The notes under the pieces: model-generated
Database searches by the model: none
Seen by the model: only the letters and a program-made list of their open reading frames with translations
Told to the model about the DNA's origin: nothing
DNA from: Alloascoidea hylecoeti
Lineage: Eukaryota
NCBI GenBank assembly: GCA_001600815.1
Contig: BCKZ01000003.1
Coordinates: forward strand, 62,001-126,000
Reading direction: 5' to 3'
Length of the DNA: 64,000 nt
Translations under genes and position numbers: made by a program
Shown here: piece after piece, positions 1-64,000 of the stretch
Position numbering within the stretch: the first letter of the stretch is position 1
Layout of the letters: every line of letters starts with the position of its first letter

Positions 1-1532
1 CTTCTATGTGAATTTGTATTTGAAGTTGAAGTTGAAGTTGAATTTGAATTTGCTTTTGAAGTTGAAGTTGAATTTGAATTTGAATCTGTATTTGCAATTG
101 CAATTGAATTTAAATTTGGACTAGTGCTAATACCAGAAATTGTATTTGAAGGCAATGACCTTCTTTTATTATGATTATTTGCATTTGAAATTGTATTGGT
201 ATTAGTTGGACTAATATTAGGACTTATTGGTACAAAGTGCACTGTTGGGGTAGATGACGATATTGGGATAGGATTAGCAACAGTATGATGAAAGGTTGGG
301 TTAAGTTCGTATAAATCTGATCTTAATTCATTGAAAATATTGGGATATTCTAATATTGTTGAATGACTGCTACCAATATCATTACCAATATCATTACCAA
401 TATCATTACCAATATCATTACCAATATCACTACCAATATCATTACCAATATCACTACCAATATCACTACCAATACTATCATCACTAGTGTTATCAGTATT
501 ATTAATTTGTGTCTGTTCTTTTAATTCCGGTATTAAATCTTTTAATAATCCAATCCAATCTTTATATTCATTTAAATCATCAATCCAAAAAGCATATTCT
601 TTATAACTAAAATCTCTTTGGCGCTCGAAGATTGTGAAGCAATAATGTTCATTTCCATTTTTATTTGATTGTTCCTTCCATAACTTGCAATAAGATAATT
701 GTGATAATTTAAGTGATATTGAAAATAAAATAGTTTTCTTTTCATAACCACTTATTGATTTCTCATAAACATTTAAATAAGATTGACTTACAATTGAATA
801 TCTCATTTTGAAATTCCAACCCCCATTTAAAACATTCTTCTTTCTTTTTATAGTTAAAAAGCCTTCTTTTAAAATCAATTCATTTGTAATTGGCATAATA
901 CATGGTGAAACATCTGTTGATAATAATTTGCAAATTTTAATTAAAACATCTTTTGGTAAAATTGGTACTGATAAAATACTTGAAAAATAATTTGTTAAAT
1001 TTTGATAACTATTTGATACTGAATGAAAATTTGAATGTAATGATAAAAAATATGAAAATTTTGGTAAATTGGGTAAACAAAAATTATCTAATCTTTGATT
1101 TTTTAAATCGTTATCAAACTTCGTTAAATCTGCATGACTTTTAGAAACCCTCCATAATTCTTTATTGGTATTCTTATCTGAACAGATTAAATCATAAAAG
1201 CAAGTATTGTTTAATTTTTTTTTAACATGATTAATGTTTATATTTCTAAGGCTTTTACTTCTCAATTGATTAGTATTCATATTATCATTATGGGTTTTAA
1301 AGCTAGAAGTAACTTTTATTTTGATATCTTTTAATTCTGATGGTTGAACAAATAGTTTCAAATTTGGATCAATTTTATTATCATCTCTCATTAAAATAGC
1401 AAACGAACGAATCCCAACATTTTTATCTTCACTACAGCTAATGGATTTCGAATCTATAGCCAGATCTGAATCATATGCATTAGTTGTTAACTTAAGGACT
1501 TCATCTATAGTTGGTGGTACTGAAAATTCCAT
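1..1532 (-). CDS. PX-PH domain protein (Bem3-like architecture), partial; runs off the window edge
   Basis: ATG at 1532 (MEFSVPPTIDEV) opens a frame with no stop seen before base 1, so it is absent from the ORF track. PX-like segment ELWRVSKSHADLTKFDNDL...LPNLP; PH-like segment LKEGFLTIKRK...GWNFKMRY...EYKDWIGLL; then low-complexity Ser/Asn repeats. Confidence 0.65.
   Translation of the reverse strand, partial: MEFSVPPTIDEVLKLTTNAYDSDLAIDSKSISCSEDKNVGIRSFAILMRDDNKIDPNLKLFVQPSELKDIKIKVTSSFKTHNDNMNTNQLRSKSLRNININHVKKKLNNTCFYDLICSDKNTNKELWRVSKSHADLTKFDNDLKNQRLDNFCLPNLPKFSYFLSLHSNFHSVSNSYQNLTNYFSSILSVPILPKDVLIKICKLLSTDVSPCIMPITNELILKEGFLTIKRKKNVLNGGWNFKMRYSIVSQSYLNVYEKSISGYEKKTILFSISLKLSQLSYCKLWKEQSNKNGNEHYCFTIFERQRDFSYKEYAFWIDDLNEYKDWIGLLKDLIPELKEQTQINNTDNTSDDSIGSDIGSDIGNDIGSDIGNDIGNDIGNDIGNDIGSSHSTILEYPNIFNELRSDLYELNPTFHHTVANPIPISSSTPTVHFVPISPNISPTNTNTISNANNHNKRRSLPSNTISGISTSPNLNSIAIANTDSNSNSTSTSKANSNSTSTSTSNTNSHR
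371..474. repeat. 12-bp coding tandem repeat TACCAATATCA(T/C), about 8.5 copies, encoding (G-N/S-D-I)n
   Basis: Directly visible tandem units inside the minus-strand ORF. Confidence 0.9.
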
Positions 1533-2231
1533 TATTTGAATATTTTTAGAAGTGTATAAAAATTTTAAGAGATGATATGTAATTGAATAATGAAGAATGA
1601 TAAATGCACTTTGATTGAAAATATAGCCTATAGCTTACTTTTCGTTTAGATGAATCTAGCCTTATTTAGCCATGCACAAACAAGCTAATTTATTGCTTGT
1701 TTTCCTGTTTCGTAAATGACATGAACTCATAATACACAAGGATTTATATGCTAAAAGTGTCATTTTGGTTTGCTTTTTATTTTATCAATATTCTTTCTTA
1801 ATTATTGTTATTTTTGATTGCTTCGTGATTATCCCTTTTTTTAACATGGGATGTTAAAGATTAATTTGATTTAAATCATTAAACGCAGGGATGCAGATGA
1901 CCGTTAGAGTACAAAGAAACAAATGTATGACACACTTTCTACAACTAGATAATTAATGTAATATCAATTGAATATATTCAGTATATTTTTGGATTTTATT
2001 AATTTGAAAATTATACTTATGCCAGACCGGACAAATTAATAACTAGCTTGTCGATAAAGATATGCAGAATGACCAATAAATTCTTATTATCGAGAAAATA
2101 TAAAGAGAATCTATAATTGATTTTTTCAGCTAGGTTTAAACTAAATCCAGACTCTCATAAAAGTGATTTCAACTAATATTATTGTGAATTTGTGATGGAT
2201 ATTTAATTTCGTGAACTTGAAAGACAATATG

Positions 2232-2249
2232 GTGTGTGTGTGTGTGTGT
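2232..2249. repeat. (GT)n microsatellite
   Basis: Visible run gtgtgtgtgtgtgtgtgt. Confidence 0.9.
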
Positions 2250-2664
2250 TTGTTATTTGATCTCACTAGTAGAGCTGTGCTAACATGTAATTTAAACTTT
2301 GATGGATTTTAGAACATCGATGAGCTCGAGAGCTTAGTTTAAGCTTAGATAGAGATATCAACTATAAGTTATATTTACCGTGTTGGAAATTGATATAACC
2401 TATTTTAAATTTTGAGTTGTGCTAGTCAAGTCGTTGAAGTTAAATATCCTACAGAAATGATCTAATTAATTATTAATTTAGCGCTTTTTTAGTTTTTGAG
2501 TGTTTTCGATGACTTATAAAATCTGCAACTTCATGGCTGGATTTAGGAGTGTGTAGGTGTTGTTTCGGCCCAGAGAAACTAAAAATTCGGTGTCAGGGTA
2601 AGGCAATGTTTGGATTTTCTTTCATCACTTATTAGTGTCACAATTTGGAGAATTTGTTCGGTTA

Positions 2665-4260
2665 TTATTTACTGATTACCTTTAGTGACGATTTGGCTCT
2701 CTTGTAAAATACTAATTCGCCATTTTTTGTAGCATAAAAAGATATAATGTAATAATTAAGTAAAGTTATATCATTTAGAAAATTTTGTTTTCTATCTCCG
2801 CAGGATCTAATATTATAACTAATAATTTCTTTTTGTAATGATGATGTAATTGCCATGATTATGATAGGTATGTCGACGGTCAAACTAGGATTTAGGCATC
2901 TCTTTTTAATCCCACTCCTTCCCACAAAATAAAAAGCCAAAATTATAACCAGCCACTGTATATTAAACAGATCCTTAAACAGCTCTTAAAACATTGCACA
3001 ATTATCTGTAAATCTTAGAGATTCTATTAGCGTATAGGAATTGAAATTGTAAGTTCCATACTTAGTGTTGGTGCCCTTAACATAAACTGCCACCCCATGA
3101 GGTATAGAATCAGTCATATAATTAAGGATATACTGATGGGGTGGTCCCAGTATTGTGAAAGAAACATAAGAATTAGGTGTTTTTTTCGCCTTGAAAAAAT
3201 ATGCAAAGCTCATAGTCGCAATTCCTGCCATGTGATGAACTTTTATGAGGATTCCAGATGTGCTAGCGCTCAATTGGGTTTAGCCCCACTCTAACATATC
3301 TATATCCCTTTTCACAAAACAAATTCATCGTGATTTGAGCTTTTTGGATAGTTATGATCTTCTTCTTGAGTATCAGACATTCGGGAATCTCATCAGAGCC
3401 CTCTTCCCGAAGATGGAATGTATGATGCCACATTTTTTTTTCCAATTAGGATCCCCAACCACAGTGAATTACGACCTCCTTTCCAAATTTCAGCACATAC
3501 CATAAGACTTATAGACTCAGAATTCCCTTTACCATTAATAGTTTTTGTTTCAAAGGCTTGATATGGCTGCTGTGGCTGTTGTAGAGCATATAATTTTTTT
3601 ATCTGAATCCTGTAACGACCTAACATTCGTCATGATCACTATATAGAACACCCTTATATTTACAGGATTATTCTTATTTAAATAATACTATTTACTTGCA
3701 GAAAAGATTCCATATTCATGTTTTTACAGATGCGTTCTTAGGTGGTCTTTGAGATGAACTTTGAAGCCTACTCCTCATAGATATTCAAAGGAAGAGCTTT
3801 CACAATCCTCAAAATTTGGTTTATTGCATTTTCAGTAAGTTCTACAGGCCTTCTTATTTAATAAGGTGTTACACTGGAATAATTGTGGCATATACATTTA
3901 CGGTGAACCACAACATTAAAGGTGCAACATCAAGTCTTCCAATTATTCAGCAATTGAGAAGTCATATTCCAAACTTGAATTACGTCAAATATCGCTTAAA
4001 TAAATTCTAGATGATATTCTGTGTGTCTATTAAAAAATTTGAAAAAGATCACCAAAATTTGATTTAGAAAGTTCTCGCATGCCAGTGTGTTCGCGCACCC
4101 TTCTCCTAAACGTAAATTCCATAGTCTTTTTCACTACTCTACAACCGCCAAAAATGGTAAAATCAAAAAGAAGCATTAGAGATCTTGTATCAGGGGAAAA
4201 GGAAGTGAAGATACTTAAAGCCATGACAAGAAGTCGTATTTATCCCCATACATCAAGCAG
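2665..4260 (-). pseudogene. Degraded Crypton/Ndc10-like tyrosine recombinase remnant
   Basis: Consecutive minus-strand ORF fragments are broken by stops and frameshifts; 2986-3273 and 2665-2940 share one frame across a single TAA. Motifs appear in an order resembling CryptonF/Ndc10 domain II: NVRSLQDSD; FETKTINGKG...NSLWLGIL; W...IQKA...K..RYVR; YMTDSIP...G...GTY; ELFKDLF..W. Boundaries are approximate. Confidence 0.45.
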
Positions 4261-5488
4261 GTAGATTTCAAGCAATACCGGGTTGACACCGTTAAAATCA
4301 TGTTAATAGAACACGCCGTGGACAATTCACCATCCATATAATTATACCGAGCAATAAAAAATGGGGAAAAGAATCCACTAACTAATCTGCTACTCTTCTT
4401 TGCAAAAGAGATGTTATTGGTCGAGAAAAAACTGATTTTTTGTCTCTTAGATCAGTTGATTAATCAATATTCTGGGACATGACGCGCACCCGTACCCACC
4501 ACCCAAATACCAACCAAGAATCCCATTATGTGAATGTCAATTGGGTGAATGGGTTTCTACAGAGGAATCCGAGTATTTCTACAAAAATACAAAGGGGTTA
4601 GATTCATATCGGTTTCTTAGCAGCAATAAAGGGAACCTCGATCAGTGGTTTGAAATACTAGTTGGGTTAACGCCATCATTATCAGTCGGAGAGTAATCAT
4701 AATTGTGAAGAAACTGAATCTTGGCTGGGAAAGACATTCAATAAATCGCTCTATTTTCACTTACAAAAGAGCTAAATTTTCCACCTTCATTTAAGTGTGT
4801 GCCTGATCCCACCGCCCCTAATTGTAAAAGAAAAGAAAGCTAGAAAGGGTTGAATAGAAGATGGAAATCCACAGGTTGATTCTCTGAGACAGGCATGAAT
4901 TAATAATTACTATAGGGTAAAATTATATTAAAAAACTGCAACTGTGTAAAACTAAAGAAGGAATTATTTTCGAAAGAAAAGATAATGATTATCTTTGCTA
5001 TTGTTACCTATAGGATAAGTAGCTTACATATATAGAATATCCAATTAATTCATATTTATTTGTGTTGTTGGTGGTTGTTTTAATTAGATTTTGGTTTTGA
5101 GTGTGCAAGTACACTGGCGCCATGCTAGATCTAGATGTGGGACTACAATGTATTAAGATACCGGAGAAGTTCGAGATTTCTATCTTACATGCAGTTGTTG
5201 TAATCTCGATTATAATTATATAGTGTTATTTGACGTTAACGTTTCAACACTAAAGTATTCTTGGGGACATTTTAAGATAGATTTAAAAAGATGTTTTTTT
5301 TTTTCGTTGTGCTGTGTCTAAAAAAACAGATTAAGGTGGCCCTATGTATTTTCTACCTCTTTGATATTATACATATGTCAATTATGATTATAACGTTAAA
5401 AAAAAGGTAAGAATCTTTTCTCTCGAGCTCCTTTTCTTCCATTACCACCAGTAATTAATCAATACTATAATAAATATATCATATAACT

Positions 5489-5701
5489 ATGGAAAAAGCT
5501 CATTTGATATTAGAAATCGATCAAGATAAGAAGGTCGAACAAACTTCACCACAACAAAATTACGGTACTAGAGTAACTGACTTTTTCAAATCAATTGTGA
5601 CTTATATAAAAAATCGAAGAAACCGACCTCAAAACAAAAACACCAACCAATCCGAAGAAGTGTTATTATATCGATTCATCAGCACTTTTTGGACTTCCTA
5701 A
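5489..5701 (+). CDS. Orphan 70-aa ORF, possible small protein
   Basis: ATG in A-rich context after a pyrimidine tract and TATA-like sequence; hydrophilic protein; no family recognised. Confidence 0.3.
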   Translation: MEKAHLILEIDQDKKVEQTSPQQNYGTRVTDFFKSIVTYIKNRRNRPQNKNTNQSEEVLLYRFISTFWTS

Positions 5702-6442
5702 ATATTCCTAAATATTTGAAATTGGATATGGTTTTTTATAAAGTTATGTCATTCATTTAATCTTTCATAAATTTAATTAAAATTCTAACTCGAGACTACT
5801 TAGCTTCGATGAGGAAGTCATTATCAATGTGAGAATCCTCAAAATTTAAAACCCATTTTCTCTTACCTATTATATTCTTTCACCAATGTTCTTTTCTTTC
5901 ATTCTTCAAGAGACCATCATTATCTTCTTTTCTGTTTTTTTTCCCAAATTTTAACGCATGTATGTATTTTTATCCAAATGGCAAAGTATTTTGATATAAG
6001 TATTCAGCAAACAATTTTGGAGAGTATTTACGATGAAGAATTTGTGTATCTTATATTTCTTCATGTTTATAAATTATCAAATTTTCCTTGTTAGCAACTA
6101 AGGATGTGTAATATTGTAATATTCTAATTGTGGTGAATTCATCAAATAATTCAAACAATCTGCAACATTACAGTAAGTATTTGAGCTCTCAAACTAATAA
6201 TAAATAAAAAGAGAGAGTAAGATTTAGTAGAAGATTTGCATGAGTAATTCCTAGATTCCAAAATACCTAATATTAATATTAGTATAGATAGTGAAAATGG
6301 AAATGGAAAGTTTAAGGTAATAAAAGAGGCTTGCTTCATCAAAAATTTTAAAAAGTGCTAATAAAAATTTATAGCCTCATCTTCTCTTTTTGAAAAAATC
6401 CAAATCTAAATATCAAATTCAGTTGAAAAATTATTATATACA

Positions 6443-6745
6443 ATGAAAAGTACACTACCGGTTACAGAATCTAAACCATCCTACATTTCAAGAAATAACT
6501 ACAGACAAAACATTTGCAATTGTATGGTTAAAAAATTTTGGGGTGTTTTGATTTATTTAATAGCCATATTTACAGTTGCCATTTATGCTATTGAATACTA
6601 TTTTAATGGGGAAATTTCACAACATTTGTTATGTTATTCTATTGTATGTATGGTTTTTCTACTTGGGGTAATGATGAAATGTAGAAGGTTTATTTCAAAG
6701 TTGGAAGCTTCTAATTGTGATAATTGTTACAGTCTTTCAACATAA
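6443..6745 (+). CDS. Orphan 100-aa protein with two predicted transmembrane segments
   Basis: Good ATG context (ATACAATG); two hydrophobic stretches, FWGVLIYLIAIFTVAIYAI and LLCYSIVCMVFLLGVMM. Confidence 0.4.
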   Translation: MKSTLPVTESKPSYISRNNYRQNICNCMVKKFWGVLIYLIAIFTVAIYAIEYYFNGEISQHLLCYSIVCMVFLLGVMMKCRRFISKLEASNCDNCYSLST

Positions 6746-6955
6746 TAATCATTTACATCTTTATATTCAAGAAAATTCAGTTAACGGTCAGAGAGGTAAT
6801 AGTGATTTTTAAAATTAACTAACTTTACACTTGCCTAGTACCGTCAATGGCTATTATGGTTGAGTCTATAGACATTTAAAGTATAAGTTTAAGCTTAATT
6901 GACTTATGCTTAATTATCTGAAATTAATAGCTATAAGATATTTATTTATAACAAT

Positions 6956-7879
6956 TTATAATTGTTTATTTTTCCTTTCCATTTCTAAAAATTGATCCCA
7001 AGTTTGAACTAATTCATTTTTTTCATTTCTTTCATCTTGTAATTGTTTTTTTAAATTTTTTAATTCATTATTTAAATTATCATTTAAATTTTTTAAATCA
7101 TTTAACTTTGATTGAAATTTTAATTGTAAATTTTTTTGTAATAAATTAATTTTTGATTCATGTTTTGAGTTATATTGATCATATAAATCTTTTGATAATT
7201 TAAGTAATTGTTCATTTAAGTGAGATTCATTTTTTTCATTTATACTTTGAAGTTGAAGTTTTAAAGATTTAGTTTCTTCTTGTTGTTGTTGTAATTTTGA
7301 GTTTAACTTATTAATTGTATTGATATATTCAACATCATTAGATGGTGGGTCATGATGATGGATCGGAGGCGATGGATGAACTGCAGTAGCATGGTCATGT
7401 TGGATGGAAGGGGAGTTTGAGATTGAGATTGAGTTCGGGGAATCATCATTATTATTATTGAATTGAATTATGCCAGACATTCTTTTGTGGGTTCCACGGG
7501 GATTTGTTGCAATAGGTTCAGTTCTTTTAGAATCAGGAGTTGTTAATTCTTGTTTTCGAACTATGTTCTTTGTTATGCTTGTAGAATAAGAATTTGCTTT
7601 ATCGGTGAATACATCATCTTCATCGTTTTCATGGAAACTACCGAACAGTTTGGAGTTTGGGGTTGCACTGGTAGTGGCTATAGATCTGAACTTCGGAGTC
7701 AGATTGATACTTGGGACAGAAGACTCGTTTGCGCGTCTTTTATGCCTTTGGTGTGGAGTTTCAAAATCGTTCGCTCTTTTGGTGGGCTTCAAAGAAATGC
7801 CATCCTTTACGGTGGACGATATGGTTGGGATGAAAGGCGAGGACACCAGCTCCTCCAAACCGACGGTCTTTGAAGACAT
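6956..7879 (-). CDS. Slk19 / fungal TACC-family kinetochore-spindle coiled-coil protein
   Basis: Disordered N-terminus with S/T-P sites; C-terminal coiled coil with DLYDQYNSKHESKINLLQK, the Slk19/TACC signature. Confidence 0.65.
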   Translation of the reverse strand: MSSKTVGLEELVSSPFIPTISSTVKDGISLKPTKRANDFETPHQRHKRRANESSVPSINLTPKFRSIATTSATPNSKLFGSFHENDEDDVFTDKANSYSTSITKNIVRKQELTTPDSKRTEPIATNPRGTHKRMSGIIQFNNNNDDSPNSISISNSPSIQHDHATAVHPSPPIHHHDPPSNDVEYINTINKLNSKLQQQQEETKSLKLQLQSINEKNESHLNEQLLKLSKDLYDQYNSKHESKINLLQKNLQLKFQSKLNDLKNLNDNLNNELKNLKKQLQDERNEKNELVQTWDQFLEMERKNKQL

Positions 7880-7928
7880 GGTACAATATGTGATGGAGTT
7901 TACAAGTTCATCGAGTACCAGAGGGAGA

Positions 7929-8021
7929 TGACGTAAGCGGTGACGTAAGCGGCATCAGGTGACGGTGCTTACGTAACCACCCACTAACAACCCTTAAAGG
8001 CAGGCTTCAACGGCGCACGTG
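7929..8021. promoter_or_regulatory. Divergent promoter with tandem CRE/ATF-like sites and a CACGTG E-box
   Basis: TGACGTAAGCGG twice in tandem (7929-7952), TTACGTAA at 7969-7976, CACGTG at 8016-8021, between the Slk19-like gene and CAR1. Confidence 0.55.
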
Positions 8022-8135
8022 CCAAACCTCTCCAGCACCTGCACTTAACGGTCTTCACGAGACCTCTGCTCTCAGCTCTGCGGAACTTAAATAGAAGCCT
8101 GTTCCCCCCAGTTCTCTATTTTCCCAACAATAACA

Positions 8136-9127
8136 ATGACCAGTAAGTGTCTCTTATCAAAGCCTGCGATGCGGTGTTCTGTGCTGGTGCTAACTATGTA
8201 GGAACTTTTCAATATTTCGCTCAGCAAAAAGCTGCCTTTATCACCGCCCCATTCTCAGGTGGTCAGGACAAAGGAGGTGTAGATGAAGGGCCCAGCCACA
8301 TTCTTGACAAGGGAATAGTGGACCAGGTCAACGGTCTCGGCTGGTCTACTCGTGTTGAGGAACTGGAGTTCCCGCTGGTAGCAAACGATGAGCCCGTCGG
8401 CCATCTCAAACGTGTCCGCAATGTGTCCGAAGCATGCCAGAAGATTAGTAACGCAGTTTCGAATTCGTGCGCGAATGGTGAACTGCCCGTCACAATCGGA
8501 GGTGACCATTCCATTGCAATCGGTACCGTCTCTGGTGTTCAGAAGGTTTATCCCGATGCCTGCTTGCTATGGATCGATGCTCATGCCGACATTAACACTC
8601 CAAAGTCTTCTCCAAGTGGTAATATTCATGGAATGCCGGTTTCATTCTTATTAGGAATTGCTGAAGGTTGTCCAAAACAATTGGAATGGGTACCAAAGTG
8701 TCTTTCCCCCGATAGAATAGCTTACATTGGTCTAAGAGATGTCGATTCAGGTGAAAAGGAATTATTAAAGAAACATAATATTGCTGCTTTTAGCATGTAT
8801 CATGTTGATAAATATGGTATTTCAAAAGTAATTGAAATGGCTTTGGCAAAAGTTAATCCAAATAATGATAGACCAATTCATGTATCATATGATGTTGATG
8901 CCATTGATCCAATGTTTACTCCAGCTACTGGTACTCCTGTGCGTGGTGGTTTAAGTTTAAGAGAAGGCCTATATATACCTGAAGCAATCGCTGAAACTGG
9001 GAAATTGGTTGCTTTAGATGTCGTTGAATGTAATCCAATTTTAGGCAGTGAAGATCATCATGTTTTGGATACTGTTAGTGCTAGTTGTTCCATCATAAGA
9101 TGTGCTCTTGGTGAAACAATTGTGTAA
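8136..9127 (+). CDS. CAR1: Arginase; exons 8136-8142 and 8202-9127
   Basis: [21 protein letters not shown] and SYDVDAIDP motifs. Intron GTAAGT(8143)...GCTAAC...TAG(8201) gives MTRTFQYF. Confidence 0.95.
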
Positions 9128-9273
9128 TTATAAATTTTAGTTGTGTATATAATATATAATATGAAATCACGAATCATGTATTCACATGTCTTATTTGTGC
9201 ACGTCATGTATAAAAACAGCAATCATTCTTTGTCTTTTTTCCTTACCACTTCAATCACAAAATCATAAAAAAA

Positions 9274-10026
9274 ATGTCCAAAACAATTAACGTTTCTCAT
9301 ATTCCTTCTTCTGTTACCAAAGATCAAATTTCAGAATTCTTTTCTTTAAGTGGCAAAATCGATACCGTTGATTATCCTGTTGATATTACTACCGATGCCA
9401 CTGCAAATGACACACATACTGCAAAGGTTACATTTGTTTCTTTAGAAGCAGTGTCATCTGCTTTATTGCTAGATGGTGCTATCCTTGGTGGGTCTGCCAT
9501 ATCGATTGTACAATCTGATTCTACCACCACAGCCACTTCTACTGGAGAAGTTGGTGATGCTGGCGATCAGGGTGATGCACCTCAAGAAATCAAACCAAAA
9601 GCCGCTATTTTAGCAGAATATTTATCAAAAGGTTATGTTTTATCTGAACAAGCCCTTGAAAAGGGTATTGAATTTGATAATAAAAATGGTATATCAATTA
9701 AATTTAAAGCATTTTTAAATTCAATAAATGATAAATATAAAATTGAAGAAAATTTAAAACAAGTTGATGAAAAATATAAAATTCAAACAAATGTTAAAAC
9801 TAAATTCAATTATTTTGCAAATTATTTTGAAAACTTAATTGAATCAAATCAAACTGGTTTAAAAATTAAAAAATTTTATTCTGATGTTGTTTATGATGCT
9901 GCTTTAATTCATGAAGAAGCTAAAAGATTGGCCGAAATTGAAATTGAAAAGAGTAAAAATATTAATGTTACTCCATCTATTAGTAATACAGCTGATGCTA
10001 ACATTACTAAAGAAGAGAAAAACTAA
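9274..10026 (+). CDS. Vip1-like RRM protein
   Basis: N-terminal RRM (EFFSLSGKI...ALLLDGAIL) followed by QEIKPKAAILAEYLSKGYVL, typical of fungal Vip1. Confidence 0.75.
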   Translation: MSKTINVSHIPSSVTKDQISEFFSLSGKIDTVDYPVDITTDATANDTHTAKVTFVSLEAVSSALLLDGAILGGSAISIVQSDSTTTATSTGEVGDAGDQGDAPQEIKPKAAILAEYLSKGYVLSEQALEKGIEFDNKNGISIKFKAFLNSINDKYKIEENLKQVDEKYKIQTNVKTKFNYFANYFENLIESNQTGLKIKKFYSDVVYDAALIHEEAKRLAEIEIEKSKNINVTPSISNTADANITKEEKN

Positions 10027-10563
10027 TGTTGTTTTATCCATATCATATTATATGTCATTTTTATAGTTAATCATATAGGTCTACATTTTATTCATTATCG
10101 TATCTATCAAATGTCTATTTTTTTCTGTAAGAATAAATAAAGTTTATGCAATTATAAGCCACTGCGGTTGTGGTTGTTCAGCTATAAACTTATAGTTCGT
10201 ATTCGTCACCTTAGTCATATAGGATCATCGCATTTTTTGTTTCTGTTCACGTTTATAAATGGATTTTACCTATCAATCGATATCCATATCGACATCACTT
10301 CTAATTAAGAAAGAGAGAACCGAGCCTATATTAATATTATAGTTGATTCGGCTGAATGATGTCACCAGTTAGCATGGCTATGAGTTCGAACAGTCTGGCT
10401 ATCGGGCACCGCCTCATCTTCTCACAATTATTGGTTTTGCTTCCTCTCTTGTGGTGTTTACTGATCCCATCTGTCAGTGGGTTTCTGAAGACAGTATCTA
10501 CCGCTGAGTATCAAAAATATACGCTAGCATCGCCAAATATGCAAAAAAAAAGAAAAAGGGAAA

Positions 10564-10635
10564 CTCGGCAACGGGGAATTGAACCCCGGTCCCCCGCGTG
10601 ACAGGCGGAAATTCTAGCCACTAAACTATTGCCGA
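10564..10635 (-). tRNA. tRNA-Asp(GTC)
   Basis: Reverse complement TCGGCAATAGTTTAGTGGCTAGAATTTCCGCCT-GTC-ACGCGGGGGACCGGGGTTCAATTCCCCGTTGCCGAG forms a cloverleaf and is followed by a T-run terminator. Confidence 0.95.
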
Positions 10636-11143
10636 ATTGCTTTTCCATCTTCACCAAAACGTATATCATTTAGATTTTATAAGAGAAAATCCTCTCTAAT
10701 TGTAAAAAAAAACTCTTAAACATTTGCCAGTTAACCGAAATTTCTTTTTTCTATAAGTTGGGTTTTCTGTTTCTTTTATTAGTTTTCCCTTGTTTACTTA
10801 TTTTCTTCCATTAATGGGGATTTCTCTATGAGCGAGGACCCATTTTAGGGTTACTGGTATTGACGACCTCCAATCTTCTCGTCGATGAGAAGATGTTTAT
10901 GGTCTGCTACCTCTATGTCACTCCTCTTTTATAGCTGCTTCGCATCGCTTCCGTGGTGGGTGAGTTTTATGCACTGCTGGTGGGAGTGCGATTTTTCTAC
11001 ACGTTATATTCTTTCTTAATTATAATGTGGTGACCCTCAAAATTTAATACTTTTTCTTATTTCTAAAACTTTAGCGATAAAAAGAATCTAGGTTCTTCAA
11101 TTGGTGTGTATATAAAATAATTCCATCAAACCTCCATAGGAAT

Positions 11144-11227
11144 GATGCGGTGGCTCAATGGTAGAGCTTTCGACTCCAGCTAATGGTTGAAATCGAAGGG
11201 TTGCAGGTTCAATTCCTGTCCGTGTCA
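11144..11227 (+). tRNA. tRNA-Trp(CCA) with 12-nt intron (11180-11191)
   Basis: GATGCGGTGGCTCAATGGTAGAGCTTTCGACT-CCA-G[intron]ATCGAAGGGTTGCAGGTTCAATTCCTGTCCGTGTCA closely resembles yeast tRNA-Trp; downstream TTTTT terminator. Confidence 0.93.
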
Positions 11228-11576
11228 TTACGTTTTTGTTATTTCAAATCTTCATTAAAAAATATCTTCTTCACCTTGATCTTAAAATAGACTCAGATGC
11301 TATTGTTCATTTAGTAAATGTTGAAAGACGGGGACTGATTCTTAGATATAAATAAATACAAAATAGACATTGTTGTACCCTCAAGGTATAGCACTTTTAA
11401 ATAATTCTATACTTACGTTTTAACATTTTTATAATTTATAATAAAATGATAAAGTAAAAAAAAATTTTGAGCACTTACTAGTATTAATACCACACACTGT
11501 AATTAATTGTCTTCTTTACTTTATTCATGTACATGTTATATCATATCTAATTACAAGTATTCATTACTCTGAAATA

Positions 11577-14500
11577 TTATGAAGTAGCCATTGTTGTTAA
11601 TCCTTTCCTAACTGCTAAAACTGAATCAACAATAACTGCATCAACGCCAGCATCCATTTGAATCTTTGCTGCTTCGGGTGTATCATTTTGATTTCCATAG
11701 GTGACTACCAATAATCCTGTCCCTTTAACAACATTAATTAATCTTGGGCACATTAATAATGGAGATGATTCGGTAACAATTCCTAATAAATCCCATCTTT
11801 TTGCAAATCTGATTGCTTCGTGTAAAGAAGAACAACGAACATCTCTCATTGGTGAAAACCCAGATTCTGTTAAAAATAAAACTGGAATAGATGGTTGTTT
11901 CATCGATAATAAAATACAAATATCAGGATGAAATGATGAAAATAAAATATCTCGATCATTTGCAAAATCATAAACACAATTTAAAATTGTATCAACCCAA
12001 AAATTTAAATCAAATTGAATATCTTCCATATCTTCATCTTCACTTTCACTTAAAGTTGGATATTTACATTCAATATTAAATCCCACTTTTTTAGGTAATA
12101 ATTTGAAAACTTCTTCTAAAGTCGTAAAAGGTGCATAAATTGATAATCCTGGTGTATTACCTTTAAAACCTTTATTTTTAAAATCTCTTGTGTGTTTAAT
12201 TTTATCATTAATTAATTCTAATTCTTTTGAATCTGATGTTCTAAAATCAAGATGAAATGACATTGCTCTATTTCTTCTTTTATTATTGATTGAAAAATCA
12301 ATTCCTCCTTTTGATCCATCAATATTTTCAATTTTATCATCAAATTTATTATCAACTTTATTAATAATTTCATTATTAATTTTTTTAACATTTTCGCTTT
12401 CATTTTCATTAGTATCATCAGTTTTTGAATTTCTATGATATAATAAATCATGAGAAATTTTTCTTTGTTCAGATAATCCTAAAAATTGTTCAGATGTTAA
12501 TGTATACATTGGACTATCAATTCCAGTTTCTGCAACCAAAAAATCATGATAAATAACAGGTTTATAATCTTTTGTTAGTTGAACATCAAATTCAACATAA
12601 GATAATCCTAAATTTGCAGCAGCAATTAATGAATCAACTGTATTTTCACCTAATTGTAAAGATTTTTTAATTAAATTGTTTTTACCCATACCACGATGTC
12701 CAATAATTTTTTCATTACGATTTGTTTTATTTGAAATTAGTGATTTCCAATATGTGTTTGTCTTTTTATCAATACCTAATGATTTATGATGAAATGGTTT
12801 AATAACTATGAATTGGAAACTAATTGTACCTAAAATTTCCATTGTATCTGATTTCATAATTGGAACTGTAATTAATTCATGAAGACTTCTCTTTTTGTTA
12901 CCTAAATTTGTAAGAACAGAATCTAATATTGCAACTGCTCTACCAATTGGTGGATTAGTATTCTTTTTATCTGATTTTTTATTAATTGAACTTGTTGCGG
13001 AATATGAAGGTACAATATCAAAATATAATATCACTTTTGATGGATTTAAAGAATGAAAAATAATTGGTTCAGTTGATGTATCATTATTTTTAATTGGTAA
13101 ATCAACAACTGATGATTCTCCAGATGTATGAGATGCTGAAACAATCAACGATAATGCTGTATCTAATTGTGTTGAAGATGCTTTTGAATAAGGAATTTTA
13201 TTAATTTTAATTGGTGATGAATTAAATTGAGTATCTGGTGATCCTAATGTAACAAGAATCATTGAATGTTTTGTCAAATATCGATGACCAATACTTGTAA
13301 CTGCTTCAGTATTTTCTATACTTGAAGGAGAAACAGTTGGAGGCAAAGTTGGAGAAGATCCTAATTTTGGAGATTTTGATCCTGATCTTACCTTATTCTT
13401 CTTATTTGTATTATTTTTTCTAATAATTTCAACTTCATTTGTTGATGATTTATGTGAAGTTAAAAATGGTCTAGTCTCCAAATGAGTAATTGGTTTTAAT
13501 AATTCAGCAACTTTTAAATGTCCTCTTAAACAAGCATGTTCCACTGGTGACCAACCAGATTCATCTGATGATGAATAATTTGCTCCCGAATCAATCAAAA
13601 CTTTTGTTATATCAAGAAAACCTTTAGTTGCTGATAAGAAAATTGGTGTCCAACCAAATTTATTTTCTTTTAATTCTAAATTACATGATTCATTTTGTTT
13701 TCCATAAATTTTATTATTTTTTGAATTTAATAATAATTTAACAATATCTAAATAATTGTTTTTAACTGATAAATGTAATGGAGCTTCACCAGTTTTAGAA
13801 TCTTGGAAATTTATATCAAGTCCATATTCAATTAAAATTCTTGTTATTTCATAGCAACCTAATGAACAAGATAATAATAATAAATTATTATTTTTCAATA
13901 GAACTCCACGAACCATTGATCCAACCAATTCTGTAAAGGTTAGAGTATGTTTTCCAATGATCGATAATTGTAATGGTGATAAATTATAACAATCATAACT
14001 TGAAACATCATCAATAGATTCTTCAGAATCAAATAAACCAAATTTTTTCAAATATTGAATTAAAACTTTTGTAATTAAATGCAAACCATATTGTGATGAA
14101 TAATGTAATGGTTTTCTTTTATATGCATCATTTTCATTTAAAAAATATTGAAATTTAATTGGTAAATTATTTAATATAAATTCAATTGAATCAATTTTAT
14201 CATTTGAATTAATACCATCAGTACCATAAGTTCTTTTTAAAATTGATTGTAATAATGGTTTTTCAGCTGGTGATATACCTTCATGAATTAATTGTGTTTG
14301 TTTACCTAAATTAATAATTAATAAATGAAAGAAATTTCTTTGATTCATTTCTGAAGAATCAATTAATGTTGAAAGATTATCCAATAAATATTTTATACAT
14401 TTAAAACTTGAAAAAATTGTTGATTTAATTAATAAAGATAATAATAATTTATTTGTTAAATGATTTTCAGAATCTTTTTTCAAATTTGTTAAGATTAATT

Positions 14501-15496
14501 TAAAATTATCAATATCATCAATTTTAATTAATTCTTTTAATTCATTAATTTTTGAGGATAAATATGAATTGTTATCATTAATCCGCTTATCATTATTTTC
14601 AATATCTTCGACATCAGAATCAGATGCATCGGAATCGGAGTCAGAATCGGAGTCATGATCATCATCATTATTTTTACTTAATTCGGATAATAACTTATTC
14701 ACCTCAACAATTGATTCTTCAACGGTTGTATTTGAAGTAAATCGACAAACGTATACTTTTGTGTTTAACCAAAGTTGTTGTATTTTTGATCCAGTTTTCT
14801 TATCGAATTTTTTTAAGATTTTAATACAACCTCGAGTATTTAATTCACCAAACCACTAAAGTATAGGTATAAAGATTAGTTTATCATTAAAGAAAACTAG
14901 TATAGAAACTAGTAGGGAAACATACCTTTAAGTTTCTTAAATCACTTCTTAGTTCTAATAAGATATTCAATAAATCTTCATCGATATTATCTTGTTCAAT
15001 TGATTCATTGTTCTCAAACAATGTCGTAATATTCTTTAACCTTCTCAAATATTCATTTTGGTTTTTGTTATAAAAAAAATTGATTTTTTCGATATTTCTA
15101 TCAAAGGAGAATAAAAATGCTTTTTTGAATGACGTTAATATGCTGACATAAAACTAAAAATATTAGTGGATAATTATAATTAGTACTGGCTTACCTTCAA
15201 CATCGGATTTTATCCCCGGGGTATCAGATAAGGGATCTCTTGAGGAGTTGAGGAAGCCTTTGCCATGGGATTGAACAATAACGTTGATTTTTTGTTTTAA
15301 ATCCTTATAGTTCAAGTACGAGTGACTGAAGGTTTGTTAAAAAATCAAAAGCTATGTTGGTGAAAATAGAAGTGCAAGTACAAACCTCCACTCTGGGACT
15401 TGCTTTGTCACCAAGCTGGATTCAGGCCGAAAACGTTANTTTTATTGAAGTATTCCAAATATCTGATATTATTACATACCTTTTTCCAAACTTCAT
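11577..15496 (-). CDS. GDE1: SPX-ankyrin-GDPD glycerophosphocholine phosphodiesterase; exons 15496-15480, 15415-15386, 15325-15195, 15119-14926, 14855-11577
   Basis: Spliced SPX N-terminus MKFGKSLVTKQVPEWSHSYLNYKDLKQKI; ankyrin repeats; GDPD motifs IGHRGMG, EFDVQLTKD and FNIECKYP. Confidence 0.9.
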
Positions 15497-16200
15497 ATCA
15501 ATAAATAAGTTTTATTTTGTTCCAATGAAAATGAAGAAAAGAAGAAAAAAAAAGCAGACATAAATAAATATTTATTTTCAAAACGTGTTCCGCATTTAGA
15601 AACTGTACCGCGCATTATGTATAACCTGCACTGGCCAACCTCAATTTTATCCCAAGCTGGATGCATGCATAATTGCTACTATATTTACTATACGTTGGTC
15701 TGGATTTGTCTGATAAATGTACGTCTGCCACATAAAAACAGAAAGAAAGCCACATTATAATTATCATATAGTTGTTCCTTGAAATGTCTGACTTAAACTC
15801 TGGCGAATTATTAATATGTACCTGTGACATAATTATAAGGCAGTCTGTCCTCTTTAATGTAAAAATTCAATTGTGGAAACACCGGATAATATGGATTTGA
15901 ACCACTTGTGATAATTAATCTCATGTATCATATATCACTATAGGTGACGAGAAATCGATGGAAGCTATTAATAAGAACTCATTTGATGCTATGGAAAGAG
16001 AGGATCAAAATGGTATTCATCCCGGTGTATTGAGCTCAGGGTAACTACATCGGTATCAATAACTAATCCTTAAATGTTTTGAATATATTTTATATATGCG
16101 GTACCTATGATATACATATTTCCTAGCTATTTTTACTTATAGACTACCTTCATGTCTGGACAATTTACAATGGCAACTTCAGCGAGAATAAACACCATTC

Positions 16201-19200
16201 TTATGATTCCATTTCAACATCATCATCCTCATTACTATCAAGAACAGTAATGTCTAAACTAGTTTCTCTATCTGCGTCGACATAAGAATCACACATAACA
16301 GTAATCTTAAGATCATGTTGTCCAGCATTTGGCGCTTCAAATTGAAGTTTTGTAATTTGACTTTTCTTAGAGATAGCAATTCTCTTTATTGCGAGTATTT
16401 GTTTCGTAGATGACTCACTAATAAGTATCCACCATTGTTCTGTCTTTGGGAAAGGGAAGAATGGAGCACTGACAATTAAATCTGGGTCCTGATCTCTGTC
16501 AAGTTTCACAGCTACCGACACAATACTTCCTGCCTCAATTTTCTCTTCCAAGATATCATATGAAACACTAATGAATGGATACTTGTTCACAAATTCAGCA
16601 ACCGCATTCACTTGCTTATTGTCCATTTTAAGGATGACATCTCGTTCATCATCTTCTAGGTTTATAATATCATCAATACCTTCAACCCCAGCTTTTGTAC
16701 AACGGTCAATAACATCTGAGGAAAAATGGGGAATTTGCTTAAGAGGACTATCACGATTCCAGACTGCTTGTACCACCATTTGTGACAAATCCATGGCATT
16801 CATGGCATTTAAATGCCCTTCACCAGAAAGAACATCAACAACAGCAGCTAAAAGACCCAATATTTTTTCAAGAATTATATTCTGATCAGAAGCTAAATCG
16901 GGAGGTAAGGAGAGTCTAGAAAAGTGTGCTTGTAATAGAACAAATGCTTTGAAAGATGGAGATGAGTACACTGCTTCAGAAATCTTAACAGGAACATAAT
17001 CGTAAATCTTTGCTAAAACAGACTCTTCATGAGTTCTAATAGGAAGTATTTCAAATTCAGCTGCCGAAGAGACAATCTCTAGAATACTTTTAAGTTTGGA
17101 TTTACCCGTGAGTGACAATAAAAATGTTTGCATCGTAACATATGAGATATTATGATGTGCCGATATTTCTGCACCTGGAGTTGGAACTATTGTTGTAGGT
17201 CCATTATCATCCTCTTCCTCTTCTTCCTCTTCTTCATTGATACCATCTTCATATAGTTCTACCAATTTTGCTTCTGATAGCTCCTTAAGAGTATCCTCCA
17301 CTAGATCTGATAGGTATTCATTCAACTGGTTGACTTTAAGAAGACCATAAAAACTTGGATTAGCTTTTAACCGTCTTAGGAAATATGTGTATGTAAGCCA
17401 AGTAACACAACCCTGTTCATTTTTTATAATCTGGTTACAAATCTCTGGTATAATAGAATCATGTAAATAAACATTGAGATGACTTTCAATAGGAAGAGCT
17501 TCTTTCAAAAATTTAAGATAGTAATCACGTTTAGTATTATTCGTAAGAATTAATACCTGTCCATTTTCAGTATCATCCCTTGGGGCACAGCCGATCATTT
17601 CGAGTAGGTCAATTAATGAATAATCAATATAACGATGCTCTTTTCCTTCAAAAAATTGAGTCCCCATGACCACAACCAAATTACCTTTAGGACAATACCA
17701 GCAAGTATCCATAGTTGCAAGTAAAACTTGAATTGCCCCTATTTCATATAACCGAGTAACAATAGTTCGATCATTTTTATTCATATTGCTATATAAGAAA
17801 CCAATACCACGTGTAACACTTTGTTTTAAAGTCAAATCATGAATTTTGTTCAAATATGGTGCCAATGATTTTTGATCTGTGTGAATAAAAAGGTCTTCAT
17901 TATCCTCAGCTTGTGCTAATTTAAACAGTTCTGAACTTGTCTCCACACATTGTTTTCTAGTATCAACAAAAACAACACAATGTTGTGATTCTTGTTTCAA
18001 TGCCGAAAACGTGGGTTTAGCCATTGCTATTAATAATGAAGGATGGTGGATAACACTTAAAGCCGATAAACGAATCTTCAATGGTTTCTGACGAGCTTCA
18101 GGAGAAAAGTTAAAAATATTACGTTTATTAGCACCAATCCATTCACCAAAATCTCTTCCATTTGATAAAGATGTACTTAATGCAATCATTCTAATTTTCT
18201 TTTCAATCTGAACTGAAATAAATTTCATTCTTGATATTATTACCTCATATATAGAACCATTTTGACCTCCAACCATTTGTACATCATCTGCAATGAATAG
18301 TTCAACCTCTTGAACATTTTTTCTTTGAAGCCATTTTCGAGACAAATAATCCCATTGAGTAGGAGTTGCTAGAATTAAATGTGATTGGGCTAATAACTTT
18401 CTATCACTAGCCAACTCTCCAGTTAATTTGTTTATTTCTTTACCACCAGATAATTGAGAAAGACGTTTTCGCCAGTCTTTTAGTCTGTCATCGATTTGTT
18501 CTTGAAAAGGGGCAATATAGACAACTCGGCCTCTTTCTAGTTTCCAATGCCTTAAAATGGAAAGCTCTGCACATGCTGTTTTCCCACTTCCTTTGGGAAT
18601 ACCAACAAATACATCATCATCAGTCCCATAAAGGGATGTATAAGCCTGTGATTGAACTCTATTGAACGTTTTGAAGGGGAAAATATTAGAAAACTCTTGA
18701 ATTCCTAAATCATTTGTTGGGATAAGTTGATCAAGTAAAGGTGTATGTTCTGGGAATTTCTTTGGAACAACTAGCTGAATTAGAGGAACTGCCATTCTTG
18801 TTTCACAATGTAACCATCTTTCGGAAATAATTGTAACAAAGTAATTTGGTTGGATCGGTTCTAAGAGCTTAACAGTGAAGTCGATATAATGTTCAGTTCC
18901 AATATACTTTTTTCGAACAATAAAATAATCGTTATATAGTAATTGCTCACTATCACAATCTTCTACAAATATGTAGAATGGTTCAGCTAGACCGTGGACA
19001 CTTTCATTCCATTCAAATTCAGGGGTTATCGCCAATTCAAATTTAAGCAAACTTGGAGTCATGGGTCGGAAACGAACATCTAATGACAGACGGGGAAATT
19101 GACGAAGCATATTAAATGCTCTTTGTCCAAGGGAAACGTTTCTTAGTCTTAGAAGTTCTGTAACTTCTGCTGTATCTTTCAATTCTAAATATTGGGACCA

Positions 19201-22200
19201 TGGTAACTGTGAAGATTCTTGATGTCGGATTATATCTCGAGGACAGTCGGGAAACTGTGTGAATGGAGAGTTAGTTAGCCAGATCCGTTTAGCTACCATT
19301 TTGCTTAAGTCAAGGATTAGTTTTGATAATTGAGCCCAACCTTTTCTTAAACATATTTCATAAATAGCACGTAATAATCTTCCAGCAGACTGAGTAACGT
19401 ATACCATATCCGACATTAAAACAAATGTGTCAAGTTTAAGCCGAGAAATATATGCTTGAAGTAAAATATTGATCTTGGCTGTGGGATCATCAATCCCCTC
19501 TCTGATGGGAATAGGAACTCTCTCTAGAAGTTTTGTTAATTCGGCCTTCTCTCCACCCCTAACTGGGATGTATTTGAATTCTCCTGACATGGCAAATAAT
19601 CTAAAAATCTCAATAGGTGAAAAATATGGTTTCAAATGCTTATTATACATATCCATAGAAAAATGGGAAATATAATAATGAGATGATATTTTACCTAGTT
19701 CAGTTGAGTATATTACTCCACTTGTCTTATCATACTTTACTAATTTGGCCTTTTCTAATAATAAAAGAGCTGAATGGACTAAGTCCAATCTCTTTTGTAA
19801 GAGGTCCTTATCATTGGCATATTCTGCACCAACTTTGTAAACGTCTGGAGATTTCAGCATACGAACAAAAAGGTAGGTATAACCAAGCCATTTAATTGCT
19901 TCCTCTAAAGTAGAAATTGTGCCTAATACGATTTCGGCGTTAAGATGATCTGGAAGTTTGGAAATAAATTGACTTTCTATTGGCAATTGCGTATTAATTA
20001 AAGACATGTAGAATTGCAATTCTTTCCGTGTTGTGATAATTATACCTTCACCAGAGGTATCATATCCTGGTCTACCAGCTCTTCCAAGCATTTGAATTAC
20101 ATCTTGAGGTGATAATTCTGCCCAACGACCCTTTTCTGGAGAGTATACCTGTGTTCCACGAATAATAACAGTATGCGCCGGAAGATTTACACCCCATGCT
20201 AAAGTTGCAGTTGATACAAGAACTTGAATAAACCCTTCTTTAAAAGCCTCTTCGACTGTACCTCTATCTGATCTTGAAAGACCGGCATGATGAACAGCAA
20301 ACCCTGTTGGATATAAATCTCTAAGACCATTATCCTTAATTTTTTCGCTTTCTGTTTTAAGCACTTCATGAGCAGAAGAATCCTTACCTAGAAATCTGTT
20401 GAGGGTACCATTTTCGATAGCTGTATCACGTAAATATCTTGCTGTTTTAACCGTTTCCTTTCTTGAATGGACAAAAATAATGACTTGATTGTTCCCAGCA
20501 TTTTCCATAACTTTTTCATAACAAGCATCATTCATTGAACGGTACTGTTCTATACTACTTTTATCTGTTACGCCAATATATTGCTGACTTAAAGGACAAG
20601 GACGGTATGTAGCATCGAAATAAAATAATCCAGTTTTGAGGTCAACACGTAGAAATTGAGCAACGTCTTTATAGTTAGGTAGTGTAGCTGATAAACCAAC
20701 TAATCTTACAGGATCCCCGGTGGCCTCTGTTTTACGTAACGTTCTTGCAACAATACTTTCTAGAACTGGACCTCTCTCATCATGTAACAAATGAATTTCA
20801 TCAATGATTATTAGTCGTACAAGATTTGTATAACTAATATCAGAACTTTTTCTTGTAATAACATCCCATTTTTCAGGAGTAGTGACAATAACTTGAGTTT
20901 CTGAGATCTGCTGTTTTGTCAATTGACTATCACCCGTAAGCTCTGCAACTTTGATACCAAATGGATTAAGCCGTTTTGAAAAGGAGTTTACTTGTTCTTG
21001 TACTAAAGCTTTTAATGGGGCGATATAAATAATTTTGAAGGCATCCAGATCAACTTTAGAATCATTCATATATAGTGAGATTGTCCGAAGCATGCTCAAA
21101 AGAGCCACATTAGTCTTACCACCACCTGTTGGAGCACATAACAATATATTCTGATCATCTTTGAAAGCGGTAGGATAAAGTTTACTTTGTATTCTATTTA
21201 GTGATTTGATCTCCGTTCCAAATGCTTTCTGAGCCCAGTGTGGAAGATCAGATATAGGTACTAACGGTTCACTATTACTACCCTTGGGAGATGTAGGTGG
21301 TGGGACGTGTATCTCTTCGTACTTTTTATTTTTTGTAGATTTACTTGATCCTTTAGGAAGTTGAACATCAGGCGAAGTTTTCAAATGATTGCCTTGATCA
21401 AATTCGAGTGCTTCTAAAGAAACAGTCCTTGGGATATGTGCACCTTTGACTGCTGACCATTCCAGTTCCATGGAACTGTCAAATTCTTCCTCTTTTTTCG
21501 TTGAGTCGTTTTGTTGTTCTGCACTTCCATGTAATTCCAATAGTATCCAGTTGAGGCCGGCCTTTTTAATATCATTTCTGATACTATCACGTTCTTGAGT
21601 AGATTCGGCTTTGGCGAGGAGTGTTAACCAAACAATTTTCTCCTGATTTTTGACTAGTAATGCTATCAATTCATTGTGGTTATATTCGAAAATTTCAAAT
21701 AGTTTATTTTCTAATTGGTAGTTGGCTTCTCCTAAGTTTTGCAATGCTTCAAAAGTCTGTGTAGTTTTTTCCTGAATAACATGAGAGTCGTTGTACACTT
21801 CACTAATTTTCCTTTGTAGCCAGAACGTGTCAATCTCGTAAGCTGGAACCAATTTATCATCTTCATCTTCCTCTTTCTTCATAATGGTATCATCAATTAC
21901 ATCATCGAAACCAATTTCTTCATTTTCTTCTTCAGATAAATTTTCTTCAATAGATTCATCATCGTCGCTCAATCCCTCAAAACTTCCTTCATCGTCATCG
22001 TCACTAATAGGATCAACTGCAACTCCCAAACGTTCATCTGATTGATTTTCAGATATTTGGTCACCAGGCGAAACATAATCGTTAATTTGTTGACATAAGT
22101 TGACCAAATTGCTATAAACTTTATCTGACAAAGAAGATTCAAGAAGACTTTCAGAACTGGTTCGCTTTTGTTCTGCGGGTATATCACTCTTTGAAATTTC

Positions 22201-22644
22201 CAGTAAAGTATCGGAAGCTGAGCTTACTATATCATCTGCAACATCACCTAGTATAGATTGTGTCCAGGAAAAAATCAAATTAAAGATTCGCTGGGTTTCA
22301 ACTGTTGTAGGCCTATATTTCAGGATATCGGTGCCTGCTTCTAAAAGAGTAGTATTGGTTCCAATTGGTTTAAGAGTTTCTGCGTAGGATAATTTTGTCA
22401 AGCTCTTGCTACTTTTGTCATCAAACTTTTTCTTTTCATCCTCTGATACTTTTACTCTTTTCACTCGATTTCCCATATCATTTTTGGATACTTTCCCAGC
22501 CAAAGATTCAGGTTCGACAACATCTTCATTGTCCCCAGCCCTGCCATCCCCACGCCTATCCTGGCGCTGGACCTTATTGGACATTTCACTGTACTTGTAC
22601 TTTGAATAATCCATTTTTTCTTTTTCTTTTTCATGATCAGTCAT
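16201..22644 (-). CDS. BRR2: U5 snRNP DExD/H RNA helicase
   Basis: Two helicase-Sec63 cassettes (APTGGGKT, DEIH, SATLPN, QMLGRAGRP). First ATG at 22644; the ORF-track start is a TTG. Confidence 0.95.
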   Translation of the reverse strand: MTDHEKEKEKMDYSKYKYSEMSNKVQRQDRRGDGRAGDNEDVVEPESLAGKVSKNDMGNRVKRVKVSEDEKKKFDDKSSKSLTKLSYAETLKPIGTNTTLLEAGTDILKYRPTTVETQRIFNLIFSWTQSILGDVADDIVSSASDTLLEISKSDIPAEQKRTSSESLLESSLSDKVYSNLVNLCQQINDYVSPGDQISENQSDERLGVAVDPISDDDDEGSFEGLSDDDESIEENLSEEENEEIGFDDVIDDTIMKKEEDEDDKLVPAYEIDTFWLQRKISEVYNDSHVIQEKTTQTFEALQNLGEANYQLENKLFEIFEYNHNELIALLVKNQEKIVWLTLLAKAESTQERDSIRNDIKKAGLNWILLELHGSAEQQNDSTKKEEEFDSSMELEWSAVKGAHIPRTVSLEALEFDQGNHLKTSPDVQLPKGSSKSTKNKKYEEIHVPPPTSPKGSNSEPLVPISDLPHWAQKAFGTEIKSLNRIQSKLYPTAFKDDQNILLCAPTGGGKTNVALLSMLRTISLYMNDSKVDLDAFKIIYIAPLKALVQEQVNSFSKRLNPFGIKVAELTGDSQLTKQQISETQVIVTTPEKWDVITRKSSDISYTNLVRLIIIDEIHLLHDERGPVLESIVARTLRKTEATGDPVRLVGLSATLPNYKDVAQFLRVDLKTGLFYFDATYRPCPLSQQYIGVTDKSSIEQYRSMNDACYEKVMENAGNNQVIIFVHSRKETVKTARYLRDTAIENGTLNRFLGKDSSAHEVLKTESEKIKDNGLRDLYPTGFAVHHAGLSRSDRGTVEEAFKEGFIQVLVSTATLAWGVNLPAHTVIIRGTQVYSPEKGRWAELSPQDVIQMLGRAGRPGYDTSGEGIIITTRKELQFYMSLINTQLPIESQFISKLPDHLNAEIVLGTISTLEEAIKWLGYTYLFVRMLKSPDVYKVGAEYANDKDLLQKRLDLVHSALLLLEKAKLVKYDKTSGVIYSTELGKISSHYYISHFSMDMYNKHLKPYFSPIEIFRLFAMSGEFKYIPVRGGEKAELTKLLERVPIPIREGIDDPTAKINILLQAYISRLKLDTFVLMSDMVYVTQSAGRLLRAIYEICLRKGWAQLSKLILDLSKMVAKRIWLTNSPFTQFPDCPRDIIRHQESSQLPWSQYLELKDTAEVTELLRLRNVSLGQRAFNMLRQFPRLSLDVRFRPMTPSLLKFELAITPEFEWNESVHGLAEPFYIFVEDCDSEQLLYNDYFIVRKKYIGTEHYIDFTVKLLEPIQPNYFVTIISERWLHCETRMAVPLIQLVVPKKFPEHTPLLDQLIPTNDLGIQEFSNIFPFKTFNRVQSQAYTSLYGTDDDVFVGIPKGSGKTACAELSILRHWKLERGRVVYIAPFQEQIDDRLKDWRKRLSQLSGGKEINKLTGELASDRKLLAQSHLILATPTQWDYLSRKWLQRKNVQEVELFIADDVQMVGGQNGSIYEVIISRMKFISVQIEKKIRMIALSTSLSNGRDFGEWIGANKRNIFNFSPEARQKPLKIRLSALSVIHHPSLLIAMAKPTFSALKQESQHCVVFVDTRKQCVETSSELFKLAQAEDNEDLFIHTDQKSLAPYLNKIHDLTLKQSVTRGIGFLYSNMNKNDRTIVTRLYEIGAIQVLLATMDTCWYCPKGNLVVVMGTQFFEGKEHRYIDYSLIDLLEMIGCAPRDDTENGQVLILTNNTKRDYYLKFLKEALPIESHLNVYLHDSIIPEICNQIIKNEQGCVTWLTYTYFLRRLKANPSFYGLLKVNQLNEYLSDLVEDTLKELSEAKLVELYEDGINEEEEEEEEDDNGPTTIVPTPGAEISAHHNISYVTMQTFLLSLTGKSKLKSILEIVSSAAEFEILPIRTHEESVLAKIYDYVPVKISEAVYSSPSFKAFVLLQAHFSRLSLPPDLASDQNIILEKILGLLAAVVDVLSGEGHLNAMNAMDLSQMVVQAVWNRDSPLKQIPHFSSDVIDRCTKAGVEGIDDIINLEDDERDVILKMDNKQVNAVAEFVNKYPFISVSYDILEEKIEAGSIVSVAVKLDRDQDPDLIVSAPFFPFPKTEQWWILISESSTKQILAIKRIAISKKSQITKLQFEAPNAGQHDLKITVMCDSYVDADRETSLDITVLDSNEDDDVEMES

Positions 22645-22736
22645 GTTTGATAATAATAATTTGGAGATGCTCAATATGTGAAGACCCGTGAAAAATAAAA
22701 TTATAGGTGTACGGATGTTTCCTTGTAGTGTGTACT

Positions 22737-22744
22737 TTACCCGG
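22737..22744. promoter_or_regulatory. Reb1-like site TTACCCGG in the divergent BRR2/PDA1 promoter
   Basis: Matches the Reb1 consensus; the same motif occurs upstream of the BAG gene (28652-28659, reverse) and CSN4 (45544-45551). Confidence 0.5.
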
Positions 22745-22826
22745 CCTTAATGTAGTTTATAACTGTAGATGTTCTTGTCCTTTTTCTCCCTTCAATTTCT
22801 TCATTTTTTATTGATATTTATAGACA

Positions 22827-24479
22827 ATGCTTAGAACGGTTTCTATGACTTCTTTGCAGGCCGTTAGACCTGTTCTACCACTACTGGCTGGTAGATCACT
22901 TCTTAAATTTGCTGCAAGAACTATGGCTACAGAAGCTAAAGATGATGAGGTATGTTTATTTTAAAGTTTCACTTAAATCTAATTTATAATGTCAATTGAG
23001 TCTTTTTTGAACATTCTTGATTTCCTTCTTCACTGAATTCTTCTTGTCTCGTACGGGGAATTGCGACATCTCCTAATTATATTATTACGGTATTTATAAA
23101 TCTGATGATATCTAATAATATGTGCCTTGTTGATTTTCCTTGTTTTGAATTAAACATGCATTTGCATGCGTTTCTCTCCATAAAACATTTTTTAAAGATA
23201 AATAATAAGACTGCATTTCCTTGTTGAAAGTACAAGGAAACTCTTAATCTTTAAACTATCTTTTGTAATGGTGACTGGATATTAACTGTTCTTTCGGTGT
23301 TATAGATTGTTGAGATCCAACTTAAGCCATCAAGTTTCGAAACTTATAATCTTGATGCACCACCATTGACATATGAGACTACCAAAGGTAAACTTGTTCA
23401 GATGTATAAAGATATGGTCACGATTAGGTAGGTAGACTGATATTTAAATTAATTACTATTGTACAAGTCCTAACATATATTCTAGACGTATGGAAATGTC
23501 GACAGATCAAGCTTACAAAGCCAAGAAAGTAAGAGGTTTCTGTCATCTTTCAATTGGTCAAGAAGCAGTTTCTGTTGGAATTGAACATGCTATCAATAAG
23601 AAAGATACCATTATCACCTCCTATCGTTGTCATGCGTTTGCTTATATGAGGGGTGCATCTGTTAAGGAAGTTGTGGGGGAATTGATGGGTAAAAGATGTG
23701 GTGTGACTTACGGTAAAGGTGGTTCAATGCACATGTTTACAAATGGATTTTATGGTGGTAATGGTATTGTTGGTGCTCAAGTACCACTTGGCGCTGGGCT
23801 AGCATTTGCTCATAAATACAATGGAGAGCAAGCTGCAACATTTAATCTTTACGGTGATGGTGCAGCTAATCAAGGTCAGGTTTATGAATCCTTTAATATG
23901 GCTAAATTGTGGAATTTGCCTTGCATCTTTGTTTGTGAAAACAATAAGTATGGCTTGGGAACAGCCGCTAGCAGATCTTCAGCTATGACAGAATACTACA
24001 AGAGAGCGCAATATATTCCAGGTTTGAAATGTAATGGTATGGATGTTTTGGCAACGTTGCAAGCAGCTAAATTCGCAAAGGATTGGTGTATTTCAGGAAA
24101 AGGACCATTAGTGTTGGAATACGAAACTTACAGATATGGAGGACACTCAATGTCCGATCCTGGTACCACATATAGAACTCGTGAGGAGATCGCACATATG
24201 AGATCTACAAGCGATTGTATTGCTGGTCTCAAAGCTAAGCTGATAGAGCTTGGAATTGCCACTGAAGAAGAAATCAAAGCAATGGATAAAGAATGCCGTA
24301 CTCAAGTTGAGAAAGAGATTGCAGAAGCGGATGCTGCTCCTCCTCCAGAAGCCAAATTCGATATTCTGTTTGAGGATGTTTATGCCCCAGGATCAGAAGT
24401 GCCATTTTTGAGAGGCCGTATCTCGGATGACTCCTGGTATTTTGATAAAGAGTATAAAAAGACGATGGATGCGTTGTAA
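22827..24479 (+). CDS. PDA1: Pyruvate dehydrogenase E1 alpha; exons 22827-22949, 23306-23427, 23486-24479
   Basis: Mitochondrial presequence MLRTVSMTSLQAVRP; VRGFCHL, GDGAANQGQ and YRYGGHSMSDPG motifs; both introns keep frame. Confidence 0.95.
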
Positions 24480-24624
24480 GTTAATAAATAGTATCAGTAT
24501 AGATATTTAATGTTAGGTCATGTGATCATATTACCCTACTACATATAAGTTATAATTTATATCCTTTTCCTTTTTAGCTGTCATTATCTTTATCATACGC
24601 TTTTATAGAAAATTATTATCATCC

Positions 24625-26790
24625 ATGGTCGTACCATTTAATGACATCTCACACCTCAAAACCGACAATCATGATGTCCAAATAACCAAACTGGTAAATC
24701 TGAAGCATACCATCATTGGTCATGAAGAAGAAAAATTAACGTTACTTGAAAATGGTTCATACAAAACTATTCTTGAAATATTAAGGGACACAACTGATGA
24801 AGAAGTGAAACTACAAGCAAGCATAATCGTAACCAGTTTTACATATGGTGATGATAAAATAATGAAATTGCTAATAACTCTTCAGACTGTTGAGGTTATT
24901 TTGTCTACGATTGTTCCTTCTGCAGATTCGCGGCTATTGATGCAATCTTTTCGTTCTCTCTGCTGTATACTATCTTCAAGGCCTGATATAATCATTCACT
25001 TTGGTTCACAATTTACTAATACTGTTCGAAAAATCGTTTCCAATCCAAAATCTTCAGAAAGTCTCCTTGCATGTGCTTGTGAATTGATCCCTTTGATAAG
25101 CCCTAATCCACAGCTTGTGAAGGATTTGGAAGAGCTCATCAAACCCCTAATTGAAATCAGCTATTCACGAATACAAAAGTATATACCAAATTCATTTAAT
25201 AACATCACTTCATTGAAAATGGCTTTGTATGCGCTTACACATTTGATTAACGATCAGTATTGTTCTTGGTTTGTTTCATCATTTAACAAACAAGATCAGT
25301 TGGATGAAAAAACACAAAACCAACTACCAATATTTGAAAAAATCGATCCAATTATTTTCATTGTTCATCTTTTATCGCTGTTGAGATCTAACTCAGATGA
25401 TCTCAGGTTAGGATCAGTTATTTTGTTATGCAAACTGATAGGTTCAATCAAATCAGAATCTATGAAACTACAAATGAGTAAAGGTTTGTTACCTACTTTA
25501 GTGATGCTAATTAAAAGTGACAATCCTGAGGCGGTTGATCCTCATGTTTATCAATCATTAGCTACACTTTGCAAAGATAATCAAGAAGATGCCTTCCTGG
25601 TAGGAGAAGGAGGAGTAATTAAAAAGGTTGCTGAATCTATTTTGTTGCTTAATTACAATAATCCAAAAGGTGCTCAATTGGTGGCGGATGGATTATTAGT
25701 CGAAGCTTGTATATGTATTCATGATGATGAACACCGCTTAGCTGTTGTTGAGAATGGGATCTTAAAATATATTGTTGAAATAATCACAAAAGTCGGGAAG
25801 ACAGATCTAAGTGAATTAACTCCATCTACAGCCTCATCGTTGAGAAAGGTCACAATCGCCTCTTGCTATGTTCTGAGAGCACTTTCTAGAAGTGTTAATT
25901 TATTGCGTACGAGCTTAGAAAATGATGATATTGTCGAGGGTATAGTTGGCCTGCTATCAATGAATTATAAAACTGAAAATGGAATTCATTCTGAAGGAGG
26001 TCACTTTGAGGTAGATGAAACTTTGGATGTTAAAACTGCTATAATGGCCGCCGTGTGCAATATTGTCTTGGAGTTCGGAACCTTAGTGAAAAAACTAATT
26101 GAGAAAGGTATTATTCCTCTCATTGTTGAAGGGGTTAATTCAACGTATTCTCCATTGAGACTGAATTCAATTTGGGCACTGAGACATCTTGTTTACATGG
26201 CTCAGCCTGAATTGAAGAATCAAGTTATGGAACATTTAACTTATGATTCTCTTATGGCGCTTTGCAATGACAATGAACTTCAAGTTCAAGAGCAAAGTCT
26301 GTGCTTTATTAGAAACTTGATTTGTACAAATGTCACACAGATTGGAAATTTATTTGATAACATAGGAAAAGATAGGTTTTTTGACATTTTGGAATCAAAA
26401 ATTAAAGGGGCCATAGAAAATGGGATGGAATCACAAGTAATTGTTTCAGTGATATATATCCTTGCAAATATTGCTTCATGTTCAGAACACTATCAAGATA
26501 TTATTATTAATCAGGGTTCAATTTTAAAAAAAATTGCTGCTTGTGCTGAAAATGGGGATTGGGAAACCAAGACAGCTTGTGGCTGGCTGGTAATTAACTT
26601 AACATGGAATGAACAAGAAACGAGAGAAAATTTAACTGATTCTTGTAGACATAGGGCCAACGAGCTTATAGGCCATGGATTTAAAAGACTTTTGATAAGA
26701 ATTAATCAGGACCCAGTAATTGATATTAGGCGACAGGCTAGCACTGCACTATTTCAATTAAATTCTCTTACTGGAGCAGGTACGGATTAA
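24625..26790 (+). CDS. VID28: GID complex ARM-repeat subunit (Vid28/Gid5/ARMC8)
   Basis: LKHTIIGHEEEK, LRALSRSVNLLRTSL, AVCNIVLEF, LRLNSIWALRHL and QEQSLCFIRNL motifs of the ARMC8 family. Confidence 0.85.
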   Translation: MVVPFNDISHLKTDNHDVQITKLVNLKHTIIGHEEEKLTLLENGSYKTILEILRDTTDEEVKLQASIIVTSFTYGDDKIMKLLITLQTVEVILSTIVPSADSRLLMQSFRSLCCILSSRPDIIIHFGSQFTNTVRKIVSNPKSSESLLACACELIPLISPNPQLVKDLEELIKPLIEISYSRIQKYIPNSFNNITSLKMALYALTHLINDQYCSWFVSSFNKQDQLDEKTQNQLPIFEKIDPIIFIVHLLSLLRSNSDDLRLGSVILLCKLIGSIKSESMKLQMSKGLLPTLVMLIKSDNPEAVDPHVYQSLATLCKDNQEDAFLVGEGGVIKKVAESILLLNYNNPKGAQLVADGLLVEACICIHDDEHRLAVVENGILKYIVEIITKVGKTDLSELTPSTASSLRKVTIASCYVLRALSRSVNLLRTSLENDDIVEGIVGLLSMNYKTENGIHSEGGHFEVDETLDVKTAIMAAVCNIVLEFGTLVKKLIEKGIIPLIVEGVNSTYSPLRLNSIWALRHLVYMAQPELKNQVMEHLTYDSLMALCNDNELQVQEQSLCFIRNLICTNVTQIGNLFDNIGKDRFFDILESKIKGAIENGMESQVIVSVIYILANIASCSEHYQDIIINQGSILKKIAACAENGDWETKTACGWLVINLTWNEQETRENLTDSCRHRANELIGHGFKRLLIRINQDPVIDIRRQASTALFQLNSLTGAGTD

Positions 26791-27272
26791 CTAAATTAAT
26801 ATTCAATATTTCGATTCTTGGTTTTTTTTACGGTTCTATTTATATCCAATTTTTTTTCTTGCGTTTGCATCGTACTTTATTGTTTCTGCCTTTTTTATTT
26901 TTGTTGGTTTTACATGTAGCTGTTTTTGCTGTTGTCTTTATAGATAGATCTAAGGCCACGGCCTTTGCATTATATCTCTGGTGATTTACTAGCTATCTAA
27001 AGTGTTAGCCTATGTTTTATTCTGTTAGCATATTTTTATAAAGAAAAATTAAAAGTTGTATAAACGAAAGATTATACCAAAAAAAGTAAGTAAATATGGT
27101 GCGCATAGATAGTTTGTGGTAGTTGCAGTGTTGGGAAAAAATCTTAAATTATAAAGAGAAACTCCATGTATTGTATTACTGTTAAATACAAATTTGAATA
27201 CATTAATATCATCAACAACAACGATTATTAATTCTGTTTTATATATGCTTATCTTTAACCACAATATAAATT

Positions 27273-27866
27273 ATGGCACGACAGTATAATCCATGGGATG
27301 ACGATGAGTGGAATTTAAACGTAAGAAATACGATAGTTGATATAATATCAGTTTCCCAAAAACTAATCTTAATCAAAGGATGACAATGATATAAACAAAC
27401 CCGCATCAACAGAATTATTCAACTGGGATATAAGAACAAAATCAGGATATCATTCAACCTTCCCGTATGTTTTGTTTATGAATCGGGATAATATTTGAGC
27501 ACGTTACTAATTTTTTTTATGAATTATAGGGGATTCCATCAAAGTAATGGAGATCAAATCCCAAAACCTCGAGTTCTACTTAAGCGACCTTCACAGCCTC
27601 AGGAATCAACCTCAAATAAAAATGAAGCAATTGTAAATGACAAAGAAAATCAGGAAGAAGAGACTCGCATCAAACAAGAATTGAAGGACAAGGAGCTGAA
27701 ATATAAGTTGGCAAGAGAAAAGATATTTGGGTCTGAAGATCAAGTCGAGTCACAGGTTCATGATCACATTAAACATCAGACTAAACATCATTCTAACCCA
27801 AACCGTTCACGTGGACACGCTCACCGCCCACAACGTCTCAATAAAGGAGCGAGAGCTAATAAATAA
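27273..27866 (+). CDS. SUZ-domain (SZRD1-like) small protein; exons 27273-27320, 27379-27464, 27530-27866
   Basis: Spliced MARQYNPWDDDEW...PRVLLKRP...KELKYKLAREKIFG. Introns GTAAGA...AAG and GTATGT...TAG keep frame. Confidence 0.75.
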
Positions 27867-28088
27867 TCATAAGCTATTTTGTAAGGTGTGCGTTTTCATC
27901 GTTGTATATTTCAATTGAAGCTACAATAAATCGATATGCGAATTAGTATTCATTTATATCCACTTGTAGTTATTATACGACTTTACATAAATGAGACATA
28001 AGTTTACCTCCACCTTATAATAAATATATAATTTGCTTTGCGAGACTTTCCCTAATTTATTTAATAAACTAAGCTGAAGCTAAATCCA

Positions 28089-28580
28089 GTAAGTTTCATA
28101 ACAGTTATCTCACAATCGTTACAGTTGGTGCGAAGCTGGGACTGTGCTTCAAAGTTCAACATTAGAATATATCGAATATCAAAGATCACATAAGGGCTGA
28201 AATTTGGAAAAGAAGCTTCACTGTTACAGTGATAGGGAATAGAAAAGGAGCCACCGCACGTTCCTACGAACTTTTGTAAAAGGCGTTTGATTAGATTGAT
28301 CAAGTTGGATAACAGACCATCTGTGAAACTAAAATTGTGATGAATTGGGTTCGTGACGAGGAAATAAACGTGTTCGAGTAGCCTCTTTTTTCACCGATTT
28401 GAATCCAATCGCATTTGGAATCTCCTTACAAGTGCCTCCCAAGGGATTAGGAGAATTCGTTTAAACACTATGTGGAAGTGAAGAGAAGCTTAATATTTAT
28501 GGTCTACGGAACACCGTGCACTACTTCNGAAACAGGTTTAAGGTCTCGGTTATAGTACTACAGTGTATCAATTTTTTGGA
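28089..28580 (+). ncRNA. Candidate structured ncRNA locus (snoRNA-like units and/or Sm-site RNA), identity unresolved
   Basis: No credible ORF; several complementary stems; H/ACA-like and C/D-like boxes; Sm-like AATTTTTTGG at 28570-28579. Confidence 0.4.
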
Positions 28581-28787
28581 GTGCCTAAAAACCCATTAAA
28601 ATGGATCTGGTAACTATAAGAAAAACAACTTTTAGCAAAAAGGTAAACCTCCCGGGTAACCAAACACTTTTTATTGTTTTACACGTAAGTTGTTAAGCTA
28701 CATTATTTTCAATTTATTTCTTTGTTTTCTAAATAAGGTCTGCTAATCCATACTTATATAAATAACTGTTTAGATTGTACTTTCAAT

Positions 28788-29606
28788 ATGTTTCAAAGAC
28801 TAGCTGCCGCATTTTCAAGAGCCACTGCAACTACACCCGAGCCTGAATCTTCCAATTCACAATCTACTTCTGCAACACAGACCCCAAATAAATCGATTCC
28901 TATTAGTTCAATAAATCTAGTCTATGGGAAGAAGTCTATATTACTCGAATTTGATGAATCAGATTCCGATAACAAAGCAAAGCCCGAGTTAGGACCTAGC
29001 GTTGGATACGTCCGTGGAAAGGTTGCAGAATGGGTTGATACCGTGGAAAATAAAGCTACTGAAAGAGGTGAGGTTGCATTAGTTTTCAGTGGGAAAAGGC
29101 TTGTAAATGATGACATTCCTCTAATTGGAGAAGGTATCAAATCAAAAGACACTCTCCTTGTTTCTATCCGTAAGCCAAAAACAAGATCAAAAAAGGCCAA
29201 GAAGAACAAGGCAAAAAAGAATCAACAAATCACAAAACCAGCTCCCTTGACTGGTGATCAGAAGATTGATGCTGTTTTGAAATCTACGGAGGAGACGATT
29301 TTACCTCTTATTAACAAGTTTGTGGACTCCCCACCAGAGGACGAAGAAGCAAAAAAGGAACAACATCGACGACTGGGTGAGCTAGTCTTAACTAAATTAT
29401 TTTCACTGGATGAAGTTGACACAAGTGGGAATCCTGGGTTGCGACAAAAACGCAAAGAGGCAGTTAACACACTCCATGGATATCACGCTAAAATTGATTC
29501 GGTGTTGCAGTCCGATAACAAAGAAAATGAAAATGAAGATGAAAATAAATCCAAAGATAATATAAAAGATGCAAATGAGGATCACAAGAAGGATGAAAAA
29601 TTATAG
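28788..29606 (+). CDS. UBL-BAG domain Hsp70 co-chaperone (BAG1-like)
   Basis: Ubiquitin-like segment (LVFSGKRLVND) followed by a BAG domain (RLGELVLTKLFSLDEVDTSGNPGLRQKRKEAV). Confidence 0.8.
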   Translation: MFQRLAAAFSRATATTPEPESSNSQSTSATQTPNKSIPISSINLVYGKKSILLEFDESDSDNKAKPELGPSVGYVRGKVAEWVDTVENKATERGEVALVFSGKRLVNDDIPLIGEGIKSKDTLLVSIRKPKTRSKKAKKNKAKKNQQITKPAPLTGDQKIDAVLKSTEETILPLINKFVDSPPEDEEAKKEQHRRLGELVLTKLFSLDEVDTSGNPGLRQKRKEAVNTLHGYHAKIDSVLQSDNKENENEDENKSKDNIKDANEDHKKDEKL

Positions 29607-29722
29607 CGAATACAAATGTTTTTAATGTTAGTTTTTAGTTTATCTTTTTTCTCAATTTCATTGACTGTATATTTTTAAACCATGGTTGTTGTTGACCTCT
29701 AGATCCTTATGTACTCCCAAAA

Positions 29723-31208
29723 ATGGCTGCCATTTCATTGCCAGAATTCAGCCATGCCATGAAACACCTTGGCCTCTCTTGTTTCCCTCCTAGATTGGGT
29801 ATGTCTCATTTAAACTTACATATTGCACTATGGTTACTAACTATCTAAACTAGGAATTGCTTTAAGTGGGGGTGTCGATTCCATGAGCCTAGTTTTTTTG
29901 GCCAACGAATATCTCAAATATCACCACCCCAAAACCTCCCTATTAGCCATTACCATTGATCATAAAGCCCGTCTGGAGAGTACAGAAGAAGCCAACGATA
30001 TCAATAAGTATATATCCTCGAAGAATATTTTGCATCATGTGGAACAGTTGACGTGGACCTCCGATGAACTTCGAGCCTCCAAAACCACTTTTGAACTTCT
30101 GGCCAGGAAACGACGGTATCAGGCACTGGATAAAGTCTGTCGACAGAATGACATTCATAATCTTTTAGTGGCACATAACTTAGATGATCAATTGGAAACG
30201 TTCTTCTATCGCTTGATTAATGGAAGCTCCTTCTACGGCTTGTGTGGAATGAATTCTACTTCGTTTATGCCATTACAACCCACTTCTCCCAACCAGCAAA
30301 ATATCCAACTTCTACGGCCTTTACTTGGTTTTAGAAAAAATAGATTGATATCCACTTGCTTAAAAAATAATGTGAAATGGTTTGAAGATTCCACTAATTT
30401 GGATCATACCATGACACCAAGAAATTCTATTCGCAAGTTATTACTAGATTACAATAATTTACCAAAAGCTTTTCAGCCTGATAATCTTACACGGTTCTAT
30501 TTCAGGTTACAAGATAAAAGGAAAAAAATTCAAGAACAAGTAGAAAATCTTGATTCAATGTTAGAAAAGTACAAAACTTTTGATAAAGGAAAAGCTTCAA
30601 TAGAATTAAAAAATATACCATCTTCAATTATTAAAAATCAGTCCATTATAATTTTAGCTAGATATTTTTATCAATTAATTAATCCCATTTCTCCTCTTTC
30701 ATCTTTTCATTTTCGTTTCGGTGATTTCATAAAGATTACAAAAAAATTACGAGATATAACAACATCATCAAAATTTACAATGTTTGGAGTAGAGTGGATA
30801 ATACAAGCTGACGAAAATAATACAACCATAAAAATGCAACGACAAAAGTTTGCTCGTGATGAAAACCCCACCTTAATTTTTGAATTGTTAAATCATGAAT
30901 GGACAACGTGGAAATTATGGGATAATAGGTTTTGGATTCGAGTGAAAAATGATCATAGAGTATTTTCTTCAATATCAGTTATAAAATATATTCCTGAACA
31001 CCATAAGTGTAAAATCAAACAAATCCAACGGAATAATGGTAATAATTCTAGTATTCCGTCTTATAAAGAATTAAGTGGTCTTCCATTAATAATTGGAAAG
31101 ACAAAAGATCCAGAAAATGATATTGTTTTCGGCTTCCCAACGTATAAGCCATTCTCATTTCATGGAAATATAGAAGTTGAATATGAATTAAATGCATTGC
31201 CTGTGTAA
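29723..31208 (+). CDS. tRNA(Ile)-lysidine synthase-like PP-loop ATPase; exons 29723-29798 and 29854-31208
   Basis: Splicing restores IALSGGVDSM; further TilS motifs TIDHKAR, ARKRRY, AHNLDDQLET, RPLL, EDSTN and RNSIR. Confidence 0.88.
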
Positions 31209-31254
31209 ATATTAATATGAAGTTTAATTGATATTCTGAAAGAGTTTTGAAAAT

Positions 31255-32400
31255 TTAAGTTTCAACAACTATAGGTGCATACTCCCCAGTTTCAGATTCT
31301 TCATCATTATTAGATGAGTTATCATCAATTTCCTTATAAGAAACATCTATATGTATTTGATATTTTACTTTCAAGCACATACTCAAATCGCTTAAAGCCT
31401 TTTGGATACCTTGAGGTATACTTGACAAATCATATATTTGTTTGTAGAAATGTCTAAAAGTTTTAAAGATGTATTCCGAAGACAAAAGATCAGACATGTA
31501 TTCCTGAGGACAATTCTCCAATTGTGTTTTAATAATGGATAGAAACTCGATATATAACTTTGGTTTTGTAGTAAGAGCTTCTTCACAACCACATAAAAGA
31601 GAGACAATTGTTTTCCATTGAATACTTGCAGAGTAATTTGCAAAAACTATAATCATTATGAAACAGAGTTGTAATTCTCCCAATAACAGTTTATGATTAT
31701 TATTTAATGTGTGTAGTATTTCTTCTAAATACCAAGACTTATCAAGCATTGATTTAGTCAATTCGGAACCTGTTGTGCCTAGCTTAAAACTTCGTTTCAG
31801 ATTTATTTCCGTGAATCGTATTTCATCTTTTGACTGATCGACCAAAGACTTTATTATATTATCTTCTTCGATGTTATCTGGATGTCTTTGCTTCGCTGAT
31901 TTTTTCAGACTTTCCAAAAGAATCGAGTTTTCAGCTTTCGACGTACTAGCAGAACACATCAATGCATTTAAAGGAAATATAGAATTCATAACCGACTCTG
32001 TGACAGTTGATGTCAAGGGATACCAGGAATGAAGGTTAGTTTCTTGTCCTGTGAAATCATTTTCCTCATCATTGGGATATTTAATCATAAATTGATAGTC
32101 ATCTGGAAGCTTTGATCTTATTCTAGAAACATTCAACTCCCCCATTTCATCTTCTCTAAGCATTTGCTCATTTTTTTCATCCCAGAGTAACGTAATGATC
32201 TCATTGTTTTTAGCAAAGAAAGGGTGACCAAATCGTATATCAGACTCTGATTTAGCCCAGTGGACAATGTGGAAACCGTCTGGAATCAGTTTTATGCCCC
32301 GGAAAATATCATTCGAAGAGAAAAAATACAAGTCAATTCCAATTAACCATCCACCAGGGAGATTATCGAAAGCAACGGTTGTCTTTGGAGGAGCACTCAT
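31255..32400 (-). CDS. AAR2: U5 snRNP assembly factor Aar2
   Basis: IGIDL...FRGIKLIPDGFHIVHW, LDKSWYL, LLGELQLCF and GEYAPIVV motifs. Confidence 0.9.
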   Translation of the reverse strand: MSAPPKTTVAFDNLPGGWLIGIDLYFFSSNDIFRGIKLIPDGFHIVHWAKSESDIRFGHPFFAKNNEIITLLWDEKNEQMLREDEMGELNVSRIRSKLPDDYQFMIKYPNDEENDFTGQETNLHSWYPLTSTVTESVMNSIFPLNALMCSASTSKAENSILLESLKKSAKQRHPDNIEEDNIIKSLVDQSKDEIRFTEINLKRSFKLGTTGSELTKSMLDKSWYLEEILHTLNNNHKLLLGELQLCFIMIIVFANYSASIQWKTIVSLLCGCEEALTTKPKLYIEFLSIIKTQLENCPQEYMSDLLSSEYIFKTFRHFYKQIYDLSSIPQGIQKALSDLSMCLKVKYQIHIDVSYKEIDDNSSNNDEESETGEYAPIVVET

Positions 32401-32460
32401 TATGTCTCTCTCATATTATTAAATTTGAAAGAGAGATTTGAAATTTCCATAAGAATCGTG

Positions 32461-32468
32461 CACGTGAC
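32461..32468. promoter_or_regulatory. Cbf1-type GTCACGTG site in the AAR2/ILS1 divergent promoter
   Basis: CACGTGAC in a 164-bp divergent intergenic region. Confidence 0.45.
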
Positions 32469-32564
32469 AGATTCTCTACAATCCTCCAAATCAATTTTGT
32501 GACTCAGAAAATTGAAATCTTTTTTCAACCACTTTTTCTTTCTAGTTTTAATAGAATATTATAA

Positions 32565-35500
32565 ATGTCCGGACCTATCAGCTTCCCAAAAGAGGAGCAT
32601 GATGTTCTCACATTGTGGGATGAAATTGATGCTTTTCAGACATCTTTAAAACTTTCTGAAGGTCAACCTCCATTTGCCTTCTATGATGGTCCTCCATTTG
32701 CGACAGGTACTCCTCATTATGGTCATATATTAGCTTCCACCATTAAGGTATGTTTAATCCATTAGCCAAAAGAATTACAATTTCCTGTTACTAATTAGTT
32801 TATTAGGATATTGTGCCCAGATATGCAACTATGAATGGTCATCATGTGGAACGAAGATTTGGTTGGGATACTCATGGTTTACCTGTTGAACATGAAATTG
32901 ACAAGAAACTAGGGATCACAGGTAAAGATGATGTTATGAAAATGGGAATTGCAGCTTATAATGCCGAATGCCGATCCATTGTCATGAGATATGCTGAAGA
33001 TTGGAGGAAAACTATTGGCCGTTTAGGTAGATGGATTGATTTTGATAATGATTATAAGACTTTGTATCCAACTTTTATGGAATCTGTCTGGTGGATCTTT
33101 AAACAACTTTATGAAAAGGATGCTGTTTATCAAGGATTTAGAGTCATGCCTTATTCAACTGGTTGTACAACCCCTCTAAGTAATTTTGAAGCTCAACAAA
33201 ATTATAAGGATGTTGTTGATCCTGCTGTTACAATCACTTTTCCTTTATTAGATGATCCAAAAACTAAACTTGTCGCTTGGACCACCACTCCATGGACCCT
33301 TCCAAGTAATATAGCTCTTTGTGTCAATCCAAATTTTGAATATGTCAAGGTTTTGGATGAAAAAACAGGTGATTACCTCATTTTGTTAGAAAATTTATTA
33401 ACATCTGTCTACAAAAATCCAAAGAAGGAAAAACTCAAAGTTGTTGAGAAAATACAAGGCAAAGATCTAGCTGGATTAAAATATGTTCCTTTATTCAATT
33501 ACTTTTATGAAGATTTTAAAGACTATGGTTTCAAAGTTCTTACATCCGATTATGTTACTAATGATTCCGGTACTGGTATTGTTCATCAAGCTCCAGCTTT
33601 TGGTGAAGAAGATTGGAATGTTGCCGAGTCTCATGGCGTTATTTCTGATAGGCGTCCACCTCCAAATCCCGTTGATGACGCTGGTAAATTCACAGCTGCC
33701 GTTACCGATTTTGCTGGTGTTTATGTGAAGGATGCTGATAAAAAGATTATTAAGGTCTTAAAGGAGCAAGGTAGAATTTTAAGAGATGTACAAATCATGC
33801 ATAGTTATCCATTTTGTTGGAGATCTGATACTCCTTTATTGTATCGTGCTGTTCCTGCTTGGTTTGTTCGTGTTAAGGAAGTTGTCCCCGATATGTTAAA
33901 GAACGTTGATAAAACTAGGTGGGTTCCAACTGCAATTAAAGAAAAAAGATTTTCTAACTGGATTGCAAATGCCCGTGACTGGAATGTCAGTAGAAACCGT
34001 TATTGGGGTACACCTATTCCATTATGGGCCAGTGATGATATGGAAGAAATTGTCTGCATTGGTTCTATCAAAGAATTGGAAGAACTTTCTGGTGTATCTA
34101 ACATAACTGATCTCCATAGAGATAAAATTGATCATATTACTATTCCTTCCAAGAAAGGAAAAGGATCCCTAAAAAGAATCGAAGAGGTATTTGATTGTTG
34201 GTTTGAATCTGGTTCTATGCCTTATGCCAGTAAACATTACCCATTTGAAAATAAAGAAACCTTTGAAGCATCTTTCCCAGCTGCTTTTATTTCCGAAGGT
34301 TTGGACCAAACTCGTGGTTGGTTTTATACCTTGGTTGTTCTTGGTACCCATCTTTTCAATACTGCACCATTCCAAAATTGTATTGTTAGTGGTATTGTTT
34401 TAGCTGCAGATGGTAAAAAAATGTCCAAAAGATTGAAGAACTATCCTGATCCAACCATTGTTTTAGAAAAATATGGTGCAGATGCTTTGAGATTATATCT
34501 TATCAACTCTCCAGTTTTACGTGCCGAAACACTTAAATTCAAAGAAGAAGGTGTTAAAGAAGTTGTTTCTAAAGTTTTATTACCTTGGTGGAATTCTTTT
34601 GTTTTCTTGGATGGGCAGGTTGCTTTGTTAAAGAAACTTGATGATATCGATTTCAAATATGATCCTAACTTAAGAAGTGAAAATGTTATGGATAAATGGC
34701 TTCTTTCCAGTTTACAATCATTAGTTGGATTTGTTCATACGGAGATGGGTGCATATAGACTATATTCTGTTGTCCCCATACTTTTAGGTTTTATTGATAA
34801 CTTAACAAACTGGTATATTCGTTTCAATAGAAGAAGATTAAAGGGTGAAAATGGTACCGCTGATGCAAGAAAGGCGCTCAATACACTTTTTGAAGCTTTA
34901 TATACGCTCGTTAGACTTATGGCTCCATTTACTCCATTCTTAGCAGAAACTATTTATCAAAGATTAAAGCCATACTTTGGATCAGAGCTACCAGTTAAAG
35001 ATAGTAGATCCGTTCACTTCCTTCCTTACCCACAGGTCAGGGAAGAGCTTTTTGATAAGCGTAATGAAACAGCTGTTAAAAGAATGCAAAAAGTTATCGA
35101 GTTAGGTCGTGCTATTAGAGAGAGTAAGACTATTGGTCTCAAGACTCCTCTTAAGTCTCTTGTTGTTTTACATTCAGAGCAGGAGTATCTTAATGATGTT
35201 GATGCATTAAAGAGCTATGTCTACGAGGAATTAAATATCAGAGATTTGATTCTGACATCAGATGAAGCCAAATACAATGTTGAATACAAGGCTGATGCTG
35301 AATGGAAGGTTCTTGGTAAGAAATTAAGAAAAGATCTTGGTAAGGTTAAAAAAGGATTATCAGATTTGACCAGCAAAGATGTTCAGAACTATCTTGAAAC
35401 AGGTAAAATTACGGTCAGTGGTATTGAACTCGTAGCAGGTGATTTGAATGTGAATAGAGGCGTTTCTGATGCTGCCACTGCTCAGGGGCAAGAAGTTAAC

Positions 35501-35842
35501 GTTGACAATACAGATAACGTTTTGGTTATTTTGGATACTACTATTTATCCAGAATTGAAGACTGAAGGTATTGCTCGTGAACTTATTAATCGTGTCCAGA
35601 AATTAAGAAAGAAGGTAGGTCTTCAAGCAACTGACGACGTCAAGGTTCAATACAAAATCATCAGTGATAAATCAGTCAATTTGCAAGGTGTGATTACCGA
35701 GCACTCTGATCTTCTTACAAAAAGTTTAAGAAGTGATTTAGAAGCTGTTGAAGATATTCAAAGTACGGGTATCAATGTTGTGGCTAACGAGGAACAAATT
35801 ATCAACGATGCTGTGTTCCAATTGAAGCTTCTTAAGATCTAA
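32565..35842 (+). CDS. ILS1: Cytosolic isoleucyl-tRNA synthetase; exons 32565-32747 and 32807-35842
   Basis: [14 protein letters not shown] (HIGH motif), [11 protein letters not shown] and KMSKR; intron GTATGT...TACTAAT...TAG. Confidence 0.96.
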
Positions 35843-36001
35843 GGCAACATTTTCATCACAATTTTAGACTGGAGTATAAATCATCATTAGATATATAATA
35901 ATAGAATAGTATTTATTAAATGTTCATATCATTATATTCATAGTACAATTGTAACACTTGTAAGAGAACTCTATATACATGTAATTATAGCCAATCACCA
36001 A

Positions 36002-36236
36002 TCACCATTTTCTCTTTAGGGTCTTTTGAACACAAGATTTGAAGTTCATGAATTCCTTTTCACAAGCACCTTTAGAGATGGTAGCATAGGTGTTGAGGAC
36101 ACACTGCCCGTAAACGGTTGCCTAAAAAATGGTTAACGATAAGAGAAAGTATGACTCCAATTATCTTACTTACGGTAGCACTGCAGGAAGCAGAAGCCTC
36201 CATAAACTTTTTAATTGGTCTTTTTGACACAGACAT
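36002..36236 (-). CDS. Twin-CX9C NDUFAF8-like complex I assembly factor, 60 aa; exons 36236-36174 and 36121-36002
   Basis: Spliced product MSVSKRPIKKFMEASASCSATATVYGQCVLNTYATISKGACEKEFMNFKSCVQKTLKRKW has two CX9C motifs. Not in the ORF track. Confidence 0.8.
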
Positions 36237-36736
36237 GATGAAAACGGTGTTTGTGATGAGTGAAAATGATGATTAGAAGAAGTTGGCATAAGTGTGCTTG
36301 ACGTTTTTTGCGCAATATTAATACCACCCCATATCCATCGCCACTTCCATCTTCATTCTTCTTTACCTACCCGCAACCCCTAAAACACTCCTGTATGTAT
36401 TAATTCTCTTCTTTTTTGGTGAATGATCCTTGAGAGTCTAAGTGAGAATCTGCTGGGCCATGGTTTCGCTGCAATAAGCGATACGCGATGAGCTATTTGA
36501 AATCGATCATGTTTATCGGTAGCAACCATCGTTGTTTCTCTAAAAAATGTGATTATGATGCCTTATTTCTTTCTAAATGAATGCCATCACAAGTGTTCAG
36601 ATGGATACTTTTGCCTTCAGATTTTTGCTAGGCTATTATGATCTTTCATTTATTTTATTTATATCACCTTCAACTGCTTATCGGCTAATATTACTAGGTT
36701 ACTAATTCGAATATTTAGAAATTATTCAACTACGAA

Positions 36737-37266
36737 ATGGTCACTATGAGATCTAAATTTAAAGACGAGTATTCTTTTGGTATGTATTAAATCGTTGATG
36801 GTGGCAAACCACTGATAAGGATTGGTAGAATGGTTGCACCAACCCTTATCGGTTGACTCACAGCCATACATATGCTCTGCTCTGCATCACCAAAGCCAAA
36901 GCCAAAATTTCTTTACTAACAAAGGTTTAAATAGAGAGACGAAAGACTGAAGCTGACAGAATCCGCCAGAAGTATGGAGACAGAATCCCAGTTATTTGCG
37001 AGAAATACGAAAAGTCAGACGCCCCAACTATAGATAAGAAGAAATACTTGGTTCCAGCAGACTTAACCGTTGGTCAGTTTGTTTATGTTATTCGCAAGAG
37101 AATCCAGTTACCTCCTGAGAAAGCTATCTTTGTTTTCGTCAACGATATTCTACCACCAACAGCCGCTCTAATGTCATCAATTTATGCCGAGCATAAAGAT
37201 GAGGATGGCTTTCTGTACGTTTTGTATTCAGGTGAAAACACCTTTGGATCAAACGAAGAATTATGA
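36737..37266 (+). CDS. ATG8: Autophagy ubiquitin-like protein; exons 36737(or 36746)-36779 and 36935-37266; probable 5'UTR intron 36393-36718
   Basis: [35 protein letters not shown]...[14 protein letters not shown]...YSGENTFG. Confidence 0.96.
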
Positions 37267-37645
37267 TTGGTAAAATATAGACAGACGGACGTCTATGATG
37301 ACTACATAATATCTGGTTTTGTTATGCTTTAAATATGAGGGGAATCGTTTATAACTACTATGATCTATTTTTTTATCTTTTCTACAATGTTACTCTTGTG
37401 GACCTTTGGTCGCGCATATTGGATTTAATATATTTATCTTTTTTACTTGAACTAAACTGTGGCAGAAATGTTATTAAAATTTTATTTATCCGATGCCGAG
37501 TATATTAAACTAAAGCGTAGTAAGTAAATATAACTTAATTTTAAATGAAAATAAAATGATTATATGAATCTCAGAATTTGTAGAATAACCAGACAAATTA
37601 GAGGGGGGGAAGATAATATGGTACAATATTTCATTCATAAAACAT

Positions 37646-40600
37646 TCATCGAGATATTCTTTTGATCAAATTAGAAATATGTGTTCCATCTAAATATTTC
37701 TCAAGTTTTCTAAGGTCTTGAGTCCTAACAATTAGTTTTATTTGCTTATCATCTTGCCACCATCTTTCGCATAAGTAGACAATATCGTTCGCTAATCTCT
37801 TCAAGTTCTTATCAACGTCAAATGGGAATTCACGTTGCTCTAAAAGATTATTCAACACCTGATACAAGATATCATGTGGAACCCCAGCGTTTAGGAATGT
37901 TTCCACAACTAATCCAGGAGGAACACTACAAGCGTCACCATTATCATGCTCAAGAATGAATGACTCAAATAGTGGAACTAACTGATCAACAGGGAATGCA
38001 AATTCTGCGGTTCGGAAGTAACGACCTAATCTTTGAATAACATTCGAGACTGCTTCAAATGATCTATCGTAATTATCTTGTGAATCTTTACTATTGAAGT
38101 TGTTATGAGTTGAATGAATCAATTTATCCCAACATCTCATGATTTCATCGGTACCTCGGAAGTCTGACACTTTAAATATCATCAAACAAATTTCGTAGTA
38201 ACTAAGAGGATCTGCATAGTTGTTAAATAGAACACTGACATTCAAAATCTTTCCATTTAGTGCATCAACGGCCTCTTGTCGCTTCTCTTCGTCTTCAAAC
38301 CTTTCATCTTTTGTAAGATTTTGTAATATCTCATCTTGAATACTAGCAACATCAACTAACTCTTGAATCATAAGGGCTAATTGAGACATTTGTTGGCGAA
38401 GTGCTGGAGGGCAAACACAATTGCAAAATCCATTGGCTCGTGATAGATACTCAATTCTTTGGGATAGAGTCAATTCAAAATCACTAGTACTTAAAGAATA
38501 CAAAACTTGGGCAGCATAAAAATAGTTTTCGTGTTTGCTGTGATAAACCCATAAAAGGTCAGCAATAGAAATGGATGATTTGCTTCTATCTTCAAGGTAT
38601 GACAGAATGAATGGTGACTCAATTTCAAGTAATCTATCGCTGACGCCTTGTTCGACAAACCAGTCATAAAAACTATAATGGAACAGCTCGTCATTACTAT
38701 TGAAGGCGACTTGATATGTTTCATCTCTTACTTTGGAAGCTTGCATGACTTTTCTAGAAGAAGCATCATCACCAACTGGAGCAGCCTCTAACTGAGTGAC
38801 TGTCTCAATAGCTTTTGTATCAACTATTTGAAGAATAGAAAAAACAGTTTGATAACAATTAAATCTTCGTTTGTATATTTCGGATCTTGCTCCATTGGTA
38901 TGAGAGTTATCATTAATATAAGAAAGAGCAGAATTACCACGGTCAATTCCTGATGCAACAGCCAATGCTAGTTCAATAGCACCAACGTAGTAATCAAGAT
39001 CAATCATTGAATCTATAGCAAATTTAAAGTTCTCATCGGTAATTGTTGAAGCAGTCTTTTGATACAACTTAACTGCATTGTACAAGTGTCTTGATTTCAT
39101 GTCTGGATCATTGGTTCCGAGGTCCTTGGCCTTACGTAAATGTTCAATAGCTTTAAATATAATAACATCATCAGCTGAACAGAAACTTCCACACCTTTCT
39201 TGTAAATTTTTGGCTACAATGTCAACCGATCCTCCTTCACTGACATTTTTATTAACAATTGAGGAGACAAGATCTTTTATCAGATCATTATCAGAATCTG
39301 AAGTGAATAAATCTTTAAATTTTAGCTCCGCTAATTTCTTTTGTGATTCTCTTGGAACATACATCATTACACCAGTTAATCCATCATTTTTCTTCTTTAA
39401 TGTTAATGGAACTGTAGAAGAATCATTGGAATTATTAACAATTGGTCCAACACGAGATCCCTCTTCACTTAAGAGGAGCAAAAATGATAACGCTTCTCGC
39501 ATTGAAGTGATCAGTTTGACTAATGAGGTTAATGCTTTATGTTCAGCCTGTAATGAAATCTCATCACCTCTTGAACCCATTCCAATTACATGATCGGGAC
39601 CACTTAAACCATCGATGAATGGTCTATTTTGCTCCAGAAATTCTCCAACTTCTAGAACCGCAACCAGTAAATTCTCAATAGTGGTGTATTTAGTTTGCAA
39701 TGATTCAATGATTGGTTCAGAGACATTTGGTTTTTTAGATTGTGTTGCCTTCTTAAATATCAATTGATTCCATAGAGGTCTTGATATTCTACTGATATAA
39801 GTTGCTATGCCATAGAATCTACCAGATAAGCGTACGCTGTCAAACGAGATTGGAAATCTTTCATCAAGGTTATATGCATCATCTTTTAAATGGGCTTTAC
39901 CACCGAGCTCAAGGAAAACCTTTCGAGCAAACTCCTTTTCGTCCTCTGAGTTTCCCGATTTACAAGCAACGTATAACGCAGTGGAGCAGGTTTCTGTTCT
40001 GCCATATAATTCATAGTAGGTACGTATATCGGGTCCATATGACTTGAACACTTCAAAGGGAAGTTTTCTGGTGAAAAAATGGATACCTGTGTTAGTTAAA
40101 ACAGCTATTTGAGTGGCTTTAGAATTATATTGGGCTGAAAATTCATTTCCATATCCAAGAGGCTTTCCAGATGCCTTAAATGGTGGCGAAATAATACTGA
40201 TTTCCTGGATAAATCCATCTAGATCCAAAAAGATGGCTTCTTCGAGATAGATTGGTTGCACAAGGCTCTGATGATTTAATATACTCCCTGAATCAACAGC
40301 AGAGATGAATAATTTATCCGATTCATATTGATTATCACTATTTGATTTGCTTTTTGTCTTTAATAAGTTATTAGCTTCCCTTGAATTGATTACGGCAAAG
40401 AAATAACCCGGTGAAAATATTTTAGATTTATTTGAAGCACCAAATAAAGCAGTTGATTCTTGTGCTTTCACTTTGTTATCAAGTTGTGGTGGAAACCTAA
40501 CTTGTACTACTTGCATAGCAGTAGGTGGTAGAGATGATCTTTCGGCAGAAGAACCAAATCCCATTGCCCTAACTGCTCTAATATATAATCGACAGCCAGT

Positions 40601-41815
40601 TGAAGTAACGGCTACTAAATGTATTTGATTGCTTTCCGCTTTAGATATAGTGTGTAAATGAACAATCTTTACTTTCTTTTTAGCATCAAGTAACGGAGAT
40701 AGAGAATTGATCATTTGTAAATGAGAAGCAACCATTGGATATGAATACTCTATGCATAATGATAATGAGCCATCTTTACTAATGAAATATGTTCGTATAG
40801 TTGATTTTGAAGATAATGTATACAAAAGTTGACGAGAATCATCTAATGCCATTTCAAGAATTGTTTCTGGGTATTCATCAGCAAACATAGCGCTCACTAC
40901 ACTGCTTCCAGGTATAAGAGAAAGCAAAGAACCACTAGGTGCTAAAGAAGATAGACTACTTCTTGTACGGCAAACTTTCCCGCACTTACCTCTAAACCAA
41001 GACTCTGAGTTTGAGTATTGCAATTCCCAAATATTAGTTCCATCAGCCCCTGAAAAATATATATTCCCGGTTTTCTCACTAGCAACAATATTATCGACTG
41101 AAATACCACGAATTGATACGATCATTTCTGTGTCATAAATCTCCAATGATCCGTTTTTGTAAGATAAAGCAAGAATGTAAATATCATAAGGAGTCGTGAC
41201 GAGTAAAACATAATCCACAGTATCTATGAATGTTTGTGGTTTTGGTTTTACAAGCTTGACAGATAATATTGTATGATTGATTGCTTCAAAGGAATAATAA
41301 TCAGTATTATTTGTATACTTCCAGAAAAAGATTTTACTATCAATTGTCGCGTAACCACGTTCGATTTCCGGTAATAAACCTAGCTGAGTATGAACCTGAG
41401 TCCTGTTATACTGCTCAAACACCTCGTCTGGAATATCAACAATTCCTGTCCGTTCAAATGGATTTAATGGGCCCAGGTCGTTCAAATTTGGAGATATCAT
41501 ATAATTAGAAAGATTTGCTTGCTGAATGAGCTGGTCAAGTTCTGGATAACGTTCATCAGAATCATTGAATCCATCGACATATTTCTCGGCCAATTTTAAT
41601 GGTGGTAAAGATGCAAGATCTTTTTCTTGTTCTTTTGTTGTATTGGCAGCTTCACCAGGTAAAGCAGGGTTAATTGGAATGACTTGAGAACCCTCTGGTC
41701 GGGAATGAAATGCGTTTTTGGAGTTAGAGTTAACCCATGAAGATGATACGGACAATGGTGATTGTTTATCACTTTTGAGGTCCAGATTGGACTGTAGTGG
41801 GATGTTATTTATCAT
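37646..41815 (-). CDS. NUP170: Nucleoporin Nup170/Nup157 (Nup155 family)
   Basis: LGLLPEIERGYATIDSKIFFWKY, LQERCGSFCSADDV and LSQRIEYLSRANGFC motifs. Confidence 0.92.
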   Translation of the reverse strand: MINNIPLQSNLDLKSDKQSPLSVSSSWVNSNSKNAFHSRPEGSQVIPINPALPGEAANTTKEQEKDLASLPPLKLAEKYVDGFNDSDERYPELDQLIQQANLSNYMISPNLNDLGPLNPFERTGIVDIPDEVFEQYNRTQVHTQLGLLPEIERGYATIDSKIFFWKYTNNTDYYSFEAINHTILSVKLVKPKPQTFIDTVDYVLLVTTPYDIYILALSYKNGSLEIYDTEMIVSIRGISVDNIVASEKTGNIYFSGADGTNIWELQYSNSESWFRGKCGKVCRTRSSLSSLAPSGSLLSLIPGSSVVSAMFADEYPETILEMALDDSRQLLYTLSSKSTIRTYFISKDGSLSLCIEYSYPMVASHLQMINSLSPLLDAKKKVKIVHLHTISKAESNQIHLVAVTSTGCRLYIRAVRAMGFGSSAERSSLPPTAMQVVQVRFPPQLDNKVKAQESTALFGASNKSKIFSPGYFFAVINSREANNLLKTKSKSNSDNQYESDKLFISAVDSGSILNHQSLVQPIYLEEAIFLDLDGFIQEISIISPPFKASGKPLGYGNEFSAQYNSKATQIAVLTNTGIHFFTRKLPFEVFKSYGPDIRTYYELYGRTETCSTALYVACKSGNSEDEKEFARKVFLELGGKAHLKDDAYNLDERFPISFDSVRLSGRFYGIATYISRISRPLWNQLIFKKATQSKKPNVSEPIIESLQTKYTTIENLLVAVLEVGEFLEQNRPFIDGLSGPDHVIGMGSRGDEISLQAEHKALTSLVKLITSMREALSFLLLLSEEGSRVGPIVNNSNDSSTVPLTLKKKNDGLTGVMMYVPRESQKKLAELKFKDLFTSDSDNDLIKDLVSSIVNKNVSEGGSVDIVAKNLQERCGSFCSADDVIIFKAIEHLRKAKDLGTNDPDMKSRHLYNAVKLYQKTASTITDENFKFAIDSMIDLDYYVGAIELALAVASGIDRGNSALSYINDNSHTNGARSEIYKRRFNCYQTVFSILQIVDTKAIETVTQLEAAPVGDDASSRKVMQASKVRDETYQVAFNSNDELFHYSFYDWFVEQGVSDRLLEIESPFILSYLEDRSKSSISIADLLWVYHSKHENYFYAAQVLYSLSTSDFELTLSQRIEYLSRANGFCNCVCPPALRQQMSQLALMIQELVDVASIQDEILQNLTKDERFEDEEKRQEAVDALNGKILNVSVLFNNYADPLSYYEICLMIFKVSDFRGTDEIMRCWDKLIHSTHNNFNSKDSQDNYDRSFEAVSNVIQRLGRYFRTAEFAFPVDQLVPLFESFILEHDNGDACSVPPGLVVETFLNAGVPHDILYQVLNNLLEQREFPFDVDKNLKRLANDIVYLCERWWQDDKQIKLIVRTQDLRKLEKYLDGTHISNLIKRISR

Positions 41816-42309
41816 GACGTTTGTATGTTATAAACAACTCTATTGACACGAAAATTCAAAAATATAAAATAAGGATCAAAATTGGCTGTAGCAAGAAGAC
41901 CAAGAAAATTAGCTAATCCGGAAATGAGTATTTTCACAATGCCAAACACCTTTATTCTATAAGAAAAGGGGGAGTTCCGTTTAATGAACAAAAAGAGAGA
42001 TGCGAAGATTTGAAGTTTCTCAAAATTGAAATTGAGATTGTTCAGTGAAAATATGGAGATGTGCTGATATTTACTTAGTCCTAAGTATTTACTGGCACTA
42101 ACTAAACTTGAATATTCCGTATTTTCTGTATTTTCAGAGATTTCCAGGCCTCAATTGGGCTTGAAGAGGATTATTGATGTTGTTTTCATTGTCAGGATGG
42201 TTCTAAGATATTCTGGACGTCTGGTGTGGTTTATTGGTGGTGGTTGGTTTACAGACTCCAAACCTTCTCTATCTCAAACAATACATGCATCACAGCTTTT
42301 TTTCATCGG

Positions 42310-43998
42310 ATGCTTTCTAAATCAATTCGCAGGCAGATTTTTGTTCATGCCCCTATTTCAAGTAGAACAGTCCCATTTCATACCAACAGTAGGGTGAGAT
42401 ATTCCAGTACTTCTACGACGTTAGATGGTCAGAATTATAAGTTAAAATGTGGTTTGGAGATTCATGCTCAACTAGACACTTCTTCAAAGTTATTCTCTGG
42501 TAAGTTTATCCTACAACTCTATGCGCTACCCAAAAATTTATCTGACTAATATTTTTCAGAATCTAAAACAACGTTTCATGAGATCCCCAATTCTCAGGTA
42601 TCATTCTATGACGTTTCTTTACCAGGAACACAACCCAAACTGAACAATCAAGCTTTGTTATTCGCTTTGAAAGCCAGTACAGCATTGAATTGTCATGTCA
42701 ATTCATATTCGACTTTTGACAGAAAACATTATTTCTATGGTGACCAGCCTGCTGGTTATCAGATCACTCAACATTATAATCCAATAGCAACAAATGGAAA
42801 GGTTCAATTGTTCAAGCATGATGGTGCCAAAACTCCCTTCGATGTGGGTATTATTCAAGTTCAAATAGAGCAAGATACAGGAAAGTCAGTATATTTTGAA
42901 AAACCTAGTTCAGATATCAATGGTCATGATGAAAAAATGTCAAAAATTGATTTAAATAGAACAAACACACCTCTCATTGAAATCGTAACTGCTCCTGATA
43001 TTCCAGATCCTCAATCTGCAAAGAATTTTGTGAGAAAACTGCAAACACTTTTAAGGCATATTGGGGTTTGTACCGGTGATATGGAAACAGGAGCAATGCG
43101 TGTTGATGTTAATGTTTCCGTTAATGGTGGTGAAAGATGTGAAATTAAAAACCTTGCCAATACAAGTTCTGTCTCTAATTCTATTAAATATGAATTTCAA
43201 AGACAGTCTAAATTACTTTCAGAAGGTAAAACAATTGAAAGAGAAACAAGAGGGTGGGATGGTAAAGTAACTACAAAGTTAAGAGGTAAGGAAGATGCTG
43301 TTGATTATAGATATATGCCAGATCCTGAATTGGAGCCCATTATTCTTGAACATGATGTTGTTTCAAAGGTTAAAGATAGTTTACCTGAATTACCAGATTC
43401 TATTCTACAACGATTATTAACAAAGCCTTATAACCTCCAATTAAAACCAGCGAAAACTCTAATGCAGGACCCAAGTCTTGTAAAGTATTACTTTAATTTA
43501 TACGATTATACAGTTACAAAACGTGGTGTTAAACCCAATGCACCAGGTAACTGGTTAGTCCATGAATTCTTGGGTGCTCTTGGAAAGAAAAATATGGAAT
43601 TTGATTCAAACATATTTCCCATGTCCAAACTTGGTGATTTAATAGTCGAAGTTCATAACAAGTCGATAACGATTACTACAGCAAAGTTATTATTACTTCA
43701 TCTTTTAAATAATCAAGCTGATCTTCAAAAACCAATTTCTGATGTGATCAAGGAATACAATCTTGGAAGTACGGAGACAATGGATTCTTCTAGCAGTACT
43801 GAGCTTGATGAAGCTGTACAAAATATTGCTAAAGATGTTCTAAGTCAGCATGAGAAGATAAAATTACAAATACAATCTGGTGAAAAACCAAATGCAATTA
43901 GATTTTTGGTGGGACAAGCGATGAAAGCAAGTCAAGGAAGAGTGGATGCACATCTTTTTGAGACGGCACTTCTAGCACTCATTCATGGTAAATCATAA
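42310..43998 (+). CDS. PET112: Mitochondrial Glu-tRNA(Gln) amidotransferase subunit B; exons 42310-42499 and 42560-43998
   Basis: Presequence, then CGLEIHAQL, FDRKHYFYGDQPAGYQITQ, MRVDVNVS and DYRYMPDPEL. Confidence 0.93.
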
Positions 43999-44074
43999 AT
44001 GAAACTGTAAATAGATATTATAAATATTACACATATAATAAATGCATTTTTCACACCCATATGTTAATGACTAG

Positions 44075-45514
44075 CTATTCTTCTTGAATTTCAGTTTTAG
44101 ATAAATCTGTAATTTCTTTGACAATATCATCAAGTGTTCTACAAACAGCATCTACTTTGCTTGTTTGAATACTGGTCCCTTTTCTACTAACAGCATCATT
44201 TTCAAAGTATAAAGTCTCATTGATTTGATCCAATTGTGCATATAATCTTCCTTCATTTATCATTCGTGCAACATCATGTTCAATTTGTTTCTTGCTTAAG
44301 TTGTTATTAGAAGAGATTAAATGATTCATACTACCATACGTTATATTGTTGAATATTTTTGATATTGAAAAAACATTATGTTCGAAAAGTATTTGACGAA
44401 GAACTTTCGAATGGTGTGGGAGTAAAAATAAATCCAAACCATAATTAATAGATTGTATAATCATAAATTGATTGTCAGTTATGATTTCATCATTATACAT
44501 TTTATTCAAAATTAAACCAAATTTTGTAAAAATAAATTGTTGAACTTTTCCAAGATTTTCATCATCAATATATGTAGTATCATAAATATATTTAATTTGA
44601 TAATTTCTAATTAAGGAATCCATATAGCTTTTAAAAGTATTATATTCATTCTCTGTCAATTCTAATGAAGAAGATGGAGGAATCCTAGGATCTTTTAATA
44701 ATATTGATAATGTTTTATATTTCCCAATACTTCCTGGTGGAGATAATATCAGAGCAACAATACTTCTAGTTAAAAATATATTTCTTCTATATTCAGGGAG
44801 TCCAGTGAATGTAGAAAGTTCATAAAATTTCAAAGCTGAATCTGAAAGTTTCAAATGTTTATCATTTATATCTGTCTGTAAGATCTTGAACCGTAAACGA
44901 ATGTTTGATTCTTCTTGATTCTGTTTATCCTCTTTCATTGGAGCCAAAATCATAGCAGCTTTATTAAGGTATGAATCTGCTTCATCATATTGTTCACATT
45001 CAAGGTATAATTGAGCTAGTTTTAACAAAATATCTGATTTCAATAATAACTCTGATTTCTCAGATCCTATTTTATCAAATTTTATCACTTTAAGCACATT
45101 AATAGCATTTTCGAAATTATCATAATCATTATCGGGTGAAGGTGGGGTTTTTTCATAAATTGATGCTAATTTCAATCTCAATTTTAACTCCTCAACATCA
45201 AGTGAAACATTAATTTTGCCATTTTGTAATGAATCTAATAAAAATTGATTGATGATTGGTAATTCATCAGAATATTCAATATTAAGTAAATAATCGATTA
45301 TATCAACAAATATTGGTCTTAATAATAAAGCACCTGTTGTAAGAGATGATACTTTATTAACAAACTGTACCACATTATTATAAGAAAGGGATAAATTTTT
45401 AAAATATCTTGTGATTTCATGAGTTTTATCTGATTGCTGCTGGAAAGTAGCAAGAATTGAGTCGATATCAGATTCAATAGACATTATATATAAAAAGGAG
45501 GTTTGAGGTACCAT
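44075..45514 (-). CDS. PCI-domain protein, COP9 signalosome subunit 4-like (start may be 45484)
   Basis: RLKLASIYE, LAQLYLE...ADSYLNKA and C-terminal PCI domain EHNVFSISKIFNNI...ARMINEGRLYAQLDQ. Confidence 0.75.
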   Translation of the reverse strand: MVPQTSFLYIMSIESDIDSILATFQQQSDKTHEITRYFKNLSLSYNNVVQFVNKVSSLTTGALLLRPIFVDIIDYLLNIEYSDELPIINQFLLDSLQNGKINVSLDVEELKLRLKLASIYEKTPPSPDNDYDNFENAINVLKVIKFDKIGSEKSELLLKSDILLKLAQLYLECEQYDEADSYLNKAAMILAPMKEDKQNQEESNIRLRFKILQTDINDKHLKLSDSALKFYELSTFTGLPEYRRNIFLTRSIVALILSPPGSIGKYKTLSILLKDPRIPPSSSLELTENEYNTFKSYMDSLIRNYQIKYIYDTTYIDDENLGKVQQFIFTKFGLILNKMYNDEIITDNQFMIIQSINYGLDLFLLPHHSKVLRQILFEHNVFSISKIFNNITYGSMNHLISSNNNLSKKQIEHDVARMINEGRLYAQLDQINETLYFENDAVSRKGTSIQTSKVDAVCRTLDDIVKEITDLSKTEIQEE

Positions 45515-45684
45515 AATTTAACTAGTTAAGTACTACTAATATTTTACCCGGCACAAAGCATTAAATTGATTATAAATTATGTAAATAAAAATAAAAATAA
45601 ATAAATAAGTATAAGTTACAAAATAATTTATAAACTAGAAAACCAAAAAGGCCAAAAAGCAAAGCAAAACTATTATGTATGATA

Positions 45685-48600
45685 TTAATCATTATAATTA
45701 AGATTAAGACCAAACAAGTATCCCAATTCTTTTCTCCCGAGTCTACCAATATTTCTAAGTTCACCTTCATCTAAAGCACCTTGAATAAGATCTCTTTTAC
45801 CTTTTTGTAAAGCCAGTATACGATCTTCTACTGTATTTTCAATCAATAGTCTATAAACAGTGACTGGTTTCTTTTGACCAATACGATGTGCTCGATCCAT
45901 TGCTTGATCTTCAACAAAAGGATTCCAAAATGGATCAGTTATAATAACATGAGAAGCACAAGTTAATGTTAAACCAACATTACCAGCTTTTAAACTAATT
46001 AATAAAACTTCAACATTTGGGTCAGCATAAAAAGTTTCAATCACTTCATGGCGAGATGTTGCACTCATTGAACCATCATATTGTAAATAAGATATATTTT
46101 TTTCAATAAAAGATTTACTTAAAATATTAAAATATTCAGTAAATTGTGAAAATATAATAGATTTTTCACCTGGATATTGTTTTTTAATTGTTTCTAATAA
46201 TTCAATACATTTTGAAATTTTTGGTGATGGTTTTAAATTTTTAATATCAAGTTTTGCTAATGTACCTTTTTCAATTTGTAAATCTTTTCTTTCTTCTTGA
46301 TATAAAACTTCAGGTTCAATTTTATCAACTAAAATTTTTTTTAAAATTGAAAATTGAACTTCTTTATCTGTTCTAATATTCATTTGACAAGTTAAACATT
46401 TTGCTGTTTTATATTTACCTAAACCATCTGCTTCACCAAATTGATCAAAAAATGTTTCATTACATTCGCCACAAATACCATGACCACATGGATAAAAAAC
46501 AGTTAAATTTTCAGGATCAATAACATCAAGACAAATTGGACAAGTAAATTCATCAGCATCATTTAATATACGTTCAACAACTTCAGGTTTAAATGATTTA
46601 ATTAATTTTTCAATTGTTCCAAAACCTTCTGGACCATCATTTAATCTTCTTAATTTTCTTTCAACTTCTTGTCTTTTATTTCCAATTTCAACCAATATAC
46701 TATGAAGGCAAGCTTGTCTTAAACGTAATAGTAAAACTAACATATTACTATAATTTTTACCACTACCTTTTTCTTGATTCATATATTTTGTAGCTTGATC
46801 TTTTGCATTATTTTCTAATTTATGATAAAATTCTAATTCTTCACCATCAAATATAACTTTTTCTTCTTTAATATATCTTGGAGGTAATTGTAAAATTGGT
46901 CCCCCATCAATTTCAGAAGTTTTTAAACGTCTTAATAATATTGCTTTTAATAAAGCTTGTAATTTTTTCATTGCTGTACTTCTTGATGGACCAGCTTGAT
47001 AACCTTCAGTAACACGTCTTAAAGGTCTACCAATATCATAATTAAATTTTCTTTCTTGACAATATGGTTCAATTTTTAAAAATCTAACAAGACTGAATAA
47101 TTCATCAACATTATTTTGCATTGGTGTACCACTTAAACACCATCTATAATCAGATCTTAAACCTGCACATGCTCTTGAAGCTAAAGTTGATTTATTTTTA
47201 ATAATTTGTGCTTCATCTAAAACAATTCTAAACCATTTTGCTTGATTAACAAAAAATGGAGAATCATAACTATGATTTTGAGTTTCATCTCTATAATCAG
47301 GTACAAGACTTGAAGTTTTTGAAATTTGACCACCAGCTAAAACTTCTTTATAATGTTCTTTAAATTCTCTACCAATTAAATTATAAGTTGTTAAAACGAT
47401 ATCATATTTTGACATTTCTTTAAAAGTATCATGTCTTCTAAGATTTGAATGATGAACATAAATATTTAATCGATGTTGAGGATCAATTTTCCCTAATATT
47501 TCATTTTCCCACTGTCTTAATAAAGCAACTGGTGTTACAATTAAAGTAGTTTTATTTTTTTGATTTGGTTCAGGTGGTCTTGCCAAAATTAAAGCAATTA
47601 TTTGAACAGTTTTACCAAGACCCATATCATCAGCCAATATACCGCCTTTACTAGTTTCTTCCATTCTTGATAACCAAGTTAAACCAATTCTTTGATGTGG
47701 TAAAAGTTGAATAGTCATACCTTTTGGAGTTGAAGCTCTATCTTTTTCAGGAACTTCCTCATTTAATTGAATATTATCTAAAAGTTTTTGTAATTTTTTA
47801 TCATCTTCAAATGATGAACCACCATTTAAATCATTCATCAATTGTCTATTTCTTTCTTCTTCATCGATATCAACAACATTATTCATTTCAAATGAATGAC
47901 CAAATGAATGACCAAATGAATTATTACCCAAACCAGCAAAGGGATTTAAAGGATTTAAAGGATTAAAAGATTTACTTGATAATCTATAAATTTCATCCAA
48001 AACTTCTTTTAAACCAATTTGTTCAGTATTTAATTGATTTCTTAAACCATTCATATCCATTTGTTCTTTTCTTAAAGAATTAATTTTTAAGTTTAATTTA
48101 TTTTCTTCTTCACTACCAATTATCGTTGAATTTTTATTAAATTTTAAATTTCTAATATCTTTTTCTAATTGATTTAAATATAATTTTTTTGAATTATATA
48201 ACTGATTTGTCCATTTAATTGATTGTTCTCTTTTTAATTTTTGTTTTTCCATTAATATAATTTGAGTATTTAAATCTAATGATCCATTTTCTCCAACTTT
48301 ATTATTATTATTGTTATTGTTATTGTTAAAATTTCCATTAAAATATGCTTTGTCATTTACTGGTGGTCCAATAATTCTTGAAGAGGTAATTATTATTTCA
48401 TCATCTGTTGACTCATCATCATCAAAATTAGTTAAATCAATAGTTTGAATTTTTGCCTTTTTTGGTAATGGTAAATTAGTGTTATAAATAGTAGTTAAAG
48501 ATGGAGAAATAGGACGTTTGTTATATGGTATATTACTTATTGATGGAGAATGATCAGTATGATTTATATTGTTATATGAATTGAAAGGCAGAGTGCCATA

Positions 48601-49086
48601 ATCTATTGGAACTATTGGAACATTTAATTCTTTACCTTTTCCTTTATCGAGAGTATTAAAATCAATAGGTTGAATATGTTGAATAGGTTGTAAAAAAGTA
48701 TTCTGATTGATTGTAGGCGTAAGTGGCGGAGTATCTTTACTTGATCCAATAACATTAACACTTGAAGAAGTTGAACTGTTGATATCGTCATCATCTTTAT
48801 TGGTGGTGGTGATAGAATCGTTTTTGTGAAAACTTGCTAAAATAGATTCCGAGCCGGCATCTTCAGTTTCGGAGCCCAGAGAGTCCGAATCCAATGAAAT
48901 GACTTCCATATCTTCAGTACTATTGTAACTTGTTGATGGTGGTGGTAATGTTGGCGCGGTATAGGTATTTCTGACATACACAGGATCCTCATCCAAATCC
49001 ACATTTAGAAGATTATCATCGACCGGAGGAAAAGCACCGTCGTTTTGTATTGTCGAGGACGAAACTGTTAACTGATCAACTTCCAT
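45685..49086 (-). CDS. ULS1: Uls1/Ris1-like SNF2 ATPase with RING finger
   Basis: GGILADDMGLGKT, DEAQ, RING motif CPIC...CGHGICGEC...CLTC, QAMDRAHRIGQ; SIM-like VISLD and TIDLT in the N-terminus. Confidence 0.8.
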   Translation of the reverse strand: MEVDQLTVSSSTIQNDGAFPPVDDNLLNVDLDEDPVYVRNTYTAPTLPPPSTSYNSTEDMEVISLDSDSLGSETEDAGSESILASFHKNDSITTTNKDDDDINSSTSSSVNVIGSSKDTPPLTPTINQNTFLQPIQHIQPIDFNTLDKGKGKELNVPIVPIDYGTLPFNSYNNINHTDHSPSISNIPYNKRPISPSLTTIYNTNLPLPKKAKIQTIDLTNFDDDESTDDEIIITSSRIIGPPVNDKAYFNGNFNNNNNNNNNKVGENGSLDLNTQIILMEKQKLKREQSIKWTNQLYNSKKLYLNQLEKDIRNLKFNKNSTIIGSEEENKLNLKINSLRKEQMDMNGLRNQLNTEQIGLKEVLDEIYRLSSKSFNPLNPLNPFAGLGNNSFGHSFGHSFEMNNVVDIDEEERNRQLMNDLNGGSSFEDDKKLQKLLDNIQLNEEVPEKDRASTPKGMTIQLLPHQRIGLTWLSRMEETSKGGILADDMGLGKTVQIIALILARPPEPNQKNKTTLIVTPVALLRQWENEILGKIDPQHRLNIYVHHSNLRRHDTFKEMSKYDIVLTTYNLIGREFKEHYKEVLAGGQISKTSSLVPDYRDETQNHSYDSPFFVNQAKWFRIVLDEAQIIKNKSTLASRACAGLRSDYRWCLSGTPMQNNVDELFSLVRFLKIEPYCQERKFNYDIGRPLRRVTEGYQAGPSRSTAMKKLQALLKAILLRRLKTSEIDGGPILQLPPRYIKEEKVIFDGEELEFYHKLENNAKDQATKYMNQEKGSGKNYSNMLVLLLRLRQACLHSILVEIGNKRQEVERKLRRLNDGPEGFGTIEKLIKSFKPEVVERILNDADEFTCPICLDVIDPENLTVFYPCGHGICGECNETFFDQFGEADGLGKYKTAKCLTCQMNIRTDKEVQFSILKKILVDKIEPEVLYQEERKDLQIEKGTLAKLDIKNLKPSPKISKCIELLETIKKQYPGEKSIIFSQFTEYFNILSKSFIEKNISYLQYDGSMSATSRHEVIETFYADPNVEVLLISLKAGNVGLTLTCASHVIITDPFWNPFVEDQAMDRAHRIGQKKPVTVYRLLIENTVEDRILALQKGKRDLIQGALDEGELRNIGRLGRKELGYLFGLNLNYND

Positions 49087-49302
49087 TTTACTTTCAATAT
49101 TGTGATATCTTGTTCATATAAATAGTGGAGGATTAAAAATAAGTTTACTTCCTTACGTTTTCCTGTTTTACTCTTTTTGAGTAACGAAAAGTAGCCTCCT
49201 CACGTGTTCCACGAAGAAGCCATCAGCAATCATATCCAAATATTCACTTTAAATCTAAATAAAATATATAAATAAAATAAAATATAAAACCCAATGAAGA
49301 AG

Positions 49303-50076
49303 TCACAAATCCGCATCATCTTCATCTGGTAAAGGCATGGCAGTAGCCTGGTCCATTTCCTGCTGATATTTATTCATCAGTTCCGCATCGACTTGAACCT
49401 CAGGAGGAGCCAAAGCAGGAGAAGCTGCAAACTCCAATTGAGAAGTACCAACCAATTTTCTTGATAACCATAAAAATGGTTTTTCAAAGTTATAGTTGGA
49501 TTTGGCTGAAATATCATAATACTGTAAGTTCTTTTTCCTATGAAATGTAATTGTTTTTGCTTTTACTTTTCTCTCTTTAACATCAACTTTATTCCCACAT
49601 AAAACAATTGGTATATTTTCACAAACTCGTACTAAATCACGATGCCAATTGGGGACATTTTTATAGGTTATACGTGATGTTACATCAAACATGATTATGC
49701 CACATTGTCCATTTATATAATAGCCATCTCGTAAACCTCCAAATTTCTCTTGTCCTGCTGTATCCCATACATCAAATTTGATTTCTCCATAATTCGTATA
49801 GAAACTTAATGGATGGACTTCAACTCCTAAAGTGGCGAAATATTTCTTTTCAAATTCTCCAGTTAAATGACGTTTAACAAAAGTAGTCTATAATAGAAAA
49901 TGTTAGTTAGTTAGTTCATAAAAATGGTAAAAGTATGATGATCTACAATCTAAATCTTCCAAGCTTTAATCATGAATGATTTAAAAAGCTGATCTAATTA
50001 TGAAAATGTTACCTACTTTACCAGTCCCACCATCACCTACTAAGACTAATTTAAAAGTTGGGATTTGTTCAGTCAT
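49303..50076 (-). CDS. GSP1: Ran GTPase; exons 50076-50017 and 49887-49303
   Basis: [42 protein letters not shown], and acidic tail DEDDADL. Confidence 0.97.
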
Positions 50077-50292
50077 TTGTTAAGTGTAATGTAAATGTTG
50101 TTTGATTCTGATCTGCAACTTAATATGTGATGAAGAAGGAAAGTATCAAACAATTGAATTTAAATTATTTCAATTGTAAGAGGTTGTCTAGGTAAATCCT
50201 TAACATATCATTCATGATCATGATGATTTATACTAATATTTACTAATGAAAATAATGATAATAATAATAATACTTAAACAACTACACAATCT

Positions 50293-50791
50293 TTATACAG
50301 TTCTGTTATATTGTGGTATAGGAGGTGGAGGCATACCAGCCATAGTTGGAGGAGGAGGTAATTTTCTTGCTTCAGCTATATCATAAGGATTTGTAGATTC
50401 ATGAGATAATTGTTGTTGTTGTTGTTTTTTATAGGTTACATGAACTCCTGGTATACCAGAATTATAAATTTCCATTATATCTGGTGTTATTGATTGATAT
50501 TGATATTGACCTTGATTTTCAATAGGAATATTGTTTTCTCTAGCAGCATCTTTTTTATAATTTTAATTAGTAATGAAGAAAAATGTATATATACTATGGA
50601 ATGTAATGACTTACTTTCATAATAATCGCAGACTAGTTTAACATGTTGTCTTCCTGATGCGTGAGATTTCCTCACACTCATAGAATCATGTGTTAAAACA
50701 ACTTGGCAATAATCACAGAAATAGTAAACTAGAAGGAGGTTAGTTTAAGAGCATGATATTAGAAATAACTTGGGATACTTATTTTAGGCAT
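50293..50791 (-). CDS. YHC1: U1 snRNP protein C; exons 50791-50783, 50723-50615, 50549-50293 (intron 1 read as AT-AC)
   Basis: Zinc finger [27 protein letters not shown] and Pro-rich tail [14 protein letters not shown]; the spliced CDS is 375 nt and in frame. Confidence 0.9.
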
Positions 50792-50848
50792 TATTTATAT
50801 TTATATTTATATTTATATTTATATTTATATTTATATTTATATTTATAT
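50792..50848. repeat. (TTTATA)n hexamer tandem repeat, about 9 copies
   Basis: Directly visible; abuts the YHC1 start codon. Confidence 0.9.
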
Positions 50849-50978
50849 GGTGGTAGTGATAAGATTGATATGTGTAAATATAGGAACAGTATGGTAAATA
50901 TCATCACTTATACCCACACGACGACGCGTCTTGTCTTTTCATTATTTATCAGCATTTATATTGGTTACTTGAGATAAA

Positions 50979-52177
50979 ATGTCAGGATCTAAAAATATTG
51001 ATAGAGCAGCAGATCATTTAAACAATACCCTTATATCTAAAGGTTTCATAAAAGAAGAAGAACGATTACTGTTTGCATCAATATCAACAGATTTAAATGA
51101 ACTTTTATCATCAAATTTACAAAATAATTTACCAAATAATGAGCAGGAAAAAGATATTTTAAATTCCGAAATAACATATAAAAATGATAAAGTTATTATA
51201 AATTTAATTTATCAATTAGTTCAAGCATTGGAAAAAAGTAAAAAACAAAAAGATTTATTGATATCTAAAATTGAAGAAAAACAAAATAATGAAATTCAAT
51301 TAAAACAAGAAAGGATTAGAATGATTGAAAGAAATCAGATATTGGAGAATAAAGTGAATAGTTATGAAAATCAAAAGCAGTATGTATGGTAACGATTGAT
51401 ATTAGTGATGGGTGATGGTGACGATCTAACATAAGCTCTAGAGTATACTTGACAAAAGTCAAAGAATATGAATTAAACCAAAAAGGATTAAAAGAAGAGG
51501 TTGTTAAAGTTAAGAGCTTCAACGACAGTGTTCGGGCTAAAGTTCAGAATGAGCTACGGAAAAGGGATACTAAAAACAAACGTTTAAAAGACCGGTTACA
51601 AGATGCACGGAAATCCAAGATGATTTCAGGGATTCAATTACAACAAGAAAACGGACTATCGAGGGAGGAAGTTGAAGCGGCGCTGGGACAGGACAACACC
51701 AACTCCGAGATTATTCAGTTGGGCGCGGAGGAACTGTTTGGGAGCACCAACACTCTGCTGTTGAATTTGGCGTTGGAGAAACAAGAATTGGTGCAGATGC
51801 TGAAGAACATGCAGCAGTATATCAGAGACGCCGCCCAGAGCACGCAGCAACAAACACAGCTGCCGCAGCCGGCGGATTACCTGGAGCCCGTGGGCGAGGA
51901 GGCCCGCGTGGGCGAGGAGGCCCCCGACCGGCCGGACCTCGTGCAGGTTCTGGTGGCTTCGGAGGATCTGGAGACGGTGCGCGCGGAGACCGCCGAGAGC
52001 CTGGTGTTCTTCAGGGAGTTCGTGGCCCATGTCGGGGCCATGGCCCCCGCGGACTACGGGGAGAGGCTGGCGGAGATCGCGGCCCTGAAGCAGAGCCTGG
52101 CCACCACCACCGCCAACTGGAAGACGGCCATCGAGACGATGGAGACCTGGAGAGAGTACAGGGTTACCCGGGAGTGA
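50979..52177 (+). CDS. ADIP/SSX2IP/Msd1/Atg25-like coiled-coil protein; exons 50979-51379 and 51442-52177
   Basis: HLNNTLISKGF...NDKVIINLIYQLV followed by coiled coil (NELRKRD); intron GTATGT...TCTAAC...TAG joins the two ORF-track ORFs in frame. Confidence 0.65.
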
Positions 52178-52239
52178 GCGCACGTGCCGGCGCAAAGAAC
52201 GCCAAAACCCATCACCTCCACCGCATCCCAACTACGCAA

Positions 52240-52823
52240 ATGTCAACACTTTCCGACGTCTTCCACCAGCTCCAGGCTGCAAGGTCTCTGGACACCTTCA
52301 ACCCTTCTGCCTCGAAGCTGAGTCCCAGGACCCCTGCCAAGTCCACCGGCCCCTACAAGTCGGTATCGGCTGCATCCGTCTCTCCAAAATACCGATACTA
52401 TGCAAGTAAAGGTTTTGACTTGGAAGATGACCTGCTATTCTGTCCCCATGTCGAGTCCCAGACTGTATGTATTTATGCACCGTCCCGTTTCGACTGCCAA
52501 CACCACATCTTCTAACCCTGATCTTATCGATTAAATAGAAATCCCCAACTTATCCAACGCCAAGTTTAAACCCATATTCAATGTATGGTTCTCATTCAAA
52601 TGATTATTCTCCAATATCATCTCCGTTACCAAATTCACATTCTTTGTATTCCTACCAATCAACTCCAAATTCAAATTCAAATTCAAATTCAAATCGCTCA
52701 AATTCTCCTGCTCCTGAAATGGCTTTATTACTTAGTAAGAATAAAGTTAAACGGCCTATCGAAATAATTAACCCACTCACAAGAACAAGGATTGCTTCTC
52801 CATCTCCATCACCACGTAAATAG
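52240..52823 (+). CDS. Uncharacterised Ser/Pro-rich protein with FDLEDDxxFCP motif; exons 52240-52464 and 52539-52823
   Basis: Intron GTATGT...TCTAAC...TAG joins the frames; motifs FDLEDDLLFCP and RPIEIINP. Confidence 0.7.
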
Positions 52824-54271
52824 TATCTATAAAATTTCTATGAAATAAAAATTAAAAATTTTATTGATTAACAATATTGTTTTCCTGATAATGATTTTTT
52901 TTTTTTTGATATATTTTTATTGATGGTGTATTACTATTCGGAAAAAAAATGGAAGATTATTATGGTATAATCTTGAGGGGCTTGTTGTATTAAATTTTTT
53001 TTTTTTTAGATTGTGTTTTATAAATTGTATATGGTATAATGGTTTTATATAGCTTTACAATATATATTACAATTTCTTAAACATCTGCTAACTGTAAATG
53101 TAAATTTAAATTTATCTGCGATGCTTTTTAAGCTTGCGATTGCGATTACTGATAACGCAATGCTTAATTTTTCTAACGCTAGTTAGTGTTACAATTTGGC
53201 CCTAGCTCGTACAGTACAACTACATACAGTATTTTACTACTCTCTATCATTTCATTTACTTCTTTCTTCATGATTATAAAATCTTATCTATTTATTTATT
53301 CTTTTATTTTATTATTACTATCAACTAACTATCTATATTTGTTCATGAAAATTTTTTATTGCTGCATTGAGATTTGAATATCGGCAAAATCTGCTTTCGG
53401 TGGTAAGTTTTATCAACTTAGTTAATAAATGTTAATTGACAAGAATAAAAGTAATGAAATATATCTGTTCGTAACGTTTATTTTTACGGAAGATTGTAAT
53501 CGATTTAAACGTTAACGTTAACGGAAACTAACTAGTCAATCCTTTTTGAGAGAAACTTTGATAATATAAATACAATAGCTTTTTTTTTGTTGTATAATTA
53601 TAATGTACGATTCATCGATTCCTGATTCTTTTGTGACTTCACAATAAATCATGTGCCAATGTGATAGCGAATGCTGCATTATGCTAAAATTGATTACCAA
53701 TTGACCAATATATACTTATATAGAGGAGAGTTTGTAATATAGGCATATAGCTAACCAGCCAGCTATTTAAAGCATATCTGTCCTAATTTCTTATTGATTA
53801 TAGACCTGCCCTGACTTTTCATATTCATGTGAGGATTTAGTTTTTCAAGTCTTCATGATCAGAGTTTTTATTACCTTGTAATTGCAACCCCAATTATTGT
53901 CTTTATCATATCCGTATCAAGGGTTTGTGAAAACTGCTTTCGTTGAAAAATGTTTATTCAAAGTTCTGTATAGGCCTCTATGTGAAAAGGATATATATAA
54001 AGGTATTTCGCGATGGACTTTGAGTAAGTAATTACACACATTAACCCAAATTTTGAGTAATTACCTGATTATATATTCTTATCTAGATTAGGATTGTCTA
54101 TTTCTTTATCTTTTTATCTACATTATGATTATCTCTTATTATTTATCTATTCTTATCTACATTAAGATAATCTATTCGTACATCTATATTATGATTATCG
54201 GTTCTTCTTCTATTATGATACTTTCTATTTTGAATAGTATAAGTAGCCATTATTTTCCTTCATAAAACGTG

Positions 54272-54298
54272 TATATATATATATATATATATATATAT
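54272..54298. repeat. (TA)n microsatellite
   Basis: Visible TA run. Confidence 0.9.
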
Positions 54299-57200
54299 TT
54301 TAATACATGTATTACATTCGTTTCTTTCCACAAATGTTTTCAAATTAGATTCTGATACACAATGTCTTCGAACCATCTTTTAGTTTGATACACATTGAAT
54401 AAAATTCTATTATTATTTATTATATATAAAAAAAAATAATTCATTTGACTTGTAATTTATGTTATAGAGCTGTATGTTACTGGTTTCTTCAATTGTGTTA
54501 TGTTTTAATCTTATCTGACCTGACCTGTTCATCATTGATATTACTTTAATTACTATATTATTCAGATAAATCTGTTTTTAAAATTGTTTGTAGCTGGCGT
54601 GCGCAGCTGCTTGATCCCTTCTTGTCTTCATTATATACCCGTTGTAATAATAATTTAATTAATTGGTATTTCAATTGGAATTATATCCAAAACCATAGAA
54701 TTGAAGTATAGATTCTGAATTAATTTTTTCAAATAAGATATTTAAGTATAATTAGTTGATTAATATGAAAAAACTGAGATATATTGCAAGAAGCAATAAT
54801 AACAATTAAATCGAAATAATACTACTTTGTGTTTCAATATGTATATTACAATTAATCTTTTGTCATTTGTCTTGAACTACCGCTATACCTACCTATTAAT
54901 CTATGATTTGTTGAAGACACATATATTGACCTTCATCCCATCTTTCCCTATTTCCCTTTTGATATGCACTGAATTTTATACTGAATTTATATTTATTACA
55001 AACTCATCTGCATAATTAGTTATTTCAATTAAACAATTGGTATTATTATTCACAAATGCACTTTCGATGAATTGACAATCTTAATAGCACTTCTCTGATC
55101 CATGCGGATCTTTTGATTCTCATTCTGCTGAACTGATCTCTGAGATTGAGAATGACCAATATCACAATCGGCAATAACATACTATTAATTCAAGAGAGGT
55201 AGGCTTGATAATCCCATGGTCGATGTTGGTCATCCTTTGGTGAAATATTTTAATAGTTCTTATGACGAGAACAGACGGTATTTCAAGAAACATTCAATCC
55301 AGTCTCAACTACAGTATTATTATTAACAATAACAATGAACGATAGCATTTTTCATATCGTTACTATGTTTGATGTCCTCGGTATTACTCATTGTACTTCA
55401 CTGTAAATAATAATTATTCCAACGTAATAATCCTTCCTGTATCTTCTTCTCTAAACTCTTTTCTCTATAATTCTGGGGGCAAAGGTACACAAAACAAAAC
55501 AATGTTTGACAACGCTTAAACTATAAATCCCCAACTCATATATCCTAATACATAATACACTGTATGCCCAAAGATTGAACCCATTTGTTATCAAAAGTCA
55601 TAAACTTGGTATTCCACAAGATTTCAGATGAAAAAGAAATATTTTCATATATTAATGAATTCTATAGACGAAATAGTGCGGACGATGACAGATCGGTACT
55701 AATAGCGGTGCTAGATTTTATTATAATAGCTCGGCTCCCATATAATGATATATTTTATAGATAAAGAATAACTTGTATTAGAAGGAGAGTAAACTACTTA
55801 CTATCCATAGACACTAAGAGTCGGGTACCTATGTTTTAAGTTACATGAGAAACTGATACCATTGCATTCGAAAGAAAACATCAAGGAATTTAGCATAATC
55901 AAAATATAAACAAATCAACACTCAAAAATTTGGATTTGTCCCTGGAAATAGTAACTTATCACACGTGGAGAATATCTTCGAATTCAATTCTATGCTACAA
56001 GCATACATCCTAACTTACAAGTTACATCAGGAAGCGTTACAACATAAATGTAATGTTGATTACACAGGCCCAACCGCAGTTATAGCAAAAGTTTCTTATT
56101 CTCCAATTTCATTTCTCAACTTTCATAAAATTTGTCCATACATATATATAAATTATAATCCTCTCAAACTCAATCTTTTTCAAGAAATCCGTCCTTAAAA
56201 GTTCTGAGTGAAAACATACGGTGACGCAGGGACAAAGTAAACTTTATTTAAGGACTTAGGCTGGGAAGAGTCAAGTTAGGACATCATGGATTCTGGTCTA
56301 TAAAATGAAGTCAGATTCCTTATAGATAAACAAAACTAATATATTATATATCTTCCTACCGTGCGTACTTCAAATGACAGGATCGTGTAAATATTATAGG
56401 TTTTCCTAGGACAAAGGGAGTGCTTTCACAGAAAGACCACATTTGGTATCTCCTCAAAAAAGTTCATCATATATAGTAGGAATTGCAATTATCACCCTTC
56501 CAGATGGTGTAGTAGTGAAAAAATATCTATTATCTGAGTATTTTTTCACACTGATAGAGCCTAACGGATCAGGATTTACTCCATTCCTCGTAGAGCGGCA
56601 TCCGTTTATAGGGTTAAAATCCCCAACACTAAGCGCTAGACTTAAATTGCCATTTTATTTAAACCAATAGAAATTCTAGTATACGGAACATTATGTACCA
56701 TTTTAAGAACAGATTAATGCCTTGTATAATATTCAGTGGCTACTTATTATATTGCCATTTTTTGTAGTGGGTCTGAAAAATAAGCACTGTAAGTTTACCC
56801 GATGCCCGGCTGTATAACTATTAATTTAAGTATATGAAGTAGTTACTATTATTTAACTGCCTGTTACTGGTTCCAACAGCCGGAACTTAAATTTTTATAT
56901 CTATAATCAAATCTATAAACAGGTTCTTATTCATACAGTAATCGTTCAATTTATGCTATAAAACATTTTTTATTATTTTTAACCGACTAATGGTTTATAT
57001 TAAGATATACTTTGAATTAAATTAACTGGCATTACTACTTTATATCTATAATTATAAATACATCTCCAATATAGATATCGATCCTTCTAATATATTAAAT
57101 TAACTAATTTCAGCCGCTTTGGTAAAATAATTCTTAATTCCAACGTCAGTACAGTTGTACCTACATATACCTAACTTATCCCTACATTGTTTAATATTAT

Positions 57201-58750
57201 AAACGTTAACAGTACTTCTAAAATATCACATAGCTAATGTTACCACGCAAATCGAAAGAAAGAATATTCTAGCTAGCCATATAATTACTATCCCAAGTGA
57301 TTTCCGATCTTCACGGCTAACAGAGATAGTTAATAAACAGTTCACAAAATTCTTTTGCAATTAATTAACCAGATCAACAACTGTACAAGACTTCCAAAAA
57401 AGGGATGAATTAAAAGAATCGGTAAGACAAAAACTAATCACGCGATTTATCTTGTTCTATTGTGAACTTGTGAGGTTAACGTTCTTTTAGTAGGTGATGC
57501 ATACATTGTAATTGTATAATAAACACATTTAAATATGTAGTGCTGTGTTAAAATGGTACTATATATGGGCTAATATTGCTCGTACGATTTCCTAAATAGG
57601 GTTTGAAATTTCTTTATAAATAGAGCTCAAGGAGCACTTCAATTTCTCTTTAAAAATCCAACTGAAGTGGGTTTGCAATTATTTTCTTCTTTAAACACTT
57701 GATACCTAGCTCTTAAAGATTTCAATTAAGCTTAATTAGTTGACCGTCAGTTGAAAATCTCATCAAGGTCTATAATTATTATATTTCGGAAAAACTACAG
57801 CACGCGCTCTATAGAATAGATTTATACCTGCAACATTTGCGATCCGATCTTTGAAGTCCTCTCTCAATTCAAGATTTAATTAAAAGGTCTCTTTTCCTAT
57901 TAATATATATAGCCGTCATTTGGAGACACCATATATGGTAGATTTAGCCGCGGTTTATGATCGCGTGAAATGTTACCGTAATGTTCCACTTACATTAAAT
58001 AAGCTTTGATAAGCATGCTTGAATATTTGGCCCGTGGAACTTTGCATAAGTGCCATACACTGTTTAAAGGTATTATAATCGAAAAATTATTTGTGACATC
58101 TTTTTAAATTTGGTATCTTAACCTCAATCACAATATTATGGCTACTATACGAACATGTTGAAAATTTTAAATCATCAGTGGGCCAAATCCCTTTCATATT
58201 TTATATTCCGAAGAGTATTTCAAAACTAATAGCAAACTTATAAGTTATAAGTTATAACTGTAAGGAAAACAATTAAAACAAAAATGTAGCTGTGGAAGTA
58301 AAAAGCTTTTTTAAATATATCATTTTTGAAGTAAAAAGCGCTTAATGTTCGATGTATTTCAAACCATCAAATTCAGTATAACTTATTTAATAATATATTA
58401 ATCGATTTGATCGTGAATATCAATTATAGGGAAAAATAAATTATTTAATATCCTCAAACATCTTCTAGAGATAGGCTGCAAGTTCATTATTTAGCTGCAT
58501 ATAATAGATACGATCGATGAATTACTATCACTGAAAATTTAAACTTATTTTTTTACCCTCTCTAAAGCTTATCAGTAGCATAACTGTGAGTGAGATCTAG
58601 ATGTTTTAAATTTTAAATTTTCATATAAAAACCAGTCAACTATACTCTCTTGACTTATTATCTTGATATTCGGTATTACTTCTATAATTTGAGTGCTCAC
58701 ACTTCTTTAACAGTAGCATTAAAGTTTATACAAACCTATAATTCAAATAA

Positions 58751-60403
58751 ATGAGTGATATTGATGTTGAGAAGAAGCCAGGGCTTTACCAGTCCAATGA
58801 GATATCTGAAGGAGAAGTAATCGAAGCTATTAATGCTCACGATGATAATCAACTTCTGGCTCAGATTGGATACAAGCCAGAATTAAAGAGATACTTTTCG
58901 ACTCTGCAAGTATTTGGTGTTGCATTTTCAATTATGGGGCTATTGCCAAGTATTGCTTCTGTGTTGGGGACAGCATTAAGTGGTGGTTCCGTAGGAATGA
59001 TTTGGGGTTGGGCCTGTGCCTCAGTATTCATTTTTTTGATTGGCGTTTCGATGGCAGAATTAGGTTCTGCTATTCCTACAAGTGGTGGTTTATATTATTG
59101 GACCTATCATTACTCTCCACCAAGTATAAAGGTTCCCCTTTCTTTTCTAATCGGTAATTCAAACTCAGTAGCTTTAATCGGTGCTTTATGCTCTGTTGAT
59201 TATGGTTTATCCAATATGGTATTAGCTGCTGTTAAGCTTGGAGATTCTACATTTGAAATCACAAACGCAAAGGTTTATGGTGTTTTTGTTGCTACTGTTG
59301 TGTCACATATTTGTGTTTGCTCTGTAGCTTCTGCTTTTGTTTCTCGACTTCAGACAGTTTCTATTATTTCAAATTTAGGCTTAATAGTTTTGTTCTTCAT
59401 CGCTGTTCCAATTGGAAAAAGTCAAAGAGGTGGTTTCAACGATGCTAAGTATATTTTTGGAGACTTAGAAAATCTAAGTGATTGGCCAAATGGATGGGAG
59501 TTTATGCTCTGTTGGATGCCGGCTATTTGGACAATTGGTGCATTTGATTCATGTGTTCACATGTCTGAAGAAGCCAAGAATGCTTCTAAATCTGTTCCTA
59601 TTGGTATCTTGGGCTCTATCAGTGCCTGTGGTATTATTGGATTTTTTATTATGATTGTTATTGGTGCATGTGTTAGTAAAGATATTGCTTCTGTTGTTGG
59701 CACAGATCTTGGCCAGCCTATGGTTCAATTTATTTTAGACTGCTTAGGAAAGAAATGGGCACTTGCCTTCACCGCTTTAATGATTATTTGCCAGTGGCTA
59801 ATGGGTGCTTCTATCCTTGTGGCTATCAGTAGGCAAATTTGGAGTTTTGCTAGAGACCATGGTCTTCCATTTTCAAGAATTATCAGAGTCGTTAACAAGA
59901 AATGGTCAGTGCCAATTCGTTCTGTCATTTTTGGTGGTGTTGTAGGAATTATCATGGGACTTTTGTGTCTTATTGGNTCAACTGCTGCTAATGCCCTTTT
60001 CTCTCTATATGTTGCTGGTAACTATTTCGCTTGGGGAATGCCAATTTTCTGCAGAATGGTATGGGCAAGAGATACATTTGTTCCAGGTCCTTTCTTTACC
60101 GGAAAGTTTTCCCCTTTTATTAATTGGGTGACCATATTTTATATTATCTTTGTGATCTTTTTGGCTATGTTCCCCAGTAATAAGAGCGTTGACAAAGAAA
60201 CGATGAATTATACTGTTGTCATCAATGTCGGTGTTTGGATTCTATCTATGTGCTACTATGCTATCTATGCTCGTAAACACTATAATGGCCCTAGAAAGAC
60301 CATTGACGATACTGTTTCACCGGGGACATCAACACCCGTTCAGGATGAACTGTCAGCTGAAAAATCAGCTGAAAAATCAGTTGAAAAATCAGTTGAAAAG
60401 TGA
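58751..60403 (+). CDS. APC-superfamily amino acid/GABA permease (Uga4-like)
   Basis: LAQIGYKPELKRYFS, MAELGSAIPTSGGLYYW, AFDSCVHMSEEA and MNYTVVI; multiple TM segments; C-terminal EKS(A/V) repeats. Confidence 0.88.
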   Translation: MSDIDVEKKPGLYQSNEISEGEVIEAINAHDDNQLLAQIGYKPELKRYFSTLQVFGVAFSIMGLLPSIASVLGTALSGGSVGMIWGWACASVFIFLIGVSMAELGSAIPTSGGLYYWTYHYSPPSIKVPLSFLIGNSNSVALIGALCSVDYGLSNMVLAAVKLGDSTFEITNAKVYGVFVATVVSHICVCSVASAFVSRLQTVSIISNLGLIVLFFIAVPIGKSQRGGFNDAKYIFGDLENLSDWPNGWEFMLCWMPAIWTIGAFDSCVHMSEEAKNASKSVPIGILGSISACGIIGFFIMIVIGACVSKDIASVVGTDLGQPMVQFILDCLGKKWALAFTALMIICQWLMGASILVAISRQIWSFARDHGLPFSRIIRVVNKKWSVPIRSVIFGGVVGIIMGLLCLIXSTAANALFSLYVAGNYFAWGMPIFCRMVWARDTFVPGPFFTGKFSPFINWVTIFYIIFVIFLAMFPSNKSVDKETMNYTVVINVGVWILSMCYYAIYARKHYNGPRKTIDDTVSPGTSTPVQDELSAEKSAEKSVEKSVEK

Positions 60404-61299
60404 ATTAGATTAAGTTATTTATCATTGGGCTCTTAAACTTGAATTGTAATTATAATCAAGTAGACATTCTCATATTTTCGGGTTTGCTTTTGTTTTATGC
60501 ATGTTAGTCTGTGTATATTATTTTGATGTTACTGGTTAGTGTTATTCCTTACGTTTTTGTTAAAAGTTATTCAAATTTACCTTTACAAATTTAATATAAT
60601 ATGGAATTTGCCATATGCAGTGAAGTCGCTAATTTGTGTGTCAAAATACATAGTTGCATGGTCATGAATGGTGAGCTTGTGTGAACATATCGTATCAATG
60701 TATTCGCGGCAAAAACCAGCTTACTTTCAGCTAAACATAAAAGTCACTATCATAGTAATTTATCTTAACACAATTGCAAAAACAATTAGAAAAATTTATA
60801 ATATATATATGATTCGTTTACCGCTAAATACATGGTGTTTTTATAATTAGTTCTCCACCTTATAATTACATAACATACCGGCATACCCTTTTCTTTTGAA
60901 ATATTAAGCTTAATTCTATTTTATTGTAGCTATAGTATACTTTTATATTTTACTGGGTATGGTGAGATTTGTATGGCACGTATTATGGAGTACATTAAAT
61001 CTCTATGTGACGTTAAAATGGGCTAATTATGGTCATTACCATTACGTTAATGGCCTTAAGCAAAATGTTATAGTCACATTTATTTGATTTTACTTGGTAA
61101 ATTAACTGTAAGGCCTTATAAAATGCTTTTAACTAGTACTGGTATTATAACTAATTATGGATTGCAGTGATATCAATTATATTGTGTTCAATTGCTTTGT
61201 GCCCAAATCGATAATAGCCATTACACGGCAGGGTAACGTTCGCTTTTTAACCTTCCGAACAAAAATCAACATATCAAGCAATTGCAAATACTGAAACAA

Positions 61300-61645
61300 A
61301 TGGGTGCTCCTTCGCCTACAACAACAGGTAGAGCCGTTTCTGTATTATTAGGAGCAACCATCGGTGGCTATTATGGATTCAAATTACTAGGCAAGGAATA
61401 TCAAATTGTAAGTGCATTGTGTATTCTATTTATATTATAGGCAATTCAATTAACATCCTCTCTAAAATTTATAGATAAAATGGGAACCATTACCTCCCGA
61501 TAGGCTAAACCCTGATGGCACTCCTAAACATAAGTTTAAGGTCTCATTCCGGAATGCTCAACCGTTAGAATTAACTGAACAAGCAAAGGAAAGAGAACAA
61601 AAAACGGCCAAAAAGTTAACATCGGAGGAGACAAGCAAAAGTTGA
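61300..61645 (+). CDS. Spliced 92-aa single-TM microprotein; exons 61300-61407 and 61475-61645
   Basis: AACAAATGG start; intron GTAAGT...ATTAAC...TAG keeps frame; product MGAPSPTTTGRAVSVLLGATIGGYYGFKLLGKEYQI|IKWEPLPPDRLNPDGTPKHKF... Confidence 0.7.
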
Positions 61646-62075
61646 TAATGAATATAACAGTTTCACGATGAACATGACCTTTACCCATATATATGTAAAT
61701 AGACTCACGATTAATATTGTAATTACAAATACTACAATTATTTGACAGGAAGGAAAACATTTCAACTTATAGTAATTAATTAGAATTAACCTATACAACA
61801 ACAGATTTTTAAGCAAAATTTTCTAGTTTTTTTCTTTTTTTTTATAATTCTTTGTGTAAATTTTCACATTAAAATCCAGAAAACCCAAAATACTAATGCT
61901 CGACAACTTCCTTCAGCTTAAAAGTCCTATGATAGATCATGTCTTTAAACGAATATAGAACAACTGAAGCATCAAGAGAGACAAAAATAAAAATAAATAC
62001 TTCATATCATAGTAAATAGAAAGAAATATCGAAACAAAAAAGTAGATGAAACAAAAAAAAAAATACAGGAAGGGT

Positions 62076-63965
62076 TTAGTTCACAGTTTCTGGTTCAACT
62101 GGTTCAGTATCTTTAGTATTCATGAATTCCTCATAGGCATCGTAAGCTTCTTCAAATCTTGAATTAAACAATCCTTCTTCTTCAAGTAGGGCAATGATCT
62201 CATTGTTGTCCAAGTCAAGCATCATACCAGTAATCTTACCGGCAATTTCTTGATCTTGAACTTTACCAAGAACCTTAGGATACAAAGCTTCACCAAGAAT
62301 TCTCTTCTGTTGGTCAACTGGAGCTCCATTCAAAGATTCTCTGATGTTGTTACCTGGACGAGAGGCATTCTTGGGGCCACGTCCTTGATGCTGTAGTCGG
62401 CCTTGAGGTGGGAACTCACCATAAACAGGTGCTACACCATATGGAACTGGTTGGCCTTGTGGACCGGGTCTGGCCCATTGTCCTTGAGGTGGGGGTGGAA
62501 TTCCACCAACTCTTGGAGGAACATTACCACCTTGGAAGAATTGTGGGTTTGGAGTGCCAAATGGGACGTTACCTCTAGTTCCAGGAGGGATAAAGCCTGG
62601 TTGTTGTTGGCCGTAAAACATGGGAGGAATGAATTGTGCTGGAATTCCGCCAGCAGCAGCTTGTTGCAATCTCATTTGGTTTCTGGCTTGAATCTGTTGT
62701 TCCAATTGTCCCCGTCTGACGTCTCTTCTTTGGGCTAGAGCAACGTAGAGAGGCTTACCCTGAACCATACGTTGATTCATTTCGGTGACAGCTTTTGTAG
62801 CTTCTTCGGGAGATGAAAAGCAAACAAAACCGAAGCCTTTAGATTTTCCACTGTCATCAGTCATAACTTTAGCTGATGTAATAGTACCAAAAGCTCCAAA
62901 TTCCTCATGAAGTTTTTCATCATCAATAGAGTCATCGAGATTCTTAACGAAAAGGTTAACACCTTGATATTTGTTCAATTTCTCTTGTCTAGCAGCATCA
63001 TGTTGCTTTTTGAGTTCTTCGACTCTCTCGTATTTCTTCTGAGCACGTCCAACATATAATTTCTTACCCTTGAAGTCAGATTCGTTTAAAGCTTCGACGG
63101 CCTTAATGGCTGATTCATGGTCTTCATAGTTAATGAAACCAAATCCACGGGATTTTCCTTCGCTATCACGACCAAGAGCAACTGAAGTAGTTTTACCATA
63201 TCTATTGAATAATTCAGAAATCTCTTCCTCAGAAGCCTCAGTATCAACATTTTTAACGTAAACATTGGTATAGTTGGCCTTCATTTCTTCAAATTTGGAC
63301 TGTCTATCTTTTCTTGGGATATGTGGACCAACAAAAACCTCTCTATTGTTCAAAAGCATACCATTGACATTATTGACAGCGGCGTCAGCAGCCTCAGCAG
63401 TTTCGTAGTGGACAAAACCGAACCCTTTAGAAATACCAAATTGATCAGTGGCAACTTTACAGGAAAGAATTCTGCCGAAAGCGGAAAAGGTGTCATGAAG
63501 AGCCTTGTTGTCAATAGCAGGATCCAAATTTTTGATAAAGATATTACCTGTACCATTCTTTCTTTTTGAAGGATCTCTCTGAGACCACATAATACGGCAT
63601 GGAACACCCTTAATTGGGGTATAGTTAAGTTCATCAATAGCACGTTCACCGTCAGAGACTGTTTGGAAATTGACATAAGCATAACCTAAAGATCTCTTGG
63701 TGACGGCGTCACGACAAACACGAATAGAAGAAACTTGACCAATTTGGGAAAAGAATTCGAAAAGAGTGGCTTCATTTACTTCTGGAAGAAGTTCACCAAC
63801 ATATAATGAGGCAGAGACTTCAGTAGATTCGGATGGTGTCTCGGCATTTTCATCGGCGGCAGCTTCAGATGGGGTTTCTGGAGTAGGTTCCTCAGCTTTG
63901 GTGTCTTTGATGGAAAGTTTTTCAAAGGCCTGTTCGGCGGCAGCAGTAGCAGCGTCAGTAGACAT
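62076..63965 (-). CDS. PAB1: Poly(A)-binding protein
   Basis: Four RRMs ([34 protein letters not shown]) and a PABC domain ([10 protein letters not shown]...AGKITGMML). Confidence 0.97.
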
Positions 63966-64000
63966 TTCTTAAAAAAATATAATTTAAATTAAAAGAATTG

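What the first reader, a model, noticed from the sequence alone, without database searches (positions are those of the whole stretch)
50724..50782. Non-canonical AT-AC intron in the U1-C (YHC1) gene: candidate splicing autoregulatory switch
Seen in sequence (minus strand): ATG CCT AAA|ATAAGTATCCCA...AACTAAC CTCCTTCTAG TTTAC|TAT TTC TGT GAT TAT TGC. A 59-nt ATAAGT...AC intron gives exactly the canonical U1-C start MPK-YFCDYC. ATAAGT is the common GTAAGT donor with G1 changed to A, paired with a terminal AC. Competing sites exist: the weak GTATCC donor (50778) with TAG (50729) gives in-frame MPKIIYYFC (+3 aa before the zinc finger), while AT-AG and GT-AC choices frameshift to early stops. Established: U1-C stabilises and proofreads the U1/5' splice-site duplex, and G1A/terminal-C reciprocal suppression is known for the yeast major spliceosome. 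Inference: productive U1-C mRNA may depend on U1-C-controlled donor choice, forming a feedback loop. GTATCC also resembles a U12-type donor, so a relic minor intron is an alternative.
Basis: partly seen in the sequence, partly recalled or inferred. Interest (0 to 1): 0.85.

Follow-up and report, generated by a model that had tools for sequence, protein, structure and literature searches.

The report
Likely AT-AC intron in yeast U1-C gene
The gene for the splicing protein U1-C in this yeast-like fungus most likely carries a rare intron that starts with AT and ends with AC, an oddity shared with at least one distant relative, but no RNA data were available to prove it and nothing shows that it acts as a regulatory switch.

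Summary
On the minus strand, ATG CCT AAA (50791-50783) is followed by a 59-nt ATAAGT...ACTAAC...AC segment (50782-50724). Removing it gives the canonical U1-C start. The GT(50778)-AG(50729) pair also stays in frame, adding 3 residues. The two mixed pairs hit early stops. Contigs of two DNA samples agree with every base, so 50782 is not an assembly error.

No RNA run holds the locus, so the splice junction is unproven.

Comparative evidence favours AT-AC. Pfam zf-U1 puts the exon-2 start at profile position 4. The canonical spacing occurs in 95 of 150 relatives. The closest relative's DNA (L001, Geotrichum-like) has the same ATAAGTAT...AAACTAAC...AC arrangement at the same codon boundary. Related yeasts have intron-free or curated canonical N-termini.

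Against: an AG 5 nt before the AC is also conserved, and a curated Trichomonascus model uses the +3 form.

This scan found AT-AC introns in U1-C before, in filamentous ascomycetes. I found no report in print. The autoregulation and U12-relic ideas have no support here.

Verdict: probable U2-type AT-AC intron, a new member of a known kind.

The parts
50783..50791 (-). Exon 1 coding part: ATG CCT AAA (M-P-K)
   Evidence: The same three codons lie directly before the same intron start in L001.
50724..50782 (-). Proposed intron 1, 59 nt, AT...AC, phase 0 between codons 3 and 4
   Evidence: The length falls in the size class of this window's short introns of 55-70 nt. DNA confirmed in two runs.
50775..50782 (-). 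5' splice site ATAAGTAT: the GTAAGT-type consensus with A at +1
   Evidence: All 8 bases are identical in L001. /ATAAGT is the stated consensus of U2-type AT-AC introns (passage of PMC5029451).
50777..50778 (-). Competing GT donor (GTATCC), 4 nt inside the AT site
   Evidence: It lacks G at +5. L001 has GTATTC here.
50739..50744 (-). Branch-site motif ACTAAC (branch A at 50740), within a 10-nt block TTAAACTAAC
   Evidence: The 10-nt block is identical in L001. The same motif class occurs in other introns of the window.
50729..50731 (-). Upstream TAG, 11 nt from the branch A and 5 nt before the AC end; the competing acceptor
   Evidence: L001 also has an AG at the same 5-nt distance.
50724..50725 (-). 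Terminal AC of the proposed intron, 16 nt from the branch A
   Evidence: L001 ends CAC at the equivalent place.
50615..50723 (-). Exon 2: U1-type zinc finger (YFCDYC...DYYE)
   Evidence: Pfam PF06220 zf-U1, E 9.7e-16. Residues 8-42 of P0001 align to profile positions 4-38 of 38.
50550..50614 (-). Intron 2, 65 nt, canonical GTAAGT...TACTAAT...AAG, phase 1
50293..50549 (-). Exon 3 coding part, ending with stop TAA 50295-50293; proline-rich C-terminus
   Evidence: Weak similarity to the C-terminal parts of the Blastobotrys and Wickerhamomyces U1-C proteins.
50792..50848 (.). Perfect hexanucleotide microsatellite (9.5 copies) directly abutting the start codon
   Evidence: Public contigs break here. 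It belongs to the promoter or 5' leader region. No role was tested.

Best explanation
Window 50293-50791 (minus strand) is a three-exon U1-C (Yhc1) gene. Its first intron, 50782-50724, is a major-spliceosome (U2-type, 'type II') AT-AC intron.

Proposed mechanism:
1. U1 and later U6 recognise AUAAGUAU, which is the lineage's GUAAGU consensus apart from position +1.
2. The branch A of ACUAAC (50740) attacks at A50782.
3. In the second step, the non-Watson-Crick pair between the first and last intron bases (A with C instead of G with G) makes the spliceosome skip the nearer UAG. It ligates at UAC|UAU, joining codon 3 to codon 4.
4. The product is the canonical U1-C N-terminus, with M-P-K directly before the zinc finger.

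Shown here: the sequence signals, the reading frames, the correctness of the DNA, the fit to the protein family, and conservation of the arrangement in one distant relative.

Inferred: that RNA is actually cut at these sites, that the major spliceosome does it, and the A-C pairing logic. That logic comes from S. cerevisiae mutant work (Parker and Siliciano 1993; Chanfreau 1994), which I recall and which is cited in the passages.
For: 1. Only the AT-AC pair gives the family's N-terminal register. Pfam zf-U1 aligns the first exon-2 residue to profile position 4 of 38, leaving positions 1-3 for M-P-K. Blastobotrys P0153 and the contiguous ORF P0074 align 1-38 to 1-38, whereas the +3 model P0057 loses its M-P-K from the alignment.
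2. Of the 150 listed relatives (583 hits at E<=1e-3), 95 have M-x-K/R plus exactly 2 residues before the first Cys. Only 1 (P0057) has 5 residues.
3. L001 is the best of 435 confirmed metagenome hits, with 77% identity. Its ORF nearly matches the Geotrichum reessii model P0173. It has ATG CCT AAG, then ATAAGTAT, TTAAACTAAC and ...CAC directly before TAT TTC TGT. The rest of the intron has diverged and contains indels.
4. The 9 extra bases of the GT-AG reading are exactly the intron's own ends: ATAA at the 5' end and NN-YAC at the 3' end. Among the yeast-type relatives examined, the extra residues occur only where an intron is present or a gene model had to place one. The P0074 ORF, read as one continuous frame, and the Blastobotrys protein model are canonical.
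5. The GT alternative has donors GTATCC and GTATTC, without G at +5. Clear introns nearby use GTAAGT, GTATGT or GTAGGT.
6. /ATAAGT is the reported consensus of U2-type AT-AC introns.
7. In the filamentous-fungus locus L054, an ATAAGT...CTAC pair is the only GT-AG, GC-AG or AT-AC pair that reaches the canonical M-P-K plus zinc-finger frame. No GT-AG or GC-AG pair does so at all. So fungal U1-C genes with an obligatory AT-AC pair exist.
8. The DNA is confirmed in two runs.
Against: 1. No RNA evidence of any kind could be obtained.
2. The Trichomonascus vanleenenianus protein P0057 starts M-P-K plus three residues before the finger. Its annotation used RNA-seq intron hints and manual curation (passages of PMC13130702). 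I could not see whether this particular gene was checked, or whether the pipeline allowed AT-AC.
3. An AG lies exactly 5 nt before the AC in both DNA sequences examined (window and L001), although the spacer before it differs by a 3-nt indel. This keeps the GT-AG reading in frame in both and looks constrained.
4. Alanine substitution of residue 3 of S. cerevisiae Yhc1 is harmless (passage of PMC3985668). The N-terminus may therefore tolerate change.
5. The bare intron-like pattern is not rare by chance in this window.
6. Only one relative's DNA could be examined.
Confidence: 0.62

Rival explanations
1. The real and only first intron is the GT-AG one (GTATCC 50778 ... TAG 50729, 50 nt). This lineage's U1-C then carries three extra residues between M-P-K and the zinc finger. 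The ATAAGT and AC are coincidental parts of exon sequence.
For: The pair is in frame in the window and in L001. The AG sits 5 nt before the AC in both. The RNA-seq-hinted, manually curated T. vanleenenianus model has this form. Yhc1 R3A is viable.
Against: The donors lack G at +5, and position +5 differs between the two species (C versus T). The insertion would be unique: 1 of the 150 listed relatives has it. It would be split exactly by the intron, and it is absent from the P0074 ORF and the Blastobotrys model. Pfam drops M-P-K from the alignment of the +3 model. The Geotrichum reessii gene model did not use this pair and starts inside the finger instead. In the two DNA sequences, every position of the insert that stays the same is one that AT-AC splice signals would fix anyway. 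The two free bases differ between them (TT versus AT).
Confidence: 0.17
2. Both pairs are used. AT-AC gives canonical U1-C and GT-AG gives a +3 isoform, with the frameshifting AT-AG or GT-AC products as decay targets. The ratio may respond to U1 snRNP or U1-C activity. A milder variant: the upstream AG serves only early 3' splice-site recognition, while AC is used for ligation.
For: Both the AG at -5 and the AC are conserved, in a spacer that otherwise changes. The mixed pairs give early stops. The first intron of U1-C often has unusual donors in other ascomycetes. Among the 28 intron-bearing loci (of 80, not de-duplicated), 2 are AT, 3 are GC, and several are weak GT donors such as GTAACC, GTACCT and GTACGC. 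Cross- and auto-regulation through splicing is known for other snRNP proteins (abstracts of PMC3798272 and PMC5473595).
Against: No isoform data. No significant RNA structure around the sites (z-scores -0.32, -0.85 and +0.49). The filamentous-fungus AT-AC case L054 has no AG after its branch site and no in-frame GT-AG pair, so the dual arrangement is not general. The sign of the proposed feedback is undefined. In S. cerevisiae, A at +1 with an AG acceptor is blocked at the second step (recalled).
Confidence: 0.15
3. A U12-type (minor spliceosome) intron or its relic.
For: GTATCC at 50778-50773 resembles the first six bases of the U12-type donor consensus (quoted). AT-AC ends are typical of a subclass of U12 introns.
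Against: The AT site reads ATAAGTAT, not ATATCCTT. The GT site reads GTATCCCA here and GTATTCCA in L001. The branch site is ACTAAC, as in the ordinary introns of the window. Yeasts are stated to lack the minor spliceosome (passage of PMC5029451). Rfam found no minor snRNA in the window, but a 64-kb window is a very weak test.
Confidence: 0.01
4. An artefact or a dead gene: a sequencing error at the splice sites, or a pseudogene while a second intact U1-C gene does the work.
For: No whole genome was available to look for a second copy.
Against: Two DNA runs agree base for base. The same ends occur in L001. All three exons are open, and the finger scores 57.7 bits against Pfam.
Confidence: 0.03

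Closest known systems
U2-type ('type II') AT-AC introns of animals, e.g. in SCN4A and SCN5A; 24 catalogued in five species (Sheth et al. 2006, PMC1557818, passages)
   Same: AT and AC ends on an otherwise ordinary major-type intron. The donor is /ATAAGT, the consensus quoted for this class (PMC5029451). The ends are conserved between distant species.
   Different: This one sits in a yeast-type genome, is very short (59 nt), has a strict ACTAAC branch site 16 nt from the end, and has a conserved AG 5 nt upstream of the AC. Splicing is not demonstrated.
Engineered G1-to-A plus terminal G-to-C actin intron of S. cerevisiae (Parker and Siliciano 1993; Chanfreau et al. 1994). Recalled, and cited in the passages.
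   Same: It supplies the mechanism assumed here: an A-C pair between the first and last intron bases replaces G-G and redirects 3' site choice away from an AG.
   Different: Those were laboratory mutants with reduced efficiency. Here the pair would be natural, required for an essential gene, and conserved.
Natural AT-AC intron nested in the RPL30 intron of S. cerevisiae (Gould et al. 2016, PMC5029451, passages)
   Same: An endogenous AT-AC junction in a budding yeast that lacks the minor spliceosome.
   Different: The RPL30 event makes up about 1-2% of transcripts, is non-coding, and its donor does not resemble /ATAAGT. Here the donor matches the consensus and the junction would be the productive one.
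AT-AC first intron of U1-C in filamentous ascomycetes
   Same: Same gene, same few bases after M-P-K, same ATAAGT donor and AC end.
   Different: There the intron is in phase 1, one base further on (after the first base of codon 4). Most relatives have GT-AG at that site: 23 of the 26 phase-1 loci. L054 has no upstream AG. Here the intron is in phase 0 and has a conserved in-frame GT-AG alternative. Common descent versus independent origin is open.
U12-type AT-AC introns
   Same: The terminal dinucleotides only.
   Different: The donor and branch-site consensus are not met (see the membership test).
Splicing feedback loops of snRNP protein genes (U1C acting on U1-70K, PMC3798272; U11-48K and U11/U12-65K, PMC5473595; abstracts only)
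   Same: A spliceosome component whose own pre-mRNA carries competing splice sites, some of them unproductive.
   Different: Those loops rest on measured isoforms and conserved enhancer elements. Nothing of that kind was shown here.

Membership tests
U1-C / Yhc1 (Pfam PF06220 zf-U1) | N-terminal C2H2 U1-type zinc finger scoring above the curated cut-off | tested here: met
   57.7 bits against a cut-off of 22, E 9.7e-16, profile positions 4-38 of 38. 583 relatives at E<=1e-3.
U1-C / Yhc1 (Pfam PF06220 zf-U1) | M-x-K/R plus two residues before the first Cys, at the protein's N-terminus | tested here: inconclusive
   Met if AT-AC is used, not met if GT-AG is used. 95 of the 150 listed relatives have this spacing.
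U2-type (type II) AT-AC intron | AT at the 5' end and AC at the 3' end, at positions that restore the conserved reading frame | tested here: met
U2-type (type II) AT-AC intron | Donor equals the major-type consensus except at +1 (/ATAAGT) | tested here: met
   ATAAGT at 50782-50777. Consensus as quoted in PMC5029451. The local consensus GTAAGT/GTATGT is seen.
U2-type (type II) AT-AC intron | Major-type branch site at a normal distance from the 3' end | tested here: met
   ACTAAC, with the branch A 16 nt from the AC. Other introns of the window have ACTAAC or ACTAAT 8-20 nt from their ends.
U2-type (type II) AT-AC intron | Both ends conserved in orthologues | tested here: met
   1 of 1 close relative with DNA available (L001) keeps AT, the branch block and AC. 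This is a very small sample.
U2-type (type II) AT-AC intron | RNA is actually joined at these borders | not testable with these tools
   No RNA run holds the locus and no contig of two metatranscriptomes could be laid on it.
U2-type (type II) AT-AC intron | Removal by U1/U2/U4/U5/U6 rather than by the minor spliceosome | not testable with these tools
   Inferred from the signals and from the stated absence of the minor spliceosome in yeasts. No genome was held to search for snRNAs.
U12-type intron | Donor /RTATCCTT | tested here: not met
   The AT site is ATAAGTAT. The GT site is GTATCCCA in the window and GTATTCCA in L001.
U12-type intron | Branch site of the TCCTTAAC type close to the 3' end (consensus recalled) | tested here: not met
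   The only branch-like motif is ACTAAC.
U12-type intron | Minor snRNAs present in the genome | not testable with these tools
   No genome held. The window itself holds only two tRNA matches.
Autoregulatory unproductive-splicing loop | Alternative isoforms exist and their ratio depends on the gene's own product | not testable with these tools
   Only the potential exists: two of the four site pairs give early stops. No RNA data.

The most novel reading that the evidence does not exclude
Ascomycete U1-C genes keep a non-canonical first intron because it reads out U1 snRNP or U1-C activity. In this yeast lineage that would explain why the AT donor, the embedded GT, the AG at -5 and the terminal AC are all retained. 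The choice among the four site pairs (canonical protein, +3 isoform, or two stop-containing mRNAs) would then set U1-C output. A weaker form: the upstream AG is needed for early 3' site recognition of an intron that ligates at AC, a two-signal 3' end not described for major-type introns.
Probability: 0.1. Interest if true: 0.85.

Novelty: new member of a known kind. Interest (0 to 1): 0.55.

Why it matters
If the junction is confirmed, this would be a natural, obligatory AT-AC intron removed by the major spliceosome in a yeast-type genome. It would sit in the gene for the protein that helps U1 read 5' splice sites.

The papers I could search describe only an engineered case and a 1-2% side product in S. 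cerevisiae. None links AT-AC to U1-C or YHC1 in fungi.

It has a practical side too. Gene predictors appear to mishandle this gene:
- The Geotrichum reessii model starts inside the zinc finger.
- The G. candidum gene is labelled 'no similarity'.
- Many filamentous-fungus models read through the intron.
- The Trichomonascus model may carry three spurious residues.

The conserved AG five bases before the AC is a small, testable puzzle about how the second splicing step chooses its site.

Tried and rejected
- Whole genome: none held. No search was possible for a second U1-C copy, other AT-AC introns or minor snRNAs.
- RNA evidence: no RNA holder listed. No contig of metatranscriptomes X7 and X8 could be laid on 49200-51000, not even on the neighbouring Ran gene. 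This says nothing either way.
- Word-based protein search with the 42-aa exon-2 frame, longer proteins: no candidate.
- Earlier-findings look-ups by place, by DNA and by Blastobotrys protein, plus one word search: nothing.
- RNA folding of the intron with its flanks in the window, L001 and L054: z-scores -0.32, -0.85 and +0.49. No support for a structural switch.
- Window-wide frequency of the AT-AC intron-like pattern: 2 found against 0.94 expected, so not informative by itself.
- My open-frame screen for unbiased intron donors in the window was too noisy to use: 60 GT-AG, 162 AT-AC and 27 GC-AG candidates, mostly inside long ORFs.
- Supplement searches of the Trichomonascus paper (12 of 14 files) and the Blastobotrys paper (12 of 15 files) for the gene ids and for AT-AC gave no hit. 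The unsearched files may bear on the question.
- The G. candidum supplement gives only span and protein length for YHC1 (932 nt, 272 aa). That leaves 113 nt of intron and cannot tell the intron type.
- L001 upstream region: no large ORF, so no synteny check was possible.
- Lineage of the window: exon 3 matches the Blastobotrys and Wickerhamomyces proteins equally weakly. The Atlas look-up says only Ascomycota. I therefore do not name an order for the window.
- U12-type reading, assembly error and pseudogene: considered and rejected (see rivals).

Full report
**Observation.**
- Start: ATG 50791-50789, CCT, AAA 50785-50783.
- Donor region: ATAAGT 50782-50777, with an embedded GT at 50778-50777.
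- Branch motif ACTAAC 50744-50739.
- TAG 50731-50729, AC 50725-50724, then TAT TTC TGT from 50723.

A script spliced the four possible site pairs together with the ordinary second intron.

| Pair | Bases removed | Result |
|---|---|---|
| AT-AC | 59 | 124-aa protein, M-P-K directly before YFCDYC |
| GT-AG | 50 | 127 aa, three extra residues (I-I-Y) |
| AT-AG | 54 | stop after 14 residues |
| GT-AC | 55 | stop after 7 residues |

**Gene anatomy.**
- Exon 1 is the nine coding bases 50791-50783.
- Exon 2 (50723-50615) encodes the U1-type zinc finger. It matches Pfam PF06220 at E 9.7e-16.
- Intron 2 (50614-50550, 65 nt) is canonical: GTAAGT...TACTAAT...AAG.
- Exon 3 runs to the stop at 50295-50293.
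- A perfect 9.5-copy hexanucleotide repeat (50792-50848) abuts the start codon.
- Neighbours are a Ran-type GTPase gene downstream and a divergently oriented ADIP-domain gene upstream.
- The window has many short introns of 55-70 nt with GTATGT or GTAAGT donors and ACTAAC or ACTAAT branch sites close to the 3' end. A 59-nt intron with ACTAAC 16 nt from its end fits the local style.

**Is the DNA right, and is there RNA?** No whole genome is held. The run search listed four DNA holders and no RNA holder. Contigs of X1 (a metagenome) and X2 (the coded organism A) match the window over 49866-50784 with no differing letter, at word depths of about 10 and 9. Base 50782 is therefore real in two samples, though either may be the window's source. 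No contig of two metatranscriptomes from X1's study could be laid on the stretch. The splice junction could not be observed. This is the main gap of the report.

**Protein-family constraint.** Pfam aligns the first residue of exon 2 to profile position 4 of 38. Positions 1-3 are then left for exactly three residues.

A full HMMER search with the 35-aa exon-2 peptide found 583 relatives at E<=1e-3. The 150 listed break down as follows:
- 95 have M-x-K/R plus two residues before the first cysteine: 67 at the very N-terminus and 28 behind extra upstream residues.
- One has 0 residues between, one has 4, and one has 5.
- 27 lack the first CxxC...LTH motif.
- 25 have no such start within seven residues. 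Many of these are visibly read-through or truncated models.

The single protein with five residues is P0057, the Trichomonascus vanleenenianus model, which starts M-P-K-I-R-Y before YTCDYC.

**Relatives of the yeast type.** A profile-guided scan of metagenome contigs gave 435 confirmed loci, of which the best 80 were kept.

The best locus, L001 (77% identity), carries a U1-C gene whose ORF is nearly identical to the Geotrichum reessii protein P0173. Its coding sequence is GC-rich at third positions and lacks the second intron, so it is a distant relative of the AT-rich window. Even so, it reads ATG CCT AAG, then ATAAGTAT, a diverged middle with indels, TTAAACTAAC, and ...CAG ATCAC directly before TAT TTC TGT. 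The AT, the 8-base donor, the 10-base branch block and the AC are thus kept at the same codon boundary.

Other relatives:
- Blastobotrys adeninivorans P0153 and the contiguous ORF P0074 (from public assemblies) start with the canonical M-P-K plus two residues. Both align 1-38 to 1-38 with Pfam.
- The G. reessii model starts only at the methionine inside the finger.
- The G. candidum YHC1 gene is annotated 'hypothetical protein, no similarity'.

Both of the last two outcomes are what one expects when a predictor cannot place a non-canonical intron.

**Filamentous ascomycetes and earlier notes of this scan.** Two earlier notes (e1-7639716 and e1-7501389) report an AT-AC first intron in U1-C of filamentous ascomycetes, said there to be spliced and conserved. 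I checked this only in part.

The 80 loci (not de-duplicated; some are the same sequence from several samples) divide as follows:
- 52 have M-P-K contiguous with the finger.
- 28 have an intron:
  - 23 GT-AG, phase 1
  - 3 GC-AG, phase 1 (L034, L063, L069)
  - 1 AT-AC, phase 1 (L054)
  - 1 AT-AC, phase 0 (L001)

In L054 no GT-AG or GC-AG pair reaches the finger in frame. Only ATAAGT...CTAC gives the canonical start. Read-through protein models starting M-P-K-Y-K-S or M-P-K-C-K-S fit ATAAGT and GTAAGT donors at that site. L002 and L003 share their leader with the genomic locus L057 but lack its intron, so they look like spliced transcripts of that gene. The collection therefore appears to hold cDNA-type contigs. 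None was found for an AT-AC gene.

The filamentous-fungus intron lies one base further on (phase 1 in codon 4) than the one here (phase 0 after codon 3). Whether the two share an origin is open.

**Weighing AT-AC against GT-AG.** For AT-AC:
- It gives the family register.
- The donor is the local consensus apart from +1, and it equals the published /ATAAGT consensus of U2-type AT-AC introns (passage of PMC5029451).
- The nine extra bases of the GT-AG reading are precisely the ends of the AT-AC intron.
- The extra residues appear only where an intron is present or had to be modelled.
- Their only constant features in the two DNA sequences are those that splice signals would fix: the ATA codon, and a final codon ending in AC preceded by a pyrimidine.
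- The GT donors (GTATCC, GTATTC) lack the G at +5 that nearby clear introns have.

For GT-AG:
- It is in frame in both species.
- The AG lies exactly 5 nt before the AC in both, although the spacer upstream differs by a 3-nt indel.
- The T. vanleenenianus annotation used Augustus with RNA-seq intron hints plus manual curation (passages of PMC13130702).
- Residue 3 of S. cerevisiae Yhc1 tolerates alanine (passage of PMC3985668).

I could not learn whether that pipeline admitted AT-AC introns, or whether this gene was inspected. The supplements I could search hold nothing on it. My odds are AT-AC as the productive junction 0.62, GT-AG only 0.17, and both used 0.15. The conserved AG at -5 remains unexplained (note).

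**Mechanism proposed.**
1. U1 and then U6 pair with AUAAGUAU.
2. The branch A at 50740 attacks at A50782.
3. At the second step the first and last intron bases must form a non-Watson-Crick pair, G-G in ordinary introns and A-C here. The nearer UAG, 11 nt from the branch, is therefore passed over for UAC, 16 nt away.

The pairing rule comes from S. cerevisiae mutants and spliceosome structures. It is summarised in the passages of PMC11585973 and PMC5029451. The original papers are recalled, not read here. Every step of this paragraph is inference for this organism.

- *Autoregulation:* nothing tested here supports it. There is no isoform information and no significant RNA structure. The dual in-frame arrangement is absent from the filamentous-fungus case L054. 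Two hints keep the idea alive at low probability: the AG is conserved, and the first intron of U1-C carries unusual donors in several ascomycete lineages.
- *U12 relic:* the donor and branch consensus are not met. The GTATCC resemblance is not conserved. Yeasts are stated to lack the minor spliceosome.

**Known or new?** U2-type AT-AC introns are a known, very rare class: 24 among about 610,000 introns of five species, with fungal xylanase genes mentioned as suspected cases (passages of PMC1557818). For budding yeast, the papers I could read describe an engineered AT-AC intron and a 1-2% nested event in RPL30. Full-text searches combining AT-AC with U1C, YHC1, Saccharomycotina, Yarrowia, Blastobotrys or Geotrichum found no report of such an intron in a fungal U1-C gene. 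The library does not cover most subscription journals.

I file this as a probable new member of a known kind. It was seen earlier by this scan in filamentous fungi. Here it appears in a yeast-type genome, at a neighbouring position, with a conserved competing AG.

**Limits.**
- Only one relative's DNA could be examined.
- The lineage of the window is not fixed beyond Ascomycota with budding-yeast-type intron signals.
- No RNA data were available.
- No genome-wide view was possible.

Noticed in passing
window 50792-50848: A perfect hexanucleotide microsatellite (9.5 copies; ATAAAT on the gene's strand, so a run of TATA-like motifs) directly abuts the U1-C start codon. It lies in the 187-nt gap to the divergent neighbour gene. 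Public contigs break at it.
   Followed up: partly
window 51800-52200: A sharp GC island (66-68% GC against 22-36% around it) inside the second part of the ADIP-domain gene. Long ORFs are open on both strands there. The origin of the compositional jump was not examined.
   Followed up: no
window 49888-50016 (minus strand): The Ran-type GTPase gene has a 129-nt intron with donor GTAGGT and three overlapping tandem ACTAAC motifs before TATAG.
   Followed up: no
L054 31-104: A filamentous-fungus U1-C locus in which only an ATAAGT...CTAC pair restores the zinc finger. The short contig keeps this intron while the rest of the coding sequence is contiguous. It may therefore be an intron-retaining transcript or plain genomic DNA.
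   Followed up: partly
L002, L003 versus L057: L002 and L003 share their leader with the genomic locus L057 but lack its phase-1 intron (weak GTACGC donor). They look like spliced transcripts of that gene, which would make the metagenome collection a source of junction evidence.
   Followed up: partly
L034, L063, L069; L019, L022-L024, L033, L078: The first intron of U1-C in filamentous fungi often has unusual donors: GC-AG in three loci, and GTAACC or GTACCT (no G at +5) in six. Counts are not de-duplicated.
   Followed up: no
P0173 (Geotrichum reessii), GECA15s02848g (G. candidum), many models: Public gene models of fungal U1-C are often truncated, read through the first intron, or are labelled as having no similarity. 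This is probably because of that intron.
   Followed up: partly
window 50724-50746 (minus strand): A 7-bp inverted repeat pairs the branch-site region with the TAG-to-AC region. The fold is weak (about -3 kcal/mol), not significant, and not seen in L001.
   Followed up: yes
window 10564-10635 (-) and 11144-11227 (+): Two tRNA genes, the only Rfam matches in the window.
   Followed up: no
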